Below are positions 1-64,000 of a stretch of 64,000 nt of DNA, in pieces; within the stretch, counting starts at the first letter, position 1, and each line of letters begins with the position of its first letter. The DNA lies in NCBI GenBank assembly GCA_010015805.1, contig ML978139.1, positions 248,001-312,000 of the forward strand, written 5' to 3'. The stretch is from Rhizodiscina lignyota (lineage: Eukaryota). The position numbers and the translations under genes are program-made. The notes beneath the pieces were generated by a model, which did no database searches, was not told where the DNA came from, and saw nothing but the letters and a program-made list of their open reading frames with translations.

Positions 1-1627
1 TTCGCCACGCAGACGCTTAATGCGCAAGCAGGTGATGGAGCAGAGGTACGAGAAGATAAGGGCTGCATTTGAAACAGACAGGATGGCGTTGAGGGCGACG
101 TCGGAACCAAAGTTAATGGCGGACAGGACAAGCGAGACTCCGAGAACGACTAGGATGGCATTGATCGGAATATCCCAGCCTGGGCGGACCTAATGCGCGA
201 ACAGCAGGTTAGGAACGCGCCACACAACCTAAAAACGAAACGAGGCTTGGCAGGAGTCAACCACTTACAAATTCGATCCAGCTTGAAAAGGGGAAACCCT
301 TGTCGCGGGCGAAGGCCCAGCACTGCCGGGAAGCCGAAGCCACCGTTGTGACGGAGGAAAAGTAAAGAAGGACGAGCAGCAGGCAGCCCATCACAATCGT
401 GCCGCCCTGCGAGCCAGTCACATTGTAGAGAACGTCAATGACCGGAGTGTCACTCGAGGAATTGACAATGACGTTGATGTCGGTAATGCAGAAGCAGAAC
501 GTGATGAGCATGATTATTCCGAGGATTCCGTTGAAGAAGGTGGCGTACATCATCGCGCGTGGGAGCACCAAGGAAGCGTCGTTGAGCTCCTCGGACATGT
601 GCGCACCAGCGTCAGGTCCAATGAAGCACCAGAGAGGTGTCGTAAGACCGACCAGAGTCGAAAGACCGTTGCTGCCCCATTCTCCGCCATCGTAGAATTG
701 GAGGAAAACATCGTGCGCAGATGCGTGATCGGCCATGACCCAGAAGAGAATGAGGAAGGCGAAAAACCCGAAGACGTGGATAACGAGGATAATTCCTTCC
801 GCGAGCGGCAGCTGCTGTGCGAGGAAGATGTTGAATGCCACGATGAGGAGGACCCACATGAAGAGAATCAGTGTGGCCTGCCAGAGTTGCTCGATGTTCG
901 CATTCGGGTTGGTGATGAGAATCATGCCCTCAAGCAAGCTGTACAGCATCTGTCCGCAAGCCGGGACGCCGGAAACCCAACCAAGACAGCACATCCATCC
1001 TGCGTGCATCGTTAGATTCTGCGTTGCCAAGTGGTACAGTGATCGTAACTTACCGACGATGTAGCTGAGCGGCTTCTGAACGGAGGCAGGCGCGAATTCA
1101 GAGACCCAATGATACTGGCCACCTGTTGTGCGATTAGCCACGGCATTCTCTTGAGATCACGAGACACCAACCTGCTGTGGGAGCCATGGAAGCCATTTCT
1201 GCCATTGACGCAATCATGGCCATAACGCAGATCCAGGTGCCGATGGTCGCCCAGATGCAGCCTGCTGTACCACCGTTGTAAAGGCCGTACCAATTGGAAC
1301 TGCATGGTACATGTAAGTCATTGTGTAACCACGCGCGGGTCCCCATGGCTTACAGTAAGGCGCTCTCCCATGTGGCCTGCAGAATCATCATGAAACCGAC
1401 GATGGAGATGAAGCGAAAGTTTCGCTGCGGAAATGGTCAATTGAGCTATCGAAACATTGCAGTGTTGTAGGGCGTACTCTCAATTCTGGCTTCTTGCCCA
1501 GGCGATACATGTCGTGCTGGTCCTCAGCAGTTCCTCTCTTGTTGGCCGCGACATCTTGGTTGTCGTACAATGCGGGAACCTCGTCGACGGACAGGCGGTC
1601 CCCGGACTTCTCCTGATCGAAAGACAT
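1..1627 (-). CDS. APC-family amino acid/GABA/choline permease; multi-exon, 3' end runs off the window
   Basis: Spliced pieces MSFDQEK...GKKPEL, ASMAEMASMAPTAG/GQYHWVSEFAP, GPDAGAHMSEE, ASRQCWAFARDKGFPFS are typical of fungal ACT/APC permeases; many TM segments; several short GT-AG introns. Confidence 0.9.
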
Positions 1628-4395
1628 TGTTGACCGCGTACGAGATGCTCCGCTAGTTGATAGATGAAGGGGGGCGCGCGAGAATGTACTCGAAAGGCTC
1701 GAGTATATGAACTGGAGTCCCCAGAATCGACTGAGTGGAGAAGAGAAAAGAAGGGAGCGACGGGTTGGCAGGGAGCATCAAAGTGATGATGATCCTAAGT
1801 TCGAGGCGGCGACCAGTTCGGCCAGGGACAGCGACATGGAGCGGCCTATACGGGAAGCACGGGTGTCACAGTACGCCGAAGCTAGTTGCTTGCTATTACC
1901 GCACGAAATTGCCACCGTGGAGCGGGCGTGCTTGCCTACGCAGCGACGCTCAGGGCAAAAGCAGGGTTACACAGGCACACCTGTTGCATGGTGCGAGCGT
2001 GATTGGGGCTGGCAGATGATGGGCAGCAAAAGAAATATTCCGCACAGGAGTCGAGCGAGCCCGGCGGGGTGGATGGGAGCGGGTTCCCTGAGCGGCGCCC
2101 TGACCGCTTTACGACCGCTTCGAAGGGTCCCAACCAGCGTTCACAGCGGGCCATGAGTGCATCGGAGAGGCAGTTGGCAATTCTCCTGCTTGCAACGCTG
2201 CGGCCTTCCCTGTACCACCAGTGGTGGCAGCGCCTCCGATTGCTCGTCCAACCACGCTGCCCCCGCCGCGGCAAATGCAGGCGACCGCAAAGGTGAGCGA
2301 GTTCAGCATGGATAACGTTCTCGCCTTCTAATGGCCGAGCGTGCTAGCTCGGCTGGAGCAACAATGGCATTCGGCCGCTCTAGCGCTCCCGCGCCGCCAG
2401 GAACAATAGGCGCTGCCGCTAAGCTGATAATTGCCGACGGGTTAAGCCCCTTTGGCTCTGCTCTACCTTAAATCCTTCCCGCCCCCAGATAGCCGAACAG
2501 CGTTAGGGCTGCCTCTATCAAATTGCGAGAGTCATGGGCTGGCCATTGACGTGCTGCACTCCACCTACCTCACATGCGCGCCAGAACGAGATGAAATTAA
2601 TTGACGGCTGCTGGTGCGGGAAAAGCAGCTCGGCCATGGCGTCTCACAGCTACTACGCTGCTCGATCTGTCGAGGATCGGCCGCCGAGGAGATTTTCTGA
2701 TGTCTTAGCGACCCTGCTCATCAACGAGGGCCCTTGCCACGAACCGCAGCGGAGAGACGGCGGCGTTGTGGAACCGTGCGTGGATGGCTGTATACAGTAT
2801 GCAAGGGAGTCGAACGGGCTGCTCAAAGTGATGCAGTTGGCACATCCCGCATGTCGTAACGGGTTCCTGTGCTCCAATCGATCGCCAGTAGCGTTCTTAC
2901 GTACCCAGTACTTGGGGAAGAAACAAGTATGCGCGAGGATGGGGAAGTACCAGAATACGGGGCGAGCAGCTGCGCACGACCGCTTCGCATTGAGTGTTCC
3001 ACGCTGGCACTGACATTCTGCTTGCGGTTGATTGCTAGCCTCACCCTCTCACAGCCTTGCGGACTTGGACTCGAGACGACCTCCGAGTTTACCGAAACAC
3101 TGGGGCGTGGCGCTGTGAAAGTGACCGAGTTTGCACGACGGGCATAAATCTTGCGCCATTCACATGCGGCCTCTGCTGTCACTGTGAACTGGTGTGAACT
3201 CTGTGAACATGAGTTTGCGCAATCTCCTGCCACAGTTGGTGAGAGTCGATAAAGCTGTGCGCCTTTGCAAAAAGTCTGGTAGCGACTCTGCGCTGACGCT
3301 ATCTAGCGTGGAGACGGCGGATACAGACCTGGTAGGTAGCGCGATACACCGGAAATCGGAGACCCACCGGCACATCGCTTGGGATTCATCTGATTCCACA
3401 CATTCCGCTCTCTTGATGCTCGTCCCTGTCCGTCATTGCGCTCGTAGAAGATCCCCGCCGTGGTCAGAGACACCCCTCCGCGCCCCTCCCTCCAACGCTC
3501 GTACCTGCGGGACGGACGTTTTCCCAGAAGGATGGATGTTTGTGTGATTGTCACGCCGTAGTCACGCAGCTCGCGTTGTAGGCGTGCGAGGCCTGGCACG
3601 GACGGAAGTGGTCGCCTGCTCCTATCACTGTGCCGTGCGAGCCTTTGAAACGACACGACGGGCCGGGGAGGTTTCGCTGCCGCTGTTTGTGCTGCGCTTT
3701 GCTTCTCTCTGCCGCGTGAGAGCGATTGCTGATATGGCGGCGGGTTGGATAGGTCAGAATCTGATGGGCCTCGAATGGCGCTCAGACCAAGGCGTTGCGC
3801 GGGGGCTGCCCCTTCCCAAAACGAACAGCAGGCGATCCATCCCGCTCGCATCGCGCCTGCCATTGGCCTGCCCCTGTCCAAGACGCTCCGCTCCCGTGTG
3901 GTGGCTGCTAGCCTCGACGCTCTGGTGACTGCGCCGTCAACATCACCGTTGCGACGCTCATTAAACCGTCGCGCTGGATACTGTGCGTTAGGTCTGATGG
4001 CCGTTTCATCGCGTGCCAAAGAAAGCACTCTTCTGCCTGAATCCCGCCCGTTTCTGGCTATCGCGTCGTTGCTTCTTTGATCGTGCTTCGCCTGCCCAGC
4101 GCCGCTTCCCTACGCGGGCGTGCGCAGCTTCCTCACGAGCTAGCCTCCATCTTCTCGAATCTGCAAGGAACGCTGTGTCGTTGTTTCCGTGCGAGAGTCG
4201 CCTACAGCCTCTCCTGCGTCGTCCGACCAGATTCCCTACTTAGCCCAGCCACTCTATCCTCTCGCCTGGGATCTCACAGCGTCGCCGATCATGTCCAGCA
4301 GGTGAACGTTACGTTGTTGAAAACCCTCCCCCTCTCCCTCGACTCATGCACCCTCCGGTCCGTTGCGATTCATACACCACGACGCACTGATCGCC

Positions 4396-6053
4396 ATGTC
4401 CGACTCGGGCTCTACAGCTTCTCACCACGTTGGATATGTCGATGGTCTCACTTTCACCATCAGTATCTGCCTCACTTATACGCTGTGCGTAAGTGCCATC
4501 CGAGCCTGGATCCGTCGGAGGCTTTATGGATGGGATGACTTGGTTGTGGCAGTTTCGACTGTAAGATCCCCTGCCAATTAAATGCAAATACAATCGCTGA
4601 TTTGATTCAGGTCTTCATCCTTGGCTTCTACGCAACGAGCTATGTCTCCCTCGGTGCGGGCCTAGGAAAGAATGCGAAGACTATATATTCCGAGTCATCG
4701 TCGAAGTTGGGCACTCTCAACAGGTCCACAGTGTCGCGCAACATACTGTTCTTGATCACTCTCTACTTCTCCAAAGCAGGTGTGGTCGCATTCCTGGAGC
4801 GGACAACGAAGACCAAGAAGCACCAGATCGTCCACTACATTTGTTTCGGTCTGTTCGCAGTATTGGGAATCGGCTCCATTATTGCTATAACAGCCGACTG
4901 TGGGAATCCGAACCGGTACTTTTTCTGGGACCTGAAGAAAACTGGACCATATTGTCCCTCCCAGGTGTGTAACTAATCTAGGAGTTTATCATTTCATAAA
5001 ACGTACTGACATCTTCCAGACAACAAGATGGCAGATTGTGACGGCTTTCGATGTCTTTACAGAAGTCGTACTTGCTGCTCTTCCTCTCCATCTGATGTGG
5101 GAACTGCAGATGCCTACAAAGAAGAAGGTCATCATCATTGCGGCTTTCTATGTCCGCCTGCCGTAAGCTCGAACAATACTTTTCCTCACTACGATAATTT
5201 GCTAATGTGCGCCAGTGTCATCGGTTTTTCCCTGGCTGGCAATTATTGGGCAATCTCGCACTACCCCTTTTCTAAAGATCCTGGCCTTGCGGGTGCTCTC
5301 ATCACCATCTGGCAAGAAGTCGAAGTCGCCTACTCTCTTGCAGCCGTCACCATTTCGGCGTCAAAGGCATTTGCCGACGCCTTTTCCACCGGCTTCGGCT
5401 GGGGCGATACCTTCAGGGAGGCCGCTACGCAGTATGCCATGGAGAGCCCATTGAACAGTCGGACAGCCGCCAGTCGTGCGCAACACAGCCGGCGTCGCAG
5501 TGGAGCCGCCGATTTTGGAAATGCTAACGGTGCCATCACGAGCGAAAACCGGTCGAGGCATGGTTTTCGTGAGTTGAAAAAGATGTCACCTACCTCCACC
5601 ACCACTGACGACGGGACGGAGGCGATTTCGCAGATGGAGACGGTAGTCGAGAAAAATGACACGTCGATGCCGCAGTATGCCCAGAACGAGTACAACTACG
5701 GCAGCCGCCCTCGAACTGAAGGTTCTGAAGAAGGTCGAAGCGGTCGCGGTAGCTGGAAAAAGCAGGTCTTGAGCCCACAGGTTACCGAGTTCCAAGACCC
5801 TTTGGAAAGCGAGAATGAGGAGGCGCAGATGAAACTCCGCCCTGAGAGGAAGCTCAGGAACACTGCCGTCATCACGTCGGACCACACTTTCGTGCCTCAC
5901 CACGCGAAGCGACCGACTGGCGAAGGGGGCAGCGTGGAGAGCGCCCACACCGACGATATGGTCATCGTTCGCAATGTCGATTACTCAGTCCGATACGACG
6001 AAGCGCCAATCCTAGATCGTACACACCGCCACCCTTATTCCGAAGAGAACTAA
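4396..6053 (+). CDS. PTH11-type (fungal rhodopsin-domain) integral membrane protein without CFEM; long hydrophilic C-tail
   Basis: IRAWIRRRLYGWDD motif, LYFSKAGVVAFL, WQIVTAFDVFTEVVLAALPL, IWQEVEVAYSL; introns at about 4561-4610, 4965-5019, 5163-5215. Confidence 0.8.
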
Positions 6054-6797
6054 TACCCGCCTCTCGTCAGTCTCATAATCCGCCATCCGCTTGCACATAC
6101 ATCTTTGCTCTTTACAACGCCATGATTTCAGACGTATATATTTCTCTCTCTCACGGGCTGATGTGTACTATATGATGATGTCTGTCCGGTTCAGGGGTCG
6201 GTTCGTCGGGGATTATCTCATGGGGATTAGAAAGTCCTGTCTGGCTTTTTCTTTTTTTTTCATTAGCGTGCGATACCAGGTACAGATGTGCTTAGCTCTC
6301 TATTTTTTGCTTGTCGATATTTTTCCTTGAGCGCGACATACCCTTCTTCTCGAGACGGGTTGGGGCTCCTGTGTATATTTCCCTTTGCCTGTGGCTCGAG
6401 AAGACAAAAGTCGGGAGAAGAATCTATTCATGTTTATCGTGCATCCGCTTTCGTCTTCTATCGTCGTGACTGTTGTGGCCTACTGAACAGCTTCTACGCT
6501 TTATCGACTGAGGAGCCACTTGAAGGTGTGACTGCATGTGTGCGGAGGTTGGATTCGATTATCGGTGGAGACTACAGTCTGCACATCATAGCTGTGCGGT
6601 GTGTTGGGAGTTACGAGCAATTCTTTTGCCATCTTCAGGCTTCCATGCTAACGAACACAGCAAACACGCGGGCGCACAAAACACCGATGTGTAGTGTGTT
6701 ATCTAGGATAAACAACCTTTCCCCCACCGATGTCTTCCTTCCTTCCTTCCCACATCACCCACTATACATACACCCACACTTCTCTACGACACGAAAT

Positions 6798-7905
6798 ATG
6801 GGGTTCAGCACTATCGCTGGAGTCACCTGGGCAATTCCAGTCCCGATCACACACCTTGGCGCAGGTCTGGAAGCACACCTGGAGTCGAAACCTGCTATTA
6901 CCGCACTCCGTCTATGCCACCGCTTTGGCCAAGGTGACAATGTCTTTATCATCAAGCTGCCCCAGGAGCTCTTTGACCAAGTCATAGACGAGGTCTTATG
7001 TGAGAGCCGCGAGGCTTCTTTGAAAGAATGGGAAGCCAACTTCACGTGTTACGAAAACAGATGCCATCTGTTGGATCATCTCCATGACTCGGAATATGAC
7101 GAGTTTGCTACCCATGATCATGATCATGACTTTATCCATTCTAAATCTCTCTATGAGTATAGCTTAGGCGGGAAAGCCGGATACGTAGCAAGACGCATCC
7201 ATGATGAGAAATGCAATGAGTGGGAGCGTCGAACTAAGCAGGATGGAACTTCCGGATTAACGAAATATGATCAAGTAAGTGCATCGTCGGTATTATCATT
7301 TTTGAAGCTCATAAATAAACTTAATAGCATTAGGTCCTTCGTCAAGATTTTGGCTTAGAAGCTTTTATCTCGCACCAATACGTACCAGATCTGGCGATTC
7401 CGTACCTCTCCACTCCAGGGAGATCCACCGCGTGGAACGGTGCCCATACCACTCTGGCTTATCTTACTCTGCCCAACCAATTCGAACGCGATGATCTCGG
7501 TTACGACAAATATCGAGATGAAAATAGATACATGTCAACAACCGTTGTTTGTATTGACCCATCGATTATGACTCTCACCAACGAGCAAAAGGGCCGCTTC
7601 GAACGAGCTACGCGTTGGCTCGACTTACAAGCTTTTGTACACGTCACTCAGGTGCCCAACCTAGTCACGACTACCGAAAGTCCCCTGCGATTAAGGGGTC
7701 GGACCAGGCTGTTCAAGGACCATCTCTATAACCTGTCGTTGGAAGAGCGCGAGCGCGAGAGGGAGCAGATGGAGAAACTCCGCCTAAGTAAGATAACGTG
7801 GATACGTTACTGTTCTACGTTTCAGTGCTAACCGAAATCTCAGAGATCCAAGATGGACAATGGCCGAAACTGCTCAGTCTCGTCAAGTCTGATCTTAGAA
7901 TGTAA
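6798..7905 (+). CDS. Hypothetical protein with N-terminal F-box-like motif (paralog A)
   Basis: ATG 6798; introns 7275-7333 and 7788-7843 restore one reading frame ending WPKLLSLVKSDLRM*; collinear similarity to the next gene; KLPQELFDQVI motif. Confidence 0.75.
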
Positions 7906-8673
7906 GAGCATGCTACTACCTCCCTCCAAGAGGGCGACAAAAATTTGAGCCACGACTACAACACGTCGAACCATGAGGACACATAATCTCGTTGGTCACT
8001 GAGTCGATACACATCATACACGTTGAAGCTGCGAACTTTGGATAAATACTATCTGGTGTATATTCAATCGAGCTTTCAGAGATGTTCTCGGTTGCGTTTG
8101 AGAACAAAACCTGTCCTTACTGCGGCAATTCGACCAATTGGGCTCAACTATTTTGTCACCCATGTGCACTCTTCCCACACTTGGAAAGGCTTACGAACTC
8201 CAGAGAGCATTAACAGGCCCCGAAACGAGCAAAACGACTTCCTCCTGCAACTGCTCCGCCGTCTTGAGCAGTCCGACCGTTCTCTCCACAGCAGCAGAAG
8301 CAGAAAGAAATGATTGCAATTGAACTGCTCGTGGCTGCTGCGATTGTTGTAAACGCATCATCGTCTTCAATTTCAATTGCAAAGCTCTACTGAGGTGCCG
8401 CCTGCATACGCTGCGAACACGTGAGAGCGCGACAACACCGTGACGTGACGCGTGCCTTCCTTCTTTATCTGCGGGGTGCCTAAAACCTCAAACCTTCTAC
8501 CAGCTTCCTTCATTGTTCCAACCTCACTCTTCCCTCTCACAGCAACTTTCTTCGTTCAAAACAGGTGGTAGGCTTTCATCTCAAATCTCTTATGGATGGC
8601 ATAATTGACTTCCACAAGCAGAACACCAATCGCTGGAACTGATCAACCGTCCTCCAGGCGTTCCAAGGACACA

Positions 8674-9784
8674 ATGAGCTCCGCAAGCTCCGCTGTTGCC
8701 TGGGCAGTCCCCATTCGCATGCCTCAATTGGGCGCGCATTTGCAGGCCCACCTGGAAGCTAAGCCGGTCCTCAACCTTCTACGCTTGTGCCATCGCTTTG
8801 GCACAGGTCCCAATAATCACTTACCAAAGCTCCCGCAAGAGCTGCTCGATATGATCATCGCGGAATATATGTCCGATGCTCGCAAGGAATATGTCAAACA
8901 ATGGAACAGAGACTTCGAGTGCTATGAAGAAACGTGCAGAAGACGAGACCATATACCTGAGGAGGAGCACCAGGATTACCTCGACGTATTAGGTACTGCG
9001 GTTGGAGGTAAAAGTCCAACTTCGTCCGAACTCAGTGATCAACTTGCCGACATCGGCGACCCCATTTTCGACGCGCACTACAGCTCCCTCCACGCGTGGT
9101 CGGGCCGCATCTGCCAACATGAGGGTGGGGCGTTCGCGAAATACGATAAGGTAAGGATTTTAATTATCGTTAGTATAATGTTAATAATATTGTTTACAGA
9201 TCCTTCGAAAGGAGTTTGGCCTTGAAGCGTTCATCGCAGCGCAACGCATTCCTGACGAGGTCTTCCCATACCTTGATATCACCCGACACAGATATGTCAG
9301 CGACAACATGAACACAATCATCGCATTTTTGATGTTGCCCAGTCATGTGCTGGAAGAGAGTTTCAATGAGGCGGACTGTGCTGAAGCTGACGGAGAGTTT
9401 TACGAGGTCTTCTCGACAATGTCAATGTGTATCGATCCTGCAACGCTGGCTCTAAGTGAGGAGCAAAAGGGCCGTTTCGAACGCGCTATGCGCGTGCTTG
9501 AGCTGGACGTCTTCGTCCACATCATACAACTTGGTGAGCTCGTGAAGCCGAGCAATGTCAACGGACTTGCGAAGAAAACCTCACGGACCAGACTGTTCAC
9601 CGACGACTTCTCCAAGTTGACAACGAAGCAAAAGGAGGAGAAGAAAACTGAAATTAAAGAGATGAAGCGCAGTAAGGACCTCAAGTTGTGTTCATAGTTG
9701 GGCTCCGCTAATACGGATCAAGATGTCGAAGAGAGCCAATGGCCAAAGCTGTTGAGCATGGTGAAGTACTCCAGCGCATGGTAA
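8674..9784 (+). CDS. Hypothetical protein with N-terminal F-box-like motif (paralog B)
   Basis: ATG 8674; introns 9151-9199 and 9672-9722 at the same positions as in paralog A; ends WPKLLSMVKYSSAW*; KLPQELLDMII motif. Confidence 0.75.
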
Positions 9785-10606
9785 GGCTAGTACCTAATAA
9801 GTCATTTTTTTTCGTACGCTGAATCCGACTGATCAGGTTTCTATAGGAATATATTCTGAAACGTCCTATCTTCTGAGGCTCTGAGGGATGGACTCCGTAC
9901 TCAGTAGCTTGTGCTCTACCAGTACCCACAAGCTCACGAGAAGGCACGAGCTTTAAGCTACACGCTTTATTTCTTTTCCTGGCTTGCAGATACGAATGTG
10001 TCGTCCAGATGGACCTTGCTTATACATGTTGCTCGTTATGATTAGCTATCGGGATGGTGACATTCAAGTCATAGGGAAATTACGACGTTTAAGTGGGCGG
10101 AATGGAAGAAATGTATGACAGCTTAAATTCGAACAAAAATCTCGCAGCCATTGCGCGAGGGCTGATGCTTTGATTTATGAAGGCGCTGCGATTGTGAACA
10201 GGGTGCTTGCAAGAGTGGTCCTCTTACAAGTATTTGGGTATGTATGCCGCCGTGTAATTGACATGTTGGCTCAATGGCGGCAAGGTTTGACCACAACTTT
10301 AAGTTCACAGACTTGATCCGTCGTACGCATAAGGTCCTTCGGCTTACCATGTAAAATGCGCTAGGAATTTCATCTAAACTTACCCCGTCTGGCGGTAAAT
10401 GGAAGGTCTTGCAATAAAGCTGCTTTGCGCATGTTAATTTCCAAGGAAATGGTTATTCTCGATACTCTGTGCTGGCTACATTGAAGTTGCGCTATCAGTG
10501 CAATTCGCATCGACATCAAAATCAGCATCATTGATGTCAATATCGAGACAACACAACCTTTTACACTGCACAATTATGTTGTACAAAGCAGTCCATGTTT
10601 TCTTGT

Positions 10607-12147
10607 TCAGAGCTCTTCAGGCACAGATGTGCTGTCGCTTCCATCGTTGTCCGCAACCATCTTACTCAGCGGCCCTTTCTTAACCATCAGGGTCATAACT
10701 TCATAAAGCGTGTCTGCCGCAGCCATCGTCGTGTGTTCCGCATTGGTATCGTATGCTGGGGCAACCTCGACAATATCCGCCGCAATGAGATTGATGCCCT
10801 CCAATCCGCGAATGATGGTCCGCAACTCACGAGTCGACCAGCCACCAGTCTCTGGCGTTCCGGTTGCAGGTGCAACTGCGATTCCGCCAGTAAGCCTACG
10901 ACTACACTGAATACGACCCGAAACTCAAAGTGCAATACTTACAGGCGGGATCCAAAGTGTCAATATCGATGCTCAAATAAACCGGCTTTTCTGTACCAAC
11001 TCTCTCCTTGATCTTCCTTATGATTCCGTGCATTCCAATAGTATCAATCTCACGCGCCTCAACAATCTGGAAGCCGCAGTAACCGTCATTCTCGTAGTCT
11101 GACGGTCCTGAGAGAGTCGTGCGAATACCGGCATGGATGTTGGAGTCGTTTGCGAGCAGACCTTCTTGTGAAGCATGGTAGAAGTATGTGCCATGGTTGA
11201 TACTGGCTTGGTGCGATGGCGAGCCGCCGAAGACCTTTGGTTTCCAGGTATCACTTTTCTTTGTTAGTTCCTTGTTTAGATTCATCTTCCGTTATGGTCC
11301 TGAAACTCACAGATGGCTGTCAAAGTGGATGACACTGATCGGACCGTATTCACGGGTCACGCTTCGCAGCAACGGGAGCGTGATGGTGTGGTCACCGCCC
11401 AGTGTAATGACTCTCGGAAGTGTCTTGCCTTTCTTTGAGGGACCCGGCTTATCCGAGTCAGTCTTCGGTTTGCGCGAAAGGATGCTGTTGTGGCCCTCCT
11501 CAATCTGCTTGAGCGCATACGCATTGTCATATCTTTCATCTGTCAGATTTCTCTTCTTCTGCTCCACTGATGAATCCGATCATCGTCGGGGCTCAGTAAG
11601 ACTCACGATGTCACGGGAATATCGCCGCAGTCGATCACCTTCGCCCACGAATTGAACGGGTTCGCTTCAAGAGGGACGTTGTAACCACCGCTGAATCCAA
11701 CCTTTCGTGAGCCTTGATCGCCGAGAATCAGCTGGATGCTCCGTGGAGCCTGAGAGCTTACTAGAGATTCAGGCGGCGAGAACCTTGTCTGATTCCACTT
11801 GGGCCAAACCGGGCACCTGGACGATATGAAGTGCCTGTATCGAATGGTGCTCCAATGAATGCAATGTCGTAAGAGACATCATCACTCGCGAGACACGGGT
11901 AGTACCCGAGCCTACCAAAGGTTGAGATACCGGAGAAGACGGAGTCGGCCTGCAGAGAGCAGTCAATCGAGGCTCATGAGTGATCTTAGAGAAGTTTTTG
12001 AAGGCATACCTGCGTACCGCCATCCCCAGGCAAAGTATTGTACCACAAGCTCTTATGCGGTCCCTCAATTGGCTGCTGATCCTCACTGTGCTCGTGAGCT
12101 ACAGCAAAAGCCGCGATTGCAGCTACCAAGCCCAATTGACACCGCAT
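10607..12147 (-). CDS. Agmatinase/guanidinobutyrase-type ureohydrolase (arginase family) with predicted signal peptide; multi-intron
   Basis: [32 protein letters not shown](D), [21 protein letters not shown] metal-binding motifs; N-terminus [17 protein letters not shown]. Confidence 0.9.
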
Positions 12148-13051
12148 CTCGCCGAATTACTTCAGTTCCCTTCAGCTTCCTACAGTGACACTGCAAGAAA
12201 ATCAGATGAAGGAACAGGAATGCAAGGCAGAAAGGAAGATGAAAGAGAAGGAAAATTCAGTGGAGCTCTGAGATAGCTCTCACCCAGCTACCTGACGTCT
12301 TTCTCTTAGTCACAGTGCTGCGGAAAGCTACTCATGAACATTGGTATCGCGATTGGATGCCCTATCGGTGTCGCCGGGATCGCATCATAGATGCACAACG
12401 ACGGTTTGTCAATTCGCGTAGTGAGAAAAACGCTGCCCCGCGATGGTCGAAAGAGCTTGGATCTCAATGCGAGCCGAGTGGAGTCGAGACGCATCATGCC
12501 CCTCTTCCCTGAAAGGGTTATGTAAAACAGCAGCGGCTATGCATTCCATCTTCGTCTGATGCAATTGCTGGCTTCTTATCGCCCTGTGGATTTCAATTGG
12601 AGTATACTGAAGTCTAACTGCTTCTAGATCTATCATACTCTCCTTAATCAGAACGGATAGAGGAGCTCCAAAGCTCTACTCGCTCTCCTCGGCTTACGGT
12701 CATCAGTGACAGTAGCTCACTGATATCATCGCTCCTTTCGCTGTCGCATTTGAGAATAGTCAATGACAACACGTACAGCTTACCTGCAGGTCTTCTTGCA
12801 GGCTAACCTCTCTCGAGGCCAATCGGCATTCAGTCACCACGTGTCTAGGATCTGAGATATGTCATTCCAAATCCTCTTATCCCACGGATAATTCCCGTTT
12901 CGCCGGCCAGTTTGTAATGCATGCCTCCATGCGCTTCGCACAGCATGAAAATCGCTTTGGAGAGCTACCAACACCCTTCGACCGGCGGTCATGGCCGTGA
13001 GCCGCTGTTCTATCGAAATCGTGAATCGTAACTGTCAAACGGGAATGTTGT

Positions 13052-14725
13052 TCAGCCCTGTCCTTCTTCCTCAACTCCACCAACACTCTCGTCCTGAGTA
13101 GTTACAACGCTAGCCCTCCTCTCGGCCTCCTCATCCAATCTGCCCAATGCCTTTTCGACCTCTTTCTCCCAATTGCTCCAAGCCACAATTACCCATTCCA
13201 ACGCTCCGACAAGGTAGAGCGCGATGCACTGCCCTATCCACAGTCCTTCTAAACCCCACCCATTCTTAGCCAAATAGATTCCCAGTGGCAAAGCTCCGCA
13301 GTAATAAGATACGATGTTAACGATGGCGCCAATATGTTGTCGTCCCATGCCCCTGAGCGCTCCGCCACAGCTTCCGTTCAAGCCGTCTGCGATCTGGAAC
13401 AGCGCGACATACGGCATGACTTTTGCTGTTAAGAGAATGACCCTCTCATCATCATTGAAAATCTTGGCATATACGTCTTTGACGCCCATCAGTACCGCTA
13501 GGACGAGCGCGCCCAAGATCATAGATAGAACAGCAGCTGTGTTGCTCGCTCTAGCAGCACCCTTTGCAGATCTCGCTCCCAGCAAGTTCCCTACGCGAGA
13601 GGAGGTGGCAACGCCGACACCGAACGGGATCGTATTCATGACTTGGTCCGTAGTCATGATGACACTCTGACTTGCGAGCGGGATGGTGCCAAGCTGTCCC
13701 GCGACGATAGCAACAATCTCAAATGCCCACCACTCGGTACCGATATGGACGACTCCCAAGATGGCCAGACGCGCGAATGTGCCGATTGGTTTCAGGCTGA
13801 GGCACTTACGGGACCAACCGCCCCAACATTGATAGCCGGCGACAAAGCGCGTGTAGGCCAATAGAAGGAGGAAGGACAGCCAGTAAGATATGCCCGTTGC
13901 AATTGGAGCGCCGAGGAGACCGATTTTGAAGGTGTAGATGAAAATGTAGTTCAGTGCGGCACTAAGAGGGGAGGTTACCAGGAGGACGTAAGTTCCGGGC
14001 CTCATTATCTCTGTAGGTGAGTCGGTTAGCGCCACATAACAGGTTGGCATGTGTTCAGACATACCTTGTGCTTGGAGATATTTCTTCAGCGCTTCGAAGT
14101 ATATGTATCCCAGGCCGCCAGGAATGAGAACAGTAAGGAATTTGGCAGAGTCGCGCGCAATATATGGCTCTTGTCCAAGCGCCGTGAATACCGGTTCTGC
14201 AAACGCCCATAAAAGAGCAACGGGTACGTAAAATATTGCGAGAACAATGAAACTCCGCTGCAAAATTATGCCCAGATCATGCGGATTTGAACTTCCGGTA
14301 AACGACACAGATGCTAACGTGTCAATCGCTGTCGTTCCGCCCAGTGCGATAAGCCATCCGGTTGCCATGGCGAACATGTACGCGAAGGCCGCCGTTGCGA
14401 GGGCTTCGGGGCTCAGACGGCCAACAATGAGCACCGAGACGGTTTGAAGTGAGTTTTGGAGCGCATATGCGAGAATGACCGGCACCGACCCGCGCAGCAG
14501 AATCCAGAATTCACGAAGGACAAGTTTTGTCGTCGATTTCTCGCCATCTTGGATATCAATGATGTCACCCTGGATCGCTTCCTCATCGTCTGGTTTTGGG
14601 ATTAATGATGTCCTCTCAGTTGGCGGAGTATCGTCTGAATCGGAAGATGGTGCTGATGAATTCGACTTAAACCATGATCGTAGCCAGCCTTTGGCTGTGG
14701 GAACGTCCCCTTGTCTGCTCTCCAT
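13052..14725 (-). CDS. MATE-family efflux transporter
   Basis: ALGGTTAIDTLAS, LGIILQRS, EWWAFE, RVGNLLGA, GALRGMGRQ motifs; in-frame intron near 14013-14063; start taken as MESRQG. Confidence 0.93.
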   Translation of the reverse strand: MESRQGDVPTAKGWLRSWFKSNSSAPSSDSDDTPPTERTSLIPKPDDEEAIQGDIIDIQDGEKSTTKLVLREFWILLRGSVPVILAYALQNSLQTVSVLIVGRLSPEALATAAFAYMFAMATGWLIALGGTTAIDTLASVSFTGSSNPHDLGIILQRSFIVLAIFYVPVALLWAFAEPVFTALGQEPYIARDSAKFLTVLIPGGLGYIYFEALKKYLQAQGMSEHMPTCYVALTDSPTEIMRPGTYVLLVTSPLSAALNYIFIYTFKIGLLGAPIATGISYWLSFLLLLAYTRFVAGYQCWGGWSRKCLSLKPIGTFARLAILGVVHIGTEWWAFEIVAIVAGQLGTIPLASQSVIMTTDQVMNTIPFGVGVATSSRVGNLLGARSAKGAARASNTAAVLSMILGALVLAVLMGVKDVYAKIFNDDERVILLTAKVMPYVALFQIADGLNGSCGGALRGMGRQHIGAIVNIVSYYCGALPLGIYLAKNGWGLEGLWIGQCIALYLVGALEWVIVAWSNWEKEVEKALGRLDEEAERRASVVTTQDESVGGVEEEGQG

Positions 14726-15036
14726 GGCAATTGGCAGTACGAAATGTGCGAAACAGCATACGACATAGAAGGGGCTATACAATGAAAATGCAGGAATAAA
14801 AGGCCAAACAATCGCGTAATCTAGATGCGCCAACGCGCTCTAGCCATCGTGTATCGCCAGCGCGCATGGCGATGCAGGACGAGACAATTGATAGACGACG
14901 GCATGATATGAGTGGTTGGAAGGTGAAAAGCGTAAGTAATGGGATACCTGCACTTACCTTATCTCGCTGCTTGGACTCGCTGATGCAGGACGGGAGCAAA
15001 GCAGTGAGCTGTCGAGGAGCTCGTTAGCTAAACACG

Positions 15037-15065
15037 TTCGGTAATGCTATTCGGTAATGCTATTC
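15037..15065. repeat. Perfect 13-bp tandem duplication (TTCGGTAATGCTA x2)
   Basis: Read directly: ttcggtaatgcta ttcggtaatgcta ttc. Confidence 0.9.
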
Positions 15066-16134
15066 AAACCTTGTCCCCTGCCGCACCGTCGCCGAACGTC
15101 TTCCGCCGCCACTTCAACTCCGAACCGATGTCCGTCGTCAACAACAAATGTTAGTATCCCTCTCTTTTGTCCGCAAGTCTCTTGTCATTACCTCAATACC
15201 GCGTAGGTGCCGGTTGGGCTTATTTCCCTCATTAGCATTTCCGTGCTCTAGCCTATGCTTAGAATCGTAAACGCCCCTTCGTCTCGTACGAGATGGGGTC
15301 AACGCGTCGTCCTCCAGTGATGCCGACGAAGTCTTCCGTGGAATGAGACAACTCACGAGTTACTTCCGTTGAGCAGCGACTCTGCGAAAAGGATGAATGT
15401 TTACTGAAGAAGAAAAGCTAAAGAAGTTACTGTGGCGAGACATTACGGCCGAGGACTGTTAAACGCGGCTTGCCAACGGTCATTTACGGTGCTCTATATG
15501 ACCTACTCGACCGCTGAATGATTCTGACGCCACTCTCTCCGATGGCAGGCTGAACGCCTTCGAGTAAATGCGATTACAAAAGTTTCTGCCACGCGAGATC
15601 CATATTCCTCCGTGGGCTAATGTCCACGGATGCCAAGGGCACTGAGCCACGCGTCGCACAATAATGCCAACTTCACGGTGTGAAGCTGATGTCGGCTAAT
15701 CCTTTATGCAGGGACAGTTTGATTTTGCCTCAAGAGGAAGTGAACCTAGTGTATACTGCTATTGAGGCTATGAAGTTTCTCCGCTGACGTTTGTACCGTT
15801 TCCGAGCACGGCGTTAACTACTATCGTACTTGAGGTGGCAATTAGCACGCTACTCATCCCTATGTCTCTATTCACTTTGGACTGCCGTACGATATGTCGG
15901 AATTAGTGTCTTTCCCATATCCTAGGCACCTACTCCTTCTTATTGATTCCGTACCAACATGTTCCTCCGAGGGCGTGATGGTGTCTCTAATCCATTCGCC
16001 GTCCGTCTCTCTCATTGTTTAGTAACTATATAAGACGATGTAGATGGGTTTCTACTGTATCCAGCCACTATCAGTCGTGTCTCCCGCACCCTCGTTGCTC
16101 TTTTCTCAGCCTTACTCCTGGTTATTCTCCAACA

Positions 16135-17945
16135 ATGGCTGCAGAATCGTTTGATTTCATCGTTGTTGGAGGTAGGTTCTTTCAAATACCCTCACGAGAC
16201 AATCCACTGTGCTGATTCAATGCTACAGCTGGCCCTGCGGGTTGTGTTATCGCTCAACAGCTTGCAAACTCTGCGAGAAAGCCCGATGTACTCCTCCTCG
16301 AAGCCGGTCGGGACATCTCCTCGAAGCAGTATCGGTGTGCTGGTGTGAAGGTCAAGTCATTTCAGGTCCCAGAGCTGAATTGGGGCTACAAGACTCAACC
16401 GCAACCATACCTCAATGACCGCGCCATTGATTACTCTCGCGGCCTTGGACTCGGTGGCAGTAGCGCGATCAACTTTGGTATATGGACAGTCGGATCCGAA
16501 GCAGACTACAATCGTTGGGCAAAGCTTGTCGGGGATGATACCTTCCGCTGGGAGCATGCTCAGAAGCGTTACAAACAACTCGAGAATCTTCATATCGATC
16601 TGCCGGAGGAGGGGCGTAAATATGCCGGCCCAAGGGCCTCTGATCACGGAGATAACGGCAAGCTTAACGTCTCTTACTCGCCCCGGTGGGAGCGCGATAT
16701 CCCCGAAATGATCGACAACTTGATTGAGTTCGGATGGGAAGCCAACCCTGACTACAACTCCGGAAATCCCATTGGAATAAGTCCATATGCCAGCTCCGAG
16801 CACAAGGGGCTGAGGACGACGGCGGCAGATATACTCGTCGACAAGCCGGGCAACTTGAAAGTGGTGCTTCAATCTTCGGTTCAGCGAGTCATCTTGGAAG
16901 ATGGGAAGGCTATCGGTATAGAATCAAGCGAAAGAAAATGTGAGCAGATCCCAAGAACCAGTGGCTTGGACTTGCAAGAGAACTGATATCATTAGACTTC
17001 GCCACACGAGAAGTGATTGTATCAGCAGGTGCACTCAACTCACCTCACATTCTTATGCATTCCGGGCTGGGTCCGGCAGCCCAGCTGGAAAAGTTCAACA
17101 TCACCAGCATAAAAGACATACCCGCGGTCGGGCAACATCTGCGCGATCACCCAGCGGTCACTCTAGCCTTCGCACGGCGAGAGGGTATAATGGATCGTGC
17201 TGCGTTCTACAGTAACCAAGACAGACTAGACGCAGCGATGAAGCAATGGGAAGAGGATGGTACAGGAGAGTTCAGCTGGCTTGCGCGCGAAGGCGCGATC
17301 GGTTTCCTCAAGTCGAAGCGTATCCTCGAATCGGCTGAGTTGAAAACGCTCCCGGCAGAAGAGCAGGCATTCATGCAGGATAGTCTGGTTCCACAGTGGG
17401 AAGCGCTCACGCACTTTCCTGCACACGACGTCGTCCCTGCACTAGCAAACATTGATTACGCCTGTTTCCCGGTATTTCTCATGAACGCTCAAAGTCGGGG
17501 AGAGGTCACCTTGCAGTCCTCGGATCCCAGCGTCCCCTTGGCTATGGACCCCAAACTCCTTACCCATCCATTCGACCGTATGGCTTTCATCCAAGCAATC
17601 CGTGAACTGTTGGAATTCACCCAGTCAGCTATGTTTGCAAAAGACACCGTGGCGCCGCTCAGTTCGCCAAAGTCACTCTCCGACGAAGATATTGAAACGT
17701 ATATCAAGGAGCAGGCATCCACCGTCTGGCACATGTCCGGAACTGTAAAGATGGGCAAGGAAGGAGAGCCGGATGCCGTGGTGGACAGCAAGTTCAAGGT
17801 GTTCGGCGTCGACGGGCTTCGAGTCGCTGATATGAGTGTGACTCCGCTCCTTATCAATGGCCACACACAAGTTGCGGCGTACATAATAGGTGCCACGTGT
17901 GCTGAGGTCTTGATTAAGGAGTACGGTTTAGATAAAAGCGCGTGA
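16135..17945 (+). CDS. GMC oxidoreductase (glucose-methanol-choline family), no signal peptide
   Basis: FDFIVVG(A)GPAG, LLEAG, RGLGLGGSSAIN, VSAGALNSPHILMHSG, TVWHMSGT, LRVADMS, NGHTQ; introns near 16172-16229 and 16940-16995. Confidence 0.93.
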
Positions 17946-18803
17946 ATCGTCACATTGTAGTCCAAAGAATTGTTACGCATGTCATGTCTCCGCAATGAGT
18001 CTAAACTTTAATGGGCGGTTTACCTCTACAGGGTCGAGCTCGCATGAATCCACTCAAATTGAAGTCTTTGTCTCGCATCTACAGCTTTCGGTTAGAGCTT
18101 CATTGTATTGTACGTGGAGACGCTTACGACAAACCTGCCGGCTTTTACGAACGTCCTTTTTCATACTTCTATTAGTGGACTCGACACGTTATACGTGGAC
18201 ATTCGCGGCTGGGGCAATATTACGTCCTCTGTCTGAGTTCAAGCTCTGTCAGCGATCCACAGCTCCCGCGGGCTTGTGGAGTTGTGATGCGGAATGAATT
18301 GATGCGAAATACGGCATGATTAGACGAACAGTGCTCCTAGATAGGTTGATAGATTGAGTTTGAATTGTTGAATAGGAATTTACAAAGCAAGTGTAGGTTT
18401 GGAGAAAGGAGATTTGAAGTCGGAGTGGGAGAAAACTGACTCGCCAATGAAGCGCTTCCGAGACGCGGCATTCGGCATTTGCAACATCGATTCTCGGGGG
18501 AGCTCATATCGTATTAAAGATGCCAATTTAACTCTAGATTCCAACAGTTTGAGAGCCTCGTAACAGTTTTGTCACAAATAGTGCGCGTTGCATGCGTTGT
18601 CTCCTGGAAGGATGGCGCATGCTGCCACGAATCATCGTATCGTGATGCTGAGTTCCGACATCGAATTCCGACATTGCGACTTCGTCGATCTATGGCCGAG
18701 ATACCGTGTAGATAACCCTCCTTGCACCACAATGGCTTGAATATCGCTTTCAGTTTTGTAGCACATTCCTCTCTAGGGCAATCTCGCCCTATTAGCGGCC
18801 ATC

Positions 18804-20554
18804 ATGACCGCTTCCACTCCTTCAGACGACATCCAGTCCGACCCTCCTACCGAACGTACTCCCCTCCTCAGCTCCGACTTCGAATCTCCTCCCAAGACGC
18901 CTCTCGTCGACGAGTCTGAAGACGCTTCGTCTAGACCACAAGTGACACAGACTCAAAAGAACATTGTCCTCATCTTACTCGCCTTCTTCATCCTTGCGAT
19001 TGGCCTTGGCGACGAGCTTATCCAGCCCGCCCAAACCCGCGTCTTCGAAGCTATCATCTGTCGAAAATTCTACGACGTGCATGATCCTTCTGTAATATCT
19101 CCAGGCGAGCACAATGGGTGGTGGGACGATGGGAGCAAGAGAGGGGTACTGCTTGGTATCCATGAGAAGTGGTGCAAAGTTCCTCAGGTCCAAGGGGAGC
19201 TCGCCATGCTGAAGGGTTGGGATACTGGACTCGGAAGTATTGGGAGTCTATTCTTGGCCATCCCTTGGGGATGGTTTGCGGATTGCTACGGAAGGAAACC
19301 GTTGGTCGTAATGTTGTCTGTGGCATTTTGGTTAAAGGCGGTTTGGATGCAACTCGTGTGTGAGTGTAGTCTTTGGATTTGCCATACAATTGCAAAGGCA
19401 GGCAAGAAGCTAACAGATCATTAGCCTACTTTTGGCAGACGTTTGAGATCAAGCTGGTCTGGGTCTCTGCTCTACATTCTCTCCTGGGTGGTTCCAGCGC
19501 AGTTGCAAGTGCCGTCGTCTTCACAGTGGTCACTGATGTAACTACAGAGACTGAGAGGTAATATCTCAACTGGCTTTCCGTAATGCCGGCACTAATAGAG
19601 AACAGGACTGCGGCATATTTTCGTATAGGTGCCGCTTCTATGACCGCCATGTTCGTGTCACCGCCCATTAGCTCATTCCTCATGGACCGGAATCCGTGGA
19701 TTGCAATGCTAATTGGACTCGGTATCATGATTATTCCCATACCGTGCACTCTCCTCCTGCCGGAAACGCTAAAGTACAAACCTGCTCCACCGCCAACAGC
19801 AGTCTCATCCACTCCAGAAATCGAGCCGGACGACCCAATATGGAAGCGTTACTTTAAGGCTGCGTGGCACGTCATCCACGACTCATTCGCCTTCCTGTCA
19901 TCCGACCTACGCCTCTTCTTTCTTGTAACGGCTTTTATGTTGCATATGCTCTTCATTGTTGGCATAAAGGATGTCTTGTTACAATTCGGATCGATTCGCT
20001 ATGACCTCTCATTGGCTAAATCGACGCTTCTCCTGTCAATAAGAGCAGGCTTGAATCTGGTGCTCATGCTTTTCGTCTTACCAGCTTTTTCCAATTATTT
20101 GAACTGTCGTCCTGCATTTTCGGTGCATCCAACGACTGTAGATCTTATTCTCGCCCGCGCGTCTGTAACCTTACAAGCTATCGGCTTCTTTATCTTAGCT
20201 TTGGCAGTTAATCTTCCCTGGTTTATTATTGGGCTCTTGCTCAATACCAGCGGGTGGGGTCTTATGGTATATGTGCGCAGTCTCGCAATATCGATGGTCG
20301 AACCACATGCTGTGGCGCGATTGTACGCTTTGATGAGCGTGATGGACACAGTGGGCATGATGGTTGGTAGTCCTAGTCTCGCCGGGCTGTTCGAAGCAGG
20401 TGTGAATTGGGGTGGCCTCTGGACGGGCCTGCCATTCTTGATGTGTGCGATACTTGCTGCTGTCGTTGGGATCGGGCTTGCCAGCATGAAAGCTGGGGAA
20501 CTGAATGACCCGGGTGATGAGACGAATGAAGAGGAGGGGCGAGTATACGAATGA
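18804..20554 (+). CDS. MFS transporter (fungal efflux-type)
   Basis: ERTPLL sorting motif, WCKVPQVQGELA, WGWFADCYGRKP (MFS motif A), ARLYALMSVMDTVG; two introns at about 19359-19423 and 19558-19604. Confidence 0.88.
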
Positions 20555-20915
20555 CGAAAACATTGACTGCATTGACTACGGACTATGGCGTTTGCTGGAT
20601 TTTAGACACAATAGACGATTGGTTATCTCTTGTATGCTTGCCGTAAACGATAGGTAGAACTACATCACTTTGTATCAGCGTTTCTTTAACTGCTAGAACG
20701 TACGCTTGTAGGAGTCGTAAGAATCCATTTTAGTCATTTAAATATGTTTCCTTGAGTCTGCTACGTAATTTCAAAGACATCACCCGGGCAGACCTACTCC
20801 CCTGGGTCCCGTCATAATAATTGATACACAATCTTCGTCAGTATCTACGAGGCTGTAGGGAAAAAAATACTCCGCAAGCATAATCTTCACCGTGTTCGGA
20901 CGCACGAAAGAAGTC

Positions 20916-22497
20916 TCATGGTTCCCACGGGCCTTTCGCCTCGCCGCCGCTCAAATTCTCCGCCTCGCCGTCTTCCCTGATAAGGTATATGTCTTCATGC
21001 CTCACCCCGAATTTATTGGTGATATAGACCCCGGGTTCGTCCGTGAAAGTCATGCCTGCTTTCAGGATTGTGTGGGTGTTACCTTTATTCAAGTATGGGC
21101 TCTCGTGCGCTTTAATGCCGATACCATGACCGACGCGATGCGAAAACAGCTCGCCATAGCCAGCGTCGGTGATTACGTCTCTGGCTGCAATATCGACAGA
21201 AGCAGCTGTATTGTTGGGCTTGAATTGTTTGCGCGCTGCGGCTTGAGCGCGGAGTACGATGTCCCAGACATCGAGTTTCTGTTGGTGGAGTGGATCTCGA
21301 TATGACGTCTCGGCGCCGTGAGAACAGGAATGGAAGAAAGACGTGAGACGAGAAAAGAGGGACTTGCGTTTTGAGGGTCGGTCGATGAAAAAGCTGCGAC
21401 AGATGTCGGACGAGTAACCCAGATAGTGAGCACTATGGAAACAAATCAGCGCTGCAAAATCAGGGGAGCAGAAGTATTACCCAACGTCGATTAACACCAT
21501 GCTATCGTAGGTCAAAACTTTCCCTCCAGTGACGAAGCCACCATGTGGAAGAGCAGCATTCTCCTCGAAGAGGACGATGTCAAAGAAGAGCGAGAAACCG
21601 ACTGAGAGCATTGCATTATCGAGGATGGCAGTCACTTGGTCTTCTGTCAAGCCCGGTTCGAGACCTACAAATGGCGCATAAATAGACTTGCATTGGATGA
21701 TACATATCACGATGGGACATACAAGGTCTCATTGCTCTCACTGCTTCCACGGTTCCAGTATTCACGGCTCTGAGAAGCTCTATCTCAGCTGGAGTCTTTG
21801 TCTGCCTGACGGCATCGACCTCGGCATTCAGTCCCACAGTCTTGAAGCCGTTTTGGCTCAGTCCTCGTACAATGTAATCCCTCATCTCTTCATCAACCAT
21901 GACGACCCTTTCGTCATCTCCCGGGTATAGCTTATCTTTGAGCGTCTTGTACGGATTCCAATGCTCTTCCCAGATTATTATATCGAGATGCTTCTCCCTT
22001 GCAGGTATGCCCAACATCCTCACTCGTCCTTCCTCAAAATGCGGCGCTAGAAACGACGTCTTTGCAATTATTTCGCGGCTGCTCTTCTGGAAAGGCTCAA
22101 CTATCATCAGGAATGGCCGCTCCTCTGGCTCCCATGGCTCCCAGTCTGTTTGAGAGATATTTCCATAGTATTGGAAAGTATATCCAGGCTCGAGGACGAA
22201 TGCATCTGCGCCGGACGCGTGGAGGGCGGCCGCTAGACGATCGCGTCGCTCGATGAACTCGTCAGAGGTAATCGGCTTCGCATTGTCGAGGAAGGACGTG
22301 TCCTTATGGAGGCTGTGGATCGTACACTGCTGGACTTTTTGGAACTGGTCAATTCTTTCCGTAAAGGCAATTTTCATTGCCAAATAGTTCATCGTGCAGA
22401 ATAACAGAACCCAGACCAATCCATGGCGATATTTGGCAGACCGAGACGGGTGCCGCCATGGCTTGAAGGTTGAGGTTTTACCATCCTCAGTTCCCAT
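20916..22497 (-). CDS. M24-family metallopeptidase (Xaa-Pro dipeptidase-like) with N-terminal membrane anchor
   Basis: Creatinase-like N-domain, NAALPHG, LIDVG, YSSDICRSF, HGIGIKAHESPY, FTDEPGVY, GVRHED; three introns; stop after GPWEP. Confidence 0.88.
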
Positions 22498-23215
22498 TTT
22501 GAAGGATACTGAGAGACTCAATTGAAGCGAGAGGAAGAAGAACGGCGCTCAGCTCTATACATAGTACTGACTCGTCGGCCCGCCGACTGTAATCATTTCC
22601 TCCGTTCACGGCAAGAACGGCGTCTTTCAGCTGCATGAAGGAGCTAGCGACATACGTACCTGGGTGGGGCAGTACCGAATTTTAGGTGGGGCAGCCCCTA
22701 GAATTGGGTGATCCTCGGGTGTACAAAAGAACTGCCAATATTTGCGCCTCAATGGCCCCTGCAACATTCAATTCACCTTCATGCCATGGAGTAGTGGATT
22801 AGGTATGTATGTATCTCTCTTATTCTTCTGCGATTGTGCTACACGTTGTATACTACAAGGTATTTCTGTTATCATATATATCTAGATGTTGGGAAGTCCA
22901 CCCGTTCTAACTTCTGGACAATTCACATGGCTGCTGACGCGGAATATGCCTAGAGCATATGTCGATGCCCCAAGTTGTATTGGGAGAAACGTAGTTAGTA
23001 TATGTTCGTTCATGTGGAATCTCGAGGTGTGGGTGTGTGAAAATATTCCAAGCGTCTGCGATAATCCCGAGATTATGACGGCGCAATCCATTCATCAGGA
23101 GCACGTTTGTGATCGTGAAAATAAAGATATAAGGCTGTGAAATTGTTTAACATTGATGAATTTCTAAGAACGGAATTCTCAGACAACGCCAACACATTAC
23201 CATAGCCCAGTCCAC

Positions 23216-24545
23216 TCATCCTGTACACAAACTTGGAAGAGCGTTGCACAGCCGCGGACATAGCTTTCCATCGTCAGCTTTGCTATATGATGTGTACGTC
23301 CCACATGGTGTCTTCCGAGTTTCCAGAGCTGCTATCGTTATGATGACGATGATAAATGCAAAGAGAGACAACGTGTACACCTTATACCACATATGAGACA
23401 TGCAGAGAATTATTGTGCTCCGCGATGATCCGTGCCAAAAATAGTAGCTCAGCACTGCTATTGTTACTGTGAGGAAGAAGAGATAAAATATGTCAATAAG
23501 GAGGGTCGTCACCGAGAAATCGTTAGTTGTACCCTGGAAAGGGATTATATAATAAGCAGCGAACCCCCAAAATATGATCAAGACGGTTATACACGTTGTG
23601 CGGACAAGTATGCCTTGAATACTCTTCGTTGGAAGAAACGTGTCTTCTCGGGCAGGTAGCAAGCTTTCGATTGCTCCTCGGGTGTGATTGACGAGATAAG
23701 GAGAAGATATGTCGCTCGCAAAACTCGGACTGGTTGTCTGTCTGATGTCGATTGCCGCGTTCTTAGATTCTGATGTCTCATCCAGTTCCGAATCAATATG
23801 TCCATTGTTGATATCTGCACCCCGGTTATTACGCGTCGTTTGTTTGAGCTCCAAGCTGGCCCTTTGTGCGCATGAAAGATTCAGCATATCGAAATTGGCA
23901 AAGCTATAATCTTCTGCTAACCAACAGGCAACAGGGAGTCGGAATAAACCAAAGATTGCCAAAGGCAGAAACACGGATTGTATCGAAACAGAATATCCGT
24001 AATTGTTTGATCCCGGATGTGCCATTCCCATCGTTAATGTGTAGATGGATTGCACGCCTTGCAGGGTGACGATCAAGGTCTTGGCGGCAGTGCCCGAGAT
24101 CAAGTCAATATGGGTTTTTGCAGGTAGGCGGAGGTGATAGTTCGAACTCTCCTCGATCATTTCTTCAGATCCATTCCAGCCCTTGTTGGTCCAGAAGACG
24201 GCATTTGACGCGGCCAGTTCGAGAGGATTCCACGACCTGGCCCGTCGATCCATGATGCTAAAATACCGCCATATGACGGATGTGGGATTGAACAATCCCG
24301 TTCTCTCATGCCAACTTGGTCGCTTGGCTTGGAGATAGGTCGGAGTGGGGACGCCGGCAACAAGATGAGCGATCAGTGGCGCAAGGCAGAGGGTGAGAAG
24401 CATGATCCATTCGTCGAAGGAAATATCTTTCGATTCGTAGTTGAAATGGACCGTCGTCCGTTTGAGAAACTTGACTTCTGAAGCTTTTGAGACGATCGTT
24501 AGTTAGAAGACGCTCCATGGTTCGGCAAGGCGACAAACAGACCAT
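23216..24545 (-). CDS. Hypothetical fungal multi-pass membrane protein; start uncertain
   Basis: 395-aa ORF with about 6 hydrophobic segments; frame stays open upstream (DISFDEWIMLLTLCLAPL); probable short 5' intron with CTAAC near 24500. Confidence 0.65.
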
Positions 24546-25890
24546 AATGACTGCAGAATGCGCTTAGCGCTTAGCACTTGATTGAGACGTGTTAGCTGAT
24601 AGACCGGTAGACAAAGAATCTGAAAATTCGTTGGAAAATTGATTCCTGTTGGAGAGCTGAAGCCTGAAGTCATTCCGAGCAATGGGATGCCGCCACGGGA
24701 AGGTAAATATGGGAGTTGAGATCGCTCTCAACCGGCAGGCTGAAGAGTCCCAAATCCTTCGAACGCACTGCCCCATCACCACACTAGAGGCGGATGTGTC
24801 CACTGCGAATGCAATACTTGAGCACGGTGGCGAGGTGCATACACTCCCTGATCAGGTAACGATTCACATCGCCCTGCCTCGCAGCTGGAATCCACCGCAC
24901 TTAATAAAAATTTGAATTCGCATTGTGAATTGAACTCTTTAAAGATTACTTTGGATGCAGATTCTGGGCTTGAAACGAAAGGAACGTTACATAGATAAAT
25001 TGATTGTCGCTCGGAAACTTTGCGACGTGTGCGTGTTTCACGGTCGCGAAGCTGCGAATCGTTCCAAGCCTCAGCCTGATGCCGATGCATCGATTATCTG
25101 ATTCGTGTGACTCGAGTGCGTTGAAAGTCCGGAATCTATGCATTTGTCAGGGCTTAGCATGGCTAGATTCAAGTGACTTCGATCAGGCTTTGGCTATTGT
25201 CCAAAATAAAAAGATCGAAAGAAGGCTAACGGAAAGGGAGCTAGTGAGTCGTTCTACAGGTATTTAAGAGGAAGAAGTTGAGATGAGACGGGAATTAATA
25301 GAGGACGGCGAAGACTGGACCGTAGATAACTTAAGAAAAGATATACTGTAGAGTACGGAGGAGATTGTGAAGATGAATACTCGGTAGACGCAAGAAAGTA
25401 GAAGATTGAGAGTAGTGAGCGCCCGGAGATCGACCGATTTTGGGGGCGTACTCACCTGCGCTTCGGTACATGGCCACCCATGGCCGACCACCCACCCAAC
25501 ATTGCCGGTCCTCGCAGCCTGAGTCGATGTCGGCCCGTAACAACACAGAGTTCCGAGGTCGCTGCAACCTCCTCTCCGCTCATCTTACTTGCAGGCACCG
25601 TAAATCTCGACGCCAATATCGAACTAATAGCTGTTAGCCTCAAAATCCTCCGGTAAATGTGCCACGGGGAGTATGCGATGCAACAACTACCAGGATACCT
25701 CCACCCGGCAGTATGTTGCCGCTACGCAGTCGAATAACCCGTGGGCCGCTCACCAGGAATATTGAGGAACCTCTGGACCTTGCTGATCCTTTCTCGGTCT
25801 CGTGAACTTGAAGCCTGACTAGCAAGTGTTATAAAATGGCATTGTCCCCGGAAAGCAGGTCTCGACTCCTGTTGAATCAGCTCGTCAATA

Positions 25891-27574
25891 ATGGGTGAAA
25901 TCGAGAACAAGGCGGCGGAAGTTCAAGCTGGACACACAAAGAAGGATGAGAAAGATGGCACAGACATATCCATTGCGGAAGAAGATGGGCATCATGTGCT
26001 CCCAGACACTTCAAAGCGGTACTACAGTCGCCTCTCAGTATGGCTCATGATTCTGTTCTCTGGTCTTGCCATTGGAAGCGATGGCTACAATGCCGCAGTT
26101 ATTGGAAACATTGAGCTCATATTGGCCGTTCTTTACCCGAATTCTCTGACGAATGCCATCTATAACCATCTCTCGAACGCTTTCCTCATTGGCATGATCA
26201 TTGGCATGCTGGGATTTGGTGTAGTGGCGGATCAACTCGGTCGTAAGACTGGTGCTGTCGCCACGACCATACTGCTCGTCTTAGGAATCATATTATCAAC
26301 TGCGGCATCGGGAACGGACGATACTGGCATGTTCTGGATGCTCATCATTGCACGTGGCATAGCTGGCATTGGTGCTGGCGGAGAGTAAGATCTCACTTCA
26401 ATCCAATGTACGTTGGAATCTGATTCTTCTTTAGATACCCAGTCTCCGGTGCTGGTGCAATCGAAGCCACGGATGAGAACGCCAAGGTTAGAAAGTATCG
26501 CGGTTTCATGGTCTCCCTTGTTTCTGGGTTCGCAGCGGACTTGGGCTACGTCTGGGGCGGACTGGTTCCCCTCCTCCTGCTTCTATGCACACGTCAAGAG
26601 GTTAGTAAGTATGGCATTGTGTGGCGGACTTCTCTTGCGTTGGGTCTGGTACCGCCGATATCAATTTTCTGGTTCCGGTGGAAAATGACGGTCTCAACAG
26701 CGTAAGCTATTATTCCACGTACAGCTTCATTGACAGACGCTAAATTGCACAGGTTCCGCAAATCGGCCATGAGGAAGCAGCGGGTGCCATACTGGCTGGC
26801 CATCAAACGCTATTGGAGGGCATTGCTTGGATGCTCTCTATCTTGGTTTCTGTATAACTACATAAGCGTTCCATTTGGGATCTTTGCAGCTACCATAACA
26901 TCACGTGTCAACGCCTCAGATTCTCTTGTCAAAACTCTTGGATGGGTAAGTATTACTCATCGTCTCTGGGGAAATTAATATCATTAACACCGAATCAGGG
27001 TGTCTTGATCAACTGCTTCTACGTCCCTGGCTCTCCCATCGGCGGCTACATCTGCGACAAGATCGGCCGTCGCAAGACGATGGCACTCGGTTTTGGTCTT
27101 CAGGCCATTCTCGGCTTCATTCTTGGTGGTGCTTATTTGCCGATTCAGAACGTCTTCCCGCTCTTTATCGTCATGTATGGCATCTTTCTGATGCTCGGGG
27201 AGGTCGGTCCTGGCGCGACAGTCATCCTCACTGCGAGCGAATGCTTCCCAACCTCCATCCGTGGCCAGATGATGGGTTTTGTATCAGCGTGGAGCAAAGC
27301 TGGGGCTGCGATCGGTACGCAGGTATTCACGGCGATCACCACGAGTATCCCGGACGAGGAGAAAGCGAATCAGACCGCGTTTTTAGTTGGCAGCGCATTC
27401 GCGGTAATTGGGACCTGCTCTGCGCTGTTCATCATTCCGGATGTACATCGCAGGCTGGACGATGAGGATGCGGCTTGGAAGGCATATCTTGCGGAGCATG
27501 GGTGGGAGGCGGACTGGGGAGACGAAGTCTCCAAGGATCCAAAGGGCATTATGATGGACGGAGTTGTTTCATAG
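25891..27574 (+). CDS. MFS glycerophosphoinositol/phosphate-ester permease (Git1-like)
   Basis: ADQLGRK, ARGIAGIGAGGEYP, CDKIGRR, GEVGPG, SECFPTSIRG, EDAAWKAYLAEHGW; four introns. Confidence 0.85.
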
Positions 27575-27935
27575 GAGTAATCCTTCTCCGCCAGAATCCT
27601 GTTGCCTGAGGATAAAAGTCTTTCCTGGGACATTTCTACATACCTAGTTGTGCATACGCACAGCCTTGTGGTGCCCCTGAATGCTGTCCGTGCGCACTGT
27701 CGGTGGTGGCTTGCAGGATACGAGAACTGTGCCACAAATATCCAGAACGTTTCAGCCTCGCGGTCCGCAATAATAATCTCCAAAAATACTGAGTACCGTT
27801 TGCTGCGCAATCCCTTTGGTGTTCAGCTTGGAGTTATGAATGAGGTGTTTGACTGATTTTGATCTGTCGCTTTTCGATAATTCAAACCCCGTTATCCCCC
27901 TTCGAGGTCAATAGCGCATACTCATTCACAACCTG

Positions 27936-28892
27936 ATGGCGAATGCGCAGACTTTCGCGAGAATGCAAGTTATAATTTCATCTGTGTAACAATACTCCGT
28001 AAGCCAATTACTGACATTCTTATAGTGCTCTTCTCACGTTTACTCTGTTATCATACATTCCGCAATACTACAAAATCATTCTGCTTAATGACTCCTTCGG
28101 TGTCTTCAATGCTTACTGCAACGGAACCATTTATGCCGCTCTTTGCCAACTTTTTATGTGTGCACTCGACCATATCCAAGTGAACCAAGAAGCCGCAGCC
28201 GAACTGCAGGACTCGCTTGACGAAAAGCCGCAAAAACATGCGGATAGTGAAAAAGACCTCAAGAAACCAGAGCTCCCCAGGAGGGACGTGGAAGAACGAA
28301 AACCACCTTTTTCCATCTGGACGAACCTGCCCCTCCTTCAAGCAGGTCTCCACGTCGCTTGTAGTGAACTTCTGTATGCCATGTCCCATCTCTTCTGTTG
28401 CGGTGTTCGGCATACGCTTCAGCTCGCTAACTTAGAGGTCATAGCACGTTGTTCTGGCTGTTCTACACGCGAGAGCGATGGTCCAACAAATTCCTGGCAC
28501 TGACCATGAACAACCTACCGGGCACTATGGCAATGATGGTCGTGGGTGGAAGCAAGCTGGAATCCATCATGCGCTTCTTTCTCCCGTGTTCCCTGGTCCT
28601 CTTGGTCGTCGGAATGGGCCTACAAGCGGGCGGAACATACCTTGAGGGCCCAGGAGCGATGAGCACGACGACATTGATTGCCCAGGCAGGGATTTTTGGG
28701 TGTCTCGCCGCTACTTCGCTGTTATGGCCAGAGCCTGCGCATGAGAGGAAACAGTCAGAAGGAGAGCCGCGGTGGTGGTTCCGAATGAAGCCTTATTTGC
28801 AACCCATTGGGAGCGGTCTCTTTGCCGTAGGCCAGCTGGCCCTGTTTGTGGTGTGTCGGACTTCCGAAAAGAAGAGCCAGTATGATTTCTGA
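27936..28892 (+). CDS. Divergent PQ-loop-like membrane protein
   Basis: Removing introns 27986-28025 and 28375-28444 gives one frame: ...TFTLLSYIPQYYKII...; several TM segments. Confidence 0.55.
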
Positions 28893-29472
28893 GTTCCGAG
28901 GGCCATTTGGAATGAACGTAAAGCACACAAGTGCAGCATACACCGGGAAATGAAGGACATGTCGCAAGCCCCCGGGACCAACCCGTATCTTCATGTATGG
29001 CATTGAGAATGCCATATACCTTGCACCAGTCACCGGGACCCTTCGGTAGCCGGATAAAATTGTTTTAATTGTTCGCTCCGGCCGAGTCTGATTCCGACTT
29101 CCTGCGCAGGTGAAAATGCGGGCTGATCTTGCACAAGGATGAGCAACCCGGTTCGAGGGTGACGAAAGAGTTGGCCTCCGTGCAAGCTGTAACACCCAAG
29201 GGTTAGCAGCTCTTGCACTTCAAGGCAAGCGAGAATATCTCCGAAAGCTTAGTTCTATATTCTTCAGAGTATATATGGTAGTAGCGTACCGTCTAAAACC
29301 TTGTGCACTTTATCATTTAGAGAGCGAGTTGAACGCGTGGCCGCATGTGTGCGCAACCTTGGTTCAATTAATCGCGAAGGCTGTACGTCTTAGCTGTGAC
29401 GTATCTTAAAAGCTGTGACCAACTTTGCCGCCGCCCTATTCCCCGGGAATGCGACTGTGGAAGGGTGGTGCA

Positions 29473-30081
29473 TTAATCGTAGCTCGGCTCGAAGTCGAAA
29501 ACACCGTCACAACAGAAGCATATCCATTTCAAACTCTCCGATGCATTCCTGCTTGGCCTTGTATCATTGCCCTCATCCACTTCAACACCGTTTTCAAGAG
29601 CACCTTTGTGGTCGTCGGAATTGCCCTCATCAATGGCAGCGTTACTGTCACCCTCGTCAATGATCTCGTAATCCTCATTGCTTTCGTACTCCGAGTCTCC
29701 GTCGCCCTCCGTATTCTCATTTTCGAGTTCCGCTAGTTTATCTTTGAGCTTCGTACGTGCGACTTTCAGCTTTGCATGCTGCGCTTCGAGCTCTATCTTT
29801 AGCTCTTCGAACTCTGCATCTACAGCATCGAGCCTGTGGAGTCGTGCACGTAAATCATTGACGCTGGGCTTAGAACTTCTTGCGTCGCCACAAAAATTGC
29901 CAAAGGTGTTTCCGAATCCGGGGTCGATGCTCTCTTGACGGGTTTCGTCTTCGTTAGCATTGTACATGAAATTTGCCACTGCAGGATGGTAGGGCAGGAT
30001 TAGTGCAAGGTACGTGCACACCCCGAGAATAATCTCGATCATCTCCATGATGTCTATGATAGGAAAATTGAAAAAAAGCAC
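29473..30081 (-). CDS. Hypothetical protein with coiled-coil and acidic tail; start and splicing uncertain
   Basis: 202-aa ORF, heptad-like LRARLHRL...KLKDKLAELE, D/E-rich region; no family recognised. Confidence 0.45.
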   Translation of the reverse strand: MLFFNFPIIDIMEMIEIILGVCTYLALILPYHPAVANFMYNANEDETRQESIDPGFGNTFGNFCGDARSSKPSVNDLRARLHRLDAVDAEFEELKIELEAQHAKLKVARTKLKDKLAELENENTEGDGDSEYESNEDYEIIDEGDSNAAIDEGNSDDHKGALENGVEVDEGNDTRPSRNASESLKWICFCCDGVFDFEPSYD

Positions 30082-30355
30082 GAAGATAGAGAGACGGTGT
30101 GATGGTGTGAAAGAGAAATGGAAGCCTTTAAAAATGAGTGTGCTGTACGTTCGAGGCCTTTCAACGTTGAGCGGTCAGAACCAGATTCGAGAAACCTTGA
30201 ACTTGACGAACGAGTCATAACAAAGACGTTGTACGGAATTCCATATAGCCGCTTATGATTGGGTGTCGGTTTTGGTCCTGTACAAACTTTGTTTCCAGAA
30301 TGTTGAGATGGTTAGAGACGGTCGGAGCTGAATATTCGTTGTTATTGATTATCTC

Positions 30356-31379
30356 TCAAGTCAATACAACAATTTTTCCACCAGCTTTGTTCTCCTCCAT
30401 AACTCGGTGCGCCTATCAAATTGTCAGCAGCAAAATATCTGATTGCAATGTGAATACTCACCTCAGCAATTTCATCGAGCTTGAAGACTTTCCCAACCTG
30501 AACCTTTGCGGTACCCTCTGAAACCTGCTTCACAAGCTCATTGTACGGCGTTTCCATGACTTCCTTTACCCCTCCGCCATAAATGGTCAAGCAAACGGCG
30601 CTTGGAATAAGTTCCATTGGGTTGACGTTGTCGAAACTCCACTTGTTACCGACAATGCCGGTTTCGCAGACGATGCCGCCTTGTTTGCAGCACTTTAACG
30701 AGTCTTTGAGAGTAGCCACACCGATGAGCTCCAGGACCTTGTCGAATGGTTCGTGAATCTTGTCGGCCAGGTTTCCATCGTCGATGAGCACCTCCGTTGC
30801 ACCGGCCCCTTTCATCAAATCGTCCTTCCCATGGCCCCGAGATGTCGAGACGATGACAGAGGCACCAGCGGCCTTTGCCAATCCGGCGGCTGCAAGACCC
30901 ACGCTCGTCGTTCCTCCGCGTATAAGCAGAGACTCTCCCTTCTTGAGCCTGAGCGCCTTGAATAAGCTACCATATGCTGTCTGGAACATCTCCGGCATAG
31001 CACCGAGGACTTCCCATGAAACACCCTTCGTGTCCACAGCCTGCACCTGCGTGACAGGAACGCAGGTATACTCCGCGTAACCGCCGTCGAACACCCTCCC
31101 CATGCCGCCCATGGCAGTGAACACGGTGGCACCTTTCTGGAACTCATCACCGGGACACTCTTCAACTTCGCCGGCCGCTTCGATGCCGAGCACGCGGGGG
31201 AACTGGATGCCCGGCGTGTGGCCTTGACGCGTGAAGAGCTCTGAGCGATTCAGGCCAAAGGCCCGTACTCGAATGAGGACCTGGCCTGGTTTTGGAGTTG
31301 GGATAGGCACACTCTCGACCTTGAGAACTTCTGCTCCACCGGGGGCGTGCATGACGGCTGCGCGCATTGTACGAGACAT
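30356..31379 (-). CDS. MDR-family (zinc-independent, quinone-reductase-like) oxidoreductase
   Basis: VRAFGLNRSE, LGIEAAG, GGYAEY, LLIRGGTTSVG; 3' intron (about 30414-30461) gives AHRVMEENKAGGKIVVLT*. Confidence 0.9.
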
Positions 31380-32324
31380 GGCTTTGAGCATTAACTTGAG
31401 CAGACTTGCGATTCTGAAGTAGAGAAATAGAGAAGTGACGACTTTGTTGAGTATGGAGAAGGAGCATAAATGAAATGGCTTGGCATTTATATAGACCTCC
31501 TGGGAAGACTCGAATCGGGCTTCGGGCGGTCAGCGTCATTGATCGTGATAGTGAAATACGATCGAGGGAGTTGTGCGGCCGCTGAAGGATGACTCCAAGA
31601 TATCAACATGGCATCATTCTGCAGACCCTTGATAGAGTCCTGCCAGTCAGGACACGGTCGAGCACCCTCGTTTGGCAACCACGTTCAAGCCACGTTGATA
31701 GACTCCTGCAAGTGGCTTGATCAGACTCGGGTTCGGGTTCGAGCGAGTTACAAAAGTGGCTAAGTCGCTGACTGGCGGTCGGTCCCCGGATATTAAAAGC
31801 TTGAGTTGAGGCCGACACATCCGCCAAGACGTAGATGAAAGCCGGAATTATCGCCAGGTGTTAGTATATTCGGTGTCGTTATCCCACAATTTGAAGACGG
31901 TGTCCTATTCCAGCTTGTTCTTGTTGGTCTCTTCGTATCACTTGGCACTACAGCGGGCTGCTCCCTGTCCGGCGCTGCCGCGCTCTGTTCCATGTCAAAG
32001 GCCTGAGAAAGAATGTGGGGACGAGCCTCGAAACGAGCGGAACAAACTCAAAGGTGGTTAAAAGCTTTCGCGCTGGAAATTCAGGTGAAAGGGTGCTTCT
32101 TGACATGAAAACGTGATCATGAACGAGCCGTCTCACATGCCGAATCGGACGGTCTATCCCCGCAACATCAAACATCGGCACTTGAACAGCCTCCGACGTT
32201 GAAGGCTATAAGACTCAAGCACAATAGTTAAACAACATATTAGACATCTAGACATATCCTGAGTCTTTTACGACTAAATACTATTTCTCACGTTTGTCTC
32301 TTTCGCATTGGTTCACTTTTCAGC

Positions 32325-33881
32325 ATGGCAACGGCGAATGGCGCATCGAAGGATGTCAAGAACCTCGATATTGTCGTGATTGGTGCAGGTGAGATTTTCT
32401 CTCAGTCTATAATTTCAGTCCATACCTGTTCTGTACGAGGCTTTCGAATAAGGAGCTAGGAGAATGCGGCTGCGAATTTGTTGAACAGATTGGAATCATC
32501 GGATCATCAAGTTATCGTCAACGACAACTTGTGCCTTGATATCACGTGTCGTCGAAGTTTCAAGTTCACAAGAGTTAACGACAGCATTTCTTCAGGAATG
32601 GGTGGCCTTGCGTGCGCACTCTCCCTCGCAAAGCAAGGGTTCACTCGCATATCTGTCTACGAAACGGCGTCGAATCTCGGCTTCGTCGGGGCAGGTATAC
32701 AACTCGCGCCCAATCTAGCCCGTATCCTGGACCGCCTCGGCGTCTGGGCCGACATTTTCAAAGAAGCGGTGGAAATCCGCGAGACTAGCATCCGTGAAGG
32801 CGCCGACGAGCACGAACTCGCACACGTCGACCTCTCCGATATTGAGGCCAAGTACGGGTACCCTCACAGCGTTGGCCACCGCTCCAGTTTGGCGGGACAA
32901 CTTTTCGAAGGCTGCAAGGGGGAGAAAGCAATCACATTCCACTTCTCAACGGGTGCTGAGGAGATCAAGAGATGGAGCTCACCACCATCATTCACAGCCG
33001 TGCCCCGGAACGCAGAACCCTACACCGTGGAAGCGGACATCATCCTCGCAGCGGATGGCATCAAATCCGCAGTCCGGACGTCCATGCTCAAAGAAATAAA
33101 TTGTGACGCCCAGATAACAGACAGCAAGACCGCCGCATACCGCATCATGCTGCACCGGCACCAGCTGGAGCACGACCCAGAGCTGCTCGAGCTCATCGAC
33201 AGCAACCGCGTGACGCGCTGGATAGGCGAGAAGCGCCACATAATCGCGTATCCTGTATCGAGCAAGCAGATATATAATATTAGCTCTGCGCAACCGGACG
33301 CTAACTTTGCCGAGGCACCGTCTGTCACATACACGACGAAAGGAAGCAAGGAGGCTATGCTGGATGTGTTCCATGACTTCTCCCCCAAGGTACTACGAAT
33401 GCTGGACCTGGTGCCGGAGGGCGAAGTGTGCGAGTGGCGTCTTCGCATCCATGCACCACTGCCGACTTGGGTCCATGGTGAGGTGGCGCTGGTGGGCGAT
33501 GCGTGCCATCCGACGCTTCCTCACTTGAACCAGGGCGCAGCGCAAGCCGTCGAAGATGCTGCGGTGCTCGGCGTTTGCCTGGCAAAATTACCGTCGACAA
33601 AACCGGAAGATATTTATAAAGCGCTGAGAGTGTATGAAAAGGTGAGGATGGATCGAGCATATCTGCTTGTCGATATGGCGACGCAGAGCGGGCGGGCTTT
33701 GCATTTGGGCGAAGGTACTGCGAAGGAAGAGCGAGACAAGGCATTTAGAGAAGCGAAAGAGAGAGGAGGAAAGTTGCCAGATCGATGGGCGGACGCAGAC
33801 GTGCAAAAGATGATCTTTGGGACTGATATTTGGAAGAAGGCTGAGGATGAATTTGACGAGTTGTTTGGAGCTGTATCATGA
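32325..33881 (+). CDS. FAD-dependent monooxygenase (salicylate-hydroxylase-like)
   Basis: VVIGAG/MGGL split by intron 32389-32596, GAGIQL, ADGIKS, LVGDACHPTLPHLNQGAAQAVEDA. Confidence 0.92.
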
Positions 33882-33987
33882 TGTTAATATATTGCTCTTC
33901 GAATTTGAATCTGTACATATTAATCACACCGATACACATGCAGCAAGTTGGCACTCAATCATGCGGGTACGTGACGCTTCGAATAGG

Positions 33988-36564
33988 TTATCGCCCCTCC
34001 CAGACCATATTGATGCCGCTCCCAGGAGCTCCAAACGAGACGCTCTCCGGTTCCGGCTCTGGCTCCGGTGCTAGATATGCCATGCCTGAACCGTCGTGCT
34101 CATCTTCCGGATTGTCTTCGGGAGTGTCCTGTGGTGTCGACCCCAGAGGTGGTATTGACGGCTTTTGAACGCCTGGATTGACCTCAGCATTAGCCGCCGC
34201 GTCTTGAGAACGAGCAGCTTCGCCCCGCTCCTCTTGCCCTCTGTCTTGAAGCGCGAGGCTTTCTAAACGTTCCGCCGCATCCGTCGCATCTTGCTCTGTC
34301 TCATCCAGGGCACCAGTCTCGAGATCCAACAGGACTATCTTTCCAGTTTCCTCTTTCACCATCTCTATCTTGCCCTTCTTGTTTCCTATACCTTCTAGGC
34401 CAACTTGAACTTCCCCATGGCGCCGCCTTTCATTGATCTGCTCTCGCTCAAGCGCCTCTCTTCTCTTATGTTCTTGTTTCTGCACTTCCTCCTCATCGAC
34501 TTCCCACCCCATCCTCTCCAGCAGCTTGCCCGTACAAGCCGCATATCCTCCACTGCTCAGCAAGTCGCTCGCATCGAAGTTCTCAATGCCCCTTGCGTGC
34601 ACTTCTTCCAATCCAGCGACCGCTCCAAGGCCCGCTCTCAGCCTGTACAAGAACCTCAAGACCCAGTCATTGTTACTATAATAATTGATCACACGCCCTG
34701 CGACTACACCCCTGATCCTTCTCCACTCTATCTCGCTCCCCGTCTCTCTCTTATCACCCGACACTCCAGGTCCTGGTAAACCCATCATTATCACGTCCTC
34801 AACCAGTCCGAATGCATTCTGCCTGCTCAACTCCAAACAAGCCTGCCATACCACTCTAGCACCCACACCCCAGCCAACCAGCCGCGCAGGCCGCTCGCCC
34901 TGCGCCTTTGCCATCAGTACTTCGGCGAGCAATATCCCCGCCTTGTCACTCCTACTCAGTGCAATATTGAAGGGGCTGTCCAGAATACTCGCTGCTTTGA
35001 GCAACCCAAGTGGGAGATACAACCCTGACATGAGCGTGGCGAAGACCGTGTTTTGCAACACGAGAGCGGATGCAGCCGAAAATGCTGTACTGCGGACGAG
35101 TGAAGTGATTTTGGCACCGAGAGAGAGGCGAAGCCCAGGCTCGTACTGGAGAGCGAGGAGGTTGGTAGTATTTGGGAGAACGAGCCATGGAGTGGAGAAA
35201 TCAGACGGCTGGGCGAGAGCGCCTGCGATGGCGATTGTGACGTTGAGATGCGGATCTGGCGGATCTTCAGGCGGTATTGTTTGAGCTATTTCGGCTGCTT
35301 TCTCCGATTGCGGTCTTTCAGTGGTCTGGCCTCCGGTTAATGTCGAGATAGGTTCCGGTGGTCGCAATGGAATTAAATCGAATCCTTCAACTTCACCGCC
35401 TAGCTTTTCCACCACTTCGCTCAGTCTCTTTCCACCATACACTCCGAATATGGTGCCAACCAGCACACTATTACCAATGAGACCACCGAGCAGATGTGCC
35501 AGACCACCGAGGTGCAATAAACCCAAAGCTGGTCCGGCAACAACTCCTAGTGCTCCAGCTATCAACGGTGCGGCCAATCCACCCGTGACACCAATAAGGG
35601 CAGCACCTCCCACGACAGCGAGACCGCTCTTCCAGGTGAAATTTGAGGATGCCGGGGCATTGGATGACTCCGCCGGATGTGGTGGTTGAGGAGTGTTAGA
35701 TGAGGTGCTGGTGAGCAAAACCGTCGCTGCATTCGCCTCGTGCTCTGTGAGAGTCGACAGTGGCAGCTTCAGACTGGCAGCGAGGTGCAACAACAGTACT
35801 CTGGAAAGGGCGGAATAGTTCTCAAGCCCGAGAAGCATGAGCAACGCCGATTGCAGCAGCACGCTCCTCTGTGAGTCTGTAAACTGAAGCCGCGTATGTA
35901 GAGGCCTGTAGTGTCCATAGCTGCCATCCTGCCCCTTCTCAAAAAATCGGTATACTCCACGCGCTTCCCTATTGAGCTTCTCTTTCCTAACAGTATCGCC
36001 CAAAACGCCCAGTGTCGCTCCTATGCGACGCAACACTGAGATGCGCCACGCGTCGAAGAAGGTGAGTGCTGCTCGGCGAAAGCCTTGGAGTTCGGGAGAT
36101 GCGAGGCTTTGGGAGAGGCGCACGAAAGATTGCTCACGATCCCATTGCTCGTAGGGTTTGAGAGGGCGATTAGACGGAGAACTCGTTCTGTGCTCGGATT
36201 CGTGGGATATCAGAGGGTGCGGTCGATCCCTCGGAGGTTCTGGAGATGCTGGCTCATCGAAATTCATCAAATCCCATGCGTCTGTGGGGTTGTAGGAGCG
36301 TGGTGAGTAGGGAGGAGGAGCTTCATCCTCTTGCGCTGGACGCGTCGAAGAGCCCGCCGGAGAACTGGTCTGGGAGCTTGTAGGAATCGATAGATCGATC
36401 TCAAAGTTTGCGACAAGCTCCTTGCGCATGCAATCAATGCACACAAAGAGCAGGAGCGCGAACTCGAGCTTCAATGCCGGCGTGTTGAGAATGCTGGTCA
36501 GAGTGACCTCTCGTGGACCAGAGGTCTGGTTGCTCTGAGGCGCGCTAGTGAACCGTGAGAACAT
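33988..36564 (-). CDS. DUF726 (TMCO4/Mil1-like) alpha/beta-hydrolase-like membrane protein
   Basis: GGAALIGVTGGLAAPLI, GERPARLVGWGVGARV, VVAGRVINYYSNNDWVL. Confidence 0.85.
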   Translation of the reverse strand: MFSRFTSAPQSNQTSGPREVTLTSILNTPALKLEFALLLFVCIDCMRKELVANFEIDLSIPTSSQTSSPAGSSTRPAQEDEAPPPYSPRSYNPTDAWDLMNFDEPASPEPPRDRPHPLISHESEHRTSSPSNRPLKPYEQWDREQSFVRLSQSLASPELQGFRRAALTFFDAWRISVLRRIGATLGVLGDTVRKEKLNREARGVYRFFEKGQDGSYGHYRPLHTRLQFTDSQRSVLLQSALLMLLGLENYSALSRVLLLHLAASLKLPLSTLTEHEANAATVLLTSTSSNTPQPPHPAESSNAPASSNFTWKSGLAVVGGAALIGVTGGLAAPLIAGALGVVAGPALGLLHLGGLAHLLGGLIGNSVLVGTIFGVYGGKRLSEVVEKLGGEVEGFDLIPLRPPEPISTLTGGQTTERPQSEKAAEIAQTIPPEDPPDPHLNVTIAIAGALAQPSDFSTPWLVLPNTTNLLALQYEPGLRLSLGAKITSLVRSTAFSAASALVLQNTVFATLMSGLYLPLGLLKAASILDSPFNIALSRSDKAGILLAEVLMAKAQGERPARLVGWGVGARVVWQACLELSRQNAFGLVEDVIMMGLPGPGVSGDKRETGSEIEWRRIRGVVAGRVINYYSNNDWVLRFLYRLRAGLGAVAGLEEVHARGIENFDASDLLSSGGYAACTGKLLERMGWEVDEEEVQKQEHKRREALEREQINERRRHGEVQVGLEGIGNKKGKIEMVKEETGKIVLLDLETGALDETEQDATDAAERLESLALQDRGQEERGEAARSQDAAANAEVNPGVQKPSIPPLGSTPQDTPEDNPEDEHDGSGMAYLAPEPEPEPESVSFGAPGSGINMVWEGR

Positions 36565-37227
36565 AATGACAGATTTCACGGAGGCTCATAGATGGAGCTG
36601 GAAAGCAGAAGTAATGAGAAGTAGAATTTTGTCTTCATATCGCTATATTTTAGTTGACGTGGAAGTTGAAGTTGTGTGCCTGGGAAGGATGGGGCGGTGC
36701 GAGCTAGATCCAATTGCGCTGCACCGAGGCCTTTTATAGGGGCCAATTGTCCGCGGAAAAGGTATCTAATATGACTCTAGAAATACGTGCTATAGCTCAA
36801 TTTAAACCTTTTAGAGTCCACAGTATGATACAAATAAAGAGCAATCACCCAAACGCCAGCCATTTGAGCTCAAGCCAGCGGCGTTGGTGGTCCCGGCCAT
36901 AGGCGGATAACGACGCTCTCATCTATGCTTACAAAGATAAAGCTACTGTATGATAGAGGTGGGAATATGAATCCCCCGCAATGTTCTGACACCATTCCGC
37001 CTGTTTCCAATCTCTCCAGGAAGCCTGATAGTGGTGGTTCTCATGCACTTACGCCCATATATCCCAGACCTTCTAGATCGATGATCTACTATTCTCACTC
37101 AAATAAGAAGTTCCTACCCAAGTGATACATTCCTAGTCTCTCGGCGAAACCAGCGCAGTTTGGAATTAAGATATCCTTGATCGAGGGTGGTACTGTAACG
37201 GTCTCGCTCGAGAATGGAATGCGCAAG

Positions 37228-38169
37228 TTACCTCCTCTTGGTGCTCCCAACAACTCTCCCGGTTGATTTTGGAAGGTATTTGATGCCGAAATCTGGGCAT
37301 CTGGACTTCATACCATCCGGATCCGAGGCAAGGTACTGTCCATATTGAGCGGAACCACGGACGTTGAAGTGATACCAGATCTCATCGAGGGCACCGCGTC
37401 TGCAACCCAGCGTAACGGTGCTTCCATTGCGGTGCTTCGAGAGTGCCGCTTGGATTTCATGCACGGTATACCTCTTCGTCCATGAAGGTTCGATGCCCGC
37501 TTCGGCGAGCCACTGCAAACAGTCTTAGCCATCATATCACACTCTCACTGGCAACCTTACCTGATAGGTCGGAAGGTCCTTAAATAGATCTACCGCCCGT
37601 TGAAAGAACTCCGGCACTTCCTGCGTCGGCTCATACTCGTCGTAGCATTCCGGGTTAAGCGTACTGATGCAAGTACCATGCTTGCTGAACTCATGCTGCC
37701 ATAGGTACTCGTCATTGCCTTTCCAATCTTTCCAGTACATGTGCATATCAGTTAGAAGCTCATGCTTTCCAAACGCGCGCAATATCTGCGTAATGTTTCT
37801 GTGATTGCGCCTGTGGTCACAAGAAGCATCAAATGTGCCATCACAGTGATCAGGCCTGCCATGTGTTAGACTCCGAGAGTAAGTGTATGAATACTCTGAT
37901 GATACGTACCATAATCCGTGAATGGTCCAACTGTCCTCTGGTCCAGTGGGAGGGTGCGTATCCCAAAATTGGGTCAGCAGCAGCTGGCCGCCGGGATGAT
38001 TAAAGCAGCAAAGATTTTCCACGGTCGTAGTATTTTGACAGCTCAACTGAGGGTTGGAGCATGCCTGCAGACTGCCTCCGCTGACCGTTGGATTGTTGTT
38101 GAGGATAACTTGAGCTCCGCCAAATGCAAGTCTCGCAAGCTTGTTGATCGAGGGGATTCCACAAGCCAT
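37228..38169 (-). CDS. Ribonuclease T2
   Basis: CAS I WTIHGLW(P), CAS II LWQHEFSKHGTC, CCFNHPGG; two introns. Confidence 0.93.
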
Positions 38170-40375
38170 GTCGTGCAGGGCGGCCGAAGCTTTTGAAGGG
38201 AGCGTTGAAAGCAGCTCAGTTCGTATGATGCTGAAGTTCGTGGATAACATAGCGAGGTGCGCTGAGCCCGCAGAAGAAAAACAAATTCATATAACTGTTC
38301 GCTGAGAGAAACGCTCCGCTATGCCCACGCTATATGCGAAGACCAAATGACGAGACAAAGATACTCTGAAAGATATTATACAGCTTCAACGGCTAAGGAG
38401 GCCTAAAAGAAGAGTCAAACAGGGTGGCTGTGAAGGGTCAGACGAGATCTCCGCCTTGCGCACAGGCTGGTCGCGTGGATCACACGCTGGAAAGGAGTGA
38501 CTTCTGTGAGCTCAGCGTTAACAACCGTTAATTCAGCGCGATTCCGGAAACACGTGTGGTGTATGTAGTCAGACAGGTTGACGCGCGTGGGACGCCTCAA
38601 AGAGGTTGCGCCAGCCAATCAGGGCGAACTGTCGATGCACTTCCCATCCCATCCGCCCCTGCCGTCTATCATACCTATGACCGTCATTTCCACAGAAAGA
38701 GTGAGTTCGATATTTTGCTGTACTTGTACCCTCATAGGATGTTGCCTAACCCAAAAAAATCCGAGAAAAAAAAATTGAGATGGGACGAAAAGCAAAATTT
38801 CGACATAGACAAGATTCGAACTTGCGAGGCCGAAGCCATTAGATCGCTTAAACCGCGAGGGATTCAAGTCTAACCCATTAACCACTCTGGCACTATGTCC
38901 ACCTTTTTTTAACAAAGTTGATCAATTCTTGCAGTAAGAAAAATAGATATAGTGAGTAAATTTATCATTCTGTGTTCCGATGTAAATTATCTCTGGAGAA
39001 GAAATGGATGAAAGGCCCAACATCTTGCGTAGTAGGAAGAATGGAATTTACAACAATGAGAAATTTGAGAGCGTGTGAGAGGATAGATTGTGTGACTGGC
39101 GGATGCGGAGGAAGGGCTTCAAAGTTCTGGTGGGATGTGAGTGCCGAAGTTTGGCCCCCCTGAAACTGAACGTCAACGACGGCAAGAATCTTTCAAACCG
39201 CCAGCAACGAAGTAGTAGGCATTCTAAACCTCTGTTGCTCAACATTTATTGATGCATTGGTGAAGAGGCAGACGAGAAAGATTATCACCAATAGAGCAAC
39301 TGCGCACTTGCAGCAAGCCCACAAACAGACAAAGAGAGCACGACAAGCGACGTCGTAAGTAGAAGACAATCACGTCCAATCAGGAATTCAAGCTCTACAT
39401 TCTTTGATATTTTAAGCTCTGAGAGGTATAGAGCCCTGTTGCACTGTCTGGTTGTCGATAGCAGAGGTTGGGAACTCTCTACTGGATGTACTCTATACAT
39501 CAGTGCCCGTCGCATTAATTTCGCAAAATTCTCGTCTGGAGGGTCGTTTCTCTAGAAAGTGATGCCGATTTATACAGAAGCGTCGTCTGAGTTTTGATGT
39601 ATTCCTGAGACTTGGAGTTGTTGATTGGCCTCCATGTTGCGAGCTGTTTGCTTGTTCGCTGTGGATATGGAGACCGTCCGGTATGCATCCGCTACTTCAT
39701 TTGCTACAATGAGATCAAGATTTGCTAATTTCTTTTAGACAGATGAAAAGGATCAAGAAACGAGAGAACGAGAGAACAAAAGATTTGAACGTTGCTAACT
39801 ATAAGAGCGATAAATTGGGGATACTCTGACCGGCATGAAGATATGACAAAATCGAATTGGCTATATATAATGGCCACATACGTTTACCACCTTCCTCTAC
39901 TGGGTGTGCCATTTGGAGCCTAAGGATCACCGATATCGCTCAAGACAATCCACTGCTCTGAAGCTAAGCGTCTTTACGGACATTGTCCTTAAGGTATATA
40001 CATGCTCATCAATCCGATGTGTCTTCCGCGGCTTTTCTGACTCAATGCAAACGCAGATATTTTAATAATACTGGATATTGCGACTAATGGCAATCTGTCC
40101 CCACTATCGGCTCGAGTGTTGGATGTTTCAGAACACGCTGATTTTACTTTATTCGTAGAAGACGCCGCGAATAGCCGTGTAACATTCACCACAACACCCA
40201 GTTGTGCCTTGCAGCTAAATTTTCTGATTGGCTGTAGTCCAGGCATGCTTCCCAGCACATTGATGTGCAATCTCCCGAAGTTTATACTTCAGTGACACCT
40301 CTTCGATCTCAACTCAAGAACGCTTTCTTCTTTTCAACCTCACAACGAACACATCCTCAATGCAACAACATCAAG

Positions 40376-41680
40376 ATGCCTCCACCACCTATAACTGAGG
40401 ACGATCTTACGCGTGCTCGCGAAAATCTGCGTCGTGCCATCGAAAATAATCTCCGTCCCATCGAAGGTGCAGGTCCGGCCGCCCAAGCTTTTCGTGTCTC
40501 GACTGCGCTGCGAGATGCACCCTCAAGAGGAACCGCCACCGTGGCCGCAGCTCCCGGTATCAGAATGGTAATTGCACAATTCGACGGTCCCATTCCTCTC
40601 GAGAGCCTTGATTACGTCTTCGAGCAGAGCGAAACCGCGCACGCGGCTGCCTACCCGGCTCTTCGAACGCCCCGCCCCCCGACTGGCGACAATGTTTCAG
40701 AGGAAAGTGTCGAAGAGTATGACGAGGCCCAGGATCGAGCGATGCATTCAGGCTGGGCGCGTGCCCATCTCATGGCGCTGGATGATGCTCGCTCCACCAG
40801 ACACCAGCCCACGGAAGAACCTCTCCAAGAGCATGATGAGCTCTCCACCAGCGAGCTGCCAGTAGAAGAACCTCTTCAAGAGCATGGCGAGCCACTTACT
40901 AGCGATCAACCCCCGGAGGAAACCCTCGAAGAGCACGACGAGCCTTCCATTAACACCACCATGACAAGATCCACGCCGACTGAGACTGTCGCGCCGTCTT
41001 CTACAGTAATCTACCCATCCGTCGACGGCCAGCTCGCAGAAGTCGAGGCCCATCCGACTCAAGAGAGCAACTTCTATCCGGCACCGCTCAACATCACGCC
41101 AACAAGGCTCATCTTTCAGCGCCGCCAGAATCGTAACATTCTCGCCGATCCCCATGCGGCTAGCACAGAACCCTTCCTCACTCGCACACGCATAATCGAG
41201 GATCAAGATGATGCGATCAAGCAGGCCATTCTCCGTAAGTCAATAGTCAATGTTTTCACTCGAGAGTTAATGTACACAACACTAACGCGACCAGGGAACG
41301 CGTACTTCCTCTTCGAATCACACGCTATCCACGAGATAAACATTGCTGTGGGCTCCACTGTAGGTGCAAGCTCAGCAACTGCCGCCTCCTCCTCCAGCAC
41401 TGTGCTAGATCCGTCTAGCGTCACCTCGCCCTCGAGCGGATTCTTTGCGTTCCTGTATGCGTCGGTGCCACAACGTGTGGTGACCAACGGCATACCAAGC
41501 ACTCGCAGGAGCACGCAAGTGCTCATGGAAGGACCCAGGAGCTGCCGGACGCGCCGGCGTGCGCTGGAGGGACTGCTGGTGAGGACGGAGAGGGCGGTGG
41601 GAGAGAAGGTGTGTGGTGGTGCTGTTGGCGGTGCAGAGGAGGCACAGAACGCTGGTGAGGTGGCTGGTGAGGAGCAGTAA
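40376..41680 (+). CDS. Hypothetical low-complexity protein with internal 17-aa repeats
   Basis: Long ORF from MPPPPITEDD; probable 60-nt in-frame intron 41235-41294 (GTAAGT...CTAAC...CAG). Confidence 0.65.
   Translation: MPPPPITEDDLTRARENLRRAIENNLRPIEGAGPAAQAFRVSTALRDAPSRGTATVAAAPGIRMVIAQFDGPIPLESLDYVFEQSETAHAAAYPALRTPRPPTGDNVSEESVEEYDEAQDRAMHSGWARAHLMALDDARSTRHQPTEEPLQEHDELSTSELPVEEPLQEHGEPLTSDQPPEETLEEHDEPSINTTMTRSTPTETVAPSSTVIYPSVDGQLAEVEAHPTQESNFYPAPLNITPTRLIFQRRQNRNILADPHAASTEPFLTRTRIIEDQDDAIKQAILRKSIVNVFTRELMYTTLTRPGNAYFLFESHAIHEINIAVGSTVGASSATAASSSSTVLDPSSVTSPSSGFFAFLYASVPQRVVTNGIPSTRRSTQVLMEGPRSCRTRRRALEGLLVRTERAVGEKVCGGAVGGAEEAQNAGEVAGEEQ
40808..40960 (+). repeat. Coding 51-bp imperfect tandem repeat x3
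   Basis: PTEEPLQEHDELSTSEL / PVEEPLQEHGEPLTSDQ / PPEETLEEHDEPSINTT. Confidence 0.85.
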
Positions 41681-42139
41681 GCTGGGGCAGAAGAAGTACA
41701 AGTGAAGCAATGGGACGTAGAGGGGAGGACATAGAGATTCGACGATCGTCGCCTTTGGCGACAGCAATAACAAATTCACAAAGTCATGATACGACGATTA
41801 AGGAGATCCCAAAGTGAATCAATGTGATGCTCGATCACAAGCCCCTTTAGGTCACGGGAACACGCGTCAGAGAGGATTTAAGCCACAACCTTGTGGCGAA
41901 GTCAATAAAGAAACGCGTTGACGGAATTAAACCTATGGCGACCAGCATATTTATTTATCAAACGGATAGAGATTTGGTAAAGATGAACCGACTCGACTAG
42001 TATCTTTGATCTCATTCAGATAGTCAACGTGAACGCCACACCTCAAAATACAGCATGCATTGTGTTATGTCTATACCGACTTGCCATTTGGGTATCATAT
42101 GTCGAGAGCTGGCCACCCAAACGCCATATTCGTACTATT

Positions 42140-45100
42140 TTAAATGACCATCCACTTCTCTCTTAATCTTCTCGCCGTAGCAACGTCACTGCTCATCGTC
42201 AATGTCGTACTCAACGCGTACGCGGCCTCCGCTGCAAAGCTTTCGGCCTCCTCACCCCTACCCTGTCTAAACTCGTTCTGTTCTTTCTCAACCTCCTCAT
42301 GCATCTCCAGCACCTTCTCATATCGCGGCAATGCCAGATGTACCAATCCCAGATAATGCCACATCCTTGCAACATTGAACTCCGCTTCCTGGATGTGGAT
42401 CTTGATGCCGTCCCTTGTGCGAAGGTCGTAGTATTTCATCATGAACGCGACGCCCTGCTGCGTGAAGTACGTCCTGTTTTCATTGAGCCGCTTGAAAGCA
42501 TGGTCGATGAAGGCATTAGAGATGCAGAGATGTAGGATCGGGTCCTCAGGTGCTAGGGCCAACGCACGGAAATAGTAGTAGAGCGCATTCTGCATCATCC
42601 CACCGGCCAGCATGACGTGTGCGTAGAGGGTTAGCAGCGTAGGATCCAGTTCCTCGATATTCTCCGGGTTGCCGCCGACCTTATCCAAGGCCTTCCGCTC
42701 TTGACCGGTGAAGAGGTAACTCATTCTCTGCTCCGGGGACAGTAACGCGTAATCCGCCGCTTTGAGTTGCCGTAATATCCACTTCTGGTTCGGACCAGAG
42801 TTCAGCCAAGTCCTGCTTCCGCCCGAGAAGAGACGATTCGCGGCGCTGTACAGCTTGTAAGCGTCTGATTGGTACTTGTATTTGTTTATGAAGTGGCGAG
42901 ACTCGAGACAAATGCTGTGCTCGTCGTTGTCAATTAATGCACACGCAAGCCACATATTATGAATATGCGCCATACGCTTTTCATTATGCACGAAAGGATG
43001 CGCATTCTCAGCGAGGAGAAGGGTGCGCCAACATGCAGCGTTTGACGACGTTTTCCTAATCTTTTGACGACGACCTCTTACGTTTCTGGCAGCCAATTCG
43101 CTATCGATTCGCCTCTCTGGTTCGGCTTCGTCTTCTCCTTCGTCGTCTTCATCCTTTTCGCGCTGCTCGCGTCTGTCACGCATGGCAGCGACATCCCCTT
43201 CTTGGCTTGGCTTAATCTTCTTGCCAAGTTTGGCCTGCAGCAAAGCGAGGCGGCAGAAGATCTCGACCCACTCATCGAAACGAACATTGCTGTAATCATC
43301 TGGTATTGTGTCCGAAGTCCAGTCTCCTTTGGAAGATTTCTTGATGAATCCCGCAAACGGCCTAAATTTGTCTCGGTTCGGATAGAGCTTGTCGACGCTA
43401 GCAAACTGTTCGATCATGAACTCCGCTATACGCATCCACTCGGCCTCAGCATGTGGTATTTCAGCATCGACCTCCGGCTGAAGCTCCTTAAGCTGCGTAA
43501 ACATATCTTGTACAACCTTCATCGTGTCTGGATTGAGCGCCCTCGTGCTGTCAGGTCGAAGTGCAGGCCTTATGTGACTGAGGTACGGCTGAGGGCGTAG
43601 ACGGCGTGGACCCGGGAGCACGGGCTTTCGGCGGTATTCTGAAGGATCAAGAAGTCGGCCATCAGGCGCTTCGGGGACTTCATCCGCATCGTACGGTTTG
43701 TCTGCGCGCCCCAACAAGTGGCCCAATCGGTGTTGGTAGATCGTCTGAGGCCGTGAGTTCCAAACCTCCTCCGCAATCTTCGCCGCCGTTTCCTTGTCTC
43801 CTAGGGTTTCATAGAGCCTGGCGAGGTCAATCTGGACTCTGAACTTCTTCTTCGCAACCTTCAAAAGCGCCTCGTAGATTGGGATAGCATCTGTAAGTCG
43901 TCCAGCCGCCCTGTAACACTCAATGGCCGATTCATAAAGTCCGACATCGCCGGCATCTGGTACTTGAAGGCAAGCTTCGTAGAATCGTAAAGCTTCGATG
44001 TGATTGTCCCTTTTTCGAAAGGCATCTCCAACGTCGACGAAAAGGTCGTGATAGTCCATCGCTTGAGAATTTTCCGAGCGGTCATCAGGATTGAGGAAGC
44101 TAAAGTGGTGCTGAAATTTGTCATTACTGGAAGATCAGGAGTTGAATAGGTCACTCTCACCTTTGCTTCTTCCAGATGTTCAGGTCCCATATGCAGGCGG
44201 AATATGCCAAGCATTGTCCGCATTTCCAGTGGCAGCCCTTCCCCATAAGAATCTTTCTTGTATTGCCCAGGCGTGAAAAATGCCTCCTTGATTCTTCTTG
44301 GTTCATCCTCAATATCCCACTCTCGATCATCTGATTGGTTGTCCCAATATGTCTCATTTTCTCGGCCTAGAAGCCATCGCGCTAGTTGTCGTAGCTTGAT
44401 AACGCCTTGTTCGTATAGTCCGAGCTCAAGCATCACGTCCATGTAGACGTTAACGGTCGAGAGGTCCATCCAGTTGCGTCCTCCTTTTCGTTCAATACGC
44501 TTGAAGTAATTGATTGAGTCTTCGAAGACCTCTGGGACGTGTTGGAGTCTTCCGGATCTGGAAGCCAATTTAGGAAGCTCTTGAAGCGTAAAGGTATCCC
44601 ATGGAGTGACCTTGAGGACTTCGAAGCAGTCTCGGCTGGCAAATCCATAATGCTCTTGTCGTGCGTACATTTCCATGCGCTTAAGGCGAGCATCAACATG
44701 TTCCGGATCAAGATAAACGATCCGAGTATAGAGAATCTTCAGGTTTTCCCACTCTGGGGTCCCGATCTCAGTCACAACCTCGCTCAGGCGTTCAGCAATC
44801 ATGAATAAAGCTTCAGTCTCATTTGTGAGGGCAGAGCCATGCAAAAGGACTGTTAAAGCGTCCTTCGTACGACCCAATTTCAAGAAGATCTCGGAGCGCA
44901 GGCTGTAAGCAACAAAGACCTCAGGATCCTCTTTCATTGCTTCATCCACAAACTTGTCAGCTTCTGCGTAGTCACCTTGGAGATACGCCTCTGTCGCTTT
45001 GCCTTGAAGCTCCTTGAATTTGTGGGATGTGTCGAGCTGCGCACGACGGCGTTTGCGGGGCGGCTTCGATCCACCTGGAGGTCGTCTTCGTTTCACTCCT

Positions 45101-45636
45101 GTAGCAGACGGTCCTTCTTCATCGTCACTGCGAGATGCTTGGACAGTACTCGTAATTCGACCGATGGGTTTCCTTGGTCTTCCTCTACCTCTTTTCCCAC
45201 GAGCACGAGAGCCTCTGGGACGCCCACGACCTCGCCTAGACTCTCTATAGCCTTCTTGTTCGTCGGGAACACTCTCCGACACGTTGCCATCAGAGCTGAT
45301 GTTAAGTTCGTTGACGGAGGAGTAATCTGGATCATGTTCATCGTCCTGCTTGGCAAGAACAGCAGCCAGAAACTCGTCGTCACCGTAGTCGCCGTAGTTG
45401 TCTTCATCGTCACTTGATTGCGAACCGGCGAGAGCTGGGTAGGATGGAAACATTTCAATGGCCTCACTGATCTCCATAGGATCGTAAGCAGAAGGTGGGC
45501 TTGGAGGCGGCGGATAGTTGGTTTTGGGTGGCGAGTGTGGCTCGCCATCTTCGTCCTCTTCCTCTTGCATCCTATTGGAGTAGGGTACTTGGTCGTGCAG
45601 CCATGGCTGGAGCTGAGGCGGAAATATAGTATCCAT
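42140..45636 (-). CDS. TFC4: RNA polymerase III transcription factor TFIIIC TPR subunit (Tfc4/Sfc4)
   Basis: TPR arrays, LARWLLGR...DDREWD, QEAEFNVARMWHYLGLVHLALPRYEKVL, C-terminal KWMVI; intron 44111-44160 joins the two ORFs in frame. Confidence 0.88.
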
Positions 45637-45973
45637 CATGCGAGACCGCATACAAGTGTGTTTAATCGATGCTCGGTGATGATTGGTGTCGTCTACCCTT
45701 TGGTCCTTGCTGTTGTCCTGTCGTCACTTGGTTTGAATGCTGACATCGGCAAAGGAGAGACTTGGGACGTTGAGAAATTGACAGCTCGTCAATACTTCCG
45801 TGGCCACAATGGAGTGAGAGGAACGTGTTGTGAAAAGATGGAAACATTTGAGCCGAGTCACGCTCTTGAAGACGATACTTAAGCGGCGGTGGGTCCGTGC
45901 GCCGGAGGTTTGAGCCCTTTTCAGAAGTTCTCGTCTTGAACCTTTAAACAACTTTGCTCCTCCAACCGCGATA

Positions 45974-48135
45974 ATGAAACTTAGTGGCACAATTAAGAGG
46001 CACACCCGCTCTTTAATTGCTGCTCAGAAGCCTTCTTGTCCGATATACCTCTGTCCCGCCCTCCTGTCTCCGCTGCCATACCGTCCGTCCAAGGAGCAAT
46101 CGAGATGCTTCACCTCCTTTTTCCGCAGATGCACTGAGCTGGCAGCTCAAAATGGCATGCACCAAGAACCCGCAAGTGTCCGAAGAGCTACGACCGAGAG
46201 ACCGCTTCCAGTCTCCTGCCCTGGATGTGGAGCGCTGGCGCAGACAGTTGACACAGATCAAGCTGGCTATTACGACACGAGCAGAACCGCCGTGAAAAAG
46301 TATCTAAGATATGGCAAAGATCAAGAAGCGAAGGAAAACGCCGTTTTCAAAGAAGCAATGCAACATGCCGATGAACGCATATTGAATCAACTCGGCCTCG
46401 CAAGCTCATCATTAGGTCAGTTTTGTCAACTCATTCCTTTGGACGTGGCTCACGCATTTCAGATCCACTTCCTTCTGCCACTCCACCTCCTCCACCGATA
46501 TGCGATCGCTGTCACGAGCTCACGCATAACAATGCTGGCACTCCCATCCATCATCCTTCTGTCGAAGCGATCGCCGAGACCATAGCAGAGTCACCCCATA
46601 AGCACAACCACATCTACCACGTCCTCGATGCCGTCGACTTTCCTATGTCTCTCGTACCAAATCTCCAGCGGCAGCTCTCACTTTCGCGATTACGTACGCA
46701 GAATCGACGAAGCAAGAGCCATAGGTACATTAGAGGTGGTACAGCCGAGATGAGCTTCATAATCACTCGAAGTGACCTTCTTGCACCAAAGAAGGAGATG
46801 GTCGACAAAATGATGCCTTACATGATGGACGTGCTAAGAGATGCGCTCGGCAGAGCTGGGCAACGAATACGACTGGGGAATTTAAGGATGGTGAGCTCAC
46901 ATAGAGGTTGGTGGACAAAGGATATTAAAGAAACCATTTGGAAGTGCGGAGGTGGAGGTTGGTTGGTGGGCAAGGTGAATGTGGGAAAAAGCCAACTTTT
47001 TGAAAATGTCTTTCCCAAAGGTCGAGGCGGCCAGGAGGTTAATGTGGACAAGATGCGAAGACAGGCGGCTGAAAATGCTGCCTTGTCAGCAAGTATCAGT
47101 AACGTTGACCAGGGGATCAACCTTGATGATTATACTCCCGAAAGGGATCAGAATCAAGAAGACGAAAATTTGGACCTTTTCAACGAGACCTCTCTTCTCC
47201 CGCCCGCTCCCAAGGAAGTACCATTTCCTCCGATGCCAATAATATCGGCGCTTCCAGGCACTACTGCATCACCAATACGCTTACCTTTCGGTGATGGTCG
47301 TGGAGAGCTCATCGACCTACCCGGGTTTCGTCGGCATTCATTGGAAGAATACGTCAAGCCAGAGAAGAGACTTGATATTATCATGAGAAGTCGGGTAGTC
47401 CCTGAAAGAATAACGCTCAAGCCCGGCAAAACTCTCCTCCTGGATGGTCTCGTTCGTATCAAACCTGCCACGGCGAATTTGATATTCCTGACGCACTCTT
47501 TTGTGCCGTTGCATCCTCACATCACCGACGATGCGAAAATAGCGGAGGTTGAGGCAGGCGAAAGAGCCCACCCGTTGGAAAACATCATGATTGCGGACCC
47601 GCAAAAGATAGCCCACGCTGGTGGTCTCAAATCTGCTGGCAAGATTCAACTCAGATGGGACGTCACAAAGGCACATGCTGGTCCTCTCGTACGGAAAGAC
47701 ACGGTTGGACTGAAGCCTGACGCACTTCCATTCATTACCTATGCGGCCGATGTATTGATCGAGGGCAGCGGATGGGTTGAAATTGTCGCTCAGGTCCGAA
47801 AGCGATCGTGGTTCCAGCAACAGCCAGGGGAAGAGGCGAGCCCAGAGGCCAAAGAACCTGAGCGCGAGTTAAGTTTCGAAGAGTCACTGGAAATTCCTGA
47901 GAGCGATGAGAGAAATATGTCCTGGTCGCCAACTTCTCCCACACCAAGTTCTGCTGAGATGTCGAGGTTCCCAGAGGTTGAGATTTTTACGCCCGAAGGC
48001 AAGTTCATTGGAGTCAGGAAACCAATGAACGCGTGGTTGACCGGAGGGCCAATGAAGAAAGCCAGCAATGCGAGAAAGTCACGGCCGAGGAGAAGCATGA
48101 GGAGCGTCAAGAAACAGCGCTCGCCAAAAGAATAG
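45974..48135 (+). CDS. GEP3: Mitochondrial circularly permuted GTPase Gep3/Mtg3 (YqeH/NOA1-like)
   Basis: Presequence-like N-terminus, CPGCG and CDRC zinc ligands, VLDAVDFP, TRSD, GKVNVGKS, LPGTT, DLPG; intron about 46414-46462. Confidence 0.88.
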
Positions 48136-48580
48136 ATACCCAGTACTACGTGCCAACACTGCTCTAAGAATCATGGCGCCTGTCTGCAGATCTCCACTAA
48201 TACCGCGTCACACAGTTTTCAATGCTGGTATCTACTGTTCTTTGTGCTCTCCCTTGTTTTCAATCCAAATTGACCTAACAACGCATTGTGTACCGACTCC
48301 GACTTGTCAACTCCTATATTTTTCTTTGTCTACATTGTTCAGTTTCAGTCAGTCTCTGTATAAGTGCTCGCAGCGCCCGCAAGCTGACCTCGTCACCGTA
48401 TATATCACTTTTCATCAACACCTCCACGTTGGCGGGGCCAGCTTCCTTTCTTGATAAAAGAAGCTCCTCTCGGTGCTCCTCTCTCACACGCTTCCATCGC
48501 GGCCTCTCCTCTTACCCACCCTAGCGCACTCCGCGCAAACAGTCGTCTTCCGCAAGACCCTGATACGTGTGCCGATATAC

Positions 48581-49939
48581 ATGCCCAGCATGAGCCGCTC
48601 CATGCCGCAGCCCAGCCTTCTCCGTAGAACATCCCAAGCCATCAAGTACTCTCTATCGAAGAAATTTAAGGCATGGAAAAGGGAAAAAGAGATAGACACC
48701 GAAGGGGAGGAAGGGGAGACTCAAAGATCGAGACCTAACCTCAGCGACATCCCCGAGATTCAAGTGCCACCCAACTATGGAACCAAGGAATGGAACCGAC
48801 TGGGCGATTACCTCACCGACAGGGACATTGGGCCGGATCAGCTGCATGACTGGATCAATGGTTCTGGTGCCAAACGCTCTGCTGTCCGATTCAACGCGCG
48901 GTTCAGTCATCCCGTAGTCGACGAAGTCGTAACATATCCGAGAATCCAATATGATACTGACACTCGCTTCGAGGATCATCGAGATTCCCTGAAATTGAAG
49001 TACACGGCCTCTCTACGCAGCAGAGATAGTGGTAAAGGTAAGGCTCGCGCCTATCCTGATCTTGTGCATCAAGCTAAGATACAGTATACTACGTGGGGCT
49101 CGCACTCACCCAAGGGATACAAGTACTTGGGCCACTTTGAGAAGCCCTCTGATGACAATCTCCCCGATCCAATGGTTGGGAGCTCTCGACCTATCCAATT
49201 CCAAGAGGAAGAGGAAGACATCTTTCTTCTTCCGGAGGAGGACTACCTGCAGCCGCCGTCCCGCAAGAACTGGTCACATCACTTCTCTCCTGACGGTACG
49301 TTCCGCAACTCGATGGACGTCTTCGGTTCTGATGATGAAAGCGACGCTTATCCCTTCTCCCCTGAAGCAGGCCCAATCTTTCCCAATGCTAATGTTGTCA
49401 GTGGTGAATATGAAGACAAAAACAATCACACTTTCGACAATGTTGGCAATGACAACGCCTCCATCACCTCCTCTGGCGCCTTCGCATCAACAGTGCATCC
49501 CACGTCGAGTGCTAGCAAGAGCGAGAACAAGACGTGGAATAAGCACTTCTCAATGGACGGCACCATTCGTTTCTCCATGAACGAAGACAGATGCGACTCG
49601 TTCCCACCCTTTATGTTCCACAGCAGCAGCTTTGGGGACAACATTGATGCGAGCAGCGTAATCACCACCATCAGCGAGCTTGAGGCCAAAGAGGAAGTGG
49701 TTGACGCTGTCGCTGAGAGACAGCGGATCGAGGAGCTCCCACCCGATCATATCCTGCCTGCTACGGCATATGCCCAGTCGGTCGACGAGTCAGACGAGCA
49801 GTCGGCGCATGTGTCGATTGCGTCAGACCGGGAGTCAGTTGGCGAGTCCGCGACAAGGAGAATCAGGACCGTCCTTTGGATTGCAGAATTGCCCCAGGTA
49901 CGGAGCATTTCGCCGATGCCGTTGGAGTTTGAGATCTAG
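48581..49939 (+). CDS. Hypothetical, probably disordered protein; start uncertain
   Basis: Uninterrupted ORF of more than 450 codons, acidic/serine-rich, duplicated W..HFS.DGT.R.SM motif. Confidence 0.6.
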   Translation: MPSMSRSMPQPSLLRRTSQAIKYSLSKKFKAWKREKEIDTEGEEGETQRSRPNLSDIPEIQVPPNYGTKEWNRLGDYLTDRDIGPDQLHDWINGSGAKRSAVRFNARFSHPVVDEVVTYPRIQYDTDTRFEDHRDSLKLKYTASLRSRDSGKGKARAYPDLVHQAKIQYTTWGSHSPKGYKYLGHFEKPSDDNLPDPMVGSSRPIQFQEEEEDIFLLPEEDYLQPPSRKNWSHHFSPDGTFRNSMDVFGSDDESDAYPFSPEAGPIFPNANVVSGEYEDKNNHTFDNVGNDNASITSSGAFASTVHPTSSASKSENKTWNKHFSMDGTIRFSMNEDRCDSFPPFMFHSSSFGDNIDASSVITTISELEAKEEVVDAVAERQRIEELPPDHILPATAYAQSVDESDEQSAHVSIASDRESVGESATRRIRTVLWIAELPQVRSISPMPLEFEI

Positions 49940-51271
49940 AAAGAGAGGAGTTCCAACTCAATTCCGTTTGTCTGGTCATGTCCTTTTATATGACTATCAT
50001 ATAGCTTTGGAGTTAAGGAGTTATAAAGTCAAATGATATATGGTCACCACATAAAGCTTGTGTCTAGGAGCATTTGAATATTCGTGATTCAAACTTACTG
50101 CGGTTCCGATTGTGATTTTCATGTTTGGTGCAAGTCATTTGCACTCGCTCATGTGAGTAATGTCTGAGACGATTGCGATTTTGCTTTCAAGACACCCATC
50201 CCACAGTCCTTTGTCTCAGGTCCGCCACTTATTAGTCGCATTCTGAATTACTCTCCATCCCTGTCTGCTCTCACAGTTCGCGCAATATTTCTTTTAAGAC
50301 CCTCAATGCCTCGTCACGGTATTTCTGGACACTTGTATCATCAGCTTCGTGCTGTTTCTTCGCCCGCTGCTCAGATACGTACATCAATAACGAGACCGAA
50401 ATTTAGCAATACAGAAGCAAGCTCTGTAATGTCTGTAAGGACTGTAGAGCTGGCTAGTCTGAAAACCATTGAGAGGAAGTCGGAAATTTCGACGGGGGTT
50501 TGTTGCCTTTGGCCTGCAGAATTTTCAACGGTTACCATGTTTTCTTGCCTTCAGCTTTCAAACAAAAATCCCGTCCAGGAAGGCAAAAGAAATAGTATTA
50601 TGACCAAATGACACCAAGAAGGGGAACAAAAGAGCAAAAAAACATACAACAGTTGGGATTCCCATGTGGTCTCCCAGCCATGGTACTAGCCAACCTCTTT
50701 GGAGCTTGAGTAAGGTCGATCGGACGAGAGGCCCTATTTTCCCCAAGATATGGTCGTATGTGCTGGGACATGTTTGAAATTCAAATATATAGCTTCACAC
50801 CCAAACGTCTACATTCAGCTCTCATCCGGCCACGTTGCTTTCATAGAATAATCACAGAGTGAGGTTACAATTCAGGTAGCAGTATGCTGTAAACAGCAGC
50901 GTTACCTCGTCCTGGCAAAGAAATCAAAACCACCTCAGAGAAGCGATTTATCGCCGATTTCACTATTCCAATGCGTGTGTAAATGCATCATACACTATAT
51001 AAAAATCAACAGAACATGCTAAACAAGTTGCGCTGATGGTGACGAATGGCATGGACTATGGATCAGAACGCTCTTCGACTTGGCCTTCTGGCAATTCTGT
51101 CTTCTTGTCGACAGGTACATAAGTACCGGCGATCAGGTGCCAAAGTACCTATATCTAAATGCATAAGTACCGGCAATTAGGTGCATGAGCCCCCGTTCGC
51201 ACAGGCGCTAATGTGCCCAACGACAAATACAGGGAACTTTCTAGTTGTACTCTGTTTACTCTCCAAAGGAT

Positions 51272-53263
51272 TCAAATCAGTGTGAATGTCTCTTCATTCA
51301 CCTTTCCTTCCCTCATCAACGTTATTGCTTCTCCATGCATCATGTGGAGGTAGCACTCCCCAATCATCAGATACTTTGAGTCTCCCAAAGGTCTCAGAAT
51401 GAACGGGACTTTTGCGCCAAAGATAACGCAGCAAACGTCTCCCTCTTCCAGTATCCAGGGTCCAAGCCCGAAGTAGCCGGAGTCAGTTATAAAGAACCGT
51501 CTGTTGAGGCATTTCAGGGCAGCATTGCCTAGAAATACCTCCGGCCTCACAGAAGTGCTTTCGGGATTTGATGAATTGATATCATTGCGATAAGATCCAG
51601 CAATATAAGCATCAAAAGAATCACATATTGCATCAAACTCTGTGTCGCCAGGTTCCAGGACGAGAGACGAGACTGTGTGGCGAAAGATCCAGTCACCGAT
51701 CAGCGTAAATACTAAGGCTCTCTTTACGTCTGCAACTTCATTCGAGTATGGGATCGGTTTGCTTTGGACTTGTTTCAATACGTCGTGATAAAGATCGGAA
51801 ACTGAGTACCCTTCTTTTCCCTTCGTTGTTTCAATGCGGTCCATATCTCCATAAGTGAAGAAGTTTGTTAAATCATCGAGTTGAGGCCTCCCCGTTTGCA
51901 CATGATCGAGTAGCACACCTCTAACAATAAGCTGTGTGCCATTCACCACGGTCAATTCGGGATGACGACCGTCAGATGCTTCAAAGCCAGCATGGAGGAT
52001 CTGCACTTTGTAAGACGGAGCCACGTCCCAGCGCGGACACCAGGAGGGGAACCTATCCTCTTCTAGATATTCTGGCCTGGTGGAATGTTCGAGTAAGGAT
52101 AATATGTCCAAGTCGAATTTTTGGTTGATCCAGGCTGCTACAAGGTCGATATACACAGTTGGAGCGGTTCGAGCATAATCAGGATCTATGCTGAAGTCCA
52201 ACAGTGGGTGATTTAAGAAGGCATATACTCTATCTCTTGCGTCGGATGACTTCAGCTCTCTAGATATTTGCAGGCACTGTATGAACTTTCTGGATCCCCA
52301 CAATCTGCCGTCGGAATCTCGCAGGCCACGGCCATCCAAATCGTATGAAACCCAAAGGTCGAATGTCCGGTCAAAGGAGAGCTGGTATTTATATGTTGTC
52401 AAAGCGCGCCCGCGATGGAATAGCCATTTGAAAACAGTCATCAGACTCCCCCAGTCTACTTCGGTGTTGCCGTAGAAGATTGTGGCTTGCCTGGCCAGAC
52501 CAACCTCTTGCCAGACCCAAGCCCGCCTGAACCATTCTTGTAGCGTGAGCTGAGAAAGAGCTTTCCAATTTAGATGATCGAGCGCTGCCATATCAGCGTC
52601 TGAGATGTGTGGAAGAGCGAACCATTCGCCATATCTTTCGAGCAATTCATTCACGTGTTGATGTAGACTATCTATAGCCTCCGCCGCTCCGCGAACTGTA
52701 TCTTCAGAATCATCCCCGAAAGAGATAAGTACTCTCTGTGCGATTTTGTAAATTTTACCCATGTTAGCGACTTGATGCCCTCGCTCTTTGACGTTCGATT
52801 GATCAATACGAATCGCATCACACCAGAGTATCTTATTCTCCGAGGAATCTCGTACTCGGCGCAGAGCCCATTCTAAATTCTTGGTGATTTGTAGCGGATG
52901 TCCGTTGATGTGAATCTTTTCACAAACATTCGGGTCTCCCCAGACGTAGGAGATGGCTTCATATCTCGGGTGTCGGCCGAGCCTTTCCAAGAAAAGTTCG
53001 CACTGAATCGGATCTTCCTCTGACCCATGGAGGAGTCGCAGAAGACGAAATGAGCCTTCATGGGGCAGAGAGTCGTATATCTCAGATTCCCTTGAACTTT
53101 CGTTGATGGGCTCCCCTCTCAGCATTGCTGCCTTCGCGACAGGCGACGCGCCAGCCGTTTCCATGAAAGATGCAAAATTAGATATCGGACCGTAACGACT
53201 GAGTGTCGTGATGCTTGAAGGCTTCATGTAAATATGAGATTCCTTGCTCAGACTTGCGGACAA
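51272..53263 (-). CDS. HET-domain heterokaryon incompatibility protein (HET-6-like); true ATG probably slightly internal
   Basis: FRLLRL, YEAISYVWG, LWCDAIRIDQ, ERGHQV..MGKIY..A, WFRRAWVWQE, SSDARDRVYA, PSWCPRW, RRFFITDSGYFGLGP, VPFILRP, IGECY. Confidence 0.92.
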   Translation of the reverse strand: MSASLSKESHIYMKPSSITTLSRYGPISNFASFMETAGASPVAKAAMLRGEPINESSRESEIYDSLPHEGSFRLLRLLHGSEEDPIQCELFLERLGRHPRYEAISYVWGDPNVCEKIHINGHPLQITKNLEWALRRVRDSSENKILWCDAIRIDQSNVKERGHQVANMGKIYKIAQRVLISFGDDSEDTVRGAAEAIDSLHQHVNELLERYGEWFALPHISDADMAALDHLNWKALSQLTLQEWFRRAWVWQEVGLARQATIFYGNTEVDWGSLMTVFKWLFHRGRALTTYKYQLSFDRTFDLWVSYDLDGRGLRDSDGRLWGSRKFIQCLQISRELKSSDARDRVYAFLNHPLLDFSIDPDYARTAPTVYIDLVAAWINQKFDLDILSLLEHSTRPEYLEEDRFPSWCPRWDVAPSYKVQILHAGFEASDGRHPELTVVNGTQLIVRGVLLDHVQTGRPQLDDLTNFFTYGDMDRIETTKGKEGYSVSDLYHDVLKQVQSKPIPYSNEVADVKRALVFTLIGDWIFRHTVSSLVLEPGDTEFDAICDSFDAYIAGSYRNDINSSNPESTSVRPEVFLGNAALKCLNRRFFITDSGYFGLGPWILEEGDVCCVIFGAKVPFILRPLGDSKYLMIGECYLHMMHGEAITLMREGKVNEETFTLI

Positions 53264-53789
53264 GGCTGTGAGTTTCCAATGAGTATCGTCGCGTTCGGTG
53301 GTGCTTCGTGAGAGTCGAAGGCTTCAAGCGAGATGAGTTAGATAAATGTCTCATATAGCTTGGCCATCAAAGTGGTTAAAGTCGACGTTGAATTCACGTG
53401 TCCTGTTGGTGTTAACATATATTCCGTGGGGAGTGCATAGCAAGGAAACTATGGAGTACAAAGGGCAAATATATAGCAGCTAAGCCTGAAATAGGAATAG
53501 CTCGTGTGCGTGGGGCGCCAAAGCGACAACGCTAATGAAATTGAAGTGCGTTATTAGCCAGTACATTGTAATTGGCAGGGATACCAGACAAACTACTGAA
53601 GCGGCTTCCAAAAGTCACTGACAATCTGTCTTCGCGGGGATAACTTTCGTAGTGCATCCTACGGGTTCGAACAGGCATCAACTGTAATTGTTACGGATCC
53701 TTCAGTCACATAAATGCATGAAATTATGGCAATCGTCGAAGAAAGACTTTGAATTGACTATCTACAAGTCACAGGTACTAGACTTGTCA

Positions 53790-54882
53790 GTCCTTCCCCA
53801 AAATTTAATGAGCGACTCCCACCACCAACTCGCATCGAACTCCATCGAGCCAGCCCCAGAAACGAGCTGTCTGCCGAAGCAAGACAGCATCCACAGATAG
53901 GGACCCCGGCCCACGATCCTAACGGAAGGGGATTCCTTGCAGCAGCCAAGCACAAACAACACATCCCATTCAACGCTCGTTATCAGTCAGCGGAACCGCC
54001 GCCGCTATTTTCCCCTGTAGCCCACATTGTGAGATACTGTCCGCGAACATCTTTCCCCCCACCACAGCCGGGTCCGAAGATACATGCGCAAGCAGGGTAG
54101 AAAGAAAGACGTGCGGCACAAAGGAAACAGCAAACGACGGTTGCGAATGAGCGATCATACCCAGTATGTCCGGCGGCACACTCCTGACGCCCAGCGGCTC
54201 TGGCCACAACATGACAGGCGGTCCGCGCGACTACAGGAGAAGACTCGACTGCAGCGGGACGGGCGGCGTGCGGATGAGCGAGAGCGGGTGAGTACCACGA
54301 GCGGCAGTGCGGGAAGAAAAGGGCAGGCGAGTACCGAGTCATACCAAGCGGATACCACAGAAACCCTCGTGTCAAACAATCAGATCCCCAGATTGAAGAA
54401 GAGGAAAGACATGAGGGGGGTATCAGGCAAACGCGCATATCAGATGCAGAAACAGCGACACATTTAATGACCACCTAATCAAGAAAATGAAAAGAAAGCA
54501 AAGCCAGAGGAAATGGGGATAGTATCTCGTTATCATATCGAGTTAAGCAACGAAAATTGAGAACTCCAAGTCGCTATGCAATGCAAAATCAGTTCAACAC
54601 CAGTTTCGTCGGAGAGGGTACGCAAGCGTGCCCTACAATCCGACGTCTCGTTATTTCATCCGGAGGCAAAGCCATCAACGGATGATGAGTGACCTCAGGG
54701 ACCAAGATTCGAACCTGAGCAATTACGACTCATCAAACAATCGCCTTTTCGCTCTTTAGATCCGATTTCCCGCAGGGTTGACTCAGACCTCACGCAGATG
54801 GGAGAGAAGGTCAGGTCTGTGGGAGGAGATCCTAAACATGTCTCACTCTCTCTGAAATTGGCTTTGTTAGAAGAGAGTGAAA
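53790..54882 (-). ncRNA. Candidate long structured RNA (identity unknown; telomerase-RNA-like layout or structured PRM1 3' UTR)
   Basis: Multiple nested helices that pair only on the minus strand via G-U pairs, cUUCGg hairpin at 53866-53888, Sm-like AAUUUUGG at the 3' end, no credible ORF. Confidence 0.45.
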
Positions 54883-54887
54883 GTATT

Positions 54888-57197
54888 TCATATCATGTTC
54901 GAACGATAATCGGCGAATGGATCACCGCCGCTTTTTTCGCTCACAATAGCACCGTGCATGCTTTTATGAGCCACATTGGCAGGCGGCGTGACAGTGCGGC
55001 TGTAGTTCCGCACGTCAATCGTACCCTTCTCGAGCGAGGCCTCCTCGCCAGAAGACGGGGGTACAGCGCGGGGGAAGGGGTGCGGATTCAAGGTATACGG
55101 CGCGTGAGGGTTGACATCGGAGGAAGCGTACTCATATGGTGGCGCGTCTGTCGCCTTTGGTTCATAGCTGCCGCCAAAGCCATTGTCGTGGGACTGGGGT
55201 AAGAATTCATTGCCACCTTCGCCGCGCATCTTATCGTGCTTGAGGAACAGATAAAGAGCGCGAACGAAGCCCATGAGTGCCACGAGGAGCCAGAAACAAA
55301 GGATGATGGTAGCAATGATGGCTTCTTGGCGGACAGCCGCCATGAGCAGGTGAACCAAATCGTCGACGGCTTCAGTAATCTCATCCGTGGTCGTGTCCTT
55401 TGGATCCGCGAGGAAGTTGTTGTCGGCTGTGCTGTTGGTGTGATCTACCAGGTTTTGGAGCGTGAAGGTGTTGTTTGGAAGCAGTGGGAAGTCGATGTGA
55501 GCATTGTCGTGCACCCACGTCAATCCCTGCTCAAAACTGGCAATCTTCAAGCCGATGAGACAATTGAAAACATCCTTAATCGGATCTGCGAGGATTGTCT
55601 TGCCAAAAGCATCGTCGAGCAGGGTGATCGTCTGGTTAACAAACTCATTGAGAGTATTGTTGACAGCAGTCGTGCTTGTGTTGACCCAGCCGAGCAAGTC
55701 CGTGTTAATCAGGTTGTTCTCCGTCAAGATCAGGTTGTTGGTACCATTTGCCCATTGCTGAGACGCGTTGTTGACGGTGTTAACAACCTTCTGGGAGAAA
55801 TCGCCAACCTGAGCAGCAAGATTGGGTGTCTCGTGCTTGATTGACGCAAGGAGAATGTATTGGCAAAGACATGCAAACAAACCGGCAAGTGCAAGAGCGA
55901 GCACAAAGAGAGCAGGGACTGATGTGCAGTATGCAACAGTCCAGCGGATCAGGAGCTGGTGGCGTTTTGTTGTTGCCTTGCTCGCCGCCCAGCTGCCAAC
56001 CTGCGATGTGTAAGGCCGAGAAGCCATGTAAACAGCGTCCATAGGATCGACGGCTTCTCTGCCAATGACTGCTGCTCGCTCTTGAAGACGTCGCCACCGC
56101 TGAATCTCCCACCAAGCCATAGGAATGCACACGAGAAATGCGGCGGTGAGAAGAACACCTAGAAAAACATTCCTGGCAATGTGGGAGATGTGGACAAGAT
56201 CGTCAAAGAAGTCGTTGATGCCATTATTGTCGGAGCAGAAAGTGAGGCTCTCCTTCTGCGGTACCGGGAGGAGAGTGCCATCAAACTGGTAGGTTCCCAT
56301 TGAGTCGTTGATGAGCTTCTTGAGCTCCTCGAATGGGAGACGGATTACGTCGTCGACTGCACTCTTGACTTGATCGAAAGTGGGAATCGACGCGTTCAGT
56401 TGCTGGATCTTTTGGTTGATGTCTGATGGCATTTGAATCGCTTTCAAGGCATTGACTTCTTTGGAGAGATTGATCTGAGGCGGCTTGCCAGAAACTGTTG
56501 GAATACCGGGAAGGACATCTAGGAATTTGTTGAGCGTATTTTGGAAGTCTGTGATGCCCGAGCCGATACCGTTTTCGACGCTTGACAGTGACTTGTTCAT
56601 AGCATCCGAAAATTCTTGAACAAGGTCCAGAGCCAAGTGCGCGCCACCACCTGCTGCGAGAGTGATCAGGCAGAGATATGTGTTTGTCATCATACCGATA
56701 ACAAAGACGACGATTTCTTCAACGCCCGTCACACTCATAGTGACCATTTGCATGAGTCCATTGACAGCATGTGTAACGCCCTCTGCAGTGAGCTTGTTGA
56801 CACCTTGCGACATGTAATGAGGCATGGATGCCATGGTGCTTCCGGCATCTTCGACACTGGTGCATGCCGAGAGTGCTTCTTTTCGAGCAGAAGCGATTCC
56901 GTTGTTCAAGCTGCCGACAGCTAGGAGAGTCCGCACGAGTACAAGAAGAAGGAGAATGGTCCATCGATTGATCCAAACTTGCGAGAGTCTAGCTCGAAGG
57001 CCGAGGTATGGTGTGAGGTATGGTGCTTGATTAGGTGGAGGTCGTGACGCATTCTGAAAGGCGTAGTAGTCTCGCATCTCATGGTCGCCAGCGGAAAGAG
57101 ATGGAGGTGCAGCTGGAAAGGGTTGCTGCCGGGTATCTGTGAACGACATGTCTGAGGAGCGGTGTCGAAACCGCTGAAGCCTATCCAGATAGCCCAT
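54888..57197 (-). CDS. PRM1: Plasma membrane fusion protein Prm1
   Basis: TPYLGLRARLSQVWINRWTILLLLVL, ACTSVE..GS.MASMPHY, TYLCL, FNCLIGLK, GLTWVHDNAHIDFP. Confidence 0.93.
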   Translation of the reverse strand: MGYLDRLQRFRHRSSDMSFTDTRQQPFPAAPPSLSAGDHEMRDYYAFQNASRPPPNQAPYLTPYLGLRARLSQVWINRWTILLLLVLVRTLLAVGSLNNGIASARKEALSACTSVEDAGSTMASMPHYMSQGVNKLTAEGVTHAVNGLMQMVTMSVTGVEEIVVFVIGMMTNTYLCLITLAAGGGAHLALDLVQEFSDAMNKSLSSVENGIGSGITDFQNTLNKFLDVLPGIPTVSGKPPQINLSKEVNALKAIQMPSDINQKIQQLNASIPTFDQVKSAVDDVIRLPFEELKKLINDSMGTYQFDGTLLPVPQKESLTFCSDNNGINDFFDDLVHISHIARNVFLGVLLTAAFLVCIPMAWWEIQRWRRLQERAAVIGREAVDPMDAVYMASRPYTSQVGSWAASKATTKRHQLLIRWTVAYCTSVPALFVLALALAGLFACLCQYILLASIKHETPNLAAQVGDFSQKVVNTVNNASQQWANGTNNLILTENNLINTDLLGWVNTSTTAVNNTLNEFVNQTITLLDDAFGKTILADPIKDVFNCLIGLKIASFEQGLTWVHDNAHIDFPLLPNNTFTLQNLVDHTNSTADNNFLADPKDTTTDEITEAVDDLVHLLMAAVRQEAIIATIILCFWLLVALMGFVRALYLFLKHDKMRGEGGNEFLPQSHDNGFGGSYEPKATDAPPYEYASSDVNPHAPYTLNPHPFPRAVPPSSGEEASLEKGTIDVRNYSRTVTPPANVAHKSMHGAIVSEKSGGDPFADYRSNMI

Positions 57198-58326
57198 TTA
57201 GTGAGTGCCAACCAGCAGCAACGGAGGAATTGAAGGGGTGGAAAGTGGAGGAGTTGCCGTAAGCTTGAGATGTTGGAAACGTCAAGCCTCGAAAGAGAGA
57301 AGTGGCGTTTAATTTGTGGTTGGGGTATTGTGGTGAAGAAAAATGAACAATAGAAATTAGATGGCTATTGACGGCAACGTGATATTAGAGCAACACAAAA
57401 TCACGGTGAATAAGACAGCGATCAACGCTACAAAGGAAACTCGTGATACATAAAAAGCAAAGGGTGAGCACGCTTAGAAAAGGGAAAAGAGGCAGGGCGG
57501 GAAAACAATGCAGTTAGACAAAGGCGGGTGTTGAAGATATTCATTCACGAAAAAGCCAAGAAGCACGTACCTGATCAGCGAACATGACCCATCGGGCGAC
57601 CGGGTGTCCTAGTGATTGACATTGAAACATTCGGTCGCTGGCTCCAAGCGTTTCGCGAGGCCTCCGCTCTCTCAGACCTGACTCTATTCTGAGGCTGGAG
57701 TGGCCGCGGCGCCACGATACGCGCCCACACGGCCGCGGAACGGGCAAACGGCGGCCACTCGTTTGAGAGTTCGATAGCTGGCCTACGGAAGACCCGAACT
57801 CAGTGGAGAACCAGTCGAGCTTCGCAGCGGCCCTGACAGAGGCATCATGAATGCGCTTCTGTGAGCAAACTGGGTTGTTTGGCCTCGACTGGCTCTCCAG
57901 GGCTTGCAAACTTTGCGACCGGACGAGCGCGTCGCACTGCAGCGGCTGTGAGGCTCAGGAGAGCTCAAACACGGCCGGCAGTGCAGGCGCACGTGGTGTT
58001 TAAAGTCGCAACAGCTTGGCAAGGGAACGGCTTCAGGTGTTCATCGTTGAAGTCGCTCGCATTGAGAAGGGATGGAGGCGTGGCGACCTTTTAAATGACG
58101 ATCTCGTCGCGGAGGCAGGGCAGCTGTGGCGTCAACGCCACCCCGCCGAGCTTATTTCCACTCCACGCCACACGTCGTTGCTCTCTGCAATTCAAGATAC
58201 TGCTACGTCTTCTTCTTCGGAGGAGTGTTTTGGCTCTTTTCGACACATTACAACACGCTATTTTGAGACCGTCTTTGTTGTTTCCTCAAAGTCTGAGATA
58301 GCTCAATTTCGGCTTCAAAGCAGCCT

Positions 58327-58377
58327 TTGATTGGCTACCGCCTAGCGCGTAGAGGCCGCAGCCCTACGGCCAATCAA
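58327..58377. promoter_or_regulatory. Inverted pair of CCAAT boxes in the PRM1/APS3 divergent intergenic region
   Basis: TTGATTGGC at 58327-58335 and its exact reverse complement GCCAATCAA at 58369-58377. Confidence 0.45.
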
Positions 58378-58801
58378 GCGGCCTTGGGCCGGCCAGGCGA
58401 AACACGCAAGATTACGTCAGGGCTCAAGCAAGTTTCACGGGTTTCCAGAAAATGCCATTGTCGCGAATCAGACGGAACGAATGCGATTGTCTTCCATGAC
58501 GACGGAGATCGATCCCCCTTCACGTGTTCGAATGCCAATGAGAGGCTGTTGCGATCGCAACAGGATGAAATTGGCCTTCGTGAGAAATATCTCCAACTTA
58601 CTATGCTTTGTATATGGCTCCAATGTCCTCTCGCTCCTCCGTAGGAAACGACTTGAAGGGCAGATAGAATGCCACGTGCTGTGGCTCAGCATCCCGCGCA
58701 CGTGAAGTCGCGATGTGCGGAATTTCCCCGCTTCAGCCACAACCACCAGTGACGGCACACTGAGTTCTGTTTACAGCTCCTCTTTGGAGTAAAATATCAC
58801 G

Positions 58802-59485
58802 ATGATCAACGCAGTTCTAGTCTTCAATAATTCAGGCCAGCCGCGCCTCACAAAGTTCTACACGCAGCTCGTGAGCTCTAGTGAGCCGCATGGCGCATAT
58901 CCATTCTAACTGTGTCACAGGACACAAGCGTTCAGCAACGCTTAATATCCGAGATATTCACCCTCGTGGCCAACCGACCGAATTCGTCATGTAATTTCCT
59001 CCCGTATGTCCGCCATATGTGTCCTCACCCATGGTCTCTACTGACCATCACGCAGACTTCCGCCTCTCCTCGCGCCTCCATCATCCTCTGCTTCCACGGC
59101 CAACTCCCAGCACAATGATACCCCTTCACTAGTAACCTACCGGCACTATGCAACGCTGTACTTTATCATAATCTCCACCTCCACTGAATCACCGCTCGCG
59201 CTACTTGACCTCATCCAAGTCTTCGTGGAAGCATTGGACAGATTGTTCGAAAATGTCTGCGAACTTGACCTCATCTTCAACTTCGAGACACTGCATGCTA
59301 CACTGGGCGAGATGATTGTAGGCGGAGTTGTGGTGGAAACAGGGTTAGATAAGGTCGTTGAAGGAGTACGGCAGCAGGGTAGAGTTGCGAAGAGGCCGGT
59401 CAATGAGAGCGGTGGCGGTCTGGGACGAGGGTTTGCAGGGTTTGGCGGATTGGGGAGAGGAGAAGTTGTATGGACTGGGAGATGA
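58802..59485 (+). CDS. APS3: AP-3 adaptor complex sigma subunit
   Basis: MINAVLVFNNSGQPRLTKFY, CNFL, YRHYATLYF, LIQVFVEALDRLFENVCELDLIF; introns 58871-58920 and 59004-59055. Confidence 0.92.
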
Positions 59486-60179
59486 ATTGCTGCCTAGTAT
59501 GAAGACGACAATACGTTGCATGCAGTCTACATCATCGGTCTGCGACGTGGATACGGCGCTTTGACGATCTCTGCGTTGGAATCATACACTTCGATGGATT
59601 CGAAGTATTTTCTTAGATAACATGGTCTCCGCAGTATTGCGGGCTTTGTACCGAAGTGTCTGTAGATGCTTCCGCAAATATTTAACTAAAAGCGGATCTA
59701 GCTTGAACTTATGGATTTCATTCCTCTTGCCTTCGCGGCAAGGTGGTTGAGCCTTCGCCCGCTACACGTGCGAGCATTTCCCATCTATCCGGGACGGTGC
59801 TTCGACCTTCAGTATAACCACACAGAAACCTTCTTCTTCCGCTGTTACAAGGGTGTTTAGAATTTAACTCGAATATCAAATATTCGTCTTCCCTCTCAAG
59901 CACACTTCAAAGTGCATGTCATCAACTTCCTCCTACAGCACGCTTTCGTGATGTACACCAAATATGCTGGGCCAATTTTCACCTCGCTACACCGCTTTAA
60001 TACAACGCTTCTTCTCGCGCTGGACTTTGTTAGATACCGAGAGCCGTACTCGCACATTAGTTCATGACTACCTCTTCCGCTCTCTCTGCGGTAGCTGAGC
60101 AAGGTTGGACGCTAGGATTTGGCGGCGTGGAACGTGGTTCACGTTCTGATGGAGCGCCTGAAGCCTCGAATGTGTTATT

Positions 60180-60712
60180 TCAACGTTGTGCCTCGTGTCG
60201 AGATTGTGAGATTGATTGCTCTTCGGCAATGGTAGGGGCGTTGTGAGTGCTGTGCGTCCAGAGCGAGTCGGCCATCCGCTTGTACGCATCTCGAATCTAT
60301 TGGACTGTGAGCGATGAACACCATAACCAGCGCAATCATGACATACGCTCTTGAAAGGAGGATCACGCTTCTCTGCTGGCCCTTTCAAGCCGGCCCCTTC
60401 ACTGAAGTCCATGAACAAGACTCCATAGCCAAGTACAACTACGCCTTGTCAGCCATTGACGGAGGTAATGCTTTCATCCTCCATACAAACTATTGCTCCC
60501 CACTGTGCCAGCTTTACGCCCTTTGTCCATGTCGGTCGCGCCCATTTCAGTTTCGACCTTCGTCGGTATCTTCGCTCGAGCCGGAACTGGTGCTTGTGGG
60601 AGAGTTTGTCGAAGTCGGGTGGCCACGTCTTCTTCGCTTTGTAGGGGTTGTTCTCAAAGTCGAATAGAGATTTGCCGGACTCGGCAGCACGTCTAATTAG
60701 GGTTGGTAGCAT
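60180..60712 (-). CDS. Small basic single-TM protein, probably mitochondrial; unknown function
   Basis: MLPTLIRRAA..., NPYKAKKTWPPDF..LSHKHQFRLERRYRRR; two introns give ...VLFMDF...PFKS/IRDAYKR...EAQR*. Confidence 0.7.
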
Positions 60713-60786
60713 TTTGGAGTACAAAAACAGCACAATTGATAGGATGGAAAGAGTGCGGCGACTGTGAAGTTCGCCGCTTTGGTTCC

Positions 60787-60905
60787 TGAGTCAAGACCCC
60801 TGTCCATCTTCGTGCGAGCTCCAAATTTCGGTTTCGTGAGCTTGCGACTCATCCCACACAACACCAGCCTCGTTTGCTCGCCTGGGCATGCAGTTTGATG
60901 AGTCA
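60787..60905. promoter_or_regulatory. Gcn4/CpcA (cross-pathway control) elements upstream of LeuRS
   Basis: TGAGTCA at 60787-60793 and 60899-60905, with a near-match CGACTCAT between them. Confidence 0.6.
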
Positions 60906-63900
60906 AACCTTCAACCTACTCCGAGCGACATTTAAACCATCTTCCCTTCGATTTGCGTGCCTGGGCCGCAGTTACACCCGCAATTTCACGAATACCGCCA
61001 GGTCTGCGGACATCTTCACCATGGCAGCTCAAGACGTCCTCGATCCTTCGAATGGCTCGAAGAACACGATGAAGATAGAGAATACCGAGAAGCGCGATAC
61101 CCTTATAGACATCGAGAAGAAATACCAGAAGAAGTGGGCAGACGACCATGTCTTCGAAATCGATGCGCCGACGACCGCAGAATTCCCCTTCGACTCGATA
61201 ACGCCGGCGGAGCTCCACCAAAAATTCCCTAAACAGATGGTCAACTTCGCCTTCCCGTACATGAACGGCTCTCTGCATGCTGGCCATGCATTCACATCGA
61301 GCAAAATGGAGTTTGCGACAGGCTTTGCGAGAATGGAGGGCAAGCGAGCTCTTTTCCCCCTCGGATACCACTGTACGGGCATGCCGATCAAGGCATGCGC
61401 AGACAAGCTCATTCGCGAAGTCGAAATGTTCGGTAAAAACTTCGAAGGATATGCGGAGGAGGAGCTCGCGAACGGCGATGCCAATCCCACGCCAGCCCCA
61501 ACGCAGGACACCAAGGCTGATATCACGAAACATGTGACGAAGAAGAGCAAGGCAGTCGCGAAGACGGGAAAGATGAAGTACCAGTTCCAGATCATGCAAG
61601 CGCAGGGAGTGCCGGTCGAAGAGATCCACAAGTTTTGCGACACTGATCACTGGCTCCAATATTACCCGCCAATATGCCAAAGAGACATGACGAGCATTGG
61701 CGCGAGGATAGATTGGAGAAGGTCGTTCGTTACTACGGATGCGAATCCCTACTTTGACTCATTCGTCAGGTGGCAGATGAGAAAACTCAAGGAACTTGGC
61801 AAGATAAAGTAGGTGTTATTCAGCCCCGCTACGATGATGAGACACTGACTTTGATATCCAGATTTGGCAAGCGATACACTGTATACAGCCCCAAAGATGG
61901 CCAACCATGTCTTGATCACGACCGGTCTGCTGGAGAGGGAGTAGGCGTGCAAGAATACACAGCACTCAAGCTCAAGGTAAAAGAGTGGCCTGAGGCTGCA
62001 CAGAAACTTCTCTCCGGCAAGCTTCCAAGCTCCGCAAACGTCTATTTTGTTCCCGCAACTCTTCGACCAGAGACCATGTATGGTCAAACCTGCTGCTTTG
62101 TAGGCCCAAATATCACATACGGCATCTTCAAAGTAACCGACGACGAATACTACTTCTGCTCCGACCGTGCCGCCAGGAATATGGCATTTCAGAGTGTCTT
62201 CCCGGAATGGGGCGTATTCCCGAAGGTTGCGGAGTTACAAGGCTCAGATGTCGTGGGCACACTTGTAAATGCTCCTCTCTCTGTTCACAAAGAGGTGCGC
62301 ATTCTCCCCATGGAGACTGTCAAAGCGACAAAAGGCACAGGCGTTGTCACCAGTGTGCCGTCCGACAGCCCCGACGACTACGCGACAGTAATGGATCTTG
62401 CGAAGAAAGCTGAATATTACGGAATCAAGAAGGAGTGGGCAGAGCTTGAAATAATACCGATCATCGAGACACCAAAATATGGCAATCTCACCGCGGCCAC
62501 ACTTGTCAAACAATTGAAGATCCAGTCTCCAAAAGATGCAAAGCCACTTGCAGAAGCAAAGGACGAAGCGTACAAGGAAGGATTCTACAATGGCAAGATG
62601 ATATATGGCGAGTTCAAGGGTAAACCGGTCTCAGAGGCGAAGAATCTCGTGAGAAAAAGCTTGATTGACGCAGGCGACGCTTTCAATTATGCTGAACCTG
62701 ATGGTTTGGTAATCAGCAGAAGTGGTGACGACTGCGTTGCTGCCCATCTCGATCAGTGGTTCCTCAACTACGGAACATCAGCGAATGGTGGAGATGGTGA
62801 ATGGTGCGAAGAAGTCTTCAAACATCTCGAAAGTGGCAACATCAACATGTTCTCATCGGAGACCAAGCATCAGTTTGAACAAGTCCTCGGCTGGCTCGCA
62901 CAATGGGCATGTGCCAGATCGTACGGCCTAGGTACGAAGTTGCCATGGGACGAAGCTTTCCTCGTCGAGTCTCTTTCGGACAGCACCATATACCCCTCAT
63001 ATTACACTATTTCACACTATCTCCACTCTGACATATTTGGGACGAAGCCTGGCAAGTTCGACATTAAGCCATCGCAGATGACGGACGAAGTATGGGATTA
63101 CCTCTACTGCAGAAGGGACACTGTGAATTGCGACATTCCAATAGACCAGTTGCAGACGATGAAACGGGAATTCCAATACTTCTATCCAAACGACATGCGT
63201 GGTAGCGGGAAGGATCTCATTCAGAATCATCTTACTTTCTACCTCTACATCCACGTTGCTCTCTTCCCGAAGGAATACTGGCCACGCGGCATACGGGCAA
63301 ACGGTCACCTCTTGCTCAATGGTGAGAAGATGGCCAAGAGCACAGGCAACTTCCTCACTTTGTCTGGCGCGGTTGAGAAGTTTGGCGCTGACGCTACTCG
63401 AATTGCTCTCGCAGATGCCGGCGATGGCATCGATGATGCAAATTTTGAAGAGACCTCTGCTAATGCCGCTATCCTCCGCTTGCACACGTTGAAGGAATGG
63501 TGCGAGGAGATGATCCATGACGCACGTCTTGTCCAATCACCAGAGGAATTCGCGAAACTGCGAGACGCGGAGAAGATGAAGAATACGGATGTCATTCAGC
63601 GCACCGGCCCGAAGAACTTCTGGGACGAGCTCTTCGAGAACGAGTTGAATGGATTGGTGAAGGAGACATTCGACAACTACAGCTCGACGTCGTACAAAGC
63701 CGCGCTTAAAACTGGCTTCTATGACTTTTTACTTGCACGAGACTCCTGGCGAAGTGCCACTGCTGGTGCAAGTGTCGGCATGCACCATGATCTCGTCAAG
63801 CGGTATATCGAGCTCCAGGCTCTGATGCTCGCGCCTATTGCACCGCACTGGGCTGAATACATTTGGCTCGAGGTGCTCAAGAAGCCATCTACAATACAGA

Positions 63901-64000
63901 ATGCTTTGTGGCCTGAGGTCCCTGCTACGGTGCCCGCTCTCACCGCTGCGCGCGAGTACGTTAGGACGACAGCCTCCAACATTACATCTGCAGAGGGCAT
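60898..64000 (+). CDS. CDC60: Cytosolic-type leucyl-tRNA synthetase (main ATG 61021, upstream in-frame ATG 60898); runs off the right edge
   Basis: FPYMNGSLHAGH (HIGH), GYHCTGMPIKACADKL, IDWRRSFVTTDANPYFDSFVRWQ, ATLRPETMYGQT, GTGVVTSVPSDSPDD, KMAKSTGN; intron 61809-61861. Confidence 0.96.

Follow-up and report, generated by a model that had tools for sequence, protein, structure and literature searches.

Behind the PRM1 gene, in the 64-kb window (the whole stretch of DNA analysed, 64,000 nucleotides), probably lies a non-coding element that is both conserved and transcribed, rather than a telomerase RNA. The core of this element, some 600 bases that carry the conserved short blocks, extends from ~54340 to ~53740 and probably belongs either to a non-coding RNA that has no name yet or to the long 3′ tail of the gene. 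We would class it with the conserved non-coding transcripts and UTR elements that are restricted to one lineage. The first-pass annotation of this DNA had described the interval between PRM1 and the next gene as a candidate structured, strand-specific RNA and had listed a number of features on which this reading was based. The listed features are indeed present; exceptional folding with strand-specific selection was not found. The broader idea in that annotation, namely that the DNA behind PRM1 gives rise to a non-coding RNA or 3′ UTR with a function, gained from two observations: the conserved blocks shared with a distant relative, and the RNA contigs over 53742-54015.

Genomic setting of the element

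The PRM1 coding sequence (54888 to 57197, minus strand), which lies outside the element and provides its context, is a 769-aa ORF. Its product is 99% identical to a Rhizodiscina lignyota protein (NCBI), and its UniRef name is plasma membrane fusion protein PRM1. The search returned 1,470 homologues (E ≤ 0.001), the closest of which after the 99% match had 85%, 71% and then 59% identity. On the other side of the interval there is an ORF with a HET domain (51272-53227, minus strand). A 5S rRNA gene at 50641-50761 was the only Rfam match at the gathering threshold in the whole 64-kb window, and a tRNA scan of 50000-58000 detected no tRNA genes.

Conserved blocks shared with a distant relative

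The distant relative is a 1,022-nt metagenome contig, here called L001, which was found via a 20-mer common to all three RNA-library contigs described below. This exact 20-mer, located in block 5, occurred once in metagenome contigs, and the search for further relatives in prokaryote genome contigs yielded 0. Along a single strand, L001 follows the order of the window over 54341-53881. Its two BLAST HSPs against the 64-kb window (E 3.9e-10 and 3e-5) are collinear, and there was no other match in the window.

Six blocks are shared, all given here for the minus strand. Block 1 (54330 to 54341) is identical to L001 at 11/12 positions, block 2 (54148 to 54174) at 25/27, corresponding to the HSP with 92.6% identity and E 3e-5, and block 3 (54069 to 54084) at 15/16. 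Block 4 (53973 to 53984; 11/12 identical) holds the third copy of the GATA-like AUAACGAG. Block 5 (53910 to 53947), with 34/38 identical positions, a 25-nt identical run and the HSP with E 3.9e-10, is followed by block 6 (53881 to 53891; 10/11), which is the 5′ arm of the cUUCGg hairpin of the window; as judged by reading, the letters of block 6 form no equivalent hairpin in L001. In total, 125 block columns (118 of them assigned to the six blocks; a seventh block, the 9-column T-run at 54493-54485 in the spacer, has 8/9 identical) were 91% identical between the window and L001, compared with 43% for the other 726 aligned columns. This difference shows that L001 is distant and that the blocks are constrained.

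The surroundings of the blocks in L001 have a layout of their own. Just upstream of block 1 L001 has GGATATATG, just downstream a C+T-rich tract, and at the relative position of the A+U-rich spacer of the window an A+T-rich stretch. We take this succession of A+T-rich stretch, GGATATATG and C+T-rich tract to resemble a terminator followed by the layout of a filamentous-fungal promoter. An ORF starts in L001 ~130 nt beyond the element on the same strand, and no counterpart of this ORF was found within the window. Given this position, a promoter or 5′-leader role of the element is possible in L001.

RNA library coverage

Three contigs of a soil RNA library cover 53742 to 54015; the contigs do not give the strand. 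One of them (79 nt) is identical to the window, the second (111 nt) has 3 differences, and the third (193 nt) has 18 differences and 4 single-base indels, so that two or three genotypes (100%, 97% and 89% identity) are represented. Within the 7,001 bases compared (51000-58000), only 53742-54015 was covered by RNA contigs at high identity, and no contig at ≥95% matched the rest. The surrounding 6.7 kb of the close genotype, with its HET gene, its spacer and its PRM1 coding sequence, was thus uncovered. Three other contigs of the library match PRM1 over just 35-41 nt (~90%) and then diverge, indicating that they come from distant homologues.

The library holds 7% of the sampled words at a depth of ~5, and since the RNA run was picked through words of this interval, the coverage within the interval is partly a matter of selection; the part of the interval with no RNA contigs (54016-54887) is uninformative either way. 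A second sequencing run matches the DNA almost exactly throughout and may be its source, so it is not independent. DNA contamination also would not yield this confined coverage pattern.

Elements read from the sequence

The features reported in the first-pass annotation were recovered on the minus strand. A 12-bp hairpin (54882-54841) adjoins the PRM1 stop codon, outside the stretch alignable with L001, and a cUUCGg hairpin is located at 53891-53864; these two hairpins were post hoc choices, with z -3.44 (-14.3 kcal/mol; 1/200 shuffles as good) for the former and z -3.14 (2/200 shuffles as good) for the latter. L001 lacks the cUUCGg hairpin, and in the relative with 89% identity its loop reads UUCU. 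The 12-nt inverted repeat proposed to close a ‘~500-nt arm’ is present as well (54031-54042 and 54517-54528), and the letters of this closing helix fall into a gap of L001. The Sm-like site AAUUUUGG (53805-53798) overlaps an AUUAAA (53809-53804) and is followed by ACUGAC (53791-53786) and a 7-bp hairpin (53790-53762). It is kept in the 89% relative, where U replaces G at 53799 and the site becomes AAUUUUUG.

An A+U-rich spacer (54450 to 54610, minus strand) separates the PRM1-proximal part of the interval from the core. It holds the U-rich tract (54505-54481) and a further AUUAAA (54468-54463), and its GC content is 0.45 vs 0.61 for the core. The spacer is a candidate poly(A) region of PRM1.

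Possible identity of the element

Our working interpretation, which we put forward tentatively, is that the element may be an independent Pol II transcript of ~0.55 kb on the strand of PRM1, with the unstructured blocks as putative binding sites. An A+U-rich spacer with AUUAAA followed by a G+C-rich, pyrimidine-rich core supports an independent unit. Such a transcript would begin in the C+U-rich tract that follows block 1 and stop soon after the AUUAAA/U-run at 53809-53798, and the first ~430 nt past the PRM1 stop codon would be an ordinary PRM1 3′ UTR. The conserved blocks would be single-stranded and bind proteins or other nucleic acids. The strand and the ends of this transcript, its separateness from PRM1 and the role of the blocks as binding sites are inferences. 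A more specific proposal, which we regard as unlikely, is that the element belongs to an undescribed conserved ncRNA family of Dothideomycete-like fungi, transcribed independently downstream of PRM1 and ~0.55 kb in length. Its near-invariant blocks (27-38 nt) would be unstructured, an Sm-type U-run would lie close to the 3′ end, and the RNA would serve as an RNP scaffold or guide.

The element shares with fungal lncRNAs and sequence-conserved RNP scaffolds a Pol II-like context, the absence of an ORF, transcription and patchy conservation. To our knowledge, almost no ncRNAs have been described in this fungal class beyond the housekeeping set; if the element is a discrete RNA, it would represent a new lineage-specific ncRNA family. 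A literature search with the block strings gave no relevant paper among the matches listed; one match was a chance 12-mer in a Dictyostelium paper.

It is also possible, though somewhat less likely, that the whole interval is a single, unusually long PRM1 3′ UTR of ~1.15 kb in which the blocks would govern how stable the mRNA of the fusion protein is, how it is translated or where it is localised. The orientation would fit, no promoter is demonstrated between PRM1 and the blocks, and the position of the RNA contigs at the extreme 3′ end (53742-54015) is what a 3′-biased cDNA library would give. Fungal 3′ UTRs are usually far below 1.1 kb, however, and the A+U-rich tract with AUUAAA at 54468-54463 resembles an earlier poly(A) region. 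Moreover, the PRM1 coding sequence of a close genotype is missing from the same RNA run. Among the best 120 of the 1,470 PRM1 homologues, the contig measures 3.6-4.3 kb in 24 cases and 4.3-4.9 kb in just 3. Since the coding sequence is ~2.2 kb, this accumulation could reflect PRM1 transcripts ~4 kb long, 1.5-2 kb of them untranslated, and would favour a long 3′ UTR; but contig sizes cannot separate a 5′ from a 3′ UTR, and a mode of ~3.7 kb is also expected of random genomic contigs that contain a 2.2-kb gene.

Conserved 3′ UTR elements are known from Pezizomycotina (PMC8216456); PRM1 has 0 occurrences among the 17 structures described there. These structures (Gao, Jones and Rivas 2021, PMC8216456) are similar to the element behind PRM1 in being lineage-restricted non-coding elements beside or inside mRNAs of filamentous ascomycetes. 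In contrast to the PRM1 element, they were defined by significant covariation, whereas here the covariation was matched by column shuffles and the best blocks are unstructured. If the element is part of the PRM1 3′ UTR, it would suggest that cell fusion, between hyphae or in mating, is regulated after transcription.

Considerably less probable is a role of the blocks as DNA, that is, as transcription-factor sites or a chromatin element, with the RNA resulting from incidental read-through. The blocks are unstructured, three GATA-like AUAACGAG copies are present (54654-54647, 54533-54526 and 53983-53976), and in L001 an ORF begins ~130 nt past the element, all of which would suit such a role. 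However, transcription-factor sites are usually shorter than the 27 and 38 nt of blocks 2 and 5, the genes downstream are unlike (HET in the window, an unrelated ORF in L001), and no RNA contig covers sequence outside the element at high identity.

Folding energy and strand asymmetry

The minus strand of the interval had been proposed to fold into a near-continuous series of helices. Folding of the complete 1,206 nt gave -412 kcal/mol, compared with -398 ± 11 kcal/mol for 30 dinucleotide shuffles (z -1.3), i.e. no better than chance. The plus strand of the same 1,206 nt behaved similarly (-360 vs -344 ± 9 kcal/mol for shuffles, z -1.6). In 150-nt windows along the minus strand (starts 53700-54750), z ranged from -2.20 to +2.31 with a mean of about -0.3, the background, from 44 windows drawn at random from the remaining sequence of the 64 kb, being -0.02 ± 1.12. 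L001 folded like its shuffles (mean z -0.49), and the conserved blocks 2 and 5 even folded worse than theirs (z +1.19 and +1.67).

The strand had been deduced from the many pairs that are G-U on the minus strand and would be A-C mismatches on the plus strand. This argument did not hold: the advantage of 50 kcal/mol for the minus strand recurs in the shuffles. Therefore, the asymmetry results from base composition and is neither a sign of selection nor a strand marker. The general lesson is that composition alone yields both helix-rich MFE drawings and a G-U strand asymmetry.

RNAalifold predicted 59 pairs for the window and L001, 14 of them with changes on both sides, from two sequences and thus with little power. 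Column-shuffled alignments of the two sequences had 10.2 such double changes on average and reached at least 14 in 18 of 150 cases, and the consensus energy of the native pair (-38.6) was close to the column-shuffle mean (-40.5, z +0.42). Since two sequences could not reliably reveal a conserved structure, these values speak only weakly for an absence of structure. As far as the data go, the constraint is on the sequence rather than on helices. Some of the double-change pairs looked convincing by eye; column shuffles matched them.

Comparison with telomerase RNA and other Sm-class RNAs

The first-pass annotation had proposed that the interval may encode a telomerase RNA or a different RNA of the Sm class; it could be released from the mRNA of PRM1, on the model of Ustilago maydis. 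We consider this very improbable, as there is no template, no Rfam match, no AUAAGU-type 5′ splice site and no thermodynamic or covariation signal. Attractive as it was in view of the Ustilago case, the claim that a cell-fusion gene conceals a telomerase RNA at its back can be set aside.

According to published descriptions, the telomerase RNAs of Aspergillus and Neurospora possess a CCCUAA template, a pseudoknot and a three-way junction (PMC3603654, PMC3592445), and their P6.1 has 4 bp and a NUNGN loop (PMC3592445). [quoted passage not shown] Several observations could be read in favour of such an RNA. Conserved blocks amid unalignable sequence are the pattern of fungal telomerase RNAs (PMC3592445), and the Sm-like AAUUUUGG is flanked by hairpins, its counterpart in the 89% relative being AAUUUUUG. 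On paper, block 2 allows a stem of 4 bp closed by the 5-nt loop YUGGG, in keeping with the NUNGN rule of P6.1. Finally, the production of a telomerase RNA from an mRNA has a precedent (PMC9564094).

These points are opposed by the lack of a template. CCCTAA/TTAGGG is absent from both strands between 2,503 and 60,697, a TTAGGG telomere being assumed from relatives, and the 64-kb window has three such sites in total (2503, 60697 and 61227). AACCCTAA, with its only exact occurrence at 60697 (minus strand), was rejected as a template because it lies in a coding start, and AGCCCUAACG at 2503 because it is an isolated CCCUAAC with no repeated alignment part; the site at 61227 is, by reading, in a coding region. 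A scan with one mismatch allowed found only AACGCTAA at 53528 (plus strand), just beyond the interval. The U-rich tract at 54505-54481 has no template next to it that could anchor a pseudoknot, and the ~540 nt between the PRM1 stop codon and block 1 are cramped for a template-pseudoknot core.

The 5′ splice site motif [AG]UA[AC]GU is absent over 53200-55000 on both strands. AGAG-NUNGN-CUCU, the P6.1 motif searched for, is absent within 53000-55000 with one mismatch allowed. When block 2 was treated as CAUA-YUGGG-UAUG, other pairings were preferred on folding (z as above), and no P6 next to block 2 was conserved in L001. The Sm-like site and the cUUCGg hairpin were not alignable in L001.

Rfam includes an ascomycete telomerase RNA model; no Rfam 15 family matched at E ≤ 1 over 52500-56000. 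At E ≤ 10, only chance lncRNA rows (E 1.8-8.1) appeared over 53700-54420, and the Rfam search of L001 gave nothing relevant. The Sm-class snRNAs U1, U2, U4 and U5 had no Rfam match either, with the Sm-like site not alignable in L001 as noted. Motifs of C/D and H/ACA snoRNAs, RNase P/MRP, SRP and U6-like RNAs were sought by eye, and none was common to the window and L001. The literature on ‘telomerase RNA’ in Dothideomycetes yielded nothing relevant.

Compared with the Pezizomycotina telomerase RNAs of Aspergillus and Neurospora, as described in PMC3603654, PMC3592445 and PMC4299874, the element is alike in being a long intergenic non-coding stretch with short blocks in unalignable sequence and with a purine-flanked U-run near the presumed 3′ end. 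In contrast to these RNAs, it has no CCCUAA template, no arrangement of AUAAGU and branch point, no Rfam match and no supported pseudoknot, P6 or P6.1, and the room upstream of its blocks is too small. The telomerase RNA of Ustilago maydis, processed from a protein-coding mRNA (PMC9564094), is similar in that a non-coding element directly follows a coding gene, possibly on the same strand. It differs in that the telomerase hallmarks are absent here.

Coding capacity

The assertion that the interval contains no credible ORF proved correct. Its long ORFs (53986-54474 on the minus strand, 54033-54464 on the plus strand) have no homologue at E ≤ 10, no Pfam family was found for ORFs on either strand, and the reading frames are not kept in L001. 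A small unannotated protein gene on either strand, for which minus-strand ORFs of 151-163 aa, plus-strand ORFs of 127-144 aa and the purine richness of the plus strand could be adduced, is hardly credible in view of these results and of the four single-base indels over 193 nt in the 89% relative. A pheromone precursor was rejected as a candidate, since no small CaaX-ended ORF is common to the window and L001.

The lengths of the gaps between the blocks are not divisible by three, and indels break every reading frame, so that the same block sits in different frames in the two sequences. Translated matches between L001 and the window occurred in several frames and on both strands, and were confined to the blocks.

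Possible extent of the PRM1 transcript and its flanking regions

Among the matches listed, contigs of 2.5-4.9 kb carried 47 of the 120 PRM1 homologues, and these 47 were unevenly distributed in size: 24 lay on contigs of 3.6-4.3 kb, whereas only 3 lay on contigs of 4.3-4.9 kb. This clustering may stem from contigs that represent PRM1 transcripts in full length, about 4 kb long with a coding sequence of 2.2 kb. Upstream of PRM1, no long ORF was found in about 1.6 kb (57198-58800), and an ORF beyond it, at 59045-59485 on the plus strand, resembles, purely on our inspection, an adaptor-complex small subunit. Therefore, PRM1 may have a long 5' leader as well, or a large promoter region may be shared here.

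The downstream side was compared with L001, a metagenome contig from a distant relative that is collinear with 54341-53881. About 130 nt past the conserved element, on the same strand, L001 carries the start of an ORF (MTDLITLFNDGIEFLIGQ...; L001 129-1, minus orientation). As no homologue of this ORF was detected across the 64-kb window, the element is followed by a different neighbour in each of the two organisms. The HET gene that neighbours the interval in R. lignyota has a dispersed 5S rRNA gene just downstream (50641-50761, minus strand; 73.3 bits, E 1.3e-13).

Candidate template, small ORF and repeated words

The first-pass annotation had raised a telomerase RNA as one possibility for the interval. 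The sole exact AACCCTAA of the window was rejected as a telomerase template, because it falls in the opening codons of an ORF (MLPTLIRRAAE..., from 60712 downwards on the minus strand). Within the interval, a very hydrophobic 37-codon ORF with a CaaX-like end, CAFA (54536-54423, minus strand), is not matched by any counterpart in L001. It probably arose by chance in a U-rich tract.

The 8-mer AUAACGAG occurs three times in the interval on the minus strand (54654-54647, 54533-54526 and 53983-53976), the third copy being included in conserved block 4, one of six stretches alike in the window and L001; a rough estimate puts at ~0.07 the probability that 1.2 kb of sequence holds three copies of any 8-mer. 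There is also a 13-nt direct repeat (54142-54154 and 54269-54281; 12/13 matches), which reads UCGCUCAUYCGCA on the minus strand, and one of its copies forms the 3' portion of conserved block 2.

Follow-up and report, generated by a model that had tools for sequence, protein, structure and literature searches.

The minus strand of a 64-kb stretch of DNA from the fungus Rhizodiscina lignyota (here called the window, meaning the whole of the sequence analyzed) carries a long, imperfect, G–U-rich hairpin. The question raised by this locus is whether the fold belongs to a functional RNA or is merely one of the stems that a sequence of this size forms by chance. In a preliminary description, four nested helices (here H1 to H4, from the center outwards) and a side hairpin were read over some 500 nt; their coexistence was considered unlikely to be accidental, and a scaffold arm or a substrate of Dicer or an editing enzyme was proposed. 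The sequence strings quoted there are all present on the minus strand at the places assigned to them. All features below are given on this strand.

At the center of the arm, H1 joins 54142–54117 to 54019–53994 through 25 pairs (10 G–C, 8 A–U, and 7 G–U), with a mean pair probability of 0.80 in the partition function of the 531-nt arm and a duplex energy of −30.8 kcal/mol. The helix continues inward, and the resulting 149-nt hairpin has 59 pairs, including 15 G–U. The first six bases (54142–54137) of the 5′ strand of H1 (54117..54142) pair with 53994–53999 in a covariance-model alignment and are named helix Pa, while the 3′ strand (53994..54019) comprises Pa and an extension specific to this genome. 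In the minimum free energy (MFE) structure of the 149-nt hairpin, a pyrimidine-rich inner helix follows, with CCGCACGUCUUUCUUUCUACCC (54095..54116) as the 5′ strand and GGUGGGGGGAAAGAUGUUCGCGG (54041..54063) as the 3′ strand; it is the counterpart of helix Pb of related loci (CUCCCUUCC/GGAAGGAG). The apex, B3 (54070..54085, AUGUAUCUUCGGACCC), ends in a UUCG tetraloop (54078–54075) closed by U–A and C–G. Two nearly invariant blocks flank the hairpin: B2 on the 5′ side (54143..54174, GCCGGACAUACUGGGUAUGAUCGCUCAUUCGC), which holds the 5′ strands of H2 and of a short helix P0, and B4 on the 3′ side (53973..53993, CCGCUGACUGAUAACGAGCGU), whose GAGCG (53978–53974) can pair with CGCUC (54153–54149) to form P0. 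The hairpin arms escaped a search for DNA inverted repeats with a seed of 7, which shows that their pairing relies on G–U pairs.

Thermodynamic stability alone does not answer the question. The 149-nt hairpin taken by itself gave a z-score of −4.16, with none of 200 shuffles as stable, and z was only −1.86 for the plus strand. The 531-nt arm reached −201.5 against a mean of −204.8 for its dinucleotide shuffles (z +0.47), of which 65 out of 100 folded at least equally well. When both strands of the window were scanned by RNALfold with z-scores, the hairpin scored −3.59, and 71 loci lay at or beyond this value, 31 of them at least 120 nt long; three block-wise dinucleotide shuffles of the window contained 62–70 such loci, 26–32 of them long. 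As the real count (71) is so close to the shuffled ones, stability is not above chance for a search of 64 kb. The claim that four nested helices are improbable by chance is not borne out by these values, nor by the pair probabilities of H2 to H4. A hairpin that is energetically indistinguishable from chance can still mark a real element, and what exceeds chance, judged from the sequences compared, is conservation. Relatives whose sequences differ preserve the side hairpin as well as the base and apex of the central helix.

The originally proposed architecture is thus retained only in part. Besides H1, the side hairpin GCUGUCUUGC-UUCG-GCAGACAGC (53866..53888) stands, with a mean pair probability of 0.91 and z of −2.59; the corresponding position in relatives also carries a hairpin, whose stem differs (GAUCCCG.../...CGGGAC) and whose apex is often again GCUUCGGC. 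The three outer helices have low pair probabilities. The 3′ strand of H2, GAAUGGG (53965..53971), has a pair probability of 0.01 and competes with P0 for 54151–54149; relatives have GAGUGAG, GAGAGAG, or GACAUAG at this site, variants which, by eye, pair with the tail of B2 in some sequences and not in others. Strand swapping between lineages is a weak test for H2, as its 5′ strand is invariant and the 3′ segment took in an insert of the relatives. H3 (5′ strand 54243..54252) and H4 (5′ strand 54296..54315) have mean probabilities of 0.09 and 0.12, and comparison with relatives adds no support for either. For H3, whose pairing is unsupported outside this genome, the aligned segment is only 6 nt long in 11 of 13 relatives, the signal coming from the window (−19.3) and one further locus (L008); for H4, 2872 of 20000 permutations equaled the observed pairing in the swap test (n = 10), which gave no backing from relatives.

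The genomic context offers a first indication of what the hairpin belongs to. Directly upstream of it, on the same strand, lies an open reading frame (ORF) of 769 codons that requires no intron (54888..57197) and encodes the plasma membrane fusion protein PRM1. It has 1470 relatives, those with a name bearing the title plasma membrane fusion protein PRM1, and the top match is a protein labelled Rhizodiscina lignyota with 99% identity. The C-terminus of the ORF is common to three relatives and absent from the deposited model. The stop lies at the 54887/54888 side, the next ORF encodes a HET domain, and the window is fungal. One sequencing run yielded a single contig identical to the window over its full length and is probably the source DNA. 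No tRNA was found between 53000 and 55200, and blastn of positions 58600–57150 against PRM1 loci returned nothing, so far as conservation upstream of the gene is concerned. The RNA would have the PRM1 sense, as suggested by the apical tetraloops, the frequent G–U pairs, and the difference in z between the two strands.

Immediately after the PRM1 stop, a noncoding region of about 1.05 kb (53840..54887) is conserved and structured block by block, and the hairpins described above fall into its 3′ half. Colinear blastn blocks occur downstream of PRM1 in 33 of 77 PRM1 loci. These are metagenome loci whose PRM1 proteins are only 43–62% identical, and all were fetched through PRM1, so that free-standing copies of the region could not show up among them. 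A conservation profile against 21 relatives has peaks of 0.66–0.90; conserved sequence starts no further than about 40 nt from the stop and, beyond about 53837, falls to the background level. Over 27–45 nt, several blocks hardly vary, while the PRM1 proteins are about 50% identical. The most conserved, Block 1 (54666..54742, consensus CGUAAUUGCUCAGGUUACGUACCUUGGUCC), includes a small hairpin and is present with 82–95% blastn identity in 27 of the 58 loci that have at least 250 nt downstream. B2 was found in 20 of 77 loci (89–96% identity over 27–37 nt), and the B4 pattern CTGAYYGRTAACRAGCG in 25 of 81, always in PRM1 sense. Further downstream, Block 14 (53906..53938, AAGGAAUCCCCUUCCGUUAGGAUCGUGGGCCGG) forms a conserved hairpin of 8 pairs in RNAalifold, one of which is U–A in seven sequences and C–G in three. 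By this comparison the region appears to be common to Dothideomycetes and to further Pezizomycotina-like PRM1 loci; its central domain is carried by loci 92–97% identical in PRM1 to Parastagonospora nodorum, Epicoccum nigrum, and Macrophomina phaseolina.

A coding explanation for this conservation was rejected: the ORFs of 163 and 127 amino acids within the region have no Pfam match, and six-frame pieces gave only weak tblastn matches, which are explained by the nucleotide blocks. Known RNA families were likewise searched, and Rfam 15 gave no match in positions 52500–55500 of the window (E ≤ 1) or in the 56 kb of 12 related loci (E ≤ 0.1). Small nucleolar RNAs are marked either by box C (RUGAUGA) and box D (CUGA) with a terminal stem or by the order hairpin-ANANNA-hairpin-ACA. 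By eye, the UGAUGA that precedes Block 1 in the window is UGACGA in most relatives, and CUGA is CUAG; ACA occurs in B4 of some relatives and is missing there in the window.

The decisive evidence comes from compensatory change, which was sought in relatives with a covariance model (R1) of the central domain (53973..54173), that is, of the central hairpin between B2 and B4. Raw MAFFT alignments, of either about 600 nt or the short-form domain, had given poor RNAalifold consensus folds because the variable arms were misaligned, and were replaced by anchored extraction, swap tests, and the model. In the 64-kb window, R1 has a sole match, at 53973–54173 (77.4 bits, E 5.3e-21). Of 47 PRM1 loci searched, 38 contain a match, without exception downstream of the gene and in PRM1 orientation. 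No match was obtained in the other nine, seven of which have at least 1000 nt downstream; the best named PRM1 proteins for these seven are from lichen-forming or Eurotiomycete taxa (53–70% identity). The element thus appears to be either not universal or diverged past detection.

Both partners vary in 16 of the 29 pairs of the 37-sequence model alignment. Changes of this kind affect 91 cells against a mean of 26.1 after shuffling, a number reached by none of 500 shuffles, and the covariation score is 0.202 versus 0.083. Paired cells make up 87.0%, against 37–49% when partners are slid, a share inflated on two counts, as the alignment was fitted to the structure and the structure itself was drawn from the seed. 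In the MAFFT seed of 10 sequences, to which the covariance model had not been fitted, 85.8% of cells were paired and 9 pairs showed both-side changes versus 3.3 (0/500). Among the 37 sequences, both partners vary in all six Pa pairs and in six of the eight Pb pairs; Pe is 100% paired, and P0 is 91.9% paired with one-sided changes only. G–U pairs are common (12 of 21 at one pair). The window itself aligns well to R1 only in P0, Pa, and the apex, with Pb and Pc mostly gaps or mismatches. An alignment-free test in 17 lineages, in which the 5′ and 3′ strands adjoining B2 and B4 were swapped, gave −11.32 kcal/mol for cognate and −6.40 kcal/mol for non-cognate combinations (0/20000 permutations), and its repeat gave −9.69 versus −6.04 (0/20000). 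Swapping of whole arms had little power, since the arms share their pyrimidine/purine composition.

Across the relatives, the stems therefore differ in sequence with pairing kept, while loops and junctions are nearly invariant. The apical loop is UUCG, UCCG, or GCAA in 20 sequences, with CUCG in L002. The 5′ arm measures 35–48 nt in relatives versus 57 nt in the window, with 66 nt in L030, and the 3′ arm of relatives is branched. By this comparison, the long, uninterrupted 25-bp G–U-rich form would be a lineage-specific elaboration. Stems that vary yet stay paired, combined with fixed loops, are what one would expect of a helix positioning conserved motifs inside a larger structured RNA, and the earlier suggestion of a scaffold arm fits.

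With this evidence, a chance hairpin in neutral intergenic DNA, arising where a pyrimidine-rich tract is followed by a purine-rich one, is scarcely credible. The composition is indeed of this kind (52 of 74 pyrimidines in the 5′ half, 48 of 75 purines in the 3′ half), and the stability of the 531-nt arm and the frequency of equally stable hairpins in shuffled windows would agree with it. However, separate shuffling of each arm leaves z near −4.1 (0–1 of 500 as stable), the flanks and apex are conserved, and the swap tests, the R1 matches, and the covariation in 37 sequences already contradict it. The idea of a precursor for microRNA-like small RNAs, or of a double-stranded RNA acted on by Dicer or an editing enzyme, is nearly as hard to sustain. 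Such a role would suit an imperfect, one-strand-specific hairpin of about 59 pairs with many G–U. In microRNA-like precursors, conserved sequence lies in the stem arms, which give the mature small RNA, and the loop is variable; here the stems, with their both-side changes in Pa and Pb, are the variable part, and the apex and flanks the invariant one. Moreover, the 3′ arm is branched in relatives, and the uninterrupted 25-bp form, restricted to this genome, leaves the original proposal of a Dicer or editing substrate unsupported.

An intron deserves somewhat more attention, even if it is improbable. Spliceosomal introns begin with an invariant GU, contain a branch point, and end with YAG. In the window and most relatives, B2 contains a possible 5′ splice site (GG/GUAUGA) and B4 a possible branch point (CUGAY) with an AG, and the long stem sits between the two; B2 to B4 could be a spliceosomal 3′ UTR intron whose sites the stem joins and whose splicing, past the stop, would expose the mRNA to nonsense-mediated decay (NMD). 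UTR introns and NMD have been studied in Neurospora (PMC7746235). The GU is not kept, though: GGAUAUGU stands there in one clade and GGGCAUGA (GCAUGA) in two sequences. In front of the AG comes G or A instead of a pyrimidine, conservation reaches far past the splice signals, and the domain is retained in 37 of 37 aligned sequences, with no contig seen to carry its precise removal.

The alternative with the most substance, although a doubtful one, is a separate and stable trans-acting noncoding RNA, an RNP scaffold or guide with the hairpin as one arm, made from its own promoter in the end of PRM1 or cut from the 3′ UTR. The near invariance of the blocks beside such divergent proteins, the multi-domain architecture over about 1 kb, and the strong covariation speak for it, as does AUUUUUGG in the middle of the region in relatives, which we take to resemble an Sm site. 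There is fungal precedent in the telomerase RNA of Ustilago maydis, reported to be processed from an mRNA 3′ UTR (PMC9564094). On the other side, PRM1 and the region share one contig piece with common ends, conserved sequence starts at most about 40 nt from the stop, so that a promoter would have to lie within the coding sequence, and no Rfam family matches. The retrieval of all loci through PRM1 also means that free-standing copies would have been invisible. Many contigs measure about 3.9–4.07 kb and consist of about 450 nt, PRM1, and then about 1.2 kb, with shared motifs at their 5′ and 3′ ends; from these we infer that the region is cotranscribed with PRM1. A search of the window for the 5′ end motif, with as many as three mismatches allowed, gave no match. 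One contig joins both end motifs head to tail, and this circularly permuted arrangement led to a virus-like replicon being considered and rejected: the B2 pattern occurs in four viral contigs, about the chance estimate, none of them with B4 and all with R1 scores of 18–19 bits.

Taken together, the hairpin region is probably a functional RNA and not a chance fold, and most likely it is a conserved domain with a scaffold role, in a long 3′ UTR of PRM1 or in an RNA processed from one. The region has properties expected of a conserved 3′ UTR element of a fungal mRNA, lying after the stop on the coding strand, being linked to the same gene across species, and showing compensatory pairing. The reading we favor, with somewhat better than even confidence, is a structured region of about 1.05 kb within a PRM1-cotranscribed 3′ UTR, whose central domain acts as a scaffold under recognition by a partner. 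The region would most likely be transcribed together with PRM1 as a long 3′ UTR. Helices that drift in sequence and remain paired, namely Pa (the base of the described helix), Pb, and the apical Pc–Pd–Pe, would fix the geometry of the invariant elements B2, the apex (GGAUGUAUC-tetraloop-GACCC), and B4, with H3 and H4 outside the conserved fold. A conserved protein or RNA may recognize these elements and might, speculatively, control the stability, translation, or localization of the PRM1 transcript. Invariant blocks of about 30 nt would be less usual in an ordinary UTR element than in an RNA that works as part of an RNP, which counts against the 3′ UTR reading. Only tentatively, the region of about 1 kb could represent an undescribed class of multi-domain long noncoding RNA or RNP scaffold of Pezizomycotina, physically coupled to PRM1 and perhaps released from its transcript in the manner of the Ustilago telomerase RNA, with the blocks of 27–45 nt binding or pairing with a conserved partner.

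Apart from the classical RNAs, few large RNA structures have strong covariation behind them. In the present case, the fold and a number of invariant blocks are kept over about 1 kb even though PRM1 proteins have diverged to about 50% identity, and no Rfam family accounts for them. Full-text literature searches found no published link between PRM1, noncoding RNA, and Pezizomycotina. If the region is a PRM1 3′ UTR, it would reveal an unrecognized post-transcriptional control of cell fusion in filamentous fungi, including important plant pathogens; if it is a processed RNA, it would belong to a new class of fungal noncoding RNA.

Several known systems invite comparison. Fungal microRNA-like precursors and hairpin small-RNA loci also form long, imperfect, strand-specific hairpins with many G–U pairs; unlike these, the PRM1-linked region has variable arms, invariant loops and flanks, conservation across classes, and an embedding in a larger fold. 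In yeast introns, stems bring the 5′ splice site and the branch point together, and the long stem between the GUAUGA and CUGAY motifs is reminiscent of them, but the GU varies, every contig retains the domain, and conserved sequence reaches well past the splice signals. The telomerase RNA of Pezizomycotina (Qi et al. 2013, PMC3592445) is likewise at least 1 kb long, with short conserved domains, variable helices between them, and a history of being missed by Rfam-type searches, and that of U. maydis similarly lies within the 3′ part of a protein-coding transcript (PMC9564094). Pezizomycotina telomerase RNAs also possess a three-way junction, with a P6.1 stem of 4 bp and a NUNGN loop of 5 nt. 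According to PMC3592445, the template spans about 1.5 telomere repeats in permutations of CCCUAA and measures 9 nt in N. crassa. No such 9-mer occurs in positions 52000–58500 of the window, with scattered matches in 6 of 77 loci, and telomere-complementary 7- and 8-mers are missing from the PRM1-sense strand of the window and of 20 of 21 relatives, where recurrent telomere-like matches read UAGGGUU. Lacking a TTAGGG-complementary template on this strand, the region was rejected as a telomerase RNA. A further parallel is found in the 3′ UTR structures of Pezizomycotina described for thioredoxin, a RING-finger protein, and a thioesterase by Gao, Jones and Rivas (2021, PMC8216456); PRM1 is absent from the main texts of this and another published screen for fungal RNA structures, that of Li and Breaker 2017 (PMC5640933). 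Like the region described here, the structures of Gao and colleagues were detected by covariation in Pezizomycotina, are tied to one gene, and lie after the stop; they average 85–170 nt, whereas the PRM1-linked region extends over about 1 kb with several domains and invariant blocks of 27–45 nt.

A conserved, structured and apparently undescribed RNA region is attached to the cell-fusion gene PRM1 in this window, whose source is a filamentous ascomycete. The PRM1 ORF, encoding a plasma membrane fusion protein, lies at 54888-57197 on the minus strand and shows 99% identity to a protein named by its source as from Rhizodiscina lignyota; the ORF that comes next on this strand, at 51272-53263, encodes a HET-domain (heterokaryon incompatibility) protein. 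A spacer of 1.6 kb separates the two, and the feature lies within it, 570-1070 nt past the PRM1 stop. No tRNA and no credible coding frame were found there; a known Rfam family was rejected for lack of a match. The gene neighbour beyond the conserved region varies in the relatives checked (metagenome loci L007 and L036), which leaves PRM1 alone linked to the RNA region. The deposited PRM1 protein model (P0002, 683 aa) lacks the last ~77 codons, which are conserved in three relatives, and its C-terminus is formed by 11 residues read out of conserved block 1 of the RNA region (window 54695-55137, minus), implying an annotated intron from ~55137 to 54729. A local hairpin at 57902-58023, some 700 nt ahead of the start of PRM1, is strong on both strands (RNALfold z -5.2 on the minus, -4.3 on the plus) and therefore looks like a DNA-level inverted repeat.

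The comparison set comprised 77 metagenome loci whose PRM1 relatives are 43-62% identical where the match is full-length; two short N-terminal fragments in the set reach 66-70%. Despite this protein distance, blastn of the spacer recovered nucleotide blocks past the PRM1 gene, colinear and on the same strand, in 33 of the 77 loci. On the minus strand these blocks correspond to 54742-54666 (79-95% identity) and, in the central hairpin, to the 5' flank B2 (54174-54139, 86-96%), the apex B3 (54092-54059, about 88%) and the 3' flank B4 (53991-53972, 89-100%). When aligned with 21 relatives by MAFFT, the region shows block-wise conservation from the PRM1 stop codon to about 53840, with peaks of 0.66-0.90 identity per 15-nt bin, and background beyond. 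In the interval from B4 to block 13, relatives carry an extra ~100-nt hairpin (CCUCCCUCC ... GGAGG) between B4 and a GAGUGAG motif (e.g., L026:3582-3680) that is entirely absent from the window at 53972. They also share a conserved AUGUAUUUUUGGUUUAU ~450 nt past the PRM1 stop, which resembles an Sm-binding site; the corresponding window sequence is CAUUUCCUCUGGCUUUGC.

By eye, the helix just inside B2 and B4 is retained with unrelated sequences: AACCGUCG/CGGCGGUU in the window, CUCUCC/GGAGAG in L056, CUUUCC/GGAAAG in L026, CUGUCG/CGACAG in L067, CUGCCC/GGGCAG in L008, CCAUC/GAUGG in L012 and CUAUC/GAUAG in L010. An alignment-free swap test used, from each of 17 distinct lineages, the 12 nt that follow B2 and the 14 nt that precede B4. 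Cognate duplexes averaged -11.32 kcal/mol and swapped ones -6.40, the observed mean being reached in 0/20000 permutations; with segments taken from alignment columns the values were -9.69 and -6.04 (0/20000). Six helices (P0, Pa, Pb, Pc, Pd, Pe) were combined into a structure written on a 10-sequence MAFFT alignment, in which 85.8% of cells pair versus 41-49% with slid partners, and both sides change at 9 pairs versus 3.3 in shuffles (0/500).

The covariance model built on this seed was searched in the window, in 47 of the 77 PRM1 loci and in 4 viral loci. It gave a single window match (53973-54173, minus; 77.4 bits, E 5.3e-21). Among the 47 PRM1 loci, 38 gave a match, which in every case lay downstream of the gene and on its strand. 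Covariation was counted over the 37 sequences that scored E 1e-5 or lower; in this alignment, which is fitted to the model and thus biased toward structure (the seed counts and swap tests are free of that bias), 87.0% of cells pair versus 37-49% when slid. Both-side changes occur at 16 of 29 pairs and in 91 cells, against a shuffled mean of 26.1 (0/500), and the covariation score is 0.202 versus 0.083. Covarying pairs make up 6/6 of Pa and 6/8 of Pb. In the window, Pa (54142-54137 with 53994-53999) coincides with the first six pairs of the central helix put forward in the preliminary description. The window apex closes over a UUCG loop (54078-54075). Pb and Pc align poorly in the window, where they give way to a helix that is longer and continuous (54116-54095 paired with 54063-54041).

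The preliminary description had drawn a central helix, three enclosing helices (H2, H3, H4) and a side hairpin over 53816-54315. All of its quoted strings are present on the minus strand at the positions it assigned, and the observation as a whole was partly confirmed. Partition-function folding of 54330-53800 (minus) gives the central helix 54142-54117/54019-53994 (25 pairs: 10 G-C, 8 A-U and 7 G-U) a mean pair probability of 0.80 and the side hairpin (53888-53866) one of 0.91, but does not favour the enclosing helices (H2 0.01, H3 0.09, H4 0.12). Inward extension of the central helix yields a 149-nt hairpin (54142-53994) with 59 pairs, 15 of them G-U. The position of the side hairpin is conserved, with a GAUCCCG.../...CGGGAC stem and often an identical GCUUCGGC apex in relatives, and a GCUGUCU/AGACAGC stem in the window. 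H2 (CUCAUUC/GAAUGGG) has its 5' strand inside the invariant B2; its 3' place is occupied in relatives by GAGUGAG, GAGAGAG or GACAUAG, motifs that by eye pair in some sequences (e.g., CUCACUC/GAGUGAG in L067) but not in others. H2 and P0 (CGCUC/GAGCG) compete with each other, and P0 is 91.9% paired in the 37-sequence model alignment, with one-sided changes only. The H3 swap signal is due to the window (-19.3) and L008, the aligned 5' segment being just 6 nt in 11 of 13 relatives, and the swap test for H4 gave no support (2872/20000 permutations, n=10).

The energetic argument that such helices are unlikely by chance fails. The 531-nt arm folds at -201.5 kcal/mol versus -204.8 in dinucleotide shuffles (z +0.47; 65/100 shuffles equal or better). 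The 149-nt hairpin alone has a z of -4.16 (0/200 shuffles), and separate shuffling of the two arms leaves the score near -4.1; the pyrimidine-rich-then-purine-rich layout is thus not the explanation. Against a chance baseline of 64 kb and both strands, as in the original search, an RNALfold z-score scan scores this hairpin -3.59; at least equally good loci number 71 in the real window (31 of at least 120 nt) and 62-70 (26-32 long) in three block-wise dinucleotide shuffles, and stability alone therefore cannot distinguish the hairpin from chance. The assignment to the minus strand was correct. The apical loop is UUCG, UCCG or GCAA among 20 sequences and CUCG in L002, loops that belong to stable tetraloop classes only when read in the PRM1 sense; G-U pairs are frequent in the 37-sequence alignment, and the plus-strand hairpin is much weaker (z -1.86 only).

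With strict anchors, B2 and B4 were located in 27 of 44 loci having at least 1000 nt downstream. The domain is present where PRM1 is 92-97% identical to the Parastagonospora nodorum, Epicoccum nigrum and Macrophomina phaseolina proteins, and in loci 87-89% identical to Glonium stellatum. Weaker matches came from loci whose best named PRM1 matches are Endocarpon, Exophiala, Lasallia or Cryomyces (57-59%). Seven loci with enough sequence gave no model match; for six the best matches are Lasallia, Peltula and Exophiala, and L072 has no named match. Judged from these sequences, the element has a wide distribution in Dothideomycetes and probably extends to other classes.

Many contigs of 3.9-4.07 kb are made up of about 450 nt, then PRM1, then a further 1.2 kb or so, and have motifs at both ends that are shared among contigs. 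At least 15 contigs of ~4 kb (L010-L069) have their start 10-25 nt ahead of a motif they share, ..AGAGGUCGUGUUCCCUUGCGC.., at ~450 nt upstream of the start of PRM1, and many stop after ..CUGGAGRCCGUAG..AAAUUGA. A pattern search of the window for the start motif at up to 3 mismatches was negative, with only GTTCCCTTGC near 58025. L058 (4036 nt) carries the usual unit (5' region, PRM1, conserved region) in circularly permuted order, with a 123-nt terminal direct overlap; at its junction, the very 3' and 5' ends at which other contigs stop are linked to each other. Tandem copies, a circular molecule or a cDNA/assembly artefact could each account for this. L073 (1297 nt) is a mosaic of four L010 pieces in rearranged order, with a junction from the conserved region back to the PRM1 start and a 152-nt internal deletion, and may be an assembly chimera.

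The shared contig ends and the end-joining in L058 are read as a sign of one RNA with PRM1, and we infer that the region belongs to that RNA, most simply as a long structured 3' UTR. The main rival, a stable trans-acting RNA possibly cut out of the 3' UTR, is entertained only tentatively. That B2-B4 is an intron appears improbable, a reading weakened by a GU that is not conserved and by a domain that all sequences retain. In the mechanism proposed, the drifting helices would fix the position of the apex and of the invariant B2/B4 internal loop, and a conserved partner that recognises them would control the PRM1 transcript. The earlier suggestion of a scaffold arm is supported by the comparative evidence, pairing being conserved and sequence not; the same evidence lends no support to a Dicer or editing substrate. 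The actual finding, the conserved structured region attached to PRM1, is larger than the one first described.

The region is unmentioned in the main texts of two fungal structure screens (PMC5640933 and PMC8216456), and full-text searches combining PRM1 and non-coding RNA terms brought up no mention of it either. In conserved block 14 of relatives, UAGGGUU(GG) recurs in PRM1 sense ~850-1040 nt past the stop (e.g., L059, L064, L042); its opposite strand resembles a telomere-template fragment (AACCCUA), with 9-mers in L059 and L064. Since the window has GUGGGCCGG at this place, the motif is taken as a G-rich pairing strand and not as a template. Having no telomere-template 8- or 9-mer on its sense strand, the PRM1-linked region was rejected as a telomerase RNA and differs in this respect from the telomerase RNA of N. 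crassa, which has a 9-nt template (PMC3592445).
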